A stretch of DNA of 51,125 bases from Chloroherpeton thalassium (lineage in GTDB: Bacteria; Bacteroidota; Ignavibacteria; Kapaibacteriales; UBA2268). The notes beneath the pieces are model-generated. The model was not told the origin of the DNA, made no database searches, and saw only the letters and a list, made by a program, of their open reading frames with translations. Where the stretch lies: assembly GCA_020722095.1 (NCBI GenBank), contig DYLM01000006.1, positions 1 to 51,125 on the forward strand, read 5' to 3'. Below are positions 1 through 51,125 of the stretch, piece by piece. The position numbers were made by a program, and so were the translations under genes. Each line of letters starts with the position of its first letter. Position 1 is the first letter of the stretch.

Positions 1-21
1 GAACACAAAATAGAATAAATT

Positions 22-40
22 GACTTATGATGCAGCCTCT
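22..40. repeat. Right terminus of the AGAGGCTGTCTCATAAGTC-family element (rest lies outside the window)
   Basis: gacttatgatgcagcctct matches gacttatgagacagcctct (13788-13806) at 17/19. Confidence 0.7.
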
Positions 41-56
41 GATAAATTTTCTTTTT

Positions 57-89
57 AACCTTCCGAAGGTTTCAAACCTTCGGAAGGTT
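57..89. repeat. REP-like perfect palindrome, possibly also the aconitase terminator
   Basis: aaccttccgaaggttt-c-aaaccttcggaaggtt: 16-bp perfect inverted repeat, each arm itself near-palindromic. Confidence 0.8.
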
Positions 90-111
90 TTTATTTTGTT
101 TTTTATCATAT

Positions 112-154
112 CCTCCCCCTTTGTCCCCCTCAGTGAGGGGGATTTAGGGGGAGG
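112..154. repeat. C-tract/G-tract nested hairpin (REP-like)
   Basis: cctccccct...agggggagg outer stem and tccccctc-agt-gaggggga inner stem. Confidence 0.7.
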
Positions 155-196
155 CTTCAATTAAATATATATTCCTAATTCCCAGCAGCAAAAATA

Positions 197-2464
197 TTAT
201 GCTTGTTCTTTCATTTTGATTAGATTCAATGCAGAGCCTGCTTTGAACCATTCAATTTGCAAGTGATTATAAGTGTGATTTGCTAAAAATTCATCTGCAG
301 TGCCATCTTTATGATGCAATACAACTGTTAATGGCTTACCTTCGGTGAATTCAGTCAATCCAATAATATCAATAATATCATCTTCTTGCACTTTATTATA
401 ATCATCTTTATTTGCAAAAGTCAAGCCTAACATACCCTGTTTTTTCAAGTTTGTTTCGTGAATACGTGCAAATGATTTTACTAATATTACTTTTATTCCC
501 AAGAAACGAGGTTGCATAGCAGCGTGCTCGCGTGATGAACCTTCACCATAGTTTTCATCACCAACTACAACAGAGCTTATGCCTAATTTCTTATATTCAA
601 GCTGAACTTCCGGAACTCCACCATATTCACCAGTTAATTGATTTTTAACTGAATTTGGAGTATCATTAAAGAAGTTGATTGCACCAGTTAATGTATTTTG
701 AGCAATATTTTGCAAATGACCACGGAAACGCAACCAAGGACCCGCCATCGAAATATGGTCAGTTGTGCATTTGCCTTTTGCTTTCAATAATAATTTTAAT
801 CCCTTATAATCATTTCCGTCCCAAGCGGCAAATGGAGCCAATAATTGCAATCTCTCCGAATCAGGACTAACTGCAACTTGAACAGTAGAGCCGTCTATGG
901 CTGGTGCTTGGTAGCCTAAATCTTCAACAGCAAAGCCTCTTGGTGGCAATTCTTCACCAGTTGGTTCTGGGAATAGAATTTCTCTACCGTCAGCGGTCAT
1001 CACTTTGTCGGTTAATGGATTGAAATCCAATCTGCCCGAGAATGCCATTGCTGTCACTAATTCAGGAGAAGCAACAAAGGCGTGTGTATTTGGATTGCCA
1101 TCATTTCTCTTAGCAAAGTTACGGTTGAATGAAGTAACAATGGAGTTTGGCGTATTTTTTGGCATATTTGTTCTATCCCATTGACCAATACATTGACCAC
1201 AAGCATTAGCCAAAACTTGACCGCCAGCTTTTTCGAATAAATCAATAAAGCCATCGCGCTGAATAGTATAACGAATTTGCTCAGAACCAGGAGTAATATA
1301 GAAATCACCTTTCAATTTTATTCCATTATCCAAAGCAATTTTCACAATTGAAGCAGCACGCGAAATATCTTCATAAGATGAATTAGTACAAGAACCAATC
1401 AAGGCAGCAGAAACCTCTGGGGGCCAGTTGTTTTCTTTAATTGCAGGAGCAATTTCGCCAACAGCAAAAGCACGGTCAGGAGTGAAAGGTCCGTTTATGT
1501 GTGGTTTTAATTCAGAAAGATTAATTTCGATAACTTGATCGAAGTATTTCTCGGGATTTGCCCAAATTTCTGGATCATCAGTAAGATGTTCCTTTACTCC
1601 ATCAGCCAAGTCAGCAACTTCTGTTCTACCAGTTATACGTAAGTACTTACTAATTTTTTCATCATAAGTGAATAATGAATTAGTTGCTCCAATTTCAGCA
1701 CCCATATTACAAATAGTTGCTTTGCCTGTAGCGGAAATTGAATTTGCCCCTTCGCCAAAATATTCAACAATAAAGCCCGTTCCACCTTTAACAGTCAAAA
1801 TCCCCGCAACTTTTAAAATCACATCTTTTGCTGAAGTCCAACCGCTTAATTTGCCAGTTAATTTTACACCTAATAATTTTGGAAATTTCAATTCCCAAGG
1901 CATTCCTGCCATCACATCAACTGCATCTGCTCCACCAACACCAATAGAAACCATACCCAAGCCACCAGCATTAGGTGTGTGCGAGTCAGTTCCAATCATC
2001 ATTCCACCTGGGAAAGCGTAATTCTCAAGTACTACTTGGTGAATAATACCAGCGCCTGGTTTCCAGAAGCCAATACCGTATTTATTGGAAACGGAAGCAA
2101 GAAAATCATAAACTTCGCGATTTGTGATTTGAGCATCTGATAAATCAGCTTTTGCTCCGATTTTTGCTGTAATCAAGTGGTCGCAATGCACAGTGGAAGG
2201 CACTGCTACTTTGGATTTGCCTGCTTGCATAAATTGCAATAGTGCCATTTGAGCTGTTGCGTCCTGCATTGCTACTCTATCAGGGCGGAAATCTACATAA
2301 TCCACACCACGACCAAATTCTTTGGCAAATTCTTGCTCAAAAAGGTGGGTGTAGAGAATTTTTTCGGCATAAGTGAGTGGATGATTGATAACTTTGCGGA
2401 TTTTAGCAAGTTTATTAGGCAAACTTGCATAAAAAGACTTAATCATTTCGATATCGAAAACCAT
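197..2464 (-). CDS. acnA: Aconitate hydratase, mitochondrial-type
   Basis: [38 protein letters not shown], CGx[25 protein letters not shown] motifs; 755 aa. Confidence 0.96.
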
Positions 2465-2571
2465 AATAAATCCTTAATTTAGTTTTTTAAAAAATTGAAA
2501 ATTAATAAATGCAAATTAATTATTTTTATATTTATATTAATATTGTAATCAAAATAAATACAAATTGACTT

Positions 2572-5292
2572 ATGGAAAAATTATATCTTATAGATGGGAT
2601 GTCTTTAGTATTCAGAGCTTACCACGCATTGATAAAATCAGGGTTTCGTTCCCCCGAAGGAGTGCCAACGGGCGCAGTTTTTGGATTTACGAATATCATT
2701 ACAAATTTTTTGACCAAAGAAAATCCCAAAAATATTGCTGTGGCATTCGACACTCAAGCTCCCACATTCCGCAAGGAGAAATTTGATTTTTACAAAGCTA
2801 ATCGTGCTGAATTCCCCGAAGAATTAGAGCCACAAGTGCCTTTAATCAAAGAATTATTGGATTTATTTGGCATCGCCAGAATTGAAATGCAAGGATTTGA
2901 GGCAGATGATATTATCGGGACAATCGCCAAGGAATATTCTGCTAAAAATTATCAAGTTTATTGCATTACAAGTGATAAGGATTTCTATCAATTAATAAAT
3001 GATAATACCTTTATTTTGAAGCCCGCTGGATTTAAAGGAGACGATTTGGAATTGGTTTCTTATTCAGGTGTTTATGATAAATTCGGTGTTGCACCTAATC
3101 AAGTTATAGATGTATTGGCATTAATTGGCGATTCGGTTGATAATATCCCCGGAGTGAAAGGAATTGGGGATAAGACTGCAATTCCACTAATTCAGCAATT
3201 TGGTAATATCGAAAATATTTACGAAAATTTGGATAAAATTGAAAAACAGTCAGTTTTAAATAAACTTATTTCAGATAAAGAAAGTGCATTTATTTCGAAA
3301 GAATTAGCTACAATTGATACTAATGTAAAAATTGACTTTTCCCAAGATATGTTCGCCAAAAAAAGCCCAAAATATAAGGAATTAGATGTTTTTTTCAAAA
3401 AATTAGGTTTTACAAAAATTAGGGAATTTTGGAGAAAGCAAAACCCCGAATTACTAACCACAAAGACTGAAGACAAAATTGAAGATGCGACAGATTTTTC
3501 ATTAAAGTATGAAATATTAGAGCAAGATGACACAAAGAAAATTAGCAAATTAATTGAGCAGATAAAAATTGAAAAAGAATTGATTTTCTCATTTTATTCT
3601 GAAGAATATTCTAAATTTGAATCTAATATTATTAGTTTTGCTTTTTTACTAAATAATACTTGCTACATAATAAATTTCCCCAAAAAAGAACAATCGCAAA
3701 ATTCATTGTTTGGTTCGACTGATGTAAAATCTAATAATTCAGTTCGTAAGGACTTTCAGGTTTTTGCAACCGAAATACTAAATAACAAATCTATTAAAAA
3801 AATATCCTACAATATTAAGCAACAAATTAAGTTAGCCCACAGCCATAATTACACACTCATTGGTGATTATTTTGATATTATGCTTGCCTCGTATTTGATT
3901 AATCCCGATGATAATCATAGCTTTGAAGGATTAATTTTAAAGTATTGCAGCAATCAAAAATTGGAATTAAGTCAGCTTCAAAATCAAAATGAAAAAATTG
4001 CTTCAGAACTTACTTTAATTAAATCAATTTATTCAAAACAGAAGAATTTGATTGAACAAAATAAATTAACAATCTTGGCTGAAACTATTGAATTTCCGTT
4101 ATTAGAAATACTTTCTGCAATGGAAATTCAAGGAGTAAGGATTGATTTACAAGAATTATCTCATATTTCTACCGATTTAGGTAAAGAACTTGACAAGCTC
4201 ACAGACCAAATTTATTATTATTCGGGAGAAAAATTTAACATTGAATCCCCAAAGCAGTTGGGAGTTATTTTATTTGAAAAACTGAAATTACCACCCACTA
4301 AAAAAATTAAGAGTGGCTATAGCACTGATATTTCTGTGCTTACTGATTTATTAGATGCTCATCCGATTATTGAAAATTTAATTGAATACAGACAATTAAC
4401 TAAATTGAAAAATACTTATATTGATAGTCTGCCAAAGATGATTAATCCAAAAACTAAAAATATCCACACAAATTATCAGCAAACAGTTGCTGTAACGGGC
4501 AGACTTTCTTCGATTGACCCGAATTTGCAGAATATTCCAATCAGAACTGATAAAGGAAAAGAAGTGCGAAAAGCATTTGTCTCGTGTTTCAGAAATGGTT
4601 TGGTGATGAGTGCAGATTATTCACAAATCGAGTTGCGTATTATGGCATATTATAGCAAAGATGCTACATTGATGGAAGCATTCCAAAGCAATCAAGATGT
4701 GCATACTCTTACCGCAGCTAGATTGTTCGATAAGAAGTTAGAAGAAGTTGATAGTGAATCCCGCAGAGTTGCAAAGACTGTGAATTTTGGCATTATGTAT
4801 GGGCTGGGAGCATTTGGATTAGCACAAAGATTGAGAATACCACGCAATACAGCTGCAAAAATTATTGATAATTACTTTTATAAATATCCTGGGATAAAAA
4901 AGTACATTAGCGACACAATACAATTTGCTCGCGACAACGGTTATGTGGAAACATTGTTAAATAGAAGAAGATATTTTCCGCAAATCAATCATTCCAATAA
5001 TAACATCAAAACTGCAATGGAAAGAGCAGCAATCAATCATCCAATTCAAGGAACTGCCGCAGATATGATGAAATTAGGAATGATAAATGTTTATAAAGAA
5101 ATGATAAATCATAAGCTACAAAGCAAGATGATTTTGCAAGTTCACGATGAAATTGTTATTGATTTAATCCCAGATGAGGAGCAAATAGTTCGTGAAATTT
5201 TAGAAAAAGAAATGATTAATGCACTTGTTTTGGAAAATGTGCCAATAAAAGTAGAAATTGGCATTGGCAAAAATTGGTTAGAAGCACATTAA
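2572..5292 (+). CDS. polA: DNA polymerase I (3'-5' exonuclease domain degenerate)
   Basis: 5'-nuclease LIDG..FRAYHA, EADDIIGT, GDSVDNIPGVKGIG; polymerase motifs TGRLSSIDPNLQNIP, ADYSQIELR, KTVNFGIMYG, LQVHDE. Confidence 0.98.
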   Translation: MEKLYLIDGMSLVFRAYHALIKSGFRSPEGVPTGAVFGFTNIITNFLTKENPKNIAVAFDTQAPTFRKEKFDFYKANRAEFPEELEPQVPLIKELLDLFGIARIEMQGFEADDIIGTIAKEYSAKNYQVYCITSDKDFYQLINDNTFILKPAGFKGDDLELVSYSGVYDKFGVAPNQVIDVLALIGDSVDNIPGVKGIGDKTAIPLIQQFGNIENIYENLDKIEKQSVLNKLISDKESAFISKELATIDTNVKIDFSQDMFAKKSPKYKELDVFFKKLGFTKIREFWRKQNPELLTTKTEDKIEDATDFSLKYEILEQDDTKKISKLIEQIKIEKELIFSFYSEEYSKFESNIISFAFLLNNTCYIINFPKKEQSQNSLFGSTDVKSNNSVRKDFQVFATEILNNKSIKKISYNIKQQIKLAHSHNYTLIGDYFDIMLASYLINPDDNHSFEGLILKYCSNQKLELSQLQNQNEKIASELTLIKSIYSKQKNLIEQNKLTILAETIEFPLLEILSAMEIQGVRIDLQELSHISTDLGKELDKLTDQIYYYSGEKFNIESPKQLGVILFEKLKLPPTKKIKSGYSTDISVLTDLLDAHPIIENLIEYRQLTKLKNTYIDSLPKMINPKTKNIHTNYQQTVAVTGRLSSIDPNLQNIPIRTDKGKEVRKAFVSCFRNGLVMSADYSQIELRIMAYYSKDATLMEAFQSNQDVHTLTAARLFDKKLEEVDSESRRVAKTVNFGIMYGLGAFGLAQRLRIPRNTAAKIIDNYFYKYPGIKKYISDTIQFARDNGYVETLLNRRRYFPQINHSNNNIKTAMERAAINHPIQGTAADMMKLGMINVYKEMINHKLQSKMILQVHDEIVIDLIPDEEQIVREILEKEMINALVLENVPIKVEIGIGKNWLEAH

Positions 5293-5463
5293 TTTTTTGT
5301 TTATTGCAATAAAGTGAAAATTTATACAAAAAATTTACTCACAAAGCCAAAATATTGCATAAAATTATCAAATCTATTTATGAATTTTATTTTTTATTTT
5401 TAAAAATTATAATTATGATAAATTTAAAATAAACTCAATTAGCACTAAAACATCTTTGAATTA

Positions 5464-5571
5464 TTATGATGAAATCATATTCAGGATAGTTAAATTAATT
5501 ATTCCCGGTGGTAAAGCAAGTACAATACCCGAAATAATACCTGTTGATATAGTTATAATTGTAGCGTCCAA
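5464..5571 (-). pseudogene. Remnant of a LysE-family translocator (N-terminal 35 codons)
   Basis: Manual translation from TTG: MDATIITISTGIISGIVLALPPGIINLTILNMISS*, resembling the LysE N-terminal G-x-x-x-G...PPG-x-x-N motif; followed by two TAA codons and AT-rich sequence. Confidence 0.5.
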
Positions 5572-5615
5572 AAGCCACTTTTTTTATAATTGTAAATACT
5601 AATATTTAAAATTGT

Positions 5616-6479
5616 TTATTCAATAAATGAAGTTAGCAATAAAATAAGTAGAATAATTGGTGCAGTAAACATAATGCTATCCATTCTATCCAAAATCCCG
5701 CCGTGTGCTGACAATAAATTTGAACTATCCTTTATGTTTGCCTCTCGCTTAAAACTTGATTCAATAAAATCACCAACTTGACTTAAAACCGAAATAGTAA
5801 AAATTAATAAAACTAAAATTATATTATGGAAATACAATCCCACAATTTGCAATCCAAAGTAAAAGGTAAGAGCAGCACCAATCATTCCAGCAATGCCACC
5901 TTCCCAGCTTTTTTGGGGGCTGATTGATGGAGCAATTTTATGTTTTCCAAATCTTTTACCGATAAAATATGCCATTGAATCGCCCACCCAAATAGATGCA
6001 AAATAAATTAGCATAAAATATCCAGCAAGGTTCTCAGGGATTATTCTTGCGTCATTATTTCTGATAAAAAAAAGCGAGACAAATGGAATACTAACAAAAA
6101 ACAAACTACCAGATAAAGTCAATATCGTATTAAGTTTGTTATCTTTGATAAAAAATATTATTAATAACAAAATAATAAAATAGTAAAATGGAATTAAAAA
6201 CGAAGAATAAAGAAATGCAAAACTGAAATCAATTAATTTAGGAAAATCAGTGACAAAAAGTAGCCAAGGAATAATAAATAATGAATTAGCAATTGCAATA
6301 AATTGTGTATTTGTAGTATTTTCATTTGGTTTTGCAAGTTTAGCAAATTCCAAAGTCGCTAAATAATTTAGAATAACAATTGCAAATAACAAATAATAAC
6401 TACCAAGCAAAATTAGTACAACTGCAACAGGTATTCCAAGTAATGCTACAAGCACCCTTTTTTGTAATTCAGAGCTCAT
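5616..6479 (-). CDS. cdsA: Phosphatidate cytidylyltransferase (start probably ATG at 6479)
   Basis: Multi-TM; DSMAYFIG, ISPQKSWEG, GDFIESSFKR..IKDS..L..HGGILDRMDS signature. Confidence 0.95.
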   Translation of the reverse strand: MSSELQKRVLVALLGIPVAVVLILLGSYYLLFAIVILNYLATLEFAKLAKPNENTTNTQFIAIANSLFIIPWLLFVTDFPKLIDFSFAFLYSSFLIPFYYFIILLLIIFFIKDNKLNTILTLSGSLFFVSIPFVSLFFIRNNDARIIPENLAGYFMLIYFASIWVGDSMAYFIGKRFGKHKIAPSISPQKSWEGGIAGMIGAALTFYFGLQIVGLYFHNIILVLLIFTISVLSQVGDFIESSFKREANIKDSSNLLSAHGGILDRMDSIMFTAPIILLILLLTSFIE

Positions 6480-6495
6480 TTTAAACCTCAAATTT

Positions 6496-7194
6496 TTATA
6501 TACTTATCAAATTATTTTTCAATATTTTAGGAAATCGTGAATCTACAAACACAAATAATTCTCCTTGATGAATATCAATAATGCAATATTTATCCAAAGT
6601 TCTGTTTCTTGCACCTTCTCGCACACCTAATTCTAATATTTCATTATGCAAATTCCATTGCAAATTATTGGTTGATAATTTTGCTAAACCTTTTGGAATT
6701 AACGAAATTATCTCATCTTTCTCTAATGCAATCTTGGCAGATTTATCCAAACAAAAGCCATAACGATATTTATCAAAAACCAGAATATTTGCTAATTTGG
6801 AGAACTTACTAAGTACGCTCCAATTATTTAAAGAATGCTCGTATTCACCGCCGTGAATGCCAAATACAAGTATGTTTTGCATATTATTTGCAAGTGCATA
6901 TCTTATAGTTTTCTCAAAATCATTTGTTTCTTGTTCGGGTAAATGAATAAGTTTATCTTTTGGGAAATCGTCATAATAAATACTACTATTAAAAGAATCC
7001 AAATCGCCAATTATATAATCAGGTTCAATATTATGTTCAAGCAAATAAATAGCCGCACCATCTGCAGCCAGAATTGGCACATCTTTTAATTGTTTGATTA
7101 TTGATATTTCAGGAATTAATGTGTTTAAACAAATAATAGCATCAAATTTGCCATCTATAAATGATATTTCTTGTATATTTATTTTATCTTTCAT
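6496..7194 (-). CDS. thiN: Thiamine diphosphokinase
   Basis: AADGAA, PDYIIGDLDS, QETNDFEK, G..GG..EHSL.N motifs. Confidence 0.9.
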   Translation of the reverse strand: MKDKINIQEISFIDGKFDAIICLNTLIPEISIIKQLKDVPILAADGAAIYLLEHNIEPDYIIGDLDSFNSSIYYDDFPKDKLIHLPEQETNDFEKTIRYALANNMQNILVFGIHGGEYEHSLNNWSVLSKFSKLANILVFDKYRYGFCLDKSAKIALEKDEIISLIPKGLAKLSTNNLQWNLHNEILELGVREGARNRTLDKYCIIDIHQGELFVFVDSRFPKILKNNLISI

Positions 7195-7205
7195 CGCTAA
7201 ATCAA

Positions 7206-9473
7206 TTAAAATGAATGACCTAAGCCAAAGTTAAACGAGACTGAACCAAAGGGTTTTAACTTGCCCATTGGATCGTAAACTGGTGTTGCTAAATCAAATC
7301 GCACCGGACCAATTGGAGTCTCGTAACGCAAACCAACGCCTGTTCCAACTGCTAATTTGGTAATATAATCTGTGGCTTTTACTTGAATATCTTCATTATC
7401 CAAAAACCAGTGAAAAGCATTTCCAAAATCTAAAAATAATGTTGTTTTCAAACTCTCCACAATGCCTTTCATTGCTTTATTCAATCCACGCGGTTTGGCA
7501 AATCCGAACCTTAGCTCGGCGCTGCCTTCTACAAGAACACCATTTCCAATGAAATTCTGTAAAAATCTGTATGTGTTTTCGCTACCACCAACGCTATCAT
7601 AAGTATACTTTGTATATCTCAAGGTTCGAGGTGCCCAAGCACGAACACTATTTGCTCCGCCCGCAAAAAACTGCCTATCAATTGGCACATAACTATTGCC
7701 CTTTTCGAGCAATCCAATAGCACCGAACTTACCTTTCAAGGCAAGAGTTGTTGTGGGAGTGACTTTGACGAATTTATAATGAGTAAGCTGAAATCTTAAA
7801 AAGCGAGCTAATCCCGAAATTGAAGAATGGAAAAATAATGGATTCCAACCATCAAGCCCAACAAAAGTAAAATAACCACGAGTAGGCGAAAATGGATTAT
7901 TCCGCGAATCGCCCGTTAGTGAAAATCCAATAATATTCGAAGTATAGAAATGGAACACAGGCTGTTTTAAGTATGTATTTAAGTCAGAATATTGGATAAA
8001 TGCTTGTAAAATATTATTCGTATCAGTTGAATTAGAGGCATAGGAAAAAGCCTTTTCCAAAGCTGTCTCGAAATTCAATGGATTTTCCCTTAAAAATTGC
8101 AAATCAATACTTCCACGATTGAAATATGTAATTTTAGGAAACTTTATAATAAATGAAACTGGCACATTAAAAGTTGCAATCGTAAAGTAATTGTTCATTG
8201 ACCTTAACGAATATGTCAAACTTGTAAGCAAAGAAATTCTGCTATTATCAATCGTCCAAAGAAGTGGTTGATTGAATTTAAAACCAAGTTGAGTTTCGTA
8301 TTCGTAATTTCCTGTCATTATTGTAGTGGAAATATCTTTAAGATAAATGTTAGCAAAAGGAGAAAATTCCTGAGCCACATTTAGGAAATTTCGATGGCGA
8401 TAGTTCAATTCCACACCAAAATTAACCAAATTGTCGATTCGTGTTTGATTGAGTGAGAAACCAACTCCGTATTCTTGTTGCTTGCGATAAGATAAAAATA
8501 CTACAAAATTAAGTGTGGAGTCGGTTTGTGGAGCAAAACGTGAAGTTGTATCTATTGCGACAATATCAAATAATCCCAGCGACAAAAAGGCATCTTTTGT
8601 TTGGTTGATTTTATTGAGGCTTACCCACTCGCCTGTTTTAAATTGCATTTGCTCTGTTTTAAGTCCTATGCTAACAATTGGTTGATTGTTTGTGCTATCG
8701 ATGTAATCTATGTCTCCAACCTTAAATCTTTGTAATGAATGAAATTGCACTTCTATAACATCGATTGAATTAATAGTATCGTTTTGGACTGATGGAGTTG
8801 AATATTCAGCATAAAAATATCCATTATTCCTTAAATAATTCTGAATGGTAGAAAAATCAACAGAAAGTCTTGCTTCATCAAAATAATCACCTTTTTTCAC
8901 CTTTTTTCTGTTCTCAATTTGTTGTAAGATTTCTTTAGGTAATAATTCAAAGCCATAGTAAATCACAGAATCTATTCTGAATCTATTACCAGAATTTATC
9001 TCGAACTCCAATATATTTTCTTTTTTGTATGGATTTGGATAAAACTTGTAATTTACTATTGCTTGGTGATAACCATTTATTTGATAGAAATTTCGTATTG
9101 ATTCTACATCATTAGATGCTGTGTTTTTATCAAATATTGTTGAATTATCGTGCAAATCAGTTAAACCAATTTGAAATTCCTTCATTAGAAATTTGGGGGT
9201 AGATGTATTCTTTTCAAATTGGGAATACATCGCTGAGAAGAATCGATATGGAAAATTGCTTTCTGTTGGTTGCGACACAATTAAATCGGGCAAGTTTTGA
9301 ATAAGTTGCGAACTTGTATCAATAAAAATAATTTTGTTAATTTCAAAAATATCTGGATTAATTAAAGAAGGATATAAATTTTTAGAAATCAAATTTCCTT
9401 GACTTTTTAAATTCAAAAAAGACAAAAGGAAAATAAATAAACCCAAAAATAATATGTTAAATGTTCTAACCAA
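7206..9473 (-). CDS. Omp85-family (BamA/TamA-like) outer membrane protein
   Basis: Signal peptide, POTRA-like segments (Y..NGY), FAGGANSVRAW, GLRYETPIGPVRFD, C-terminal GLGHSF. Confidence 0.92.
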   Translation of the reverse strand: MVRTFNILFLGLFIFLLSFLNLKSQGNLISKNLYPSLINPDIFEINKIIFIDTSSQLIQNLPDLIVSQPTESNFPYRFFSAMYSQFEKNTSTPKFLMKEFQIGLTDLHDNSTIFDKNTASNDVESIRNFYQINGYHQAIVNYKFYPNPYKKENILEFEINSGNRFRIDSVIYYGFELLPKEILQQIENRKKVKKGDYFDEARLSVDFSTIQNYLRNNGYFYAEYSTPSVQNDTINSIDVIEVQFHSLQRFKVGDIDYIDSTNNQPIVSIGLKTEQMQFKTGEWVSLNKINQTKDAFLSLGLFDIVAIDTTSRFAPQTDSTLNFVVFLSYRKQQEYGVGFSLNQTRIDNLVNFGVELNYRHRNFLNVAQEFSPFANIYLKDISTTIMTGNYEYETQLGFKFNQPLLWTIDNSRISLLTSLTYSLRSMNNYFTIATFNVPVSFIIKFPKITYFNRGSIDLQFLRENPLNFETALEKAFSYASNSTDTNNILQAFIQYSDLNTYLKQPVFHFYTSNIIGFSLTGDSRNNPFSPTRGYFTFVGLDGWNPLFFHSSISGLARFLRFQLTHYKFVKVTPTTTLALKGKFGAIGLLEKGNSYVPIDRQFFAGGANSVRAWAPRTLRYTKYTYDSVGGSENTYRFLQNFIGNGVLVEGSAELRFGFAKPRGLNKAMKGIVESLKTTLFLDFGNAFHWFLDNEDIQVKATDYITKLAVGTGVGLRYETPIGPVRFDLATPVYDPMGKLKPFGSVSFNFGLGHSF

Positions 9474-9652
9474 AAATTCTAATAATCTACAAATAAAAAA
9501 TTCAAAAAAACAAATTTATCAAAAAGTTATTTATTATCAAGAAAAATTCAACTAATTATTTTTAATAGTTATTATTTCTTTTACAAAATAATAAAAAAAA
9601 TAAAATTTCTAATCAATTTTTTGTAAATTGTATTTTCTAATATTTTAAATTA

Positions 9653-10426
9653 ATGAATAATAATTTATACTTTTTATTTTGTGTATTTCTGTTTAATACA
9701 CTTTTGAGCATACAAATTTGCAATGCAGGAAATGCTGACACATTGGATAAAAAGGAGAATTCGCTAACCTTATCGTTTAGCCAAGATCCGGCTTTTGGCT
9801 TTTATCCAAGTGTAAATGGCTATAACCAAATAAATGATACTTGGGCTTTTACTTATTATGGAGTATTTTGGACTCAAGATTTGCTGGGAGGAAATCAAGG
9901 TGGCTTGAATTTGCCCGTTGAGTTAGGCATTGGTATAGACTATTCACTCTTTGATGGCATAGTTAGCATCAATCCCGTGATAGGAGTTGGTCACGGGAAT
10001 TATCAATCTGGCGGCGGACGACCAGTAATTTTTGACGACATTGTCCCAGCGATTTTTGTAATACTATCTTCTAGAAAATCAACTTATGAATTTGGTTCGG
10101 TAAATTGGCTTTCACTTAGGAAGGAAAGCAATACAGAACCGCTAAGAAATCAATTTGAAAATTACTTGATTACCAACCATCAATTGACAAAATTATTCTC
10201 CTATGGACTATACATTGATTTATTCTCCACAAGTGATAAATATCCCAGCGGAAAAATTGAATCAGAAATTTCTGCTTTATGGATTGGACCCAGCTTTAGC
10301 TTCACATCAAATAGTTCTGCTAATCTATGGTTTTCTTTAGGTGCAGATTTAGTTGATTATGCAAAGAAAATAAACAATCCCAAAATCAAAGATTTTTATA
10401 AATTAGTTTTGAAATTTGAAATTTAA
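9653..10426 (+). CDS. Exported hypothetical protein, probable small outer-membrane beta-barrel (DUF6733-like)
   Basis: Signal peptide; QDPAFGFYP and YGVFWT motifs; alternating aromatic/hydrophobic strands, C-terminus YKLVLKFEI. Confidence 0.55.
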   Translation: MNNNLYFLFCVFLFNTLLSIQICNAGNADTLDKKENSLTLSFSQDPAFGFYPSVNGYNQINDTWAFTYYGVFWTQDLLGGNQGGLNLPVELGIGIDYSLFDGIVSINPVIGVGHGNYQSGGGRPVIFDDIVPAIFVILSSRKSTYEFGSVNWLSLRKESNTEPLRNQFENYLITNHQLTKLFSYGLYIDLFSTSDKYPSGKIESEISALWIGPSFSFTSNSSANLWFSLGADLVDYAKKINNPKIKDFYKLVLKFEI

Positions 10427-10610
10427 AAGGGCATTACTTATTCTTATTTTTATATTTCATTATCAATTAGTGGCTGTTTTATAATTAAGATTTTACAGAA
10501 CAATCTCCATCAATCAAGATATGGCTTAAAGTGAATTATATCTAATCAATAACCTTATTTTCATTATTAACCTTATTAGAAATAATTTCCATTTTGACCC
10601 CAAAATTTTA

Positions 10611-10769
10611 TAACCTTATTTAATTTAAAAAGCAGGAAATAAGGTTTTTATGTTTAGTTTGGTTCATTTCTTTTTACTAAGGTTATTAGGTTAAATAAGG
10701 TTTTAAAATGTTTTTATTTAATATTTTTCTTTAATATTTTCCACAAAAAAAACAACTTATGTGATAGCC
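10611..10769. repeat. ~160-bp dispersed element, inverted copy of 43395-43558
   Basis: Aligns by eye with the reverse complement of 43395-43558 (e.g. aggaaataaggtt, gtttggttcattt, tactaaggttattaggtt.aataaggtttt) and ends in acttatgtgatagcc. Confidence 0.85.
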
Positions 10770-10861
10770 AATAAGAAATATTAATCATTGATTTATCATA
10801 ATCTTTGCTTTATTTTTACTATTTTTGTAATTAATTCAATATTTATTTTAGTGAATCGTAT

Positions 10862-10885
10862 AAATACCACAACAAGGTAGTATAT
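10862..10885. promoter_or_regulatory. Putative Rrf2 operator upstream of the Rrf2 gene
   Basis: aaataccac-aacaag-gtagtatat, 21/24 identical to the perfect palindrome at 11331-11354; ends 2 bp before the ATG. Confidence 0.7.
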
Positions 10886-10887
10886 TA

Positions 10888-11316
10888 ATGAATTTATCAA
10901 ACACAGCAGAATACGCAATTAGAATTTTAACATTTATGGCGGTCAAAAAACTCGATATTTATACTGCTAAATACCTTATTGAACAGCTTAATATCTCGGA
11001 TAAGTACCTAAGAAGAATAATGACAAACCTTACAAAAGTCGGCTTAATTCGTAGTATTCAGGGGCGTGATGGTGGCTATGTTTTTAATGATAACCCCGAA
11101 AACATTAATTTAATGCAGATAATTGATGCAGTTGATGATATGGACAAATATATGGGTTGTGTTTTGGGATTTAAAGAATGTTCAGATTCAAATCCTTGCG
11201 TTTTACATTCGCAATGGGCAATAATAAGAAATCAAATATTCGATTTATTTAAAAAGACAAATTTATTAGAAGTGTCCGAAGATATGTTTTTAAAATTAGA
11301 GAAAATTAAATTTTAA
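10888..11316 (+). CDS. Rrf2-family transcriptional regulator with three Cys (NsrR-like role likely)
   Basis: EYAIRIL, YLRRIM..L...GLI.S.QGRDGGY winged HTH; CVLGFKECSDSNPCVLH Fe-S ligand set. Confidence 0.92.
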   Translation: MNLSNTAEYAIRILTFMAVKKLDIYTAKYLIEQLNISDKYLRRIMTNLTKVGLIRSIQGRDGGYVFNDNPENINLMQIIDAVDDMDKYMGCVLGFKECSDSNPCVLHSQWAIIRNQIFDLFKKTNLLEVSEDMFLKLEKIKF

Positions 11317-11330
11317 ATTTTTTTACAATA

Positions 11331-11354
11331 AAATACTACAACAAAGTAGTATTT
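11331..11354. promoter_or_regulatory. Putative Rrf2 operator upstream of qNOR
   Basis: Perfect 9-6-9 palindrome aaatactac-aacaaa-gtagtattt, 24 bp before the ATG; aaggag RBS follows. Confidence 0.75.
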
Positions 11355-11378
11355 AAATTAAATAAAAAAGGAGTATTT

Positions 11379-13598
11379 ATGAACAAAAGTTTACTCGACA
11401 AATTTATGAGCCATAAAGGCTTATACACAAGTTTCTGGATAATTGCATTGTTTATGGTGACGATGCTAATTTATTACACAGCAAACTTACAGAAAGAAGT
11501 TCCTCCAATTCCTAAAACTGTAACTTCAGTTAGCGGAGAAGTACTTTACACTTACGATGACGTAGTAGCAGGAAAAGGTTATTTCCAACAATTCGACCTT
11601 ATGGATTGGGGTACATTGCTTGGAATGGGAGCATATATGGGACCTGACTTTTCTACTGACTTTATGCACCACAGAACAGAATTTTTGTATGATTTTTATG
11701 CAAATGAATTATATGGAAAGACAAATAATGGTTTAACAAAAGTTGAACGCGCTGCAGTTAAAGAAAGAGTTAAGCAAGACATTAAGCAACAAACTAAATT
11801 ACTCGAAGAAACTACTACTTATACTGATGCATCTGCAGTTGCTTACCACAGAAATGTAGAGTACTTGGTTAAATTATTGGTAGAAGGCGACCCAAGTCGT
11901 GCTTTCCCAGGTGGAGTTATCCACCCAGATGAAGCTGAAAAGATCGCTTCATTTGTGGATTGGTCTCAATTAGTGGCTTCCTCACTTAGACCGGGAACAA
12001 ATAGAACTTGGTCGAATAACTGGCCCCCAGAACCTCTTTTAGACCAAGATGTTAGGTTTAATTCTCATAAAATTTCACTTTGGGAGTTTTTAATCCTTTG
12101 GACATTAACAATTTTTGTTATATTCCTTTCTTATGAATATTTATTAAAGAAAGATGACCCAAGTGAACTTCAACCTGCCATTAAAATTACAAGCTTATTC
12201 AAATCGCAAGCTAAATTACTGAAATATATTCCAATTGTAGCTGCACTATTTGTTGTTCAATTGATTATTGGTGGATATTTGGCTCACCTTTACACAGAAC
12301 CAACAAAAGATTTCTTGCTTTCGCAGAACTTATTACCATTTAACGTTTTAAGATCATTGCACACTCAAATCGCAATTTTATGGGTTGCAGTGGGTTGGTT
12401 AGTTGGTGGTTTATTGATTGCTCCTTGGGTAGCTAATAAAGACCACAAATACCCATGGCTTGTGGATGTATTGTGGGCAGCATTAGTTGTTGTAGCAGTT
12501 GGTAGTGTTATTGGTTTATATATGGGAGCAACTGGACAATTACGTGAAACTTGGTTCTGGTTGGGTAACGAAGGACGTGAATTAGTTAATTTAGGTAGAA
12601 TTTGGGATATTGGACTTGTCATCGGGCTTGTTTTCTGGTTCTTACTGATTATTTCCTTAATCAGAAAAGCTGCAACAAATAACCCAATTGTATCCACAAT
12701 TATTTGGTCTGCTTTTGCTATTGCAACTTTATACATTGCTGGTATGATGCCAATTCATAAAATTATGCCAAACTTTACAGTTGATGATTACTATCGTTGG
12801 TGGGTAATTCACTTATGGGTAGAATTAACATTCGAACTATTTGCAGCTGGCGTGATTGCATTCTTTACAGTATCGTTAGGATTAATTTCGCAAAAAACTG
12901 CAGTAAAAGTTATGCTTTTCGAATTATTCTTAATTATGTTGAGCGGAACTCTTGGAGTAGGGCACCATTACTGGTGGCAAGGTTTAGATGAATATTGGAT
13001 TGCTATTGGTGGAATTTTCTCTGCATTAGAACCACTTCCATTGGCATTAATGATTGTAGAAGCATGGAAAAACCATCGAGAAAAAGTACATAGTGGCGAC
13101 AATAACGAATTTGGTGTGCCATTTATGTGGATTGCAGGTTCTGCAGCTTTGAATTGGATAGGTGCAGGTTTCTTTGGTATGTTAATCAACACACCAACAA
13201 TTAGCTATTATTCACACGGAACATATTTGATTATGCCTCACGGACACGTTGCATTGTTAGGTGCATTTGGCTATATCTCAATTGCTTTCTTGTATATGAC
13301 TTCACGGGCAAACTCATTAGCTAAAGGCTTAGAATGGAACGCGAAACTTAGTAAGTATGGCTTTTGGTTATTAACAATTGGTGCTTTGTTATTTACAATT
13401 CCAACATATATTATTGGTATTGAACAAACAAGAATCGCACACGACTTGGGATATTATTACACTCGTTTAAGAGGTGCAGTTCAACCAATGTCGGGCTGGA
13501 TGTGGTTTAGAATATTACCTGACACATTGATGATTCTTGGTGGTATAGTTGTTCTTTACGATTTAGTACAAAAAACATTCTTAGCTAAAAAGAAATAA
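11379..13598 (+). CDS. Quinol-dependent nitric oxide reductase (qNOR), heme-copper oxidase superfamily
   Basis: PPIP..V, G.GAY.GPD, NNWP.EP, RSLH, WWVIHLWVE, GVGHHYWW, SALEPLP, HGHVALLG, RILPD; single 739-aa subunit without CxxCH. Confidence 0.88.
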   Translation: MNKSLLDKFMSHKGLYTSFWIIALFMVTMLIYYTANLQKEVPPIPKTVTSVSGEVLYTYDDVVAGKGYFQQFDLMDWGTLLGMGAYMGPDFSTDFMHHRTEFLYDFYANELYGKTNNGLTKVERAAVKERVKQDIKQQTKLLEETTTYTDASAVAYHRNVEYLVKLLVEGDPSRAFPGGVIHPDEAEKIASFVDWSQLVASSLRPGTNRTWSNNWPPEPLLDQDVRFNSHKISLWEFLILWTLTIFVIFLSYEYLLKKDDPSELQPAIKITSLFKSQAKLLKYIPIVAALFVVQLIIGGYLAHLYTEPTKDFLLSQNLLPFNVLRSLHTQIAILWVAVGWLVGGLLIAPWVANKDHKYPWLVDVLWAALVVVAVGSVIGLYMGATGQLRETWFWLGNEGRELVNLGRIWDIGLVIGLVFWFLLIISLIRKAATNNPIVSTIIWSAFAIATLYIAGMMPIHKIMPNFTVDDYYRWWVIHLWVELTFELFAAGVIAFFTVSLGLISQKTAVKVMLFELFLIMLSGTLGVGHHYWWQGLDEYWIAIGGIFSALEPLPLALMIVEAWKNHREKVHSGDNNEFGVPFMWIAGSAALNWIGAGFFGMLINTPTISYYSHGTYLIMPHGHVALLGAFGYISIAFLYMTSRANSLAKGLEWNAKLSKYGFWLLTIGALLFTIPTYIIGIEQTRIAHDLGYYYTRLRGAVQPMSGWMWFRILPDTLMILGGIVVLYDLVQKTFLAKKK

Positions 13599-13673
13599 TG
13601 TTTGAATAAAATTTATAAATTGCAGATTAGCAATTAAAATAAATTTTCGTTCTTAAACTTATATCAATTTTGG

Positions 13674-13806
13674 AGAGGCTGTCTCATAAGTCAGTTTTGC
13701 TGTCATTCCCACGAAAGTGGGAATCCATAAATCCTCTATAGTAGTTGATTCCCGTTTGCACGGGAATGACAATTTTGAAATATTTTGGACTTATGAGACA
13801 GCCTCT
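13674..13806. mobile_element. 133-bp MITE/REP-like element: 19-bp terminal inverted repeats enclosing two inverted dRS3-like palindromes
   Basis: agaggctgtctcataagtc (13674-13692) / gacttatgagacagcctct (13788-13806) perfect IR; inner gtcattcccacgaaagtgggaatc (13702-13725) and gattcccgtttgcacgggaatgac (13747-13770). Confidence 0.8.
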
Positions 13807-13916
13807 TCAAATTATTTTAGAATTAATAAAGTCTATAACAAATAAAATTTTCAATATTCAAATTTTGTTTTTAGATTTTATTAATCCTATAAATAAAAAA
13901 TAAAAGAGATTTTTTT

Positions 13917-15815
13917 ATGAAAAATATATATAAAGTAAACGAAGAATGTGTAGCTTGTAGAGCATGCGTAGAAGTCGCTCCCAATAATTTTGACATTGCT
14001 GATAATGGATTGGCTTTTGTTTACAAGCAACCAGAAAATGCCCAAGAAATCGCAAATTCAAACGAAGCAATGGAAGTATGTCCAGTTAGTGCAATTAGCA
14101 AAAAAGTTGTTGATAATTTATTAGAAAATATCAACTCTCCTATTTTTGCAAATTCAAATATCAAAGAAACCTTGGATAAACATCCAGAACTTAAGTCAGT
14201 TTTGGTAAATTATTCAGATAAGTTCAAAAAATTACTAAATCCAGTAATGTATAATACAGTTGCAAAATTTGCAACTTTCAATGATGCCGCAAGAGTTACT
14301 AAACTTTCGATTTGTGAAATTTTACATACTTTGAATGATTATTTGGGAACTACACAGGAATTATTACGCATCGCTCCTGATTGTATCCGTAGCAATCAAA
14401 TTGAAATACTTGTTGGCGAAACAATTAGTTGGGCAGAATCTCACGAAAGATATATTTACAATATCAACACAATGTCCGAAATTATACAAAAAATAACCGA
14501 ATTAAAGCCTCAAGAAAACATTGTATTAATTTCCACAGAATCGCCAGACGAAATAATCAACATCTGCAAAGGCTTAAATTTCAAATTCAATATTGAAAAT
14601 AATAGAGAATATCGAGTTAGTATATTCAATCCAAATAACGATAATGTATCTGATGATTGGCAAAGCAGAATGGAAGATTTTGAAGTATTAGACGTTCGGA
14701 CAATGAAAACAGATCCTTTCGACATCATAATTCAAAAGGCTTACCAATTGCAAGAAGGACAAGGCTTTAAACTAATTCAACGCTTTGAGCCAATCCCGAT
14801 TATGAATATGCTATCAGAAATGGGCTATGAATACGTATCAAAGAAAGTTGCTCAAAATGAATATCACGTTTATTTCCATAAAATTCCAGTCATTGAAGAT
14901 TCAATTGAGATATCAAACAAAACTGAACTTGTTATACAATCGGCAACTCCCGTTGCCTATCCTGTTATTATGCGATTACTTCAATCAGAAATTATTCGGA
15001 AATCAGTTAAAATAAAAGAATTAAAAGTTTGGGAAGAAACCGAAAAACACTTAGCTTGGATAAACAATGGAAAAGCAGATATTAGTTTTTCGGCATTAAT
15101 TACATCTGTAAAATTACAAAAAATCGACATAAAAATTCCTGCAATTTTTGTTTGGGATAATTTTGTTTTACTAACACGATATCCAATAAAAAGTTTAGAG
15201 GATATAAAAGGCAAAGTCATTCATACTCCTTTGTTCGAAGAAGCTCCACCTACAAAAATAACAAAGTATTTGATTAAAGCATTAGGAATGAATCCCGATG
15301 AATTTACATTTTCATACGGGAAACCTTTTGGAAGACCTGATGAAATTTTCAATGAATTTGTCACTGGTAAAGCAGATACAGTTATTCTTAGGGAGCCCGA
15401 AGCAAGTTATGCAATTAAATCACTTCGCGACAGAAAACTTCCTTTTTCCGCAATAAATTACAATGAGATTTGGAACGAAGTAAATCCTGGCTTCGGTAGT
15501 TTCCCAAATGCAGGTATTGTATTCAAAGGTGAATTTGTTCGTCAGAATCCCGAATTAGCAAGAGTATTTTTAGATGAATTAAAGAAAGCAATAGGATGGG
15601 TGAATACTAATAAAGATGAGTCTGCAAATCTTTCCTTTGATATGATGCGTCAAACCCCAGATAAAGTTCGCTTATTCTTGGATAGAGTTAATTTTACATA
15701 TTCCGAGGGAGCAGAATTAGTCGAAAAAGTGAAATCTTACTTTGAGGTTCTAACAGCACAAAATATTATTGATACAAAAATTGAAGATTCATTTTATAAT
15801 ATTTTTGAGTTATAA
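13917..15815 (+). CDS. Multidomain protein: monocluster ferredoxin + DUF1858-like + two DUF2249-like domains + NMT1/SsuA-type solute-binding domain
   Basis: CVACRAC...CPVSAI; IKETLDKHPELKSVL....KFKKLLNP; LDVRTMKTDPF..I..KAYQLQEGQGFKLIQRFEPIP; C-terminal GKADISF, GKADTVILREP, FVRQNPELARVFLDELKKAIGW; no signal peptide. Confidence 0.75.
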   Translation: MKNIYKVNEECVACRACVEVAPNNFDIADNGLAFVYKQPENAQEIANSNEAMEVCPVSAISKKVVDNLLENINSPIFANSNIKETLDKHPELKSVLVNYSDKFKKLLNPVMYNTVAKFATFNDAARVTKLSICEILHTLNDYLGTTQELLRIAPDCIRSNQIEILVGETISWAESHERYIYNINTMSEIIQKITELKPQENIVLISTESPDEIINICKGLNFKFNIENNREYRVSIFNPNNDNVSDDWQSRMEDFEVLDVRTMKTDPFDIIIQKAYQLQEGQGFKLIQRFEPIPIMNMLSEMGYEYVSKKVAQNEYHVYFHKIPVIEDSIEISNKTELVIQSATPVAYPVIMRLLQSEIIRKSVKIKELKVWEETEKHLAWINNGKADISFSALITSVKLQKIDIKIPAIFVWDNFVLLTRYPIKSLEDIKGKVIHTPLFEEAPPTKITKYLIKALGMNPDEFTFSYGKPFGRPDEIFNEFVTGKADTVILREPEASYAIKSLRDRKLPFSAINYNEIWNEVNPGFGSFPNAGIVFKGEFVRQNPELARVFLDELKKAIGWVNTNKDESANLSFDMMRQTPDKVRLFLDRVNFTYSEGAELVEKVKSYFEVLTAQNIIDTKIEDSFYNIFEL

Positions 15816-15829
15816 ACAGATAATTACCT

Positions 15830-17344
15830 ATGTTAAAATTCCTTCGCAAATACCATAAATGGTTAAGTATTATTATTTCTTTTTTTGTAATTTTATTTGT
15901 AATTTCTGGAATAGTATTAAATCACCGTCAAACATTCTCATTTTGGGATATTAACCGCAATTTGCTCCCAAAAGATTATCGTTATAAAAATTGGAACAAT
16001 GCTTCGGTTAAATCCACTCTTAAATTATCTAATGATAGCATATTAATTTATGGAAATATTGGAATTTGGCTTACTGATTCAACCTTTTCCAAGTTTATTG
16101 ATTTCAATAAAGGTTTCAGAAATGGAATTGACAATAGAAAAATTTGTACAATGACTTTAACGAGCAAAAACCGTGTATTGGCAGGGACATTCTTTGGATT
16201 GTTTGAATTTATTCGCTATAAGCAAAAATGGACGAAAATCGACCTACCTACCAAAGAAAGCCGTGTAGTTGATTTGCTTAATATACAAGATACTACTTAT
16301 GTGATGACTCGATCTTTCTTGTTCCGAACAACTGACTTTGTGAAATTTGAAAAAGTTAATATCCCACCTCCAGTCAATTATGATAATAAAATTGGATTAT
16401 TCAAAACATTCTGGGTTATTCATAGCGGCGAAATTTATGGTTTGCCGGGTAAATTGATAGTTGATGCAGCAGGCTTGATATTTGCATTTCTAACGATAAC
16501 GGGAATAATTCTATTTATCAATAAATACTTAATCAAAAAGAAGGATTTAGTAGAAGAGAAAAAAAAGAAAATCGTAAAATCTTCCAAATGGCATTTAAAA
16601 TGGCATAATAAAATTGGCTGGATTACAGTTGCTTTGCTTATTATCAATACTTTTACGGGAATGTTCCTGCGTCCTCCGTTCTTGATTACCATTGCAAATT
16701 CGCGAGTAAATAAAATTCCATTTACCGAACTTGCTACCTCAAATCCATATTTTGATGCGTTAAGGCAAATTTCTTATGATGAAGGAAATAATGTCTTTCT
16801 TCTGGCAACAAATGACGGAATATTTTATTCTGATGATAATTTCCAAACTCCACTAAAAACATTTGCAAATCAGCCACCTATCAGTGTGATGGGAATAAAT
16901 GTGTTCAAACGAATCACAACCAATTTGTATTTGGTTGGCTCATTCGAAGGTTTGTATTTGTGGAATTATACAACAGGCGAAGTTTATGATTATATCCGCA
17001 ACGAAGTAGCAGTTAAGAAAACCGATAATGGCAGACCGATTGGGGAGTTTATGATAGGTGGTTTTACAGATGATTTTTTAAATCAAGAGATTGCTTTCGA
17101 GTATAATCAAGGCGCAGGAAATCTTACTTCTGACATACCTTTCCCAGAAATGCCAAAGGAAATAATTGAGAAATCGCCAATGTCAATGTGGAATTTTGCA
17201 TTAGAAGTGCATACAGGAAGAATATTCGAACCATTAATTGGTGATTTCTACATTTTAGTAGTACCAATCGTAGGAATATTTGTTTTATTCATTTTGATTT
17301 CAGGCTTTGTTGTGTGGTTTGTGCAATTCAGAAGAAAGCATTAG
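15830..17344 (+). CDS. PepSY-associated TM helix domain protein (putative iron-regulated membrane reductase)
   Basis: RKYHKWLS...SGIVLNH, IHSGEIYG, KWHNKIG...TGMFL, EVHTGRIF; four TM helices with two large periplasmic domains. Confidence 0.82.
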   Translation: MLKFLRKYHKWLSIIISFFVILFVISGIVLNHRQTFSFWDINRNLLPKDYRYKNWNNASVKSTLKLSNDSILIYGNIGIWLTDSTFSKFIDFNKGFRNGIDNRKICTMTLTSKNRVLAGTFFGLFEFIRYKQKWTKIDLPTKESRVVDLLNIQDTTYVMTRSFLFRTTDFVKFEKVNIPPPVNYDNKIGLFKTFWVIHSGEIYGLPGKLIVDAAGLIFAFLTITGIILFINKYLIKKKDLVEEKKKKIVKSSKWHLKWHNKIGWITVALLIINTFTGMFLRPPFLITIANSRVNKIPFTELATSNPYFDALRQISYDEGNNVFLLATNDGIFYSDDNFQTPLKTFANQPPISVMGINVFKRITTNLYLVGSFEGLYLWNYTTGEVYDYIRNEVAVKKTDNGRPIGEFMIGGFTDDFLNQEIAFEYNQGAGNLTSDIPFPEMPKEIIEKSPMSMWNFALEVHTGRIFEPLIGDFYILVVPIVGIFVLFILISGFVVWFVQFRRKH

Positions 17345-19068
17345 GAAGATTCGTACATTTTCTTTATAATCTCAAAAAGTTTCTTGTTTTTTGATCCATA
17401 TTTTGCAATTGCTCGGAAAACGATGGAGCCTTCCTGATACATTTTTGCATATATTTTATGTTGTAATAACTTTTGAAATTCATCAAATTTGACTACAACT
17501 TTAGGATTATTAATGGGCAATGAAATGCTTTGAATATTCTTTTCTATTTGATAAGCAGCTTTTTCTGAACTTTCTTGGTCATTTGATATTTGCGTTCTCT
17601 CTCCTTCATTTTTTATGTTTGTTTTGAGAAATTTAAGTCTATTTTTTGTTCTTGTTACTGCCACATAAAGAATGTTTATCTCTTCGTTAATTTTAGCAAA
17701 ATTTACATTTTTTCTCTTATGAATGTCTTTTACATCGCTTTCTTTTATGAAATCATTTGCAAGTTCAACTGAATCATATTCCATACCTTTTGCCTTATGA
17801 AGTGTAGTAAATATCATAGAAGCATTATTTTTATGAGAAATGTCGGGAATACTTTTCTTTTTTAAAAAAGCAAGGATTTTATTTAAATGTTTTCCATATT
17901 TCTTAACCAAATCTGTAAAATTTGATAAATTTGTGTCGCTTGCCTTTTTATTATAATTTGCCAACTCACCGAAAGTACCAAAATTTCTTATAAAATTAGA
18001 TTTTATCAAATATCTTTTATCTGCATAAAGATTTTGAATATCATTAAGCAGGCTGTTCTCTTCCAGAAAGAAAGCATTACTATTGCCACCTTCAAAGAAA
18101 ATTCTAGTATCTTTTGAACTTTTTCTGGCAAATTCTAATGCATTATCAATCATTTCTAGATTTGTTCTTGCTATCAAAGCTTTTACTTTTGTAGATTTTG
18201 AATTTCCACTTCCAATTACAGATATTTTGTAATCGTTATTTATATACTTCTTCCAATTGATAATTCGTACCGCCAAATCCGCAATATCCTGATTAAACCT
18301 AAAACTTTGAGTTAAATAAAATTGTTGGAAATCAATATTCTGGAGCATATTTACTGCATATCTCCAACTATAAATTTGTTGATTAACATCTCCAGTAATT
18401 ATTTTGGTTGCTTTTTGATTATTGACAATATCCCAAATTACAGGCGATGCGTCCTGACCTTCGTCAAAACAAATAAAGTCATAATTTAGTTTTGGTTTAT
18501 GTAATTGATATTGTTTTAAATAAAAATCGTGAGTTATTTGAATTCCACCATCTTTCATTAATTGAAAAAATAAATCTGCTAAGTAATAAATATAATCGTA
18601 ATATTCATTTACAAAATTTAACGACTCATTTTCAAATATTATCTTTATTAGGTCTAAATCTTCAATCTTTTCTACATTGCTATTATAAAAATAATCTATT
18701 AGCTTTAATGTATAATGAGCAATTAGATATTTATCAATAACTTTATTTTTATTGCTTTCAATATTTAACAATTTTGGTAATTCATAAGGAGAATATGACT
18801 TTAATGTAGTATTGTAAATATTCTGACTATGATATGCTAACGAATGAGCAGTATGAACATCAACATTAGTTATGCCCTGCTTAATTAATTTGGCTTTGGC
18901 TTCTTCCTTTACAGATTTATTGTAAGCTAAATATAGTATTTTGCTTGATTTTGAGTGAGTTTTAATATATTCTAAGATAGTTGTTGTTTTTCCAGAACCA
19001 GCAACAGCATTAACTTTAATATTCCCTGAGGAATTTATGATATGCAGTTGCTCGTCTGTTAAGTTCAT
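17341..19068 (-). CDS. UvrD/Rep-like SF1 helicase (start probably ATG at 19068)
   Basis: LTDEQ, AVAGSGKTT, DEGQD, GD..QQIY.WR.A, LTQSFRF, TLHKAKGMEYD, LYVAVTR. Confidence 0.93.
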   Translation of the reverse strand: MNLTDEQLHIINSSGNIKVNAVAGSGKTTTILEYIKTHSKSSKILYLAYNKSVKEEAKAKLIKQGITNVDVHTAHSLAYHSQNIYNTTLKSYSPYELPKLLNIESNKNKVIDKYLIAHYTLKLIDYFYNSNVEKIEDLDLIKIIFENESLNFVNEYYDYIYYLADLFFQLMKDGGIQITHDFYLKQYQLHKPKLNYDFICFDEGQDASPVIWDIVNNQKATKIITGDVNQQIYSWRYAVNMLQNIDFQQFYLTQSFRFNQDIADLAVRIINWKKYINNDYKISVIGSGNSKSTKVKALIARTNLEMIDNALEFARKSSKDTRIFFEGGNSNAFFLEENSLLNDIQNLYADKRYLIKSNFIRNFGTFGELANYNKKASDTNLSNFTDLVKKYGKHLNKILAFLKKKSIPDISHKNNASMIFTTLHKAKGMEYDSVELANDFIKESDVKDIHKRKNVNFAKINEEINILYVAVTRTKNRLKFLKTNIKNEGERTQISNDQESSEKAAYQIEKNIQSISLPINNPKVVVKFDEFQKLLQHKIYAKMYQEGSIVFRAIAKYGSKNKKLFEIIKKMYESS

Positions 19069-19114
19069 CGAATTATTTAAATTTGAAAAATTCAAAATTA
19101 TAAATAATTTCTCT

Positions 19115-22100
19115 TTATTCCACTATTATCATACTTTTTGTTTGATTAATATGATTTGTCCTTAAAATGTAATAATACATTCCTGTAGGAAGCCCTTCGT
19201 TGACCAATTTAATTGAATAATTGCCAATTTTAAATGGCTTATTAATGAAAATACTTTTTACTAACACCCCACTAATTGAATAAATTTCAAGTGTAGCATT
19301 TGTTTTTTCGGATATAGAGAATTTTATCTCAGTTTCATAATTCCAAGGATTTGGATTGTTCTGTCCTAAACTGGGCATCACTCCAGTATATTGCAATGTA
19401 GATAATCCACATTTTCCATTTGAAATTAAATATGTCGAATCCGATAGCGGAACCAAATCCAAAAACATCACCGAATCTGTTGAAAATTCATCAATTAGTA
19501 ATGAAATTTTACTGAAATTTGTATCAGGAATTGTTGATAGAAAATCAATTTCAAATAATTTGCCTTTTGCTAATTGTTTGGAATTGTCAAACTTAATACT
19601 TATACTTCCCGGTGTGTAAGTGTTGGTAAATTTAGCATCAACAAAATTACGCACATCCAACATTTCCAAAGCAAAAGCATTATAATAAAGATTCATTGAA
19701 AACGACAAATCTTCTAACCATATTGTTTGCCCTTGCAAAGTAGTGTTAATATCCTTATCCAAATAAATCGGTATTGTAATTGTATCTCCTAATTGAGTAA
19801 TGAGCGAGTCGGGTATTGTGAAAGAATTTTTCGTATCAAATCCAATTTCATATCTCGGTGCATATCCAATACCAGTAAGTAAGTTGGAATCAAGAACCTG
19901 ACAAGGACTTGCCGCAATCGTTTGAATAAATTGATTGAAAGTAGCAGATTTTCGTGGACAGAATTTAAGAGTAACTGATAATGTATCGCCAACCATAAGT
20001 GTATCTGTTAGATTTGGCACAGAACTAACATAGAATAATTCATTATTCAAATTAAGCAAAGAAAACAAACTTAATGGCACATCGCCAGTATTATGCAAAA
20101 ATACTGTTCGCTCTACGCAATCAAGTACTTTGACTGAATCAAAATCAGCCGAGGAAACAGCAGTGAGTTCAGGCTTCTGTATTATCACACGAGCAAAATC
20201 GTTTTCAGCAATGATATGGTACATTATTATTTCTTCTGTATCAAAATGTATGCTATCTAAAGTAATTACCAAAGAATCTCTATCATTTATTCTTGGTTTG
20301 AAATATGCAGTAAAAATTGGTCTTAGGGAATCCACATAGCAAGCATTTTTAAGTAAAAATTCACTCCCACCAAATTCGGAATAATTATGCTTCAAAAATG
20401 GTGTATAAGACTTACATTGTGGGATTAAATAATCACTTTCCGAATACAAATACTCTAATTTTGTAGTATCATAGCCAATTCTGCAATCAATATCCACAAT
20501 ATCAGCTGGAATTGCTCTACTTGTATAAATAGGAATGGCAAGTGTATCGCAAGGCACAATGCGGAATGTATCTAATGCACTTGTATTATTGAATGTAAAG
20601 CTCAAACCATAAGCCGGTGCAAAGCCCGAACCCGACAAAATAAGAGTTGTATCAATAAAATTACAAGGGTCAGAAATGGATATTTTCAATTTATTTTCGT
20701 AATATCTTACTGCTCTTGGCTTGAATTCCAATCGTAAAGTGAGAATATTATTGGTATCAACAAAGAGTGGTAAGTTGCCACCCAATGAATCATAAGCATA
20801 AAAAACTCTTTCATTCGGTTCAAAAGTGATGTCAGTAATTGTCACTTTTGCTTGTTGAGGATTGAACTCAAGTGCTGGAATACGGAGATGAATAAATTGA
20901 GGTGTTGAAACAGTATCCACCCGTGTTGGCGGAAATATAATTCTCTTTGCGTCATATTCATAAACCAATGTTTGTTTGCCTGCTAAATAAGAAGTGTAAG
21001 TATTTTCCCAGCCGCTTCCTTTTGCTTGAAGAAATAATCTGGCATCATTATCAATTATCGTAGCATCCATTTCATTTCTTGGGCAGAACTTTATATACAA
21101 AGTATCTGTGCTTCTTGGGGGAATTTTATAAGGCACAATACCATCTGGTGAGTAATGAGAATACCAAGAATAAAATTCAGGTTTGGGATTTGTAACATTG
21201 ATTGAATCAATCCAAACGCTATCAATATCCATATCAAAATAAAATGAATTATTGATTAGTGGAATTGACCGAACTTGGCAATCGCAAGGACGAACAAATC
21301 CGTAAGTAATAACTTTTAAAGGCACATCAAGAGGAACGATAATGCCATTTCCTGTCAAATATGATGATACACTGATTGGGCAAGGTGCTAATGAATTTAC
21401 AGTAAAATATCCCTTATACTCTTTGCTTTCAGTTGGTTTGAATGCAATTATTACTTGAATTGTGTCCTTTGGTTTTAACTTTATATTATTAAAATCAGTT
21501 GGATAAATTAATTCAAAGCCAGGAGAAATTGTATAATTATTTATTATAATGTCGTAATTAGAAATATTTTCTAAATGCAAAGTATCATAGAGAACGCCTC
21601 CAACTTCAATTGTTTCATAAGCAATTTCTGATGTTAAATATAATTTAGGAGTAATTGATGTTCCATAAATCTTTGCTGACCATAACTCGCCATCTTCTGT
21701 TTGAAACTCTAAATATGCCCTATCGGCACGGTCAGTTGTATTATCTGCGGGAGTGTATCTAAAACTAAATTGGGCTCGATGATTTGGTTCTAATGTGATT
21801 GAATTTGGCAATGAAGAAGGAGAAATAAGAGTAAATTTATTATTTGCTTGATTTAAAATAAAATTTGAATAAGTCTGTGGAACTGTAGTAATGTTTTCAA
21901 TTTCTAAACTACCATCTTTTGACTGACAACTAATAACATCATTTATTTCAAGAACTTCAGGCATAAATTGCACTCTTTGCACAATTGCTTTGCCTTTAAC
22001 ATAAATGCAATATGATTGCAGACAAGAATTTTCGTACAAACACACTTCGTCAAAAAATGTACCTGATGTAGTTGGCCGGAAAGTTAGCGGGAATGGCTTG

Positions 22101-24130
22101 GTTGCATTGCTTGCAATGGATAAATTCTTTGTTCCCGTCAAGTAAAATGGTTCACCTTTTCTTAAGTATAATGATGCAGTAAGTGATTGGTCGCTTGCAT
22201 TCTTAATATCTACATTCAAAGTTGCCTCTTGCCCAACAATCACAGTACCAAAATCAACTGTATCTACCACAAATTTTATGTCTGCCTCGTAAGAACGTGC
22301 TTTAATATAAATTGGATAATGAATAGTACAATTTTCGGATTTGGCAATAATTACAATGGAATCGTTGAACACACCTTTTTGCTTTGGGAAAAAACGGAAA
22401 TAACTTGGATTATAGCCTGTTTCGGGTTCTAAAATTATCGGAAATTTGAATGATTTTCCAAAGAAATTTGGCGGGATTGTAATGCTCTCAATTGTAATAT
22501 TCTTGTTAGACTTGTTCATCCATTCATACTCAACTGATTCATCGGGCATATCCACACAAGACTGACCAAAATTGAATGAATCCAATCTTTCTTCGCTTCC
22601 TCTTTTCCAAATTACGAGAACTTCATTTACTTTACCATAAATTGGAATTTTCACATCTCCAGCACATTTATCAGTTGATAAAATACGAAGAGTATCATAA
22701 TATGCCATTGTTGTATCACGTGAGTAAAATCTTATTTTTACATCTAAACATTCATTTGGCATTAGCACTTTTGGCAAAGTTGGATAAGTCAATTGAAATA
22801 CTTCGGGCATTTTTAGATTAATACTATTAACAGTGATAGAATTTTTTGAAGTATTGCAAATCTTTAAAGTAGAATCAATGAAAGGTTTTTCTATACATCT
22901 TGCTTTAAGTGAGTCAAACTTCATTTGTAGCGATGACATACTTAATTCTGACTTCCGAGTGATAGAAACTGGCACATTTAAGTGATAATAACCACAACTA
23001 TTATTATTTCTAAATAATAACCTCGTTTTTATTGTTCCAATAAAATCAAGTTTTGCTTTCACTCTAATGGTAACGGGTTGTCCTGGTTGTAAAGGTGTAT
23101 ATCTCCAAGACAATAGTGTTTCTTCCTTTGTCCCATTTAAAAAATAAAATATTGAATTTTTTGCTAAATATCCATCATAATCTAACATCGCAGTTGATGT
23201 TGGACAAAGAGCAGTATCAACAACAGTAAATTCGTATATTTTTTCGGTATCGCAATAAACAGTATCGGTAATAGCAGTGGGCATAACCACAACTTTTCCA
23301 TAATCTTTGCGGTCGGAAGTTACAGTTGATAAGCCAGCCCGCAAAAAACCACTATTATTGTTTGGAGTTGCATCACATAATTTATATATATAACTTGAAT
23401 CATTGCAGCGATAATAAGCATATAAATCCTTTTCTGTTCCTGCCAAAGCCCTATCCTTGTAGCAAATTAAATCATTTTGATTTAAAACTTTGCCCCAAAT
23501 GCGGATTTCATCCATATAACCTTTGTAAGTTCGATTAAGATTTGGGTCGTTGGACAAGGCATTTGTGCTTCCTAATTGCAGTGACAAATCAGGATTATTA
23601 ATTTGCTTGAATGCGTAGTAAGGATATCTGGAATTTCGTGCTGAATCGACAGGATAGGAATTTACATAAATATAAATCCATCCTGTCGAACCATCAGCAA
23701 CAAATGCAAAATGATTCCAATTATCATAATAATTACTAAATGGAATTGATAAACGAGTGTCATCAAGGTTCCCAAGAGTTTCATTTTGACCATTGATATG
23801 GAAAATAAGCGAGTCGTCTGGCGAGATATACACAACCCATGAGTCGTATTTTTCGGTTGCAGGTCCCCACATTCCACCAATATATTGCAGTTTCCCTGAC
23901 TGTCTCTCTGGCTTTAACCACATTTCCAATGTCATATTTTGATTGACTTTTTGACTTAAATTTGTGTTTAAAATATCAATATACTGCGCACCTCTACCTT
24001 GAGTAAGGGTAAATTTAAGCGTTTTGCCAACGCAAGTTCTAACGGTATCGCAAGGTTGATAAGCCTTGGTGGAATTGTAAAACGCAATCATTAAAATTGC
24101 TAATATCAATAGTCTTCTAATTAAAATCAT
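19115..24130 (-). CDS. Large T9SS-secreted protein: LamG-like domain, tandem ASH/choice-of-anchor-D-like Ig domains, cohesin-like domains, T9SS CTD
   Basis: Signal peptide; TLEMWLKP..WNHFAFV..YKGYMDEIRIW (LamG); repeated DFG....N....L.P....V.F.P; IPIY...GYDTTKLEY; LGQNNPNPWN.ET.I.F.I...EIYSISG..V...GMYYY.L....KSMIIVE. Confidence 0.85.
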   Translation of the reverse strand: MILIRRLLILAILMIAFYNSTKAYQPCDTVRTCVGKTLKFTLTQGRGAQYIDILNTNLSQKVNQNMTLEMWLKPERQSGKLQYIGGMWGPATEKYDSWVVYISPDDSLIFHINGQNETLGNLDDTRLSIPFSNYYDNWNHFAFVADGSTGWIYIYVNSYPVDSARNSRYPYYAFKQINNPDLSLQLGSTNALSNDPNLNRTYKGYMDEIRIWGKVLNQNDLICYKDRALAGTEKDLYAYYRCNDSSYIYKLCDATPNNNSGFLRAGLSTVTSDRKDYGKVVVMPTAITDTVYCDTEKIYEFTVVDTALCPTSTAMLDYDGYLAKNSIFYFLNGTKEETLLSWRYTPLQPGQPVTIRVKAKLDFIGTIKTRLLFRNNNSCGYYHLNVPVSITRKSELSMSSLQMKFDSLKARCIEKPFIDSTLKICNTSKNSITVNSINLKMPEVFQLTYPTLPKVLMPNECLDVKIRFYSRDTTMAYYDTLRILSTDKCAGDVKIPIYGKVNEVLVIWKRGSEERLDSFNFGQSCVDMPDESVEYEWMNKSNKNITIESITIPPNFFGKSFKFPIILEPETGYNPSYFRFFPKQKGVFNDSIVIIAKSENCTIHYPIYIKARSYEADIKFVVDTVDFGTVIVGQEATLNVDIKNASDQSLTASLYLRKGEPFYLTGTKNLSIASNATKPFPLTFRPTTSGTFFDEVCLYENSCLQSYCIYVKGKAIVQRVQFMPEVLEINDVISCQSKDGSLEIENITTVPQTYSNFILNQANNKFTLISPSSLPNSITLEPNHRAQFSFRYTPADNTTDRADRAYLEFQTEDGELWSAKIYGTSITPKLYLTSEIAYETIEVGGVLYDTLHLENISNYDIIINNYTISPGFELIYPTDFNNIKLKPKDTIQVIIAFKPTESKEYKGYFTVNSLAPCPISVSSYLTGNGIIVPLDVPLKVITYGFVRPCDCQVRSIPLINNSFYFDMDIDSVWIDSINVTNPKPEFYSWYSHYSPDGIVPYKIPPRSTDTLYIKFCPRNEMDATIIDNDARLFLQAKGSGWENTYTSYLAGKQTLVYEYDAKRIIFPPTRVDTVSTPQFIHLRIPALEFNPQQAKVTITDITFEPNERVFYAYDSLGGNLPLFVDTNNILTLRLEFKPRAVRYYENKLKISISDPCNFIDTTLILSGSGFAPAYGLSFTFNNTSALDTFRIVPCDTLAIPIYTSRAIPADIVDIDCRIGYDTTKLEYLYSESDYLIPQCKSYTPFLKHNYSEFGGSEFLLKNACYVDSLRPIFTAYFKPRINDRDSLVITLDSIHFDTEEIIMYHIIAENDFARVIIQKPELTAVSSADFDSVKVLDCVERTVFLHNTGDVPLSLFSLLNLNNELFYVSSVPNLTDTLMVGDTLSVTLKFCPRKSATFNQFIQTIAASPCQVLDSNLLTGIGYAPRYEIGFDTKNSFTIPDSLITQLGDTITIPIYLDKDINTTLQGQTIWLEDLSFSMNLYYNAFALEMLDVRNFVDAKFTNTYTPGSISIKFDNSKQLAKGKLFEIDFLSTIPDTNFSKISLLIDEFSTDSVMFLDLVPLSDSTYLISNGKCGLSTLQYTGVMPSLGQNNPNPWNYETEIKFSISEKTNATLEIYSISGVLVKSIFINKPFKIGNYSIKLVNEGLPTGMYYYILRTNHINQTKSMIIVE

Positions 24131-24151
24131 TTTTATTTGTTAAATTAAAGT

Positions 24152-25732
24152 TTATTTAAAAACTGTAAATTTTTCTGTAAATCTATTATTATCAGCAATA
24201 ACCGAAACAATATAAGTCCCATTTGAATTAACATTAAATGGAATTTTATAATAACCTTCGAATAAATAACTTCTTTGAATTACTTGATTTACTTTGCCAT
24301 TTAAATTAAAGATAGTAATATCAACAAAAGCAGGTTTTTTCAATTCAAATCTGATTTTTCCAACTCCGCTATTTGGATTAGGACTTACGAGTATTTTACC
24401 ATTCGCTATTTGTGCATTTTGATTAAATATTGAATTTACTCTTCTTTCCAATACATTTAATGGAAGGAAAGATTCGCCAAATACTTTTATAACATCTTCG
24501 GGTGTTGCTCCTAATCGTTTCTCCAGAATTTCAGTGAATATTACGCGATAATCTGTCTGGAATTTTACATTTCCATATTGGTCTAAATCATTCAAATTTG
24601 GTCGGTTATTCCAATATCCACCATTCACAAATTTATCGTGTCCCCAGATAAATTGCATAGAGGCGGCTCCGTGATCTGTGCCACGACTACCATTATCATA
24701 AGCACGGCGTCCAAATTCCGAAATTGTCATTCCTGTTATCCTTTCGGAATATCCATTTTCGAGAGCATCTTGCATAAATTCCGAAATTGCTTTTGCAGTT
24801 TCATTTAAGAGTACAAAATGCTGACCCGTAAATGCAGTATTCATCTGCTGTGCGTGAAAGTCAAAATTACTCAATTTTACAAAAAATACTTTTGTCTTCA
24901 AGCCACCAGCAATCAATGCTGAAATCATTTTAAATTTTTTGGATAAGTTGCTATCAGAATACAAATCGCCATTTATTATTGTCATTCCTTTATCATAAGC
25001 AGCTTTTACTGCTTGGGAATATAAATCAGATTGACGGGCGATTGTATGAACAAAATTATATTCATTATCGTAATAATTTTTCCCTGTCAGCAAGTCTTCT
25101 TTAGGTGTTAATCCCGCCCCAAGTTTGTAAAACTCATCGGGATCGGTTAAAGCAACGCCCATATCACCTTTTTCGCTCTTGAACATAAGCGAAATTGCTC
25201 CATCAATTGAAATTGATATTGGATGTTCGGGGATTTCCATTGGATAATTTGGTAATTTATGTGCAAAATATCTGCCCAGCCAACCTTCAAGCAATTTCTT
25301 ATTATTGTTTGATTTAGGATTGATGCCCGAAAGCCAAATATCTTCCGAACGGAAGTGGGATAAATTTGGCTGGTCGTACCCAATTCCTTCCACTATCGCC
25401 AATCGTCCATCTTCGAACATTCTCTTCATTCCACCATTGCTTACATCTTCCACTAACGCTTTGTTCATATATATGTCATTAACCTTAACAGCTTCTTCCA
25501 CAGGAATTCCAATATTTGGTCGGATTTTGTAATATTCGCTATCTTCGGCAGGAATAATTGTGTTCAATCCATCATTTCCACCAAAAAGTTCAAGAATAAT
25601 CACAACATTATCATTTTCAAGAAAATCATCTTGAACAATTTGCGGTTCGTCAAATCCTTTCAACAATTTAGGTGTTAATGTTATTCCAGCACCAACTGCT
25701 GCTGTTGTTTGAATAAATCTTCTCCTATTCAT
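24152..25732 (-). CDS. DUF1501 family protein with Tat signal and T9SS CTD
   Basis: MNRRRFIQ; LFGGNDGLNTIIP, PNLSHFRS..IW, FDFHAQQ, SEFGRR..DNGSRGTDHG; C-terminal SPNPN...IFNLNGK...GTYIV...EKFTVFK. Confidence 0.9.
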   Translation of the reverse strand: MNRRRFIQTTAAVGAGITLTPKLLKGFDEPQIVQDDFLENDNVVIILELFGGNDGLNTIIPAEDSEYYKIRPNIGIPVEEAVKVNDIYMNKALVEDVSNGGMKRMFEDGRLAIVEGIGYDQPNLSHFRSEDIWLSGINPKSNNNKKLLEGWLGRYFAHKLPNYPMEIPEHPISISIDGAISLMFKSEKGDMGVALTDPDEFYKLGAGLTPKEDLLTGKNYYDNEYNFVHTIARQSDLYSQAVKAAYDKGMTIINGDLYSDSNLSKKFKMISALIAGGLKTKVFFVKLSNFDFHAQQMNTAFTGQHFVLLNETAKAISEFMQDALENGYSERITGMTISEFGRRAYDNGSRGTDHGAASMQFIWGHDKFVNGGYWNNRPNLNDLDQYGNVKFQTDYRVIFTEILEKRLGATPEDVIKVFGESFLPLNVLERRVNSIFNQNAQIANGKILVSPNPNSGVGKIRFELKKPAFVDITIFNLNGKVNQVIQRSYLFEGYYKIPFNVNSNGTYIVSVIADNNRFTEKFTVFK

Positions 25733-25747
25733 AATATTTCTCCTTTA

Positions 25748-27343
25748 TTAACATAATTGAAAATCTGGTGTTGCAAACATTCTTTTAACAAAATTTCGTA
25801 GTCCTTGTGCAACTTTTATATCGTTTGATTCGATGGCAGTTGCCCAATCAGCAGTAGAAATGCCATTGGCAAGTATTGTTTTGTATTCACTTTGCCTTTC
25901 TGTTGATATTTCAACGGGTAAAAAATATGAAATAAGATTGTCAAAAAGATTTTCAAAATTTGAATAATCCTCAAATTTCTTTGCAAAATCTATTAGTTCA
26001 TTATCAGTAAGAATTTCCAAATATTCATTTGCATATTGCACACGTAGCGGATAAGTATTTGTATTAATCCAAGTTCGGTATGCCTTCCAACTTCCAACAT
26101 TAGGCGGATCGTATAAAACTTGCTCTAATGTATTCATCATCTTACGAGTTTTGCCAGATTGCACTTTGTCTAAATCTTTTCCGAACATCTTTTGCAAACC
26201 GATTAGAAATTCAGGTGGAGTTTTGATTTGACATCCATAAAGTTCTTCGCTGAAAAAGAAATTACTCGTAAATAACTTTTTGTATAATTTCCCTAATTCA
26301 AAATTATTATCATAAAAGTATTGAGCAAGTTGATTTATAACATTAATATCTGAACCTGTCGGATTGCTATAGCAGAAATATCGCAAAATTTTATCGCTGA
26401 TAAAACGGGCAATAGACATTCCACGCTCTGTAAATAAAATATCCATCAATCCATCAACTTCTTTTGCTTTAACCAAGTCTTGGGTGTTCTCGTCATCAGT
26501 AATTGGGTCAATCTGACCAAATTGGAATAATTTTTTGCTACCCTTATCGTGCAAATCTCTAACGAAAAAAGTTTCGAATGGCTTGTTTGCGGGGGCTCCG
26601 GGTTGTCCCAAGTATGCAACTGTTCTCCAACCTGTCAATGCTTTGGAGCCTTCACGAATATCTGCTTCTGTGTAGTTACCCGCACCTGTATCAAGGTCGC
26701 CAATGCCCATTGTGAATAATTCCATAAGTTCACGCATATAATTTTCATTTGGAGCAGAACCGCCACTATAAAATAAACTTTGATAAAGCAACATTGCCCC
26801 ATCTAAAGTTATTGCAGAAGCAATGTCTTTGTATGATGAAAATCGTAATTTCCGTAATGTTGCATTATTTCTGTACAAAAGTGGTGCAGGAATTAAAGCT
26901 TCGGTATCGTAAGTAAATTCAATAGACCAAATTGTTGATAAAAACAATGTAAATTTTTCAACTTCGGGGAAGGTTGAGTTTTTCATTTGTGCTAACCACC
27001 AGTCCAATAATTCATTGTAATGTGCTTTTTGAATACCTTCTATCTGAAATCTTATATCAAGTGGCAAATCATCAAGTGGATTTTCCTCTAATTTATTTAG
27101 CCAATTGTTCATTGAATTTGTTGGTTGTGGTGCTGGATTAGTACCATCACCAAAAACAATATCAAAAGCTTCGGCAGGAGTTTTGCCGATTATTTGATTA
27201 ATTTGTTCGGGTGTTGGGTGGAAAGTAAGCCTTCGCAAAAAGTGTTGAGCTTGCTTTTTATTCATCTTTCCAGTAAACTCGCTCAAATCTCCAGCAAGAA
27301 TGGAAGGATAATTATTGTTTTTTAGTAAGTTAAGAAGTTTCAT
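25748..27343 (-). CDS. DUF1800 family protein
   Basis: AQHFLRRLTF, AMLLY, PNENYMRELMELFTMG, YTEADIRE..KALTGW, IKTPPE, PPNVGSW, PDFQL. Confidence 0.92.
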   Translation of the reverse strand: MKLLNLLKNNNYPSILAGDLSEFTGKMNKKQAQHFLRRLTFHPTPEQINQIIGKTPAEAFDIVFGDGTNPAPQPTNSMNNWLNKLEENPLDDLPLDIRFQIEGIQKAHYNELLDWWLAQMKNSTFPEVEKFTLFLSTIWSIEFTYDTEALIPAPLLYRNNATLRKLRFSSYKDIASAITLDGAMLLYQSLFYSGGSAPNENYMRELMELFTMGIGDLDTGAGNYTEADIREGSKALTGWRTVAYLGQPGAPANKPFETFFVRDLHDKGSKKLFQFGQIDPITDDENTQDLVKAKEVDGLMDILFTERGMSIARFISDKILRYFCYSNPTGSDINVINQLAQYFYDNNFELGKLYKKLFTSNFFFSEELYGCQIKTPPEFLIGLQKMFGKDLDKVQSGKTRKMMNTLEQVLYDPPNVGSWKAYRTWINTNTYPLRVQYANEYLEILTDNELIDFAKKFEDYSNFENLFDNLISYFLPVEISTERQSEYKTILANGISTADWATAIESNDIKVAQGLRNFVKRMFATPDFQLC

Positions 27344-27355
27344 ATTACCTCTTTT

Positions 27356-29380
27356 TTATTTATTTATTGGTGTTTTAACTTCGATTAATACCGTACGGCT
27401 GTAAAAGCGTCCTTCGGGAGTGGAATTGTCGTATTTCAATTTGGTATCGCCAATTCCTTCCACTTGTGTGAATTTTGCATCCATATTTAATGATTGCAAG
27501 TATTTCTTTGTGGCCTCGGCTCTTTGTTGTGATAATTGCATATTATATTCAGGAGTTCCCAGAATATCAGTCGAACCGATAATTCTAATTTCTGAATTTT
27601 CTTGAATTGAATTTGCTACAAAATTTTTTAGAATTTTTTCATTGTTTTGGTTAATTTTAAATTTGTCAAAATCAAAAACAATTAAATTTAATCTTTGTAA
27701 TTCGTGTGTATTCTTCTGTTTATTTATCGGAATTGTTATTATTGTGTTCTGCGACTTCTCATAAGCAAGAAAATCAACCGAAAATTCAATATCTTGTCCG
27801 TTAGAAATTCGTTTGTTTATACTTTTAATTAAGTTAGAATCAATATTGATAATTTCTTTAGATTTATCACTTTTAAATTGATTTTTTTTAGAAACATTAA
27901 TTTGGTTCAAAGATTCATTTTGAATTGTTATAGAATCCAAATCTTTAGATGAAAATTTCATTTCCAAGGATTTAGAGAGAATTTCAAATTCTTTAAATTT
28001 GGTAAGTACAACGGGTTGGAAAATTTCAATATTATCGCTTTCAATTTCTACTCTGCGGTTTTCTTCTGAACCTTCATCATATTCGCTACTTGTCTTCAGC
28101 ATTGGCTCATCGCGCGCAATAACCTTGATTTGTTTTTTGTCAATTTTCCAATTTTTTATTAAATAATTAGCAATAGTATTTGCCCTTGCCCCAGCAAGTT
28201 TTAATCTTTCCTCATCATTTTCGATTTCCTCTCCATCAGTATATCCAATTACTCTAATTATAAAATTTTTATTCTTCGAAAGACGCGAGCCAATAATATT
28301 CAATACATTATGGTAAATTTCTATTGAATTATGCGATAGTTTTGTTTCGTCAAAATTTGTTTGTGAATTTTTAGAATAATCATATTTTAACACAGATGAT
28401 TCTTTGTCAAAAAATATGTAAGGTAAAATTGGATATGCTTCGGTTATTGTGGTTTCAAGTATTTCCAAAGGTGAAGACACAACAGATAATTTTGCGATCT
28501 TGGGTTCTTCCACTTTAGCAATTACCACTGGAACAATCGTAGTATCGGGAGGCGGAGGTGGTGGAATCACTTTTTCCTTTTTCTTTGCAAATAAATCATT
28601 AAAAGCATAAGTAATTGTTGCATTCACTCCAAATTGCGTAGTTTTCCAGTCATTATCGCTTGTTCGGGAGTTTAATGGATGTTGGTAATAAGCCTCACCC
28701 GCGATTTCAATCCGCTTATTTAACTTATGGCTGTATAATATTCCAGCTATGGCAGACATCGAAGTGCCAAGAGAGTTCATTTCACCATTCCAAATTGTAT
28801 GTTTTTGTGTTTCATCGGGGAAAACGTAATTTAGTGGCGAGGCAATTTCTTCTGTCACTTGATATTGTGGCAAACTCAAAGGATTTGAAAAATCCATTCC
28901 TAATCTTACTTTTACAGGAATTTTTGCCAACGGTTGCACAAGCAAAGCAGGCTGAAGCGAGAAATATGCAATATCGGAATGAAAATTATACTTCAATAGA
29001 ATATTCTGATATGAATTAATCTGAGGATTGAATACACGAAAATCATTTTTTTCGGTAGTGAAATCTGCCGAAAATGAAGAATACAAAATGCGAGTGTCCA
29101 TAGTTATAAGATGCGTGTAAATTGGATATTGAAATACCAAACCATAGCTTTGTCCAAAACTTGTACCATCTTGGAAAGTGCCACAATCAGGCAAATCCCA
29201 AATTATTGGCAATTTTGTTTTGTGCAAATTGTAATTTGAATTTAATACAATTCCTAATCTATATTTATAATTACTGGTTGTATCACTTTTCAATTTGGGT
29301 GCAAATGCAAAAAGTGAGGACAATACAATAAGATAGGACAATACAGTAAGATAGGACAATATTTTTTGAAAATTAATCAT
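27356..29380 (-). CDS. OmpA-family protein: N-terminal beta-barrel, Pro-rich hinge, two OmpA-like domains (start uncertain, 29380 or 29404)
   Basis: PPPPPP linker; FFDKESS..GYTD..LAGARA..NRRVEI and FDFDK..GSTD..G..EYN.QLSQQRA..TPEGR..RTV. Confidence 0.85.
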   Translation of the reverse strand: MINFQKILSYLTVLSYLIVLSSLFAFAPKLKSDTTSNYKYRLGIVLNSNYNLHKTKLPIIWDLPDCGTFQDGTSFGQSYGLVFQYPIYTHLITMDTRILYSSFSADFTTEKNDFRVFNPQINSYQNILLKYNFHSDIAYFSLQPALLVQPLAKIPVKVRLGMDFSNPLSLPQYQVTEEIASPLNYVFPDETQKHTIWNGEMNSLGTSMSAIAGILYSHKLNKRIEIAGEAYYQHPLNSRTSDNDWKTTQFGVNATITYAFNDLFAKKKEKVIPPPPPPDTTIVPVVIAKVEEPKIAKLSVVSSPLEILETTITEAYPILPYIFFDKESSVLKYDYSKNSQTNFDETKLSHNSIEIYHNVLNIIGSRLSKNKNFIIRVIGYTDGEEIENDEERLKLAGARANTIANYLIKNWKIDKKQIKVIARDEPMLKTSSEYDEGSEENRRVEIESDNIEIFQPVVLTKFKEFEILSKSLEMKFSSKDLDSITIQNESLNQINVSKKNQFKSDKSKEIINIDSNLIKSINKRISNGQDIEFSVDFLAYEKSQNTIITIPINKQKNTHELQRLNLIVFDFDKFKINQNNEKILKNFVANSIQENSEIRIIGSTDILGTPEYNMQLSQQRAEATKKYLQSLNMDAKFTQVEGIGDTKLKYDNSTPEGRFYSRTVLIEVKTPINK
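29317..29361. repeat. 18-bp tandem repeat (2.5 copies) in the OmpA signal-peptide region
   Basis: aggacaatacaataagat / aggacaatacagtaagat / aggacaata, encoding ILSYLT-VLSYLI-VLS. Confidence 0.8.
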
Positions 29381-29565
29381 CAATTCTAATTTATAATCAA
29401 ACAATAATTAGAATGATTATTCTAATAAATAGTTTAAACAAAAATACAAATAATAATTGGAAAAATGAATTTAATTCACAAAATTTATTAACCAAAAAAT
29501 TAATAATAATTAAAATTCAGTAAGAAAATTGATAAAAGTAAGGATTTTTTATAAAAAAACGATTT

Positions 29566-31365
29566 CTATCTTTCGGTTTGCAAATCCTCTAATAAAGCAG
29601 AAATTAGTAAACTTTTTTCGTTAAGTTCATTTAGAATATCGGATTTAGTATTAGCAAAATATTCAGTTACACCGTTAAATAGATTTTTATAATAATCAAT
29701 TCCACTTTGTAGATTTTTCCCGAACTTCTCTAATTGATTATTATTTTGATTAGATATTTGCTGTTTCTTTTCTTGCACTTGATTCTTTAAGTAGTTGAAA
29801 TATAATGATAATTCCTTGATAAATACATTTGGTCTGTCTTGGCGTTCAATTACATTTGTCCTACCATAGATGTGGTCTACCATTTCTTTAAGTGTAAGTT
29901 CCTTATTGAAATATGCCATATTTGGACCTGGACAAACCGATACTCCATCGCCTTCCACTTTGGTATCCAAACCATTTACAAGCAAAGCAGATGTTCCCAG
30001 CCCCACACAAATGCAAGATTTTTCAACAATTTTGTTGTATTGTGCTTGGAAATCAAGTTGTGGCAAGTTCATATTCTCCAATTCCTTAATTTTTAGATAT
30101 TGGTATTCCCGAGAAGCAGTACAAATACCATAATCTCCAAATTCTTTGTTTAAGGAAACATATCTTTTTGGGCAGGAACTTCCTGGTCGGTTTTTAGCGA
30201 TATACTCTTCTTTTTCAATATCTTTAGTATTACCTTTAAGACTATTGAATTGCACTCCAAGAGGAGAAATATTACTTAAATATAAATCATCTTCCTTGGA
30301 ATCTATAAGTTGCTGCAAAGTATGCTCATCAACATTCACAACATCGGGAACTAATAAAAATGGCGTCCCCCAGCCTACACTATCCAAATTATAATGCTCA
30401 AGCAAGAAATTATGTTCTTCACTTGTACCAACGCCACCTTGTGCAGTTATTCGAAGATTAGGTATTTTTTCGGGAACAATTCTATTTTGATTTGTAAGTG
30501 CTTTTGTGAGAATTGCAAACATTTCATTAGTTAAATCATTGATATTATTTTTGAATTCTTCTAAAATAGGTCCCATAAGCAGACCATCTGTTGGAAAAGC
30601 GTGTCCTCCGCAATTCAAACCAGACTCAATTCTAAATTCAGATACCCAAATCCCTTTTTTTGCAAGATACTTACCTTGAATTGAAGCAGAACGGAAATCG
30701 CTAACTTTAAGGATCACTGTCTTTTTAAATTCGCCTTTTTGATTTGGATAAAAATCCTCAAAATTAGGTAAATAATTGAAAAGAGATGGATTCATACCCG
30801 ATGAAAAAACAATCGAAGAGTTTAAATCGCTATTAGCAAATCCACGTAAAGCTGAATGTGCATCATTATATTCATAGCCGAGCTTTTCCTTATTAATATA
30901 ATTTTCTTTGTCGGCTTTGGTCATAATATTAACGCTAATGCTACCTAATTGTAATTTATCGGAAAGCATTTTGCCAATATCTTTTAAGTTAACTCCATTT
31001 TTTACAAAATTTTCAAATTCCAACTTTAAATCTGAATAATTTGGGAGCATATTGATATAATCAGTAAATTCTTTTTTTAAGCCATTTGTTGTATTCTTCA
31101 AATCTTGAAATTTTTCCTTTACCAAATCATTAATCATATTTAAATACGAAGTGATTCGAGTTGCTCTAAAATCCTCGTGTTTCTCGGTAATTTCTGAATA
31201 TGAAATGCCTTCTTTTTCGCAATGAAATTTGCGAATTTTCTCAATCAACATATCATCAACTAAGGATATTACTGAATCAATTCCAAAATGTGCTACTTTA
31301 AGCGGTGTATCTATTGTATATCCAATTCCCATAACAGGAATGTGAAAATTGTGTAAATTTCTCAT
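29566..31365 (-). CDS. Conserved hypothetical protein, probable FMN TIM-barrel oxidoreductase (nitronate monooxygenase/FabK-like) with Cys cluster
   Basis: ESGLNCGGHAF, ITAQGGVGT, VGWGTPFL; CPK..C..CIC..CPGP. Confidence 0.55.
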   Translation of the reverse strand: MRNLHNFHIPVMGIGYTIDTPLKVAHFGIDSVISLVDDMLIEKIRKFHCEKEGISYSEITEKHEDFRATRITSYLNMINDLVKEKFQDLKNTTNGLKKEFTDYINMLPNYSDLKLEFENFVKNGVNLKDIGKMLSDKLQLGSISVNIMTKADKENYINKEKLGYEYNDAHSALRGFANSDLNSSIVFSSGMNPSLFNYLPNFEDFYPNQKGEFKKTVILKVSDFRSASIQGKYLAKKGIWVSEFRIESGLNCGGHAFPTDGLLMGPILEEFKNNINDLTNEMFAILTKALTNQNRIVPEKIPNLRITAQGGVGTSEEHNFLLEHYNLDSVGWGTPFLLVPDVVNVDEHTLQQLIDSKEDDLYLSNISPLGVQFNSLKGNTKDIEKEEYIAKNRPGSSCPKRYVSLNKEFGDYGICTASREYQYLKIKELENMNLPQLDFQAQYNKIVEKSCICVGLGTSALLVNGLDTKVEGDGVSVCPGPNMAYFNKELTLKEMVDHIYGRTNVIERQDRPNVFIKELSLYFNYLKNQVQEKKQQISNQNNNQLEKFGKNLQSGIDYYKNLFNGVTEYFANTKSDILNELNEKSLLISALLEDLQTER

Positions 31366-31605
31366 TTATATTTAATTTATAAATTTTGCAAAAAATTATC
31401 TTGCAAATTACAACACTTTATTGAATAAATCGGAATATTTTGAATATTCATTGATGAAAAATAATTATTGACGATTATAATTCTAATAAAATGAATTAAA
31501 TTCAGTTTTTGTTTTGTTAAATTAATGTTAAAATTATATTAAACTTGTAGGGTATTAAAATAGTAAAAATTCCACAACGTTTTAACAGAAAAAAATGGAC
31601 AAATT

Positions 31606-33174
31606 ATGAGAATTTTCCTTTCCGCTATAATAATCACTTTGATTTTATCAAGTAATTTATGGGCTGAAACCGCAAAAGGTATTTGCTTTGAGGATAAGAA
31701 CAACAATAATTTCTTTGACGATGACGAAGTTGGCATCGCTAATGTGTTAGTTTCTAATGGTCGCGATATTGTAAAAACCGATAAAGATGGTAATTATTCA
31801 ATTCCGTTGCAACCAAATGAAGTATTGTTTGTGATTAATCCCGCAGAATATGAATTTCCAAGAACTGAACTCGGGAATTTGAGTTTCTACTATAATTATT
31901 TCCCTGAAGGTTCACCAAAATTAAAATTTGGTGGCGTATCTCCAACTGGAAAATTTCCAGACTTTATTTATTTTGCTTTAAAAAAGAAAAAACTTCACCG
32001 CAATGATTTTACTATGTTGTTTTTTGGCGATTCACAAGTCCGAAATGAAACAGAAGTTGGCTACTTAGTGCATAGTTCACTCACCAAATCATTAGAAGAA
32101 AATGCAGATTTAGGAGTATTCCTTGGCGATGTTGGATTTGATGATTTACGATTTTATAAAAATCTAATTCAATCGGCAAGTGTGTCGGCTCATCCTTGGC
32201 ATTATTTGCCCGGCAATCACGATATTGATTATGATGCAGCAAACCAAAATGATGTTGATGATACTTGGAATAATTATTTCGGTCCTTCTTATTATTCATA
32301 CAATTACGGGAATGTTCACTTCATTTCTCTATTTGATGTTTGGTATGATGGTAACCATAAATATCACGCAAAACTTGGCGAGAAGCAATTGGAATTTATC
32401 AAAAATGATTTGAAATATGTGGACAAAAGCCAACTTGTAGTTCTGATGATGCATATCCCAATGGATGAATTAAAAGATAAGCAACAATTATTTGATATTC
32501 TCAAAGATTACCCAAAGACACTCTCGTTTGCGGGTCATACGCACACAAATCGCCAAATTTTCTTTGGCAAAAATGATGGTTGGCAAGGTACAAAAGAGCA
32601 TCATCATATTATTGCTGGGGCTACTTGCGGAAGTTGGTGGGACGGCAATTTGGATATTTACGGCATTCCACAATCATTAATGTCTGATGGCGGTTCGAAA
32701 GGTTATTGGGTGGTAAAGTTTGAAAATTACAAATATAGAATTAAATTTGTAGCAACCGAGCCTCAACATTCAGATAATTTTAGCTTGTGGAGTTATGAAA
32801 AAAATGATAGAATCCCCGAACTAAACGAGTATTTTGCAAGCAAGAAAGATTCTGTCTTCATCAACGTTTTTGGTGGTGGAAAACTAACAAATGTACGTGT
32901 AAAAATTGATGATGGCGAATGGTTCAAAATTCAACAGATAAGAGCATTAGATCCATTTTATGACCAAATTATTTTTATTCAAAAGAATTATGCCAAAGAA
33001 GAAAACAAGGCTGTCTTGAATTATTGGTTGAGCGATTATGATAGAAGTACTGAACATATTTGGGCATTTAAATTGCCAAGCAATTTATCCAAAGGACCAC
33101 ATACGATAGAAGTAGAAGTGCGTGACCCAAATGGCATTTCCGAAATGGGCAAAAGAATAATTAGAGTAGAATAA
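31606..33174 (+). CDS. Exported calcineurin-like metallophosphoesterase
   Basis: Signal peptide; V.VSNG..IV.TD.DG.Y N-domain; GDSQ, LGD, PGNHD, MHIP, AGHTH, GATCGSWW. Confidence 0.92.
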   Translation: MRIFLSAIIITLILSSNLWAETAKGICFEDKNNNNFFDDDEVGIANVLVSNGRDIVKTDKDGNYSIPLQPNEVLFVINPAEYEFPRTELGNLSFYYNYFPEGSPKLKFGGVSPTGKFPDFIYFALKKKKLHRNDFTMLFFGDSQVRNETEVGYLVHSSLTKSLEENADLGVFLGDVGFDDLRFYKNLIQSASVSAHPWHYLPGNHDIDYDAANQNDVDDTWNNYFGPSYYSYNYGNVHFISLFDVWYDGNHKYHAKLGEKQLEFIKNDLKYVDKSQLVVLMMHIPMDELKDKQQLFDILKDYPKTLSFAGHTHTNRQIFFGKNDGWQGTKEHHHIIAGATCGSWWDGNLDIYGIPQSLMSDGGSKGYWVVKFENYKYRIKFVATEPQHSDNFSLWSYEKNDRIPELNEYFASKKDSVFINVFGGGKLTNVRVKIDDGEWFKIQQIRALDPFYDQIIFIQKNYAKEENKAVLNYWLSDYDRSTEHIWAFKLPSNLSKGPHTIEVEVRDPNGISEMGKRIIRVE

Positions 33175-33229
33175 TCTTAATTTGGCGTTTGGCGTTGGGT
33201 AATTTTGTAGAATGTTTATTTTGCATAGT

Positions 33230-33594
33230 ATGAAACATCTATTTTATCCAAAATTATTTTTTATATAAATTGGGAATTTTAAAACAACAAATTGCCAAAG
33301 ATGTAATTTTGGAATCGAGTTATCGAGCAAGTTGGTATAAAAAGTGAAATAATAATTCGGAAGCGTAAAGTTTCATTTATTGACCAAACAGGCATTTACA
33401 ACCTTAAATCAACACTAAAAATGCTCAAAAAACATAATGTGTACATCTTGTTTTTTGGTGTAAATCAAGATGTTCGAAATGATTTTGAAAGATGTAAAAT
33501 CACTGATTTAATACCTAATGAAAATATTTATGCATTATTTTATGATGCAATAAAATTTTCAATTGATAAAGTTAATATAAATAATAACAAGTAA
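33230..33594 (+). pseudogene. SulP (SLC26) anion transporter remnant: N-terminus joined to STAS domain, TM core deleted
   Basis: MKHLFYPKLFFI*, then KQQIAKDVI, then (33319-33594) VIEQVGIKSEIIIRKRKVSFIDQTGIYNL..LFFGVN..V...LIPNENIY..DAI. Confidence 0.75.
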
Positions 33595-33601
33595 GGATAT
33601 T

Positions 33602-33961
33602 ATGAATTATGCCATCCATTTAGTAATTGTGATTGATGGAATTGAAGATAACAATGAAATCGATTTAATTGAAAAAGAAATTTCAAGTATTTTCGGTTCA
33701 CTGGAATCCTATAAATACGAAAACTATACAAAATTTGACAATTCTTATAAGCTTAGTTTTACTTTTAATGATGATGTGGCAACTAACATTATGGAGCATT
33801 GTATAATCAAATCTGATTTGATTTGTTCTCCTTGGTTAGTTTATTATTTACCTGATGAAAATAAGATGGAGTTGATATACAATCGTGATCACAATTCACA
33901 AGTTGGTAAAGAAATATTTTATAAAATTAAATGGGCAAATTTATTTTATCTTAAAGTTTAA
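33602..33961 (+). CDS. Hypothetical protein
   Basis: 119-aa ORF with aagga RBS; no recognised motif. Confidence 0.6.
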   Translation: MNYAIHLVIVIDGIEDNNEIDLIEKEISSIFGSLESYKYENYTKFDNSYKLSFTFNDDVATNIMEHCIIKSDLICSPWLVYYLPDENKMELIYNRDHNSQVGKEIFYKIKWANLFYLKV

Positions 33962-34033
33962 TAATTAAAGAAAATTTATTAATTTTGTTTTGCCTAAATA
34001 TATTTTTCAAACAAATAAAATTAATGAGGTTTT

Positions 34034-34465
34034 ATGTTAGGTCTAACAGTTTATTTAACTTACAATGGAAACACATTAGAAGCATTTGAATTTTACAAAT
34101 CAATTTTGGGTGGCGAATTTTTGGATATTAATTATTTCAAAGAAATGCCTGCAAGCGAAGGTTACGAAGTTCCCGAAGCAGATTTAGAGAAAATTTTGCA
34201 CATTACATATAAAATCAATGAAACAAGTTACTTGATGGCAAGTGATAGCTCAACATTTAGTGGCGATGCTACATTTGGTAACAATTTCAGTTTGTCAATT
34301 TCTCCTGAATCAAAAGAAGAAGCAGACAAAATCTATAATGAACTTTCTGCTGGCGGAAATATCATTATGCCAATTCAAGATACTTTCTGGGGAGCATACT
34401 ATGGTATGTTTACAGATAAATTCGGTATAAATTGGGCAATTAATTTTGCATATCCTCAAGCATAA
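34034..34465 (+). CDS. VOC-family protein (PhnB-like)
   Basis: YLTYNGN..EAFEFYKSILGG, ILH, LMASD, MPIQDTFWGAYYGMFTDKFGINW. Confidence 0.92.
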   Translation: MLGLTVYLTYNGNTLEAFEFYKSILGGEFLDINYFKEMPASEGYEVPEADLEKILHITYKINETSYLMASDSSTFSGDATFGNNFSLSISPESKEEADKIYNELSAGGNIIMPIQDTFWGAYYGMFTDKFGINWAINFAYPQA

Positions 34466-34490
34466 TCCATAAGCATAATTCAAAAAGAAT

Positions 34491-35198
34491 ATGAACGAAA
34501 TCGAAATATTACGAAACAATTTAGAAAAAGCAGGCTTCGAAAAGGGTCGCCAAGCTTCATTGCGGTTTTTCAAGGAAGCTGTTAATCCTTATGGTATTTT
34601 CTCGAAAGATTTAAAGGTAATTTCTTCAGACTTTTACCAAAGCATCAAAGCAAAAAGCAAAGAAGAAAAGTTTGAAATTTGCGACCAACTTTGGCAATCT
34701 GGTATGCTCGAGGAATCCTTTATTGCATGTAGCGTTTCGCATAAATTGGAAAATGAGTATGAAAAATCAGATTTCGTTATTTTTGAGCGTTGGGTAAAAG
34801 AATATATAAATAATTGGGCATCGTGTGATACTTTTTGTAATCACACGATTGGCTCATTTATGATGAAATTTCCTGAATATTTATCGAAATTATTGGAATG
34901 GAGCAAGTCTGATAATCGCTGGGTGAAACGAGCAAGTGCGGTTTCCTTAATTGTTCCTGCTCGGAAAGGACTATTTTCTGACACTATATTTCAGATAGCA
35001 GATACATTGCTATTGGACAAAGATGATATGGTTCAAAAAGGCTATGGCTGGATGCTTAAGGTTTATTCACAATTTGATTTACAATCAGTTAATCGCTATA
35101 TCACAAAGCATAAAGAGATTATGCCTCGCACTGCCTTCCGCTATGCTATCGAGAAATTTCCACCAGAATTGAGAAAACTTGCAATGCAGAAAAGTTAA
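34491..35198 (+). CDS. DNA alkylation repair protein (AlkD-like HEAT repeat)
   Basis: LWQSG..EE, NNWASCD, W.KSDNRWVKRAS, D.DDMVQKGYGWMLK, MPRTAFRYAIEK. Confidence 0.9.
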   Translation: MNEIEILRNNLEKAGFEKGRQASLRFFKEAVNPYGIFSKDLKVISSDFYQSIKAKSKEEKFEICDQLWQSGMLEESFIACSVSHKLENEYEKSDFVIFERWVKEYINNWASCDTFCNHTIGSFMMKFPEYLSKLLEWSKSDNRWVKRASAVSLIVPARKGLFSDTIFQIADTLLLDKDDMVQKGYGWMLKVYSQFDLQSVNRYITKHKEIMPRTAFRYAIEKFPPELRKLAMQKS

Positions 35199-35299
35199 AG
35201 TAAAGAAATTTTGCTTTTTGGATTGAACACAATTGGCAATCTTTTTTCACAAAATGATTTGGAAAAAGTAATATTCACTCCAATTACTCTAATTTAATT

Positions 35300-38200
35300 C
35301 TACATCTGCAATTCTAAATGTTTCTTTAATTTCCAGAGCAATTCGATAATCTCGGTTTGCTCTATTTCATTTATTTGAACAAAAATTTTAGTTAGAGTTT
35401 GTTTAATCTCGTATTTATAATTTATCGTACCAAAATAATCAAGTAAAATAGGGAATACTTGTTGGAAATATTCATTTGATTCCATTGGAAGTTCAATTTT
35501 GAGAATATTTTTATTGATAGAAATCCTTTTGAAGCCCGTATTTAAACCCAATACTCTTAATCTTAAAATGAAAATTAGATTTTGAGTCTCTTCGGGAATT
35601 TTTCCAAATCTATCAACTAATTCATTTTCGATATTTTTAATTTCCTCTAATTTAGTGAAATCATACATTTTTCTATAAAGCACAAATCTTTCAGTCTCGC
35701 TTTCTATATAATTGTGATTAAGGAAAGAATTTTTGTCAAAATCAATTTCTAAATCCTTATTATGCAGAAGTTTATTACTTATCGACGTCTTATCTTTGAA
35801 CAATTCGGAAAATTCTTCTTCTTTCAATTCCTGAACCGCTTCGTCTAATATTTTGGAGTAAAGCTCATAGCCAATATCGTCAATATAGCCGCTTTGCTCT
35901 GCACCAAGTAGATTACCGGCACCACGAATTTCCATATCTCGCATTGCTAATTTCAAGCCACTACCAAGAGTGGAAAACTCCTCCAGAGCTTGTAGTCTTT
36001 TTATGCTTTTTTCAGAAATTTTTGTGTCATTTGGTACAATTAAATATGAATATGCTTGAATATTGCTACGTCCAACCCTTCCACGAAGTTGGTACAATTC
36101 AGCAAGACCAAAATTTTGTGCCCGATTGATAAATATGGTATTTGCTGACGGAATGTCTAATCCACTTTCCACAATTTTAGTTGTCACAAGTATATCGAAT
36201 TGTTTAGCAACAAATTTTTCCATAATTTTTTCCAAGTCAGAAGATTTCATTTGTCCGTGAGCAATTCCGATTTTTGCATTTGGTAAAATTGTTTGTATTT
36301 CTCCTGCAATTTTATTCAAGTCATAAACTTTGTCAGAAACAAAAAATATTTGACCATTTCTATTTAATTCCTTAGTTGCTGCTTTCTTAAAGTGTTCTTT
36401 GTCCCAACGCATAATCTCGGTATAAACGGGCATTCGATTGGGTGGGGGAGTTTCGATTATACTAATATCACGCACTCCTAAAAGAGAAAAGTTCAATGTT
36501 CGTGGTATAGGAGTTGCAGTCATAGTCAGTGTATCCACATTAGCCTTAATTTGCCTGAGTTTTTCCTTTGCTGACACTCCAAAACGATGTTCCTCATCAA
36601 TTATTAGCAACCCTAAATCTTTGAAATTAACATCTTTACTTAATATCCTATGAGTGCCGATAACTATATCAACTTTGCCCATCTGAATTCGTTCTAAGTC
36701 TTCCTTAATTTCTGCAGAAGTACGGAAGCGACTTAAAAGCGCAATCTTAATTGGATATTTCTCCATTCTATCTTTGAACGACATATAATGTTGCTTAGCA
36801 AGAATTGTTGTAGGTACTAAAACAGCTACTTGTTTTCCATTAATTGCTGCTTTGAATGCAGCTCGAATAGCAATTTCGGTCTTTCCAAATCCAACATCAC
36901 CACAAACTAATCTATCCATAGGAGCAGTTTGTTCCATATCATCTTTTACGTCATCTGTTGCTTTTGCTTGGTCAATAGTATCCTCGAACATAAATGACGC
37001 CTCAAATTCTTTCTGCCATAGAGTATCTGTAGGATACGCAAAGCCATCTGATGTCTTTCGTTTGGCATATAATTTCATCAGTTCACGGGAAATGTCTTTT
37101 AATTTTTTCTTTAATTTACTTTTGCGTCTTTCCCACTCCGATGAACCAAGCTTGCTTAGCTTTGGTGGAGTATCCTCTGACGAAGAATATTTGTCAATTT
37201 TATGAATCAAATTCATATAAACATACAGAATGTCACCATCTTGATATTTAACTCTGACGCAATCCTGCATCACATCACCAACTTTGATAGTCTGAAAGCC
37301 ATCAAATTGCCCAATTCCTTTATCTTCATGAACGACATAATCGCCAACTTGTAAATTTTCCAGCTCTTTTAAAGTTAGACTTGTTTTGGAAGATGAGCTT
37401 TTTTGTTTAACTTTATTTATTCTATCAAAAATTTGATGCTCAGTTAAAATTGCAAATCTTAAATCTTTGGTAATAAATCCAGCTGAAAGTGTCGACTCAA
37501 TCCATTTAATTTTGCGATAATAATTCAAAAAGCTGATATCATTGTAATCATTTTCATCAAAATAACGCTGAACCAAAATCTTCAATCTATCTAAATAATT
37601 TTTATTATCCGATACAATATGAAGCAATGTTTTATTTTGATGAAATTCTTTTAGTTGTTCAACAAATTCATTTAGTGAATTTTTATAATTCTGCTGCTGA
37701 TTTACAAGTATTTGATATTTTGATTTTTCTAATGGATTTAAATAAACTTTTTTGAAATTACCAAAATAGTCAAGCAAGTTAACTTCTTGATTTATATTAA
37801 CTTGCTCGTCAATAATAATTATTGTATTACTTGGAATTAATTTATTGATTTTGGTTGTTGTTTCGATTTGTGATGAATCAAATAAATTTGATAAAAAGCT
37901 AATTTGATTAATGTTATTTATACTTCGCTGCGAGATAGAATCAAATTCGCGGATAGATTCAATCTCGTTTCCCCAAAATTCAATGCGATATGGGTTGGTT
38001 GCACCCAGAGGGAAAATATCGATTATGCTACCACGAACTGCAATTTCACCTTCTGTTGCCACATAATCAGTCTTGAAAAAGCCCTTCAACACCAAATCCA
38101 TTATAAAATCATCGTAATTTAATTTGTCGCCAACAGAAATTGTGAGCAAACTATCCGTTATATTTTCTTTTGTTGGAAAATCAATTGTCAACATATCGAT

Positions 38201-38569
38201 ATTTCCAATCAACACACTTTTTTCTTCCTGCGAAAATTGTTCAATTTTTTGAATAAAATGACCAAGTGGTTCGGAAGTGCCATATAATTCTGGTTGGAAC
38301 GAAACAGATTCTAACAGACCATAACATTTTATTTCATTATCAAAAAATTTTATGTCGTTGATAAATTCTTGTTGAGTATAAAAATCTTTAGTTAAAATTA
38401 GAATATTTTTCTGGTTATTTTCAATTAAATAATTGACAAGAAATGATTTAAGAGAAAAACTTGATAGATAAATATTGCTTGAAAGCGAAGATTCTAACTC
38501 ATCATAGAAATTTCTACCTAAAGTTTTTTCAAAAGTTTGATTTAAATATTCTGTAATTCTATTGCTCAT
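35300..38569 (-). CDS. mfd: Transcription-repair coupling factor
   Basis: GEIAVRGSIIDIFP, GDYVVHEDKGIG, MDRLVCGDVGFGKTE, DEEHRFGV, TATPIPRTL, QLRGRVGRS, DMEIRGAGNLLG. Confidence 0.97.
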   Translation of the reverse strand: MSNRITEYLNQTFEKTLGRNFYDELESSLSSNIYLSSFSLKSFLVNYLIENNQKNILILTKDFYTQQEFINDIKFFDNEIKCYGLLESVSFQPELYGTSEPLGHFIQKIEQFSQEEKSVLIGNIDMLTIDFPTKENITDSLLTISVGDKLNYDDFIMDLVLKGFFKTDYVATEGEIAVRGSIIDIFPLGATNPYRIEFWGNEIESIREFDSISQRSINNINQISFLSNLFDSSQIETTTKINKLIPSNTIIIIDEQVNINQEVNLLDYFGNFKKVYLNPLEKSKYQILVNQQQNYKNSLNEFVEQLKEFHQNKTLLHIVSDNKNYLDRLKILVQRYFDENDYNDISFLNYYRKIKWIESTLSAGFITKDLRFAILTEHQIFDRINKVKQKSSSSKTSLTLKELENLQVGDYVVHEDKGIGQFDGFQTIKVGDVMQDCVRVKYQDGDILYVYMNLIHKIDKYSSSEDTPPKLSKLGSSEWERRKSKLKKKLKDISRELMKLYAKRKTSDGFAYPTDTLWQKEFEASFMFEDTIDQAKATDDVKDDMEQTAPMDRLVCGDVGFGKTEIAIRAAFKAAINGKQVAVLVPTTILAKQHYMSFKDRMEKYPIKIALLSRFRTSAEIKEDLERIQMGKVDIVIGTHRILSKDVNFKDLGLLIIDEEHRFGVSAKEKLRQIKANVDTLTMTATPIPRTLNFSLLGVRDISIIETPPPNRMPVYTEIMRWDKEHFKKAATKELNRNGQIFFVSDKVYDLNKIAGEIQTILPNAKIGIAHGQMKSSDLEKIMEKFVAKQFDILVTTKIVESGLDIPSANTIFINRAQNFGLAELYQLRGRVGRSNIQAYSYLIVPNDTKISEKSIKRLQALEEFSTLGSGLKLAMRDMEIRGAGNLLGAEQSGYIDDIGYELYSKILDEAVQELKEEEFSELFKDKTSISNKLLHNKDLEIDFDKNSFLNHNYIESETERFVLYRKMYDFTKLEEIKNIENELVDRFGKIPEETQNLIFILRLRVLGLNTGFKRISINKNILKIELPMESNEYFQQVFPILLDYFGTINYKYEIKQTLTKIFVQINEIEQTEIIELLWKLKKHLELQM

Positions 38570-39872
38570 TTTGTACTATCTGAGATTTTTTGTGATTTTC
38601 AAATTTTGTGAAGATTAATATTGTTCCACCAATTATGAAGAAAATGATTAATGATAAAATTGCGTACCTGTATGAATGTGTGATTTGGTATGTTAAACCA
38701 AACAAGAAAGGTCCCATCCAGCTTGTGCCCTTTTCACTAATTTCGTAGAGCGAAAAATACTCTGCTTCTTTATCTTTTGGTATGAGTTTGGAATAAGCCG
38801 AGCGCGAAATTGATTGTATTCCACCCAAAACTAATGCAATAAAAATAGCAAGAGTAAAAAAATCGTAGGCATTTTTAAGAATAAAAAAAGCATATAAAAG
38901 AATGAGTAACCAAATAAATATTGAAAATAAAAGAGATTTCTTCTCCCCAATTCTATTTGCAATTTTATCAAAAGCTATTGCTCCAAATGCTGCAAAGAAT
39001 TGGACAACTAAAATTATCATCGTAAGAAAAGACATTTCTAAACCTAATTCCTCTTGTCCAAAGAGTGAGGATAATGAAATTACTGCTTGCACACCATCAT
39101 TGTAAAACAAATATGCTACTAAAAACCATACTGCAATTTTGTGATTTTTAGCATCTTTGATTGTGTTTCTAAGTTGAGCAAAAGTTTGACTAAAAATTTT
39201 TGATGTTTTAATTTTATTAGAATTATTTTTAAACTTTAAGAAATTAAATGACGGAATTGCAAATAGTAGCCACCAGATACCAGCTAAAGTTATATTTATT
39301 TTTATTGATGTATTTGTTGAAATGTGCAAAAATTCACTATTCTGAAAAATTAATAAATTTATTATCAAGAGCAATCCGCCGCCAATATATCCAAAAGCCC
39401 ACCCATTCGAGGAGACTTTCTGTCGGTTCTCTTCTGTGGAAATTTGATTTAAATATGAATTATAAATCACTATTGCAGCACCAAATGACACATTTGAAAT
39501 TACCAAAAGTAAAGCAGCAATGACATAATTAACATCAAATAAGAAAAGAATAGTTGTTACTGAGCCTAAAATTGTAAAAAAGGCAAGCAAATAATTTTTG
39601 TGTTTATATATGTCAGATAATGAACCTATGATTGGTAAAAGAAGTGCTTGCAAGATTACAGAAAGTGAGATAGAATAGGGGAAAAGTGAACCAACAGGAA
39701 TATCAATTCCCGCAATATTCACAAGTCCATTGATTGCACTTTGCTTGGCTAAAATTGATAAGTAAGGTCCAAGAAATAATGTAATTACAGTAGTTGAGTA
39801 TGCCGAATTAGCCCAATCGTAAAGATACCAAGATAGTAGTTGTTTGGATTCAAAATTTTTGAGCCATTTCAT
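38559..39872 (-). CDS. MFS transporter (UMF1/ATG22-like)
   Basis: WYLYDWANSAY, SSNGWAFGYIGG, AYLFYNDG, QSISRS...LIP..KEAEYFSLY. Confidence 0.9.
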   Translation of the reverse strand: MKWLKNFESKQLLSWYLYDWANSAYSTTVITLFLGPYLSILAKQSAINGLVNIAGIDIPVGSLFPYSISLSVILQALLLPIIGSLSDIYKHKNYLLAFFTILGSVTTILFLFDVNYVIAALLLVISNVSFGAAIVIYNSYLNQISTEENRQKVSSNGWAFGYIGGGLLLIINLLIFQNSEFLHISTNTSIKINITLAGIWWLLFAIPSFNFLKFKNNSNKIKTSKIFSQTFAQLRNTIKDAKNHKIAVWFLVAYLFYNDGVQAVISLSSLFGQEELGLEMSFLTMIILVVQFFAAFGAIAFDKIANRIGEKKSLLFSIFIWLLILLYAFFILKNAYDFFTLAIFIALVLGGIQSISRSAYSKLIPKDKEAEYFSLYEISEKGTSWMGPFLFGLTYQITHSYRYAILSLIIFFIIGGTILIFTKFENHKKSQIVQNEQ

Positions 39873-39882
39873 AATACTTTAT

Positions 39883-40737
39883 TTAATCAGAACCCAATAT
39901 TATTGAGATATGATCTTGAATTTCTGACGCAAATTTATTTATATTTGATGTAAAAAATTCTTCATTCAAGTTTAATTGTTCCCAAACTATTTTATTCGGT
40001 TGCTGAACAAATTTTCTTCCATCAGAACCAAAACCTAAAAGGATCGCAACAATATCAGCAATATGGACAGCAGCTACATTTAGATTAATTTTATCATTTG
40101 AAGTGCCGTGATTGTGATATTTGATAATATCAATTAGCTGAATAGGTAGTTTCCATTTTTGAGCAAGCATTTCGCCTGCTATCGGACTTGATATTCCAAA
40201 AACTTTTCTTTCTGCATCATTTAATGAATATTTTTCATTAATGTGAAGTTCAATCACCTTCCCGTATTCATTCTGTAGAGTTATGTAAAACATCAATCTG
40301 CCAATATTATGCAAAATTCCACCTAAAAAAAGAGTTCCCGAATTAGATATACCAATGCTTGAACCAATAAAGCGAGCAATTACCCCAGTTGCTATTGAGT
40401 GTTCCCAAAAGTCCTTTGGTGTGATAAGATTAATGTTTGTGGTATGATTATGGAAAACACTAATTATTTTAAGCGACAACAATAAATTCTTTACTTCTTC
40501 TATTCCTAAATATATTATTGATTGGTGAACTGAGGAAACTCTGTTTCTGAATCCAAAAATTGGTGAGTTAGCAAGTTTTAGCAATTTACTTACAGATGCT
40601 GTATCATTTTCAATTATTTTTGTAATATAATTAATATTTACATCTGGATTAGACATAGCTTCGTTAAGCTGCAAATATATTGAAGGTAAAGTAGGAAACT
40701 CACGTATAGAATCAACAATTGTGTCTAATGTTTTCAT
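39883..40737 (-). CDS. Stand-alone HDOD domain protein
   Basis: FPTLPSI, D.....KLLKLANSP.FG, SV.Q.I.YLG, FWEHS, LHNIG, W.LP....II.YH. Confidence 0.92.
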   Translation of the reverse strand: MKTLDTIVDSIREFPTLPSIYLQLNEAMSNPDVNINYITKIIENDTASVSKLLKLANSPIFGFRNRVSSVHQSIIYLGIEEVKNLLLSLKIISVFHNHTTNINLITPKDFWEHSIATGVIARFIGSSIGISNSGTLFLGGILHNIGRLMFYITLQNEYGKVIELHINEKYSLNDAERKVFGISSPIAGEMLAQKWKLPIQLIDIIKYHNHGTSNDKINLNVAAVHIADIVAILLGFGSDGRKFVQQPNKIVWEQLNLNEEFFTSNINKFASEIQDHISIILGSD

Positions 40738-41099
40738 TTTTCCTCCTTAACCAAATTTAATAATTCTTTTAATTCAGGAAACTTATTTTTATTATTTAGA
40801 TAATATATTGTCGTAGCTTTAAGCAAATCATTCTCTATTGCAAAGGAAGGAACCCAAAGTAATTTTGATAAAACATAATTATATGCAATTTGATAATCGT
40901 CCTCGCTATAAGCACTTACTTCATCGCTATCTTCTATAATCACACTTACATAAGTAATATGCCAACGAGCAAGCATAGTTTTATGAAAATCAGTTAAAAG
41001 CACCCCACTTGGAATTAGTATCTGCGAAAACTGATTTAAAATTGGCTCGGATAATATCATCCCTTCTTCAATTTTTCCTATTGGAATTATTTTATTCAT
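40734..41099 (-). CDS. Small hypothetical protein resembling the N-terminal domain of HD-GYP proteins
   Basis: IEEGMILSEPILN....LIPSGV.LT.....L..W.I; 4-bp overlaps with surE and the HDOD gene. Confidence 0.65.
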   Translation of the reverse strand: MNKIIPIGKIEEGMILSEPILNQFSQILIPSGVLLTDFHKTMLARWHITYVSVIIEDSDEVSAYSEDDYQIAYNYVLSKLLWVPSFAIENDLLKATTIYYLNNKNKFPELKELLNLVKEEK

Positions 41100-41863
41100 T
41101 TGCCTTCAAAGTTTTTAAATTCGTCAAAACTATCAAAATTTGTCAATTGGTATTTTATTGGTGTAATCGCCACATAACCATTTTTTACTGCAATATCATC
41201 ATTTATCAATTCATCTTCAGATTGGAAATACTCTCCCGAAAACCAATAATATTCCTTATTAAATGGATCTTTGCGTTTTTCGTAAAAATCTTTCCAATAT
41301 CCGCTTCCTACTTGTGTTAGCTTAATACCTTTTATCTCGTTTGAAGGAATTGCAGGAATATTGACATTTAAAAATGTATGTTCGGGAAACTTTTGGTTCA
41401 ATGCTTTTTTTATTATTTGCAACGCATATTCAGCAGCAGTTTCCGTCTCAAATTCCCAACTATGACTACATACCGAGAAAGCAATTGAATTAATACCAAA
41501 TAACATACCTTCTGTACTAGCAGATACCGTGCCAGAATATAAAATGTTGATAGCAGTATTTTGACCGTGATTTATACCCGAAATAACCAAATCGGGCGTT
41601 CTATCCAAAAGTGAAGTCAATGCAATTTTCACACAATCCGATGGAGTGCCGTTAACGGCATATCCAAGAAATTCTCCGTTTTTCGTAAATTTTGTTACTC
41701 TCAAAGGTTGATTAATTGTAAGTGAATGTCCAACTGCACTTTGTTCTCTATCTGGCGCCACAACCACAACTTCAGCAACTTGCCTTGCTGCCATTGTTAG
41801 TGCATATAGCCCGGGGGAGTTTATCCCATCGTCATTTGAAACTAAAATTAGTGGCTTTTGCAT
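41096..41863 (-). CDS. surE: 5'/3'-nucleotidase SurE
   Basis: ILVSNDDGI.SPG, VVAPDREQSAVGHSLT, GTPSDCV, SGINHG.N....LYSGTV. Confidence 0.97.
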   Translation of the reverse strand: MQKPLILVSNDDGINSPGLYALTMAARQVAEVVVVAPDREQSAVGHSLTINQPLRVTKFTKNGEFLGYAVNGTPSDCVKIALTSLLDRTPDLVISGINHGQNTAINILYSGTVSASTEGMLFGINSIAFSVCSHSWEFETETAAEYALQIIKKALNQKFPEHTFLNVNIPAIPSNEIKGIKLTQVGSGYWKDFYEKRKDPFNKEYYWFSGEYFQSEDELINDDIAVKNGYVAITPIKYQLTNFDSFDEFKNFEGK

Positions 41864-41892
41864 ATATTTTTCAAATTTTATTAGAATTTATT

Positions 41893-43260
41893 TTATCTTG
41901 TAATGTCATTATAAATTACAAATACCATAAGAAGAAGCAACAATACAACTCCACTTTGTTGAATTGCCATTTTAATTTTTGGCGATACTTCTCGGCGTAA
42001 AAATGCTTCTATTATTACAAAAACCAAATGACCGCCATCTAATGCTGGCAATGGAAATATATTGATTACAGCCAATGTAACCGATAATAATGCAATGAAG
42101 TTAAGAAAACTAAGCAGTCCCATCTCGGCTTGTTGAGTGGCTTGCTTTGCAATCATAATTGGTCCGCCAACGGATTCCTTGAATGACAAATTACCATTAA
42201 AGATTTGTCCCATCGAACCCAAAAACACGTAAATTGAATTCATAGATTCATCAAATCCGATAGCAATTGATTGAAATATATTATATTTAATAGTTTCCAT
42301 CTTGCCAATTATTGCCGAGCCTAAGGCAACTCCGATTTTTCCATCATTATTTGGAGTGGTTGCAATGCTCAATATGGAATCTTGCCTTTTAACTTTAATT
42401 ACAATTTCTTTACCTTTATTCTCTTTGATTAACGAAGAAAATTGAGTAGGTCCATAAACTTTTTCGTCATTCACATAAAGCACTGAGTCGTATTTTTTTA
42501 AACCAGATTTGCCAGCTGGTTTTAGAGTTTCAACCATTTGGAATACTACACGAATCCCATCAGGCTCCATTCCAAGTGGTTTTTGGTCGGCAATAGCACG
42601 GATAATCTTCTTGCCATCACCATTTAAAGTAACAATTTCTCCGGCTCTTTGCACTTGGATTTCCTTCACTTTTCCCATCTGCTTGAAAGTTAAGTATTCC
42701 ATTGCTTGATTCCACGAACCAATTTCGGTGTAGTTTATTCGTAATATTTTATCTTGTGCTTGAAAACCTATATCGGCAGCAATCGATTTGGGAGCTACCC
42801 AACCAATTTCAGTTGTTTTTAGAAATGATTTACCTTGAGTGAATGCCATTATTCCAAAAATTGCTATCGCCAAAACAAAATTCATCACTACGCCAGCAAT
42901 TAGAACAATAAACTTTTGCCAAGCTTTTTTAGAACGAAATTCATAGGGTTGAGGTGGCTTGTTGATATAATCTTTGTCCATACTTTCGTCAATCATACCA
43001 GCAATTTTCACATATCCACCGATTGGTAAAATTGAAAGTCTGTATTCTGTATCGTCATCGTATTCATAATCTTCGGGTAATTTACCAAAAGTAAAACCAG
43101 ATCTTTTGTGATAGCCAAATAGTCGTGGTCCCATACCAATAGAAAAAACTTCTGCTCTCATTCCCATCAATTTGGCAGCAATAAAATGCCCCCACTCGTG
43201 AACCAAAACTAAAATTCCAAGAACTACAATAAAGTAAAATGTGCTTAATAAAAAATCCAT
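41893..43260 (-). CDS. rseP: RIP metalloprotease RseP (two PDZ domains)
   Basis: HEWGH, FSIGMGP, PIGGYVK, AGV.MN, NIFPLPALDGGH. Confidence 0.96.
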   Translation of the reverse strand: MDFLLSTFYFIVVLGILVLVHEWGHFIAAKLMGMRAEVFSIGMGPRLFGYHKRSGFTFGKLPEDYEYDDDTEYRLSILPIGGYVKIAGMIDESMDKDYINKPPQPYEFRSKKAWQKFIVLIAGVVMNFVLAIAIFGIMAFTQGKSFLKTTEIGWVAPKSIAADIGFQAQDKILRINYTEIGSWNQAMEYLTFKQMGKVKEIQVQRAGEIVTLNGDGKKIIRAIADQKPLGMEPDGIRVVFQMVETLKPAGKSGLKKYDSVLYVNDEKVYGPTQFSSLIKENKGKEIVIKVKRQDSILSIATTPNNDGKIGVALGSAIIGKMETIKYNIFQSIAIGFDESMNSIYVFLGSMGQIFNGNLSFKESVGGPIMIAKQATQQAEMGLLSFLNFIALLSVTLAVINIFPLPALDGGHLVFVIIEAFLRREVSPKIKMAIQQSGVVLLLLLMVFVIYNDITR

Positions 43261-43356
43261 ATAAGTAATGCTATTTTGCTTAAAAAAAATATTTAAAGAT
43301 AAACGAATTAATTAAATAAAAAGTATAATTATAAATAAACTTTTTAAATTAATTAG

Positions 43357-43394
43357 AATTTGAAAATTTGAGAATTTGAGAATTGCTGATTGTC
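43357..43394. repeat. Degenerate 8-bp tandem repeat
   Basis: gaatttga-aaatttga-gaatttga-gaattgct-gattgt. Confidence 0.55.
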
Positions 43395-43558
43395 AGAGAC
43401 TATCTCATAATTTGATTCTTTGGAAATTATTAAAGATAAAATTATTTAATAAAAATTATTTGAAAACCTTATTGAACCTAATAACCTTAGTAGAAAAAAA
43501 TGAACCAAACCAAACCAATAACCTTATTTCCTAATTTTTTGAATTAAATAAATGGTTA
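43395..43558. repeat. ~160-bp dispersed element, inverted copy of 10611-10769
   Basis: Starts agagactatctcataa (14/16 to agaggctgtctcataa); internal aaccttatt/aacctaataaccttag motifs shared with 10611-10769. Confidence 0.85.
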
Positions 43559-43587
43559 ATATATGTGGTGTAATATTTTTATTAGAA

Positions 43588-43681
43588 CCTCTCCCTAACC
43601 CTCTCACCGAGAGGGATTTTGCATTGCAGAGCAATCTATGCCCCTACAAATTCACCCAACGCCCAGCACCCAACTCCCGAC
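43588..43681. repeat. Cluster of short REP-like motifs and heptamer repeats
   Basis: cctctccctaa-ccctctc-acc-gagaggg hairpin; tgcccctaca; cacccaa-cgcccag-cacccaa-ctcccga. Confidence 0.55.
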
Positions 43682-43687
43682 ATAGAC

Positions 43688-45355
43688 TTACAAATAGTCA
43701 CTTGTGATGTCTTTCTGTTGTCGGATTGAATAAAATTTAAACTTGTTTGAAGTTAATTTGGTAGTTATCCTCAAGTTTATCTTGACTCCATATTTAATCA
43801 TCAATTTGTTCAAGTTTGTTATGTCGTCCCCATAAGTAATATATTCTGCCAAACTTGGATTAACAAACAACACAAGTCGGTTTTCTTGATTTGAAATTTT
43901 AAATTTCTTTATCCAATTTTCAATAGTATTGAAAGTAATAAATTTTGATTGTATCTTGCCAGTGCCTTCGCATACAGGACATAAGTCCATTGTTTTTTCT
44001 TCGGCATTCTGATTTACTCTTTGCCGAGTTATTTGCATCAAACAGAGTTGAGTGAGCGGGAAAACGACAACTTTAGCTTTATCAAGAGCCATTTCGCGCT
44101 TCATTTCGTAATAAATCCTACGGCGATGTGCATCATTTTGCATATCAATAAAGTCAATTAATATAATTCCACCGATATCACGCAATCTAATTTGCTTGGC
44201 AATTTCTCGGGCAGCTTCGCTATTGGTCATAAATGAAAGATTTTCTTGCTCTTTTTCTTTGGTACGTCCGCTATTAACATCAACTACAGTCATTGCTTCA
44301 GTTCTATCAAATATTATGTAGCCTCCATTCTTTAGGCTTACTCGACTTTGATAGATTCTATCAATTTCCTTTTGGATGCCAAAAAACTCAAAAATTGGTA
44401 AATTGCCTTGATAAAGTTCAACTTGTTCTGCTAATTTTTTAGAATTTTTTGATAAATAATGAGTAATTTCTTTGTAAAGTTTGTTGGAATTAGTAACAAG
44501 CCTTGAAATACTTGAATTGAAATGATCCCGAACCACACTTTTTGCCAATTCCATATCTTGATAAACTAATTTGGGCGAAGTAGCGTTGGAAATCTTCTGT
44601 TTAATCTCATTCCAAATACTAATAATTTCATTGCAATCATTTGTGATATCCTCGTCACTTTTATTTTCGGATTCTGTCCTGATTATAAATCCAAAATCTT
44701 TAGGAAAATGGCTACGGGCAATCTTCTTTAAACGCACTCTTTCTTTGGAATTGATTATTTTTTTGGATATTCCAATATTTTTGGAGAATGGGAATAAAAC
44801 GATATATCGTCCTGGAATACCAATTTTGGTTGTTACACGCACACCTTTATTAGAGTATGCTTCGCGTATAATTTGAACTAAAATAAATTGTCCTTCGGAT
44901 AAGTTTAACGATATTTCACCTGATGATTTAGTATGGAAACTTGCTTCCGACTTGATAATTGTTGCTTTCCCTTGAATTCGTAGTGCTTCGTTACTTATTT
45001 CATTTTCTACATCATCGTCAGTATCAGATTCGTCACTAATTGTTTCTTCGGGTTCAATTTTCTGATTCTTACTTTGTTTTTTGCCTTTTGGGTCATTTTT
45101 TGGATTTTGTTGGTGCTTGGTCTCAAGAGTTTCGTCAATATCGGAAAAGTGTAAAAAAGCATCTTGTTCTGTGCCGATGTCCACAAAAGCCGCATTTATA
45201 CCTGGTAAAATTTTTGTTACTTTGCCCAGATAAATATTTCCAAGAGATTTTTCTTTTTCGGGATTTTCAAAATATATTTCGGAAAGAGAACCATCAGTAG
45301 TAACAGCAATTTGAATATCATTCAACCGATGGTAAATAATTATTTCTTTATTCAT
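43688..45355 (-). CDS. Ribonuclease E/G family (Rne/Rng; start probably ATG at 45355)
   Basis: GNIYLGKV..ILPG.NAAFVDIG...DAFLH, TEAMTVVDVNSG, QIRLRDIGGII.IDFIDM, CP.C.GTG. Confidence 0.95.
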   Translation of the reverse strand: MNKEIIIYHRLNDIQIAVTTDGSLSEIYFENPEKEKSLGNIYLGKVTKILPGINAAFVDIGTEQDAFLHFSDIDETLETKHQQNPKNDPKGKKQSKNQKIEPEETISDESDTDDDVENEISNEALRIQGKATIIKSEASFHTKSSGEISLNLSEGQFILVQIIREAYSNKGVRVTTKIGIPGRYIVLFPFSKNIGISKKIINSKERVRLKKIARSHFPKDFGFIIRTESENKSDEDITNDCNEIISIWNEIKQKISNATSPKLVYQDMELAKSVVRDHFNSSISRLVTNSNKLYKEITHYLSKNSKKLAEQVELYQGNLPIFEFFGIQKEIDRIYQSRVSLKNGGYIIFDRTEAMTVVDVNSGRTKEKEQENLSFMTNSEAAREIAKQIRLRDIGGIILIDFIDMQNDAHRRRIYYEMKREMALDKAKVVVFPLTQLCLMQITRQRVNQNAEEKTMDLCPVCEGTGKIQSKFITFNTIENWIKKFKISNQENRLVLFVNPSLAEYITYGDDITNLNKLMIKYGVKINLRITTKLTSNKFKFYSIRQQKDITSDYL

Positions 45356-45456
45356 TTGCAAATATTTAAAATCTTAATACTAAATGAAAATATTGAATTT
45401 TACAATTTTCAATAATGCAAAATACACATTTAGAATTACAAATCAGTCAAAAAAAA

Positions 45457-45551
45457 GGCCAAGTTTGCCATATACATTAAATTAGAACTGACCGTTGCTT
45501 CCTTCCAGACCTGGCGGGGTTGGGTTAAATTTAATTATATGGGACTTGACC
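45457..45551 (-). ncRNA. ffs: Signal recognition particle RNA (small bacterial type)
   Basis: Minus strand ggtcaagt...ccgccaggtctggaaggaagcaacgg...acttggcc: domain IV CAGG/GGAA/AGCA motif in a long hairpin, followed by a U-run. Confidence 0.93.
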
Positions 45552-45556
45552 GAATT

Positions 45557-45564
45557 CAAAATTA
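45557..45564 (-). promoter_or_regulatory. Bacteroidota-type -7 promoter element for ffs
   Basis: taattttg (TAnnTTTG) ending 5 nt upstream of the predicted SRP RNA 5' end. Confidence 0.65.
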
Positions 45565-45842
45565 CGGAAAAAATCATAAATAACAATAATAAACAGAAAA
45601 TTAACTTAACAATTTATTAATTCATAAGAAAAATTTAGTTAGTTTTTTGGAAAGAGGAGGTAGTCAAATAAGTTAGATTTTTGATTTTTTCACATCATTT
45701 TATGTACATTCGTAGGCGTTGAATCTCCAACCTCTTTGATAAGGGATTCAATTTTAGTGCAAAAGACGAATGCCATTTTTAGCTTCTCACCCATTTTTTA
45801 TCCTTAATTATTAAATAAATTTGTTATTTGATAGAAAAAAGT

Positions 45843-45850
45843 TAAATTTG
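45843..45850 (+). promoter_or_regulatory. Candidate -7 promoter element for secDF
   Basis: taaatttg (TAnnTTTG) about 50 nt upstream of the TTG start; ggaggt RBS at 45891-45896. Confidence 0.45.
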
Positions 45851-45901
45851 TAGTTCGTAAAAAAATGAAAATTAATTTTTAGGATATATTGGAGGTACTC
45901 T

Positions 45902-48010
45902 TTGAAAAAGGTATTAGGCAAAATTATATTGGTTGCGATAACGCTGATAGCTGCACTTGCTATGCTGTATCCAACTTATAAAGCCAACAATTTAGAAAAA
46001 ATCCAAAAAGAATACTTGGCAAAAGCAAAACAAGCCAAGAATTCTTCCGATTCGCTTGCTGTTATTGAAGCATTCCAAAAGCAATATGGCGAAGCTTTGA
46101 TGAAAGCAAAAAATTCACAATTGAAGTTAGGCTTGGATTTACGCGGTGGTATGTACGTTACTTTAGAAGTGGATGTAGCAAAGTTAATCGAAGAAACTGC
46201 AACAAAACAATATGTTGACGACACTTTTATGCAAGTTGTTGAGAAAACAGCTGCCGAAGCTCGCAACACAGAAGATGATGTTATCGACATTTTCTTGAAA
46301 AATTTCAACGCTATTGCTCGTCCAAAAGGCAAATCACTTATTTCTTACTTTGACTTTGGTAATGTTCGTGATTTGAGTGAAGAAAAAATCATCGAGAAAT
46401 TACGCAACGACCAAAAACAAGCAATCGACCAAGCATTAGAAGTATTGCGTCAACGTATTGACCAATATGGTGTTGCAGAACCAAACATTCAAAAGCAAGG
46501 TGCAACTCGTATTGTTATGGAATTGCCAGGTGTTTCAAATGTTGCAGATATGAGAAGTTTGCTCTCTACTACTGCTCGTTTGGAGTTCAAATTAGTTAAA
46601 AACAATCGTCAAATTGTAGAATTTTTCTACCGCGTGGATAATTTACTTAAAGGTAAATTAGAGCCAGTTGTCGCTGCTACTGATACAGCAAAAGTAGATA
46701 CAAACAAAGTAGCAAAAGCTGACAAAACAAAAACTACAGCAAAAGTAGATACAACAAAGAAAAAAACTGATTCAACAAAAGTAGCAGCTGATACAACTAA
46801 AAAATCAGATACTACAGACCCTTATGCTGGCTTGCCAAAAGAAGAAGCTGCAAAGAAGTACTTATCTGACCATCCTTTTACAAGATTATTTACAACATAT
46901 TATATGCCTCCACAGAAGAATGCTAATGTAGTGCCTATTTACTACACAGTAAATCAGTTCCCAGAAGGCGAATATATGTTTAAAATTATGGAAGATTCAT
47001 TACCACGCTTCAAAGAAATTATGAATCGTCCCGAAGTAAAAGCTTTGATGCCCGCTGAGTTGGCTATTGCATTTGATGCTAAACCAGACCCAAGATTTGT
47101 GGAACAAAATATCAATGTATTTGATTTTTATTCATTAAAGAAAGAGCCAGAATTAACTGGTGAAGTAATTGTAGATGCTTTGGCTACTTACGATCCATCA
47201 AGCAATTTGCCTGTTGTTACAATGGCAATGAATGCTGATGGTGCCGAAAGATGGAGCAAGATTACTGGTGCTAATTTAAACAAGAGAATTGCAATTGTAT
47301 TGGACGATAGAGTTTATTCAGCTCCAAATGTACAAAGCAAGATAACGGGCGGTAATTCGCAAATTTCTGGTATGAGTAGTCCCGAAGAAGCAAGATTATT
47401 AGAAATCGTATTAAAAGCGGGTGCATTAAAAGCTCCAGTAGAAATTATAGAAGAGAGAATAGTTGGTCCATCACTTGGTGAAGACTCAATCCGCAATGGT
47501 ATAACCGCAAGTGTAATCGCAGTGATTTTAGTTGTTCTTTATATGGCAATGTATTATTCCACTGGTGGTGTTTATGCAGACATCGCAGTTGTTTTAAACA
47601 TTGTATTAATATTAGGCATTTTAGCTTCGCTTGGCGGAACTTTAAGTTTGCCTGGTATAGCTGGTATCATCTTAACGCTCGGTATGGCGGTGGATGCCAA
47701 CGTGCTTATTTACGAGCGTATTAGAGAAGAGTTGCACAAAGGACGCAGCTTCAAGTCGGCTTTAGATGAAGGTTTCAGTAAAGCATTAAGCGCCATTTTG
47801 GACTCCAACATCACAACCTTCATCACTGGTTTGATTTTATTCTATTTGGGTAGCGGACCTATTCAAGGTTTTGCTTTAACTTTGATGATTGGTATTTTGA
47901 TGACTTTATTCACAGCGATATTAATTACAAGAGCATTGATAGATATTACTTTAAATGCAGGTAAGGACACAATTAGCTTTGGCGAAAAGAAAATTAAAAC
48001 AATTAAATAA
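45902..48010 (+). CDS. secD: Protein translocase subunit SecD
   Basis: LGLDLRGG, RIDQYGVAEP.IQ, AIVLD, L.AGAL.AP, VGPSLG.DSI, TLSLPGIAG..LT.GMAVDANVLIYERIREE. Confidence 0.97.
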   Translation: MKKVLGKIILVAITLIAALAMLYPTYKANNLEKIQKEYLAKAKQAKNSSDSLAVIEAFQKQYGEALMKAKNSQLKLGLDLRGGMYVTLEVDVAKLIEETATKQYVDDTFMQVVEKTAAEARNTEDDVIDIFLKNFNAIARPKGKSLISYFDFGNVRDLSEEKIIEKLRNDQKQAIDQALEVLRQRIDQYGVAEPNIQKQGATRIVMELPGVSNVADMRSLLSTTARLEFKLVKNNRQIVEFFYRVDNLLKGKLEPVVAATDTAKVDTNKVAKADKTKTTAKVDTTKKKTDSTKVAADTTKKSDTTDPYAGLPKEEAAKKYLSDHPFTRLFTTYYMPPQKNANVVPIYYTVNQFPEGEYMFKIMEDSLPRFKEIMNRPEVKALMPAELAIAFDAKPDPRFVEQNINVFDFYSLKKEPELTGEVIVDALATYDPSSNLPVVTMAMNADGAERWSKITGANLNKRIAIVLDDRVYSAPNVQSKITGGNSQISGMSSPEEARLLEIVLKAGALKAPVEIIEERIVGPSLGEDSIRNGITASVIAVILVVLYMAMYYSTGGVYADIAVVLNIVLILGILASLGGTLSLPGIAGIILTLGMAVDANVLIYERIREELHKGRSFKSALDEGFSKALSAILDSNITTFITGLILFYLGSGPIQGFALTLMIGILMTLFTAILITRALIDITLNAGKDTISFGEKKIKTIK

Positions 48011-48022
48011 GGAAAGAAAGAT

Positions 48023-48967
48023 ATGCAATTATTCGATAAAACAAATATAGATTTCGTATCACTCCGTAAAGTATTCATTAATATTTCAGGGTTAATTTTA
48101 ATCTTGGGTGTTGTTGTTGCTTTTATCTTCCCTCCAGAATTCGGTATCGATTATACTGGTGGTTCGGAAGTGGCTGTTAAATTCAGCAAAAATGTATCAA
48201 CAGATGAGTTGAGAAATGTTATTTCTAATGCTGGATTGAAAAATGCAGAAATTAAATCCTTCGGCGAGGATAATCAATACTTGATTCGTGTTAAAGAATT
48301 TGGTGATGTTCAAATTAAAATTGAATCTGCATTAAGCAAAATTACCAATAATACATTCACAATTCTGAAAGTAGATAAAATTGGAGCAAAAATCGGTGGC
48401 GAAATGCGTATGCAAGCCTTTTTTGCAATCATTTTAGCAATCATAGCTATGCTTATTTACATTGGTTTCCGCTTTGAGTTTGCCTTCGGTTTGGGTGCTA
48501 TGATTGCGTTAGTTCACGATGTTTTCGTAGCCATCACATTCATTATGGTATTCAATGCTTTAGGAATAATGGACTTGGAAATTAATCAATCATTGCTCGC
48601 TGCATTGCTGACCGTTGTGGGTTATTCTGTGAATGATACCGTGATTGTGTTTGACCGCGTTCGTGAAAATCGCGAACTGCACAAAGGTATGAACTTTATT
48701 AAATTGATAAATTTAAGCATCAACGAAACACTCAGCAGAACCGTAAATACGGTGATGACGGTGGTTATCACTTTGGTTGTATTGTTGATATTTGGTGGTC
48801 CAGTTCTTATGGGATTTGCCTTCACTTTATTAGTTGGTATCTTGGTTGGAACATATTCATCAGTTTATATTGCAAGTAATTTCGTAATTTGGTATTTTGA
48901 GAAAATCAAAAAACAAGATTTAGAAACAGGCTGGATTAACGAAAAAAATAAAGTTAAAACAGCATAA
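48023..48967 (+). CDS. secF: Protein translocase subunit SecF
   Basis: GIDYTGG, YIGFRF, ALVHD, LTVVGYSVNDTVIVFDRVRE, SINETLSRT, GTYSS. Confidence 0.97.
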   Translation: MQLFDKTNIDFVSLRKVFINISGLILILGVVVAFIFPPEFGIDYTGGSEVAVKFSKNVSTDELRNVISNAGLKNAEIKSFGEDNQYLIRVKEFGDVQIKIESALSKITNNTFTILKVDKIGAKIGGEMRMQAFFAIILAIIAMLIYIGFRFEFAFGLGAMIALVHDVFVAITFIMVFNALGIMDLEINQSLLAALLTVVGYSVNDTVIVFDRVRENRELHKGMNFIKLINLSINETLSRTVNTVMTVVITLVVLLIFGGPVLMGFAFTLLVGILVGTYSSVYIASNFVIWYFEKIKKQDLETGWINEKNKVKTA

Positions 48968-48969
48968 AA

Positions 48970-49108
48970 AAGACTATCTTATAAATCAGTTAAATGAGAG
49001 AATTGTCATTCCTATGAAAACGAGTTATGATACTTGCCCCTTCTAACAAGAGGGGGGCAGGGGGTGTGTTAAGTGGGAATGCCAACCAATTTGACTATAA
49101 GTTTCTCG
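48970..49108. repeat. Degenerate copy of the 13674-13806 element interrupted by a C/G-tract hairpin
   Basis: agactatcttataaatcagtt ~ aggctgtctcataagtcagtt; tgtcattcctatgaaa...aagtgggaat split by tgccccttct-aaca-agaggggggca. Confidence 0.6.
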
Positions 49109-49140
49109 TAGTTTATTTGTTCATAATTTAAATAGTCCAA

Positions 49141-49503
49141 ATGGAAAATACAAATATTAAATACGAAATATTAGATAATTCTCGGGGCATAGCATTAGTT
49201 TATGCTCCCGAGAAACTTATCGGTGGACGCGAGGCATTTGACTTTGCATCTATCACAAATTTACACGCCCAATTGAATCCTCATTCCGAATTCACTCTTC
49301 AACAACTAATTCTCGACTTAAGTAAAGTAATTGCTTTGAATAGTAGTGGCTTGGGTTCATTAGTAGCACTCCACCGTGAATTAACTGCCAAAAATATTGA
49401 TTTTGCAATATTTAATCCATCAGCAAAAGTGCAAGAAATCTTGAAAATCACTCGATTAGACCAGGTGTTTAAAATTGTAGATAGTCTCGATAATCTAAAA
49501 TAA
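49141..49503 (+). CDS. STAS-domain anti-sigma-factor antagonist
   Basis: LILDLSKV..LNSSGLGSLV, V..IL.ITRL..VF. Confidence 0.9.
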   Translation: MENTNIKYEILDNSRGIALVYAPEKLIGGREAFDFASITNLHAQLNPHSEFTLQQLILDLSKVIALNSSGLGSLVALHRELTAKNIDFAIFNPSAKVQEILKITRLDQVFKIVDSLDNLK

Positions 49504-49652
49504 ATTTTTCAATCTTTTTAAGAATTGCAAATTTTAAAGTCCTTAAAAGATAGTAAAAAATATTAAAAAATACCTAAAATTAGGTAATTTGTTGTTTATA
49601 TAATTATGGTATTTTTGTGTTTGATAATTTTAATAAAACAAAAATATATAAA

Positions 49653-50522
49653 ATGAAAATTTCTCTAAAAAAGCCGCTTTTGGGAATATTTGCTTTTCTA
49701 ATTGTATTATTTACAATGCCATTAGGACACGCCGCAATGATTGTTATGGAAAATGTCTTTGGCAAAGAAAATGTTTTTTTCGCTGCAGCAATAGTTGGAT
49801 TTTTGGGAGTAATTCTATTAATATTAGGCATTATGTCGAAAAAAAACACACTTGCGACTTTACTTGGTTTGTTTGGAGGTCTGTTTGTATGGACGGGCTG
49901 GATAGAATTTGCTTTTGTATATTACGCAAATAGGTTCGGTGTTGCTCCGCTAATGCTAAACGGAGAAATAGTCACTAAACCAGAGTACCTAATAATGCCC
50001 TCCTCGGTTGGCTTTTGGTCTATCTTTATGATATTTTACTTTTTTGGAAGTAAGTCGGGCTGTAGGTTCTTCAATTGGTTTCAGAAAAAATTGAAATTGT
50101 CAAATATCTTTGAACTGCAACTAACAATAAAGAACAATGCTTTAACAACATTTATGGAAATAATCCTAATTTTATGGACATTTTATTTGGTATTACTATT
50201 TGCTTATGATAATAATTTTTTTGGTGATCGACACCCTATAACTTATATAGTTGCTTATGGTTCGCTTCTTTGGTCGATAATCTTGTTTGTAAAATTGATA
50301 CGAATTCAAACATTTGATTATGCCATTAAATACTCCATTCCTACGGTTATAATATTTTGGAATTTTGTTGAAGTTATGGGTAGGTGGAATTTCTTTAGTG
50401 AATTCTGGATTGAACCTCATAAATATGGATTTGAGTTACTTCTTTTAACTGTAACTTTGATAATTTTAGCATTTATTGGGATATTTTCTACCCGACATAG
50501 AAAACAATTAAGCAGAAATTAA
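49653..50522 (+). CDS. Conserved hypothetical integral membrane protein (start probably ATG at 49653)
   Basis: About 8 TM helices; MPLGHA, WTGWIEF, TKPEYL.MPSS, W.FVE..GRW. Confidence 0.7.
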   Translation: MKISLKKPLLGIFAFLIVLFTMPLGHAAMIVMENVFGKENVFFAAAIVGFLGVILLILGIMSKKNTLATLLGLFGGLFVWTGWIEFAFVYYANRFGVAPLMLNGEIVTKPEYLIMPSSVGFWSIFMIFYFFGSKSGCRFFNWFQKKLKLSNIFELQLTIKNNALTTFMEIILILWTFYLVLLFAYDNNFFGDRHPITYIVAYGSLLWSIILFVKLIRIQTFDYAIKYSIPTVIIFWNFVEVMGRWNFFSEFWIEPHKYGFELLLLTVTLIILAFIGIFSTRHRKQLSRN

Positions 50523-50581
50523 ATCAGCGGTTTTTATATCTTTCCTGCTCGTCCCCCTGTGGCGACCCGTAGGAGTCGTAA

Positions 50582-50776
50582 TTATTTTATCTTAATAATA
50601 GGAATTTCTAAATCTTTGCAAATTCCTCTTGCGGTATAGGTATTTATCTCTGTATGACGAGGTATTGTTGATGATTTTCGGCTTTCGGGATTAAAATAAA
50701 CCGAATGTCGGCTGCCTTCTCGTTCTAAAATACAGTTATGTAAGACTAACCAAGCAATTAATTCCTTACGTTTCAT
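50582..50776 (-). CDS. hicA: HicA-family toxin
   Basis: MKRKELI..L....C...REGSRHSVY.NP....STIPRH.EI....A..ICK.L. Confidence 0.88.
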   Translation of the reverse strand: MKRKELIAWLVLHNCILEREGSRHSVYFNPESRKSSTIPRHTEINTYTARGICKDLEIPIIKIK

Positions 50777-50985
50777 ATATTTACGAGAATGCTTTCTTCT
50801 ATATATTCAGTACCAAGCTCACGGAAATGATGTTCATTCGACTCAACAATCAGCTGAATTGCCTCTTTCAAATTTTCTCGCACTTCCTCAAGTGTTCTTC
50901 CTTGAGTATTAACACCTGACAATTCCTTGACAGTAGCAGCGTACCATCCGTCTATTTTAACTATTTCTGCAGTGAATTTTTTCAT
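50773..50985 (-). CDS. hicB: Short HicB-family antitoxin (start probably ATG at 50985)
   Basis: WY.A.V.EL.GVNTQGRTLEEVRENLKEAI.LI; 4-bp overlap with hicA. Confidence 0.88.
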   Translation of the reverse strand: MKKFTAEIVKIDGWYAATVKELSGVNTQGRTLEEVRENLKEAIQLIVESNEHHFRELGTEYIEESILVNI

Positions 50986-51125
50986 CGACAAATCCTATAT
51001 ATATTTAAGTAAGACTAATTTAGTGAAAAATTATTTTACCTTTTCAGCTCTCGCTTGCGGTGGGCTTTGGATCTTCGCCCCACTAATTGAGTTCAATTAT
51101 AATTCCTAACTCCCAATTCGTAATT

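Follow-up and report, generated by a model that had tools for sequence, protein, structure and literature searches.

The regulons of NsrR, which serve in nitrosative and Fe-S stress, typically hold genes such as hmp, ytfE, hcp and norB. The locus described here resembles NsrR/IscR-type regulons in its small three-Cys Rrf2 protein, a predicted repressor, its inverted-repeat operator overlapping promoters, the apparent autoregulation and the NO-detoxifying enzyme as a target. It differs from them in that two uncharacterised proteins replace RIC, Hcp and Hmp. The first, which we call FUS, is a 632-aa protein with ferredoxin, DUF1858, DUF2249 and PBP domains, and can be compared with DrpB of Thermus thermophilus, a membrane-binding protein for which a role as nitrate sensor has been proposed (PMC6282519). 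The two proteins have the same central order of one DUF1858 and two DUF2249 domains, and both are associated with genes for nitrogen-oxide respiration or detoxification, as far as PMC6282519 describes DrpB. FUS has in addition a [4Fe-4S] ferredoxin at its N terminus and a PBP-like domain of about 300 aa, its first DUF2249 is degenerate, and its partner and regulator differ. The second protein belongs with the PepSY_TM proteins FoxB, reported to carry two bis-His b-haems, one per membrane face (bioRxiv 10.1101/2021.01.28.428567), and CrpH, reported to support haem-copper oxidase function (PMC13038864).

The window is the whole stretch of 51,125 nucleotides of Chloroherpeton thalassium DNA that was analysed (contig DYLM01000006.1, assembly GCA_020722095.1). 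The initial annotation described four co-oriented genes, the last two 14 bp apart, and a MITE between the qNOR and fusion genes. The ORF listing bears this out: all four genes lie on the + strand where they had been placed, the spacer between FUS and PepSY_TM is 15816-15829 (14 nt), and the MITE is a real multicopy element. The features are as follows.

10864-10883, unstranded: Operator 1, ATACCACAACAAGGTAGTAT, which departs from ATACTAC-N6-GTAGTAT at one position; its end lies 4 nt upstream of the rrf2 ATG
10888-11316, + strand: rrf2, Rrf2-family regulator, 142 aa (Pfam Rrf2, E 6.8e-29)
11333-11352, unstranded: Operator 2, ATACTACAACAAAGTAGTAT, perfect palindrome, 26 nt before the qNOR ATG
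11379-13598, + strand: qnor, quinol-dependent nitric oxide reductase (qNOR), 739 aa (Pfam COX1 and NorB_cytochrome_c-like)
13669-13811, unstranded: MITE, 143-nt nested inverted-repeat element in the qNOR-FUS spacer
13917-15815, + strand: FUS, uncharacterised cytoplasmic multidomain protein, 632 aa
13935-14099, + strand: FUS ferredoxin domain (residues 7-61), Fer4_13 E 1.2e-14; C11, C14, C17 and C55-P56 invariant
14151-14321, + strand: FUS DUF1858 domain (residues 79-135); C133 invariant, and H137 at its end nearly so
14463-14657, + strand: FUS middle region (residues ~183-247), degenerate DUF2249-like domain
14685-14882, + strand: FUS DUF2249 domain (residues 257-322), Pfam E 2.9e-8, 33.9 bits against a cut-off of 29.5
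14907-15812, + strand: FUS C-terminal PBP-like (NMT1/SsuA-type) domain, very highly conserved, with many invariant residues
15830-17344, + strand: PepSY_TM gene, membrane protein, 504 aa (Pfam PepSY_TM, E 1.5e-19)

Linkage of FUS and PepSY_TM to nor or rrf2 elsewhere had been set beforehand as a test of the proposed system. Such linkage was found in 15 of 80 FUS loci from other species, where PepSY_TM, qNOR or Rrf2 genes lie near FUS (adjacent in 13, 10 and 10 loci, respectively), and in a genome of the window's own class (G015), with the arrangement Rrf2-qNOR-FUS. Gene order in these modules may be colinear, divergent (L074, L078 and L080) or with FUS first (L060 and L067), and the module context is present in at least two well-supported clades of the FUS tree. 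G015, L060 and L067 combine FUS and qNOR without PepSY_TM, and L032 and L033 carry Rrf2 and a PepSY_TM::FUS fusion without a qNOR nearby. The other 65 loci, many of them on short contigs, have no module gene nearby; among the 26 loci with at least 3 kb on both sides, six show the module, nine an ORP-like context and eleven neither. Searches of 50 FUS genomes with the present queries gave no PepSY_TM match in 30 and no qNOR match in 35. Within the window's class FUS is found in two genomes only, both of which have a module-type qNOR, adjacent to FUS in each. The linkage of FUS to PepSY_TM, qNOR and Rrf2 is recurrent but facultative, and is a minority state.

The Rrf2 protein scores 102.7 bits against TIGR00738 (cut-off 73.3), and reaches none of the NCBIfam equivalog cut-offs for IscR, SufR or NsrR, the score for NsrR being the weakest (31.3 against 182). 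Its cluster ligands are C91, C98, C104 and H107; the 12 module Rrf2 proteins all share C91, C104 and H107, and ten of them also have C98. The Cys3-His pattern, together with these scores, looks more IscR/SufR-like than NsrR-like.

The operator consensus ATACTAC-N6-GTAGTAT was derived in the present analysis. The only sites with at most one mismatch in the window's 2.46-Mb genome are the two before rrf2 and qNOR. Since shuffled genomes also yield such sites (0-3 per shuffle), it is their position and conservation that make the case for the operator. Of the 16 sites with at most two mismatches in 787 kb of loci, 15 fall within 150 nt upstream of rrf2, qNOR, PepSY_TM or FUS. Equivalent sites precede rrf2 in L014, L017, L032, L033 and L109, all with rrf2-led operons that hold FUS downstream, and precede qNOR in L030, L060, L067, L078 and L109. 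They also lie 17-23 nt before PepSY_TM, at the head of PepSY_TM-FUS, in L074, L078 and L080, and directly before FUS in L060 and L067, the site of L060 being perfect and 25 nt away. Taken across species, rrf2, qNOR, PepSY_TM and FUS share one upstream palindromic operator, and both the regulon and the pairing of FUS with PepSY_TM are well supported.

No operator directly precedes FUS in the window, where that spacer is occupied by the MITE. The outer arms of this element (24 nt) are 96% complementary, and the 63 matches listed for the 2.46-Mb genome include at least 31 further ones of at least 109 nt and 77-95% identity, a lower bound with 40 of 179 candidates scored. It matches no Rfam family, its predicted RNA fold has an energy of -66.2 kcal/mol (z -8.9), and the closest relative, L011, has the same spacer without it. 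Because a hairpin of -66 kcal/mol separates qNOR from FUS, which has no operator of its own here, co-transcription of the two is unproven in the window.

The qNOR matches COX1 (1.7e-55) and NorB_cytochrome_c-like (7.4e-44), and aligns over residues 24-734 with the Geobacillus stearothermophilus qNOR 3AYF (E 4.8e-132). The metal-ligand motifs HLWVE, GHHYW and HGH are aligned, and the proteins share a fused N-terminal NorC-like domain that lacks the haem c motif. The description of the enzyme as divergent holds within its class, where its identity to qNOR homologues in 78 other genomes is only 29-35%, but it is a full-length relative of 3AYF. The window's qNOR is 66-82% identical to those of the module loci, and identities within the module group as a whole are 66-83%. 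Judged by these identities, the module enzyme is a subtype separate from other quinol-dependent NO reductases, and one that travels with FUS in the window's class.

In FUS, Pfam recognises Fer4_13 (7-61), DUF1858 (79-135), DUF2249 (257-322) and NMT1 (374-567). The ferredoxin profile matches Desulfovibrio africanus ferredoxin I (1DAX) at 4.5e-9, and the DUF1858 domain matches 2FI0 with an E of 1.2e-4. An HMM of the middle region alone matches the DUF2249 of DrpB-like proteins (P0272, domain E 2e-6) and covers 129-183 of P0223, where Pfam places DUF2249 at 123-185; hhalign of this region within FUS gave a weak match (P 0.0044). The PBP-like domain scores 32.1 bits against NMT1 (cut-off 20.5) and 31 bits against SsuA_fam (cut-off 163.5). 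Its context indicates that it is cytoplasmic, and stand-alone relatives of about 325 aa exist. As with RIC/YtfE (ScdA_N plus hemerythrin), FUS is part of a predicted Fe-S-sensing Rrf2 regulon with an NO reductase. A hemerythrin-PAS_10 gene adjoins FUS in 4 of 80 loci, and DUF1858 is presumably related to ScdA_N. FUS itself has no ScdA_N match and no hemerythrin domain, and neither ScdA_N/RIC nor Hcp was found in the window's genome (94.65% complete). FUS may possibly be a functional analogue of RIC/YtfE.

The PepSY_TM protein crosses the membrane four times, has two large loops in the periplasm and carries conserved His residues at either membrane face. These features and the PF03929 match are shared with FoxB and CrpH, as far as these are described in the sources cited above, the match to FoxB 7ABW being weak (E 0.009). 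In an alignment of 25 sequences H32, H198, H259 and H461 are invariant and H9 nearly so, with H9 and H259 predicted on the cytoplasmic side and H32, H198 and H461 on the periplasmic side. Unlike FoxB and CrpH, the protein has no detectable PepSY domain (PF03413), its loops weakly resemble propeller repeats (3VA6, E 0.0026), and it occurs in NO, nrf and haem-uptake contexts instead of siderophore or copper operons. Another difference is its partner, a cytoplasmic protein with a ferredoxin domain that is either separate or fused to it. Single ORFs of 1143-1157 aa that encode PepSY_TM, Fer4_13, DUF1858, DUF2249 and NMT1 occur in 6 of the 80 FUS loci, and at least 11 clusters of full-length fused proteins show 60-100% identity across the junction. 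The C terminus of PepSY_TM is cytoplasmic by the positive-inside rule, and the linker from TM4 to CxxCxxC is about 25-35 aa. As the fused forms all group in one clade, fusion probably happened once. Our literature search found no paper joining PepSY_TM, ferredoxin and fusion.

We consider it somewhat probable that an Fe-S-sensing Rrf2 repressor controls qNOR together with an accessory FUS/PepSY_TM electron-transfer unit that serves iron supply or Fe-S repair. The genes would form a horizontally mobile stress module under one such repressor, bound to ATACTAC-N6-GTAGTAT before its own gene and qNOR. Nitric oxide, or Fe-S damage, would destroy the Rrf2 cluster and lift repression, and qNOR would then turn NO into N2O. 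FUS, a cytoplasmic protein with its ferredoxin, DrpB-like core and PBP-like domain, and PepSY_TM, as a FoxB-type four-helix di-haem membrane reductase, would act as an accessory redox unit whose chemistry we infer; where unfused, the two proteins would dock. The FUS cluster might hand electrons to the haem at the cytoplasmic face, from which they would reach the haem at the periplasmic face and finally an oxidised metal in the periplasm, most likely Fe3+. The reduced iron would serve to restore Fe-S or FeB/haem centres that NO has damaged.

The iron supply or Fe-S repair suggested in the initial annotation finds indirect support. FUS occurs in ORP-like Fe-S/metal-cofactor clusters in 13 of the 80 loci, next to MinD-Fer4 (Orp3/4-like ATPases), Nitro_FeMo-Co, DUF5320, DUF59 and NifU genes; a FUS variant is fused to DUF59 (P0192), and PepSY_TM orthologues unlinked to FUS neighbour nrfHA (L103 and L105) or hmuY and a TonB receptor (L094 and L101). 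DUF59-DUF1858 fusions have already been published (PMC4982691), and FUS is not among the ORP complex components described in PMC6345978. The ORP-like contexts and the DUF59 fusion, which liken FUS to ORP clusters and DUF59/SufT factors, could also mean that it is a general cytoplasmic maturation or repair factor for Fe-S and metal clusters in anaerobes (an accessory to ORP-like and DUF59/NifU systems) without an NO-specific role, FUS-PepSY_TM being a separate transcription unit beside Rrf2-qNOR in the window. FUS is found in an ORP-like setting about as often as in the NO one (13 against 15 of 80 loci, and nine against six of the 26 well-flanked ones), many FUS genomes have no qNOR or PepSY_TM match, and the window's FUS follows a MITE rather than an operator. 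We nevertheless regard this explanation as unlikely: operators stand directly before FUS or PepSY_TM-FUS in five loci, rrf2-led operons hold FUS in five, the window's genome gives no hit to ORP-like genes at E<1e-6, and in its class FUS occurs only with, and adjacent to, the module-type qNOR.

Alternatively, FUS could be a DrpB-like nitrogen-oxide sensor or regulatory accessory. Its NitT/TauT-type PBP domain would recognise nitrate, nitrite or a similar anion, and the protein, tethered to the membrane via PepSY_TM, would tune qNOR expression or activity instead of carrying electrons for metal reduction. The DrpB-like core and the proposed function of DrpB fit this, as do the NMT1 match and the naming of the protein as a NitT/TauT SBP in sources. 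DUF2249 genes are reported as induced in haloarchaeal denitrification (PMC11218638), and a DUF1858 gene as part of the Bradyrhizobium NnrR regulon (PMC6710368). We find it quite improbable, however, since an invariant four-Cys ferredoxin domain, fused in some loci to a di-haem membrane protein, speaks for electron transfer. FUS has no output domain, the NrtA-type NMT1_2 match is weak in L014 (E 0.055) and absent from the window's FUS, and the ORP, DUF59 and NifU contexts have no evident tie to anion sensing.

Very doubtful is a role of FUS, with PepSY_TM where present, as dedicated maturation factor of this qNOR subtype, delivering or reducing iron for the non-haem FeB site or the haems by analogy with the copper role proposed for CrpH (PMC13038864): FUS does adjoin qNOR without PepSY_TM in three cases and accompanies a distinct qNOR subtype in the window's class, but most FUS genomes searched gave no qNOR match, and neither the two Rrf2 loci with fused PepSY_TM::FUS nor the 13 loci of ORP-like context have a qNOR nearby.

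The electron-transfer reading, and with it the interpretation first given for the locus, which is borne out in part, gains from the recurrent linkage, the fused ORFs and the common operator; against it stand the many unlinked FUS genes, the FUS genomes without a PepSY_TM match, the lack of an operator directly before FUS in the window and the IscR/SufR-like traits of the Rrf2 protein. A regulator and an NO-removing enzyme recur with two uncharacterised redox proteins under joint control, a gene set whose probable role is to tie nitric-oxide defence to the upkeep of iron and iron-sulfur centres.

The initial annotation described four genes in the same orientation, the last two 14 bp apart. The ORF listing returned them with identical coordinates, all on the plus strand, and with the same 14-nt gap between the gene for FUS (the 632-aa fusion protein) and that for the PepSY_TM protein. 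A genome search found one copy each of the four module genes in the window's genome.

Features of the module and its intergenic regions in the window
10864–10883, no strand: candidate operator 1, at most one mismatch, 4 nt before the rrf2 ATG
10888–11316, plus strand: Rrf2 regulator gene, 142 aa; Pfam Rrf2
11333–11352, no strand: candidate operator 2, at most one mismatch, before the qNOR gene
11379–13598, plus strand: qNOR gene, 739 aa; Pfam COX1 and NorB_cytochrome_c-like
13669–13811, no strand: MITE, a 143-nt nested palindrome in the qNOR–FUS spacer; 24-nt arms 96% complementary
13917–15815, plus strand: FUS gene, 632 aa; Pfam Fer4_13, DUF1858, DUF2249 and NMT1
15830–17344, plus strand: PepSY_TM gene, 504 aa; Pfam PepSY_TM

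An ORF for a UvrD-like helicase (17341–19095, minus strand) is convergent with the PepSY_TM gene, with a 4-nt overlap at its end. A DUF6733 protein (E 1.1e-36) is encoded upstream of the module (9653–10426, plus strand) and a 1671-aa ORF lies downstream (19115–24130, minus strand); neither was found again beside the module in other loci. An Rfam scan of window positions 10000–18000 gave sub-threshold chance matches only (SmY, SNORD51). Scans for sigma-70 promoters and for terminators gave 34 and 3 hits against 36.7 and 3.2 in shuffled sequences, Bacteroidota-type promoters being outside the scan's model.

The qNOR protein combines a catalytic membrane domain of the NorB/COX1 type (PF00115, E 1.7e-55, residues 281–713) with a fused N-terminal NorC-like domain (PF22085, E 7.4e-44, residues 45–217), which contains no cysteine in translation and therefore has no haem c motif. 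It aligns over the full length with the Geobacillus qNOR 3AYF (E 4.8e-132), with the motifs HLWVE, GHHYW and HGH in register, to which the conserved His and Glu residues binding haem b, haem b3 and FeB are assigned. By its family features it is a predicted quinol-dependent NO reductase. The regulator carries the Rrf2 winged-helix domain (PF02082, E 6.8e-29) and passes the general family model (TIGR00738, 102.7 bits against a cut-off of 73.3). It does not reach the NCBIfam equivalog cut-offs for NsrR (31.3 against 182), IscR (66.9 against 207.55) or SufR (suf_reg, 77.2 against 110.65). Its profile scores thus make it a member of the Rrf2 superfamily below the IscR, SufR and NsrR equivalog cut-offs. 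The three cysteines expected as cluster ligands are present as C91, C98 and C104, together with H107; C91, C104 and H107 are kept in all 12 module Rrf2 proteins, and C98 in 10 of the 12.

FUS had been described as a fusion of ferredoxin, DUF1858, DUF2249 and binding-protein parts, and its Pfam matches bear this out. The DUF1858 (50.5 bits) and one DUF2249 (33.9 bits) exceed the Pfam cut-offs. An HMM built from the unannotated middle region alone also matched the DUF2249 of independent DrpB-like proteins, the best domain E-value among the 149 proteins searched being 2e-6; in one of these, P0223, the match covers residues 129–183 and the Pfam DUF2249 residues 123–185. Two variants lacking the ferredoxin, P0183 and P0185, have two Pfam DUF2249 stretches each. 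A weak hhalign comparison of the middle region with FUS's own DUF2249 (P 0.0044, probability 7.8%) is superseded by the HMM test. From the HMM matches and the two variants, FUS would therefore consist of a ferredoxin, a DUF1858, two DUF2249-type domains and a periplasmic-binding-protein (PBP) fold. The last has an NMT1/SsuA-type signature (PF09084, 32.1 bits against a cut-off of 20.5). A role as exported transporter substrate-binding protein was rejected: TIGR01728 scored 31 against 163.5, an N-terminal signal is absent and the PBP fold lies behind the ferredoxin domain. The module contains no ABC permease or ATPase genes. Searched against solved structures, the FUS profile matched single-cluster ferredoxins (1DAX, 4.5e-9) and the DUF1858 protein 2FI0 (1.2e-4), and weakly SsuA (3UIF, 0.02).

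Judged from its relatives, FUS forms a conserved family. Of 7,999 candidates scored in a word-indexed search, 538 FUS-like proteins had E≤1e-3. The top 120 of these are about 630 aa long and 60–65% identical over the full length, with a single one at 93%, and bear source names such as ‘ferredoxin’, ‘DUF1858 domain-containing’ and ‘NitT/TauT substrate-binding protein’. An exhaustive representative search returned 53 clusters at E≤1e-30, 365 at ≤1e-10 and 2,324 at ≤1e-3. Across 60 sequences C11, C14, C17 and C55-P56, which make up one [4Fe-4S] motif, are invariant, as are C133, C156, H378 and a large share of the positions in the PBP-like domain; H137 is nearly so. ESM Atlas feature matches for FUS and PepSY_TM were limited to their own families and generic NMT1 clusters. 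A FUS-family protein (P0154) is also found in a cultured isolate, Haliovirga abyssi.

The membership of the fourth protein in the PepSY-TM family holds, given its PF03929 match (E 1.5e-19) and four hydrophobic segments (residues 12–30, 205–230, 262–280 and 477–495). The N-tail, the TM2–TM3 loop (12 K/R in 31 residues) and the C-tail are rich in K/R, so both termini are predicted to be inside and a fused ferredoxin would be cytoplasmic. Among 25 PepSY_TM orthologues the histidines H32, H198, H259 and H461 are conserved without exception, and H9 with few exceptions; H9 and H259 are predicted on the cytoplasmic side and H32, H198 and H461 on the periplasmic side. For FoxB the preprint (bioRxiv 10.1101/2021.01.28.428567) describes two b-haems with bis-His ligation, one per membrane face, and CrpH retains such His residues (PMC13038864). 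The window protein resembles FoxB and CrpH, both PepSY_TM di-haem reductases, in PF03929 and the four TMs but differs in the absence of the periplasmic PepSY domain PF03413, for which no match was obtained even at E≤1. The alignment with the FoxB structure 7ABW covers one TM only and is weak (E 0.009), as is a match of loop 1 to the propeller of the Bacteroides hybrid sensor kinase 3VA6 (E 0.0026).

In six loci (L014, L017, L029, L032, L033 and L039) PepSY_TM and FUS form a single ORF of 1143–1157 aa, in which the ferredoxin lies about 25–35 residues from TM4. Pfam scans of two of the fused ORFs returned PepSY_TM, Fer4_13, DUF1858, DUF2249 and NMT1 in both. A database search with a query spanning the junction gave 11 full-length fused clusters (P0121–P0127 and P0129–P0132), 60–100% identical, besides partial ones, so the fusion persists as a stable gene. 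In a FUS tree of 77 rows, from which four loci with a FUS under 560 aa were left out, the six loci with the fusion group together in a single clade (SH-aLRT 96). Thus the fusion probably arose in one event. The partnership of PepSY_TM and FUS is well supported, and no paper in the literature searched unites PepSY_TM, ferredoxin and fusion.

The regions upstream of the module rrf2 genes share the palindrome ATACTAC-N6-GTAGTAT. The two candidate operators of the module are the only sites with at most one mismatch in the whole of the window's genome. Five block-shuffled genomes also gave 0–3 such sites, and the case for an operator therefore rests on position and conservation. Across the 80 FUS loci, 786,989 nt in total, 16 sites with at most two mismatches were found, 15 of them no more than 150 nt ahead of rrf2, qNOR, PepSY_TM or FUS and the sixteenth inside an unrelated gene in L025. 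One is a perfect palindrome 25 nt before FUS (L060), and in the divergent arrangements of L074, L078 and L080 the palindrome stands 17–23 nt before PepSY_TM. Palindromes preceding rrf2 also occur in operons that end with the fused PepSY_TM::FUS gene. In G015, another genome of the window's class, a perfect copy of the palindrome separates rrf2 from qNOR, and a copy with one mismatch precedes rrf2. The regulon is well supported. Since the window has no operator before FUS, co-regulation of FUS and PepSY_TM there requires read-through over the MITE hairpin or an unseen promoter.

The initial annotation placed a MITE between qNOR and the fusion gene, a label which is right because the element is a nested palindrome with inverted repeats, has many dispersed copies and is missing at the corresponding site in L011. 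At least 31 further matches of at least 109 nt, on many contigs, were seen in the 2.46-Mb genome among the 63 matches listed, a lower bound since 40 of 179 candidates were scored. The element is thus a high-copy family in a small genome, with many half-copies besides, and window positions 22–41, at its very start, match the MITE terminal repeat with three mismatches. In L011, the closest relative (FUS 93% identical), the flanks are conserved and the orthologous site (about 1650–1690) holds an unrelated 33-nt palindrome, with no clean empty site. This position may attract palindromic insertions preferentially, or it may have carried a hairpin earlier. No clear target-site duplication is visible at the MITE borders. 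As RNA the element has a predicted fold of −66.2 kcal/mol (z −8.9), and it matches no Rfam family.

For the neighbourhood survey, loci were searched with the window proteins and all ORFs were clustered. The sample comprised 80 FUS loci from genomes of different species, the best 80 of 136 confirmed, and its counts are lower bounds as many loci lie on short contigs. PepSY_TM adjoins FUS in 13 of the 80 (six fused, five upstream, one downstream as in the window and one fragmentary), and qNOR and Rrf2 are each within five genes of FUS in 10. Of the 26 loci whose flanks extend 3 kb or more on either side, six were of the module type, nine of the ORP type (resembling the Fe-S/metal-cofactor gene clusters of anaerobes) and 11 of neither. 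The proposed conservation of the neighbourhood thus stood in part: at least one of the other three module genes is near FUS in 15 of the 80 loci, and neither context was found in 11 of the 26 well-flanked ones.

Across 301 evenly sampled genomes of the window's class, FUS was found in two, the window's own included, and none of 11 other genomes of the window's family has it. PepSY_TM matches occur in six of the 301 (best non-self match 43% identical) and qNOR homologues in 80, of which a close one outside the window is confined to G015 (83%), the others being 29–35% identical. G015 has Rrf2, qNOR and FUS in line and PepSY_TM neither beside FUS nor elsewhere in the genome. Module qNORs of other loci are 66–82% identical to that of the window, and the FUS of the window and of L011 form a long branch within a clade of Bacteroidota sequences. 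The qNOR identities and the tree placing together point to a horizontal spread of the module. Bins assigned to Thermoplasmatota, Clostridia, Spirochaetota or Campylobacterota also contain FUS loci (L047, L054, L088 and others), and several of these fall inside Bacteroidota clades on the tree, suggesting mis-binning or gene transfer.

In 13 of the 80 loci (L020, L038, L049, L054, L055, L064, L069, L071, L072, L076, L077, L086 and L090) FUS lies near an ORP-like set, counted as at least two of MinD-Fer4 ATPases, Nitro_FeMo-Co, DUF5320, DUF59 and NifU. A typical order is DUF5320, a small ORF, Nitro_FeMo-Co, two MinD-Fer4 ATPases, Nitro_FeMo-Co, FUS, cupin, DUF59, an ArsP_2 permease and further genes; frequent companions of the set are cupin, pyridine-nucleotide disulfide oxidoreductase, ArsP_2 permease and cytochrome bd. 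According to PMC6345978, domains of this set are carried by Orp3/Orp4 and Orp8. The placing of FUS in these loci suggests that it is an unrecognised accessory of anaerobe-specific ORP-like clusters. DUF59 proteins are within four genes of FUS in seven loci, a 619-aa variant (P0192) combines DUF1858, DUF2249 and NMT1 with a C-terminal DUF59/FeS_assembly_P, and a SufT paper lists DUF59 proteins with a C-terminal DUF1858 (n = 4; PMC4982691). A less favoured reading makes FUS a general factor of Fe-S maturation that only happens to lie beside qNOR, and these contexts fit such a role. The ORP-context loci among the 80 have no palindrome site with at most two mismatches. A dependence of FUS on ORP genes was rejected, as the window's genome has FUS and no ORP-like families at E<1e-6.

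Another, likewise less favoured reading takes FUS as an anion sensor like DrpB, the Thermus protein with a DUF1858 and two DUF2249 domains (PMC6282519). Its core is like that of FUS, to which FUS adds a redox domain on the N-terminal side and a PBP fold on the C-terminal side; the nitrate-sensing role of DrpB is in the same source itself a proposal. Genes for DUF2249 and DUF1858 proteins are induced together with denitrification genes in a haloarchaeon (PMC11218638) and in Bradyrhizobium (PMC6710368). A gene of about 390 aa combining hemerythrin and PAS_10 adjoins FUS in L033, L044, L050 and L078, two of them module loci; in L033 (5169–6356) it lies between rrf2 and the fused gene.

A third, also less favoured reading makes FUS a dedicated maturation factor for qNOR. 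Module-type qNOR was found in 15 of 50 FUS genomes, adjacent to FUS in two. These 50 were searched out of the 67 without an adjacent PepSY_TM gene, 17 short-contig loci being left out. PepSY_TM occurred elsewhere in the genome in 20 and was not found with the window query in 30; nine genomes had both proteins, 11 PepSY_TM only, six qNOR only and 24 neither. Co-occurrence at the genome level was set aside as evidence, being too weak and non-independent. The unlinked PepSY_TM orthologues have varied neighbours, such as nrfHA (cytochrome c nitrite reductase) in L103 and L105, and the haem-uptake genes hmuY and a TonB-dependent receptor in L094 and L101.

The path that we favour for the electrons, by analogy, is outward: they would pass from the [4Fe-4S] cluster of FUS to the haem at the cytoplasmic face, to that at the periplasmic face and on to a periplasmic metal. 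It is favoured because it fits reductases of the FoxB/CrpH type and the gene contexts related to iron, haem and Fe-S, and because transfer from a low-potential cluster to b-haems would run downhill. The available part of the FoxB preprint (bioRxiv 10.1101/2021.01.28.428567) names no cytoplasmic donor, and the words ‘electron donor’ do not occur in it. FUS also differs from RIC/YtfE, which combines ScdA_N with a hemerythrin-like di-iron domain, in having neither PF04405 nor a hemerythrin match; the window's genome gave no match to ScdA_N (PF04405) and none to Hcp. We tentatively propose, as a possible though doubtful reading, that PepSY_TM::FUS is an undescribed transmembrane conduit in which the [4Fe-4S] domain feeds a di-haem reductase of the FoxB type, and that the DUF1858-DUF2249-DUF2249-PBP body is a new Fe-S/iron repair enzyme replacing RIC/YtfE in an NO regulon that Rrf2 controls in Bacteroidota and in the lineages with which they exchange genes. 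Unlike the regulon and the partnership, the chemistry of the module is not well supported.

Rrf2-controlled NO defence and PepSY_TM reductases are each already known. New relative to the literature searched would be a conserved but unstudied family, its listed members 57–65% identical over about 630 residues, that joins a ferredoxin to domains of the DrpB type and a PBP fold predicted to lie in the cytoplasm; its pairing and, in some species, natural fusion with a predicted di-haem PepSY_TM protein; and a putative operator that links FUS and PepSY_TM with qNOR in several lineages. The pairing is a concrete candidate for the cytoplasmic electron supply to such reductases. Furthermore, the family, the pairing and the operator offer handles on the roles of DUF1858/DUF2249 proteins in nitrogen-oxide metabolism and on how anaerobes restore their iron centres after NO damage.
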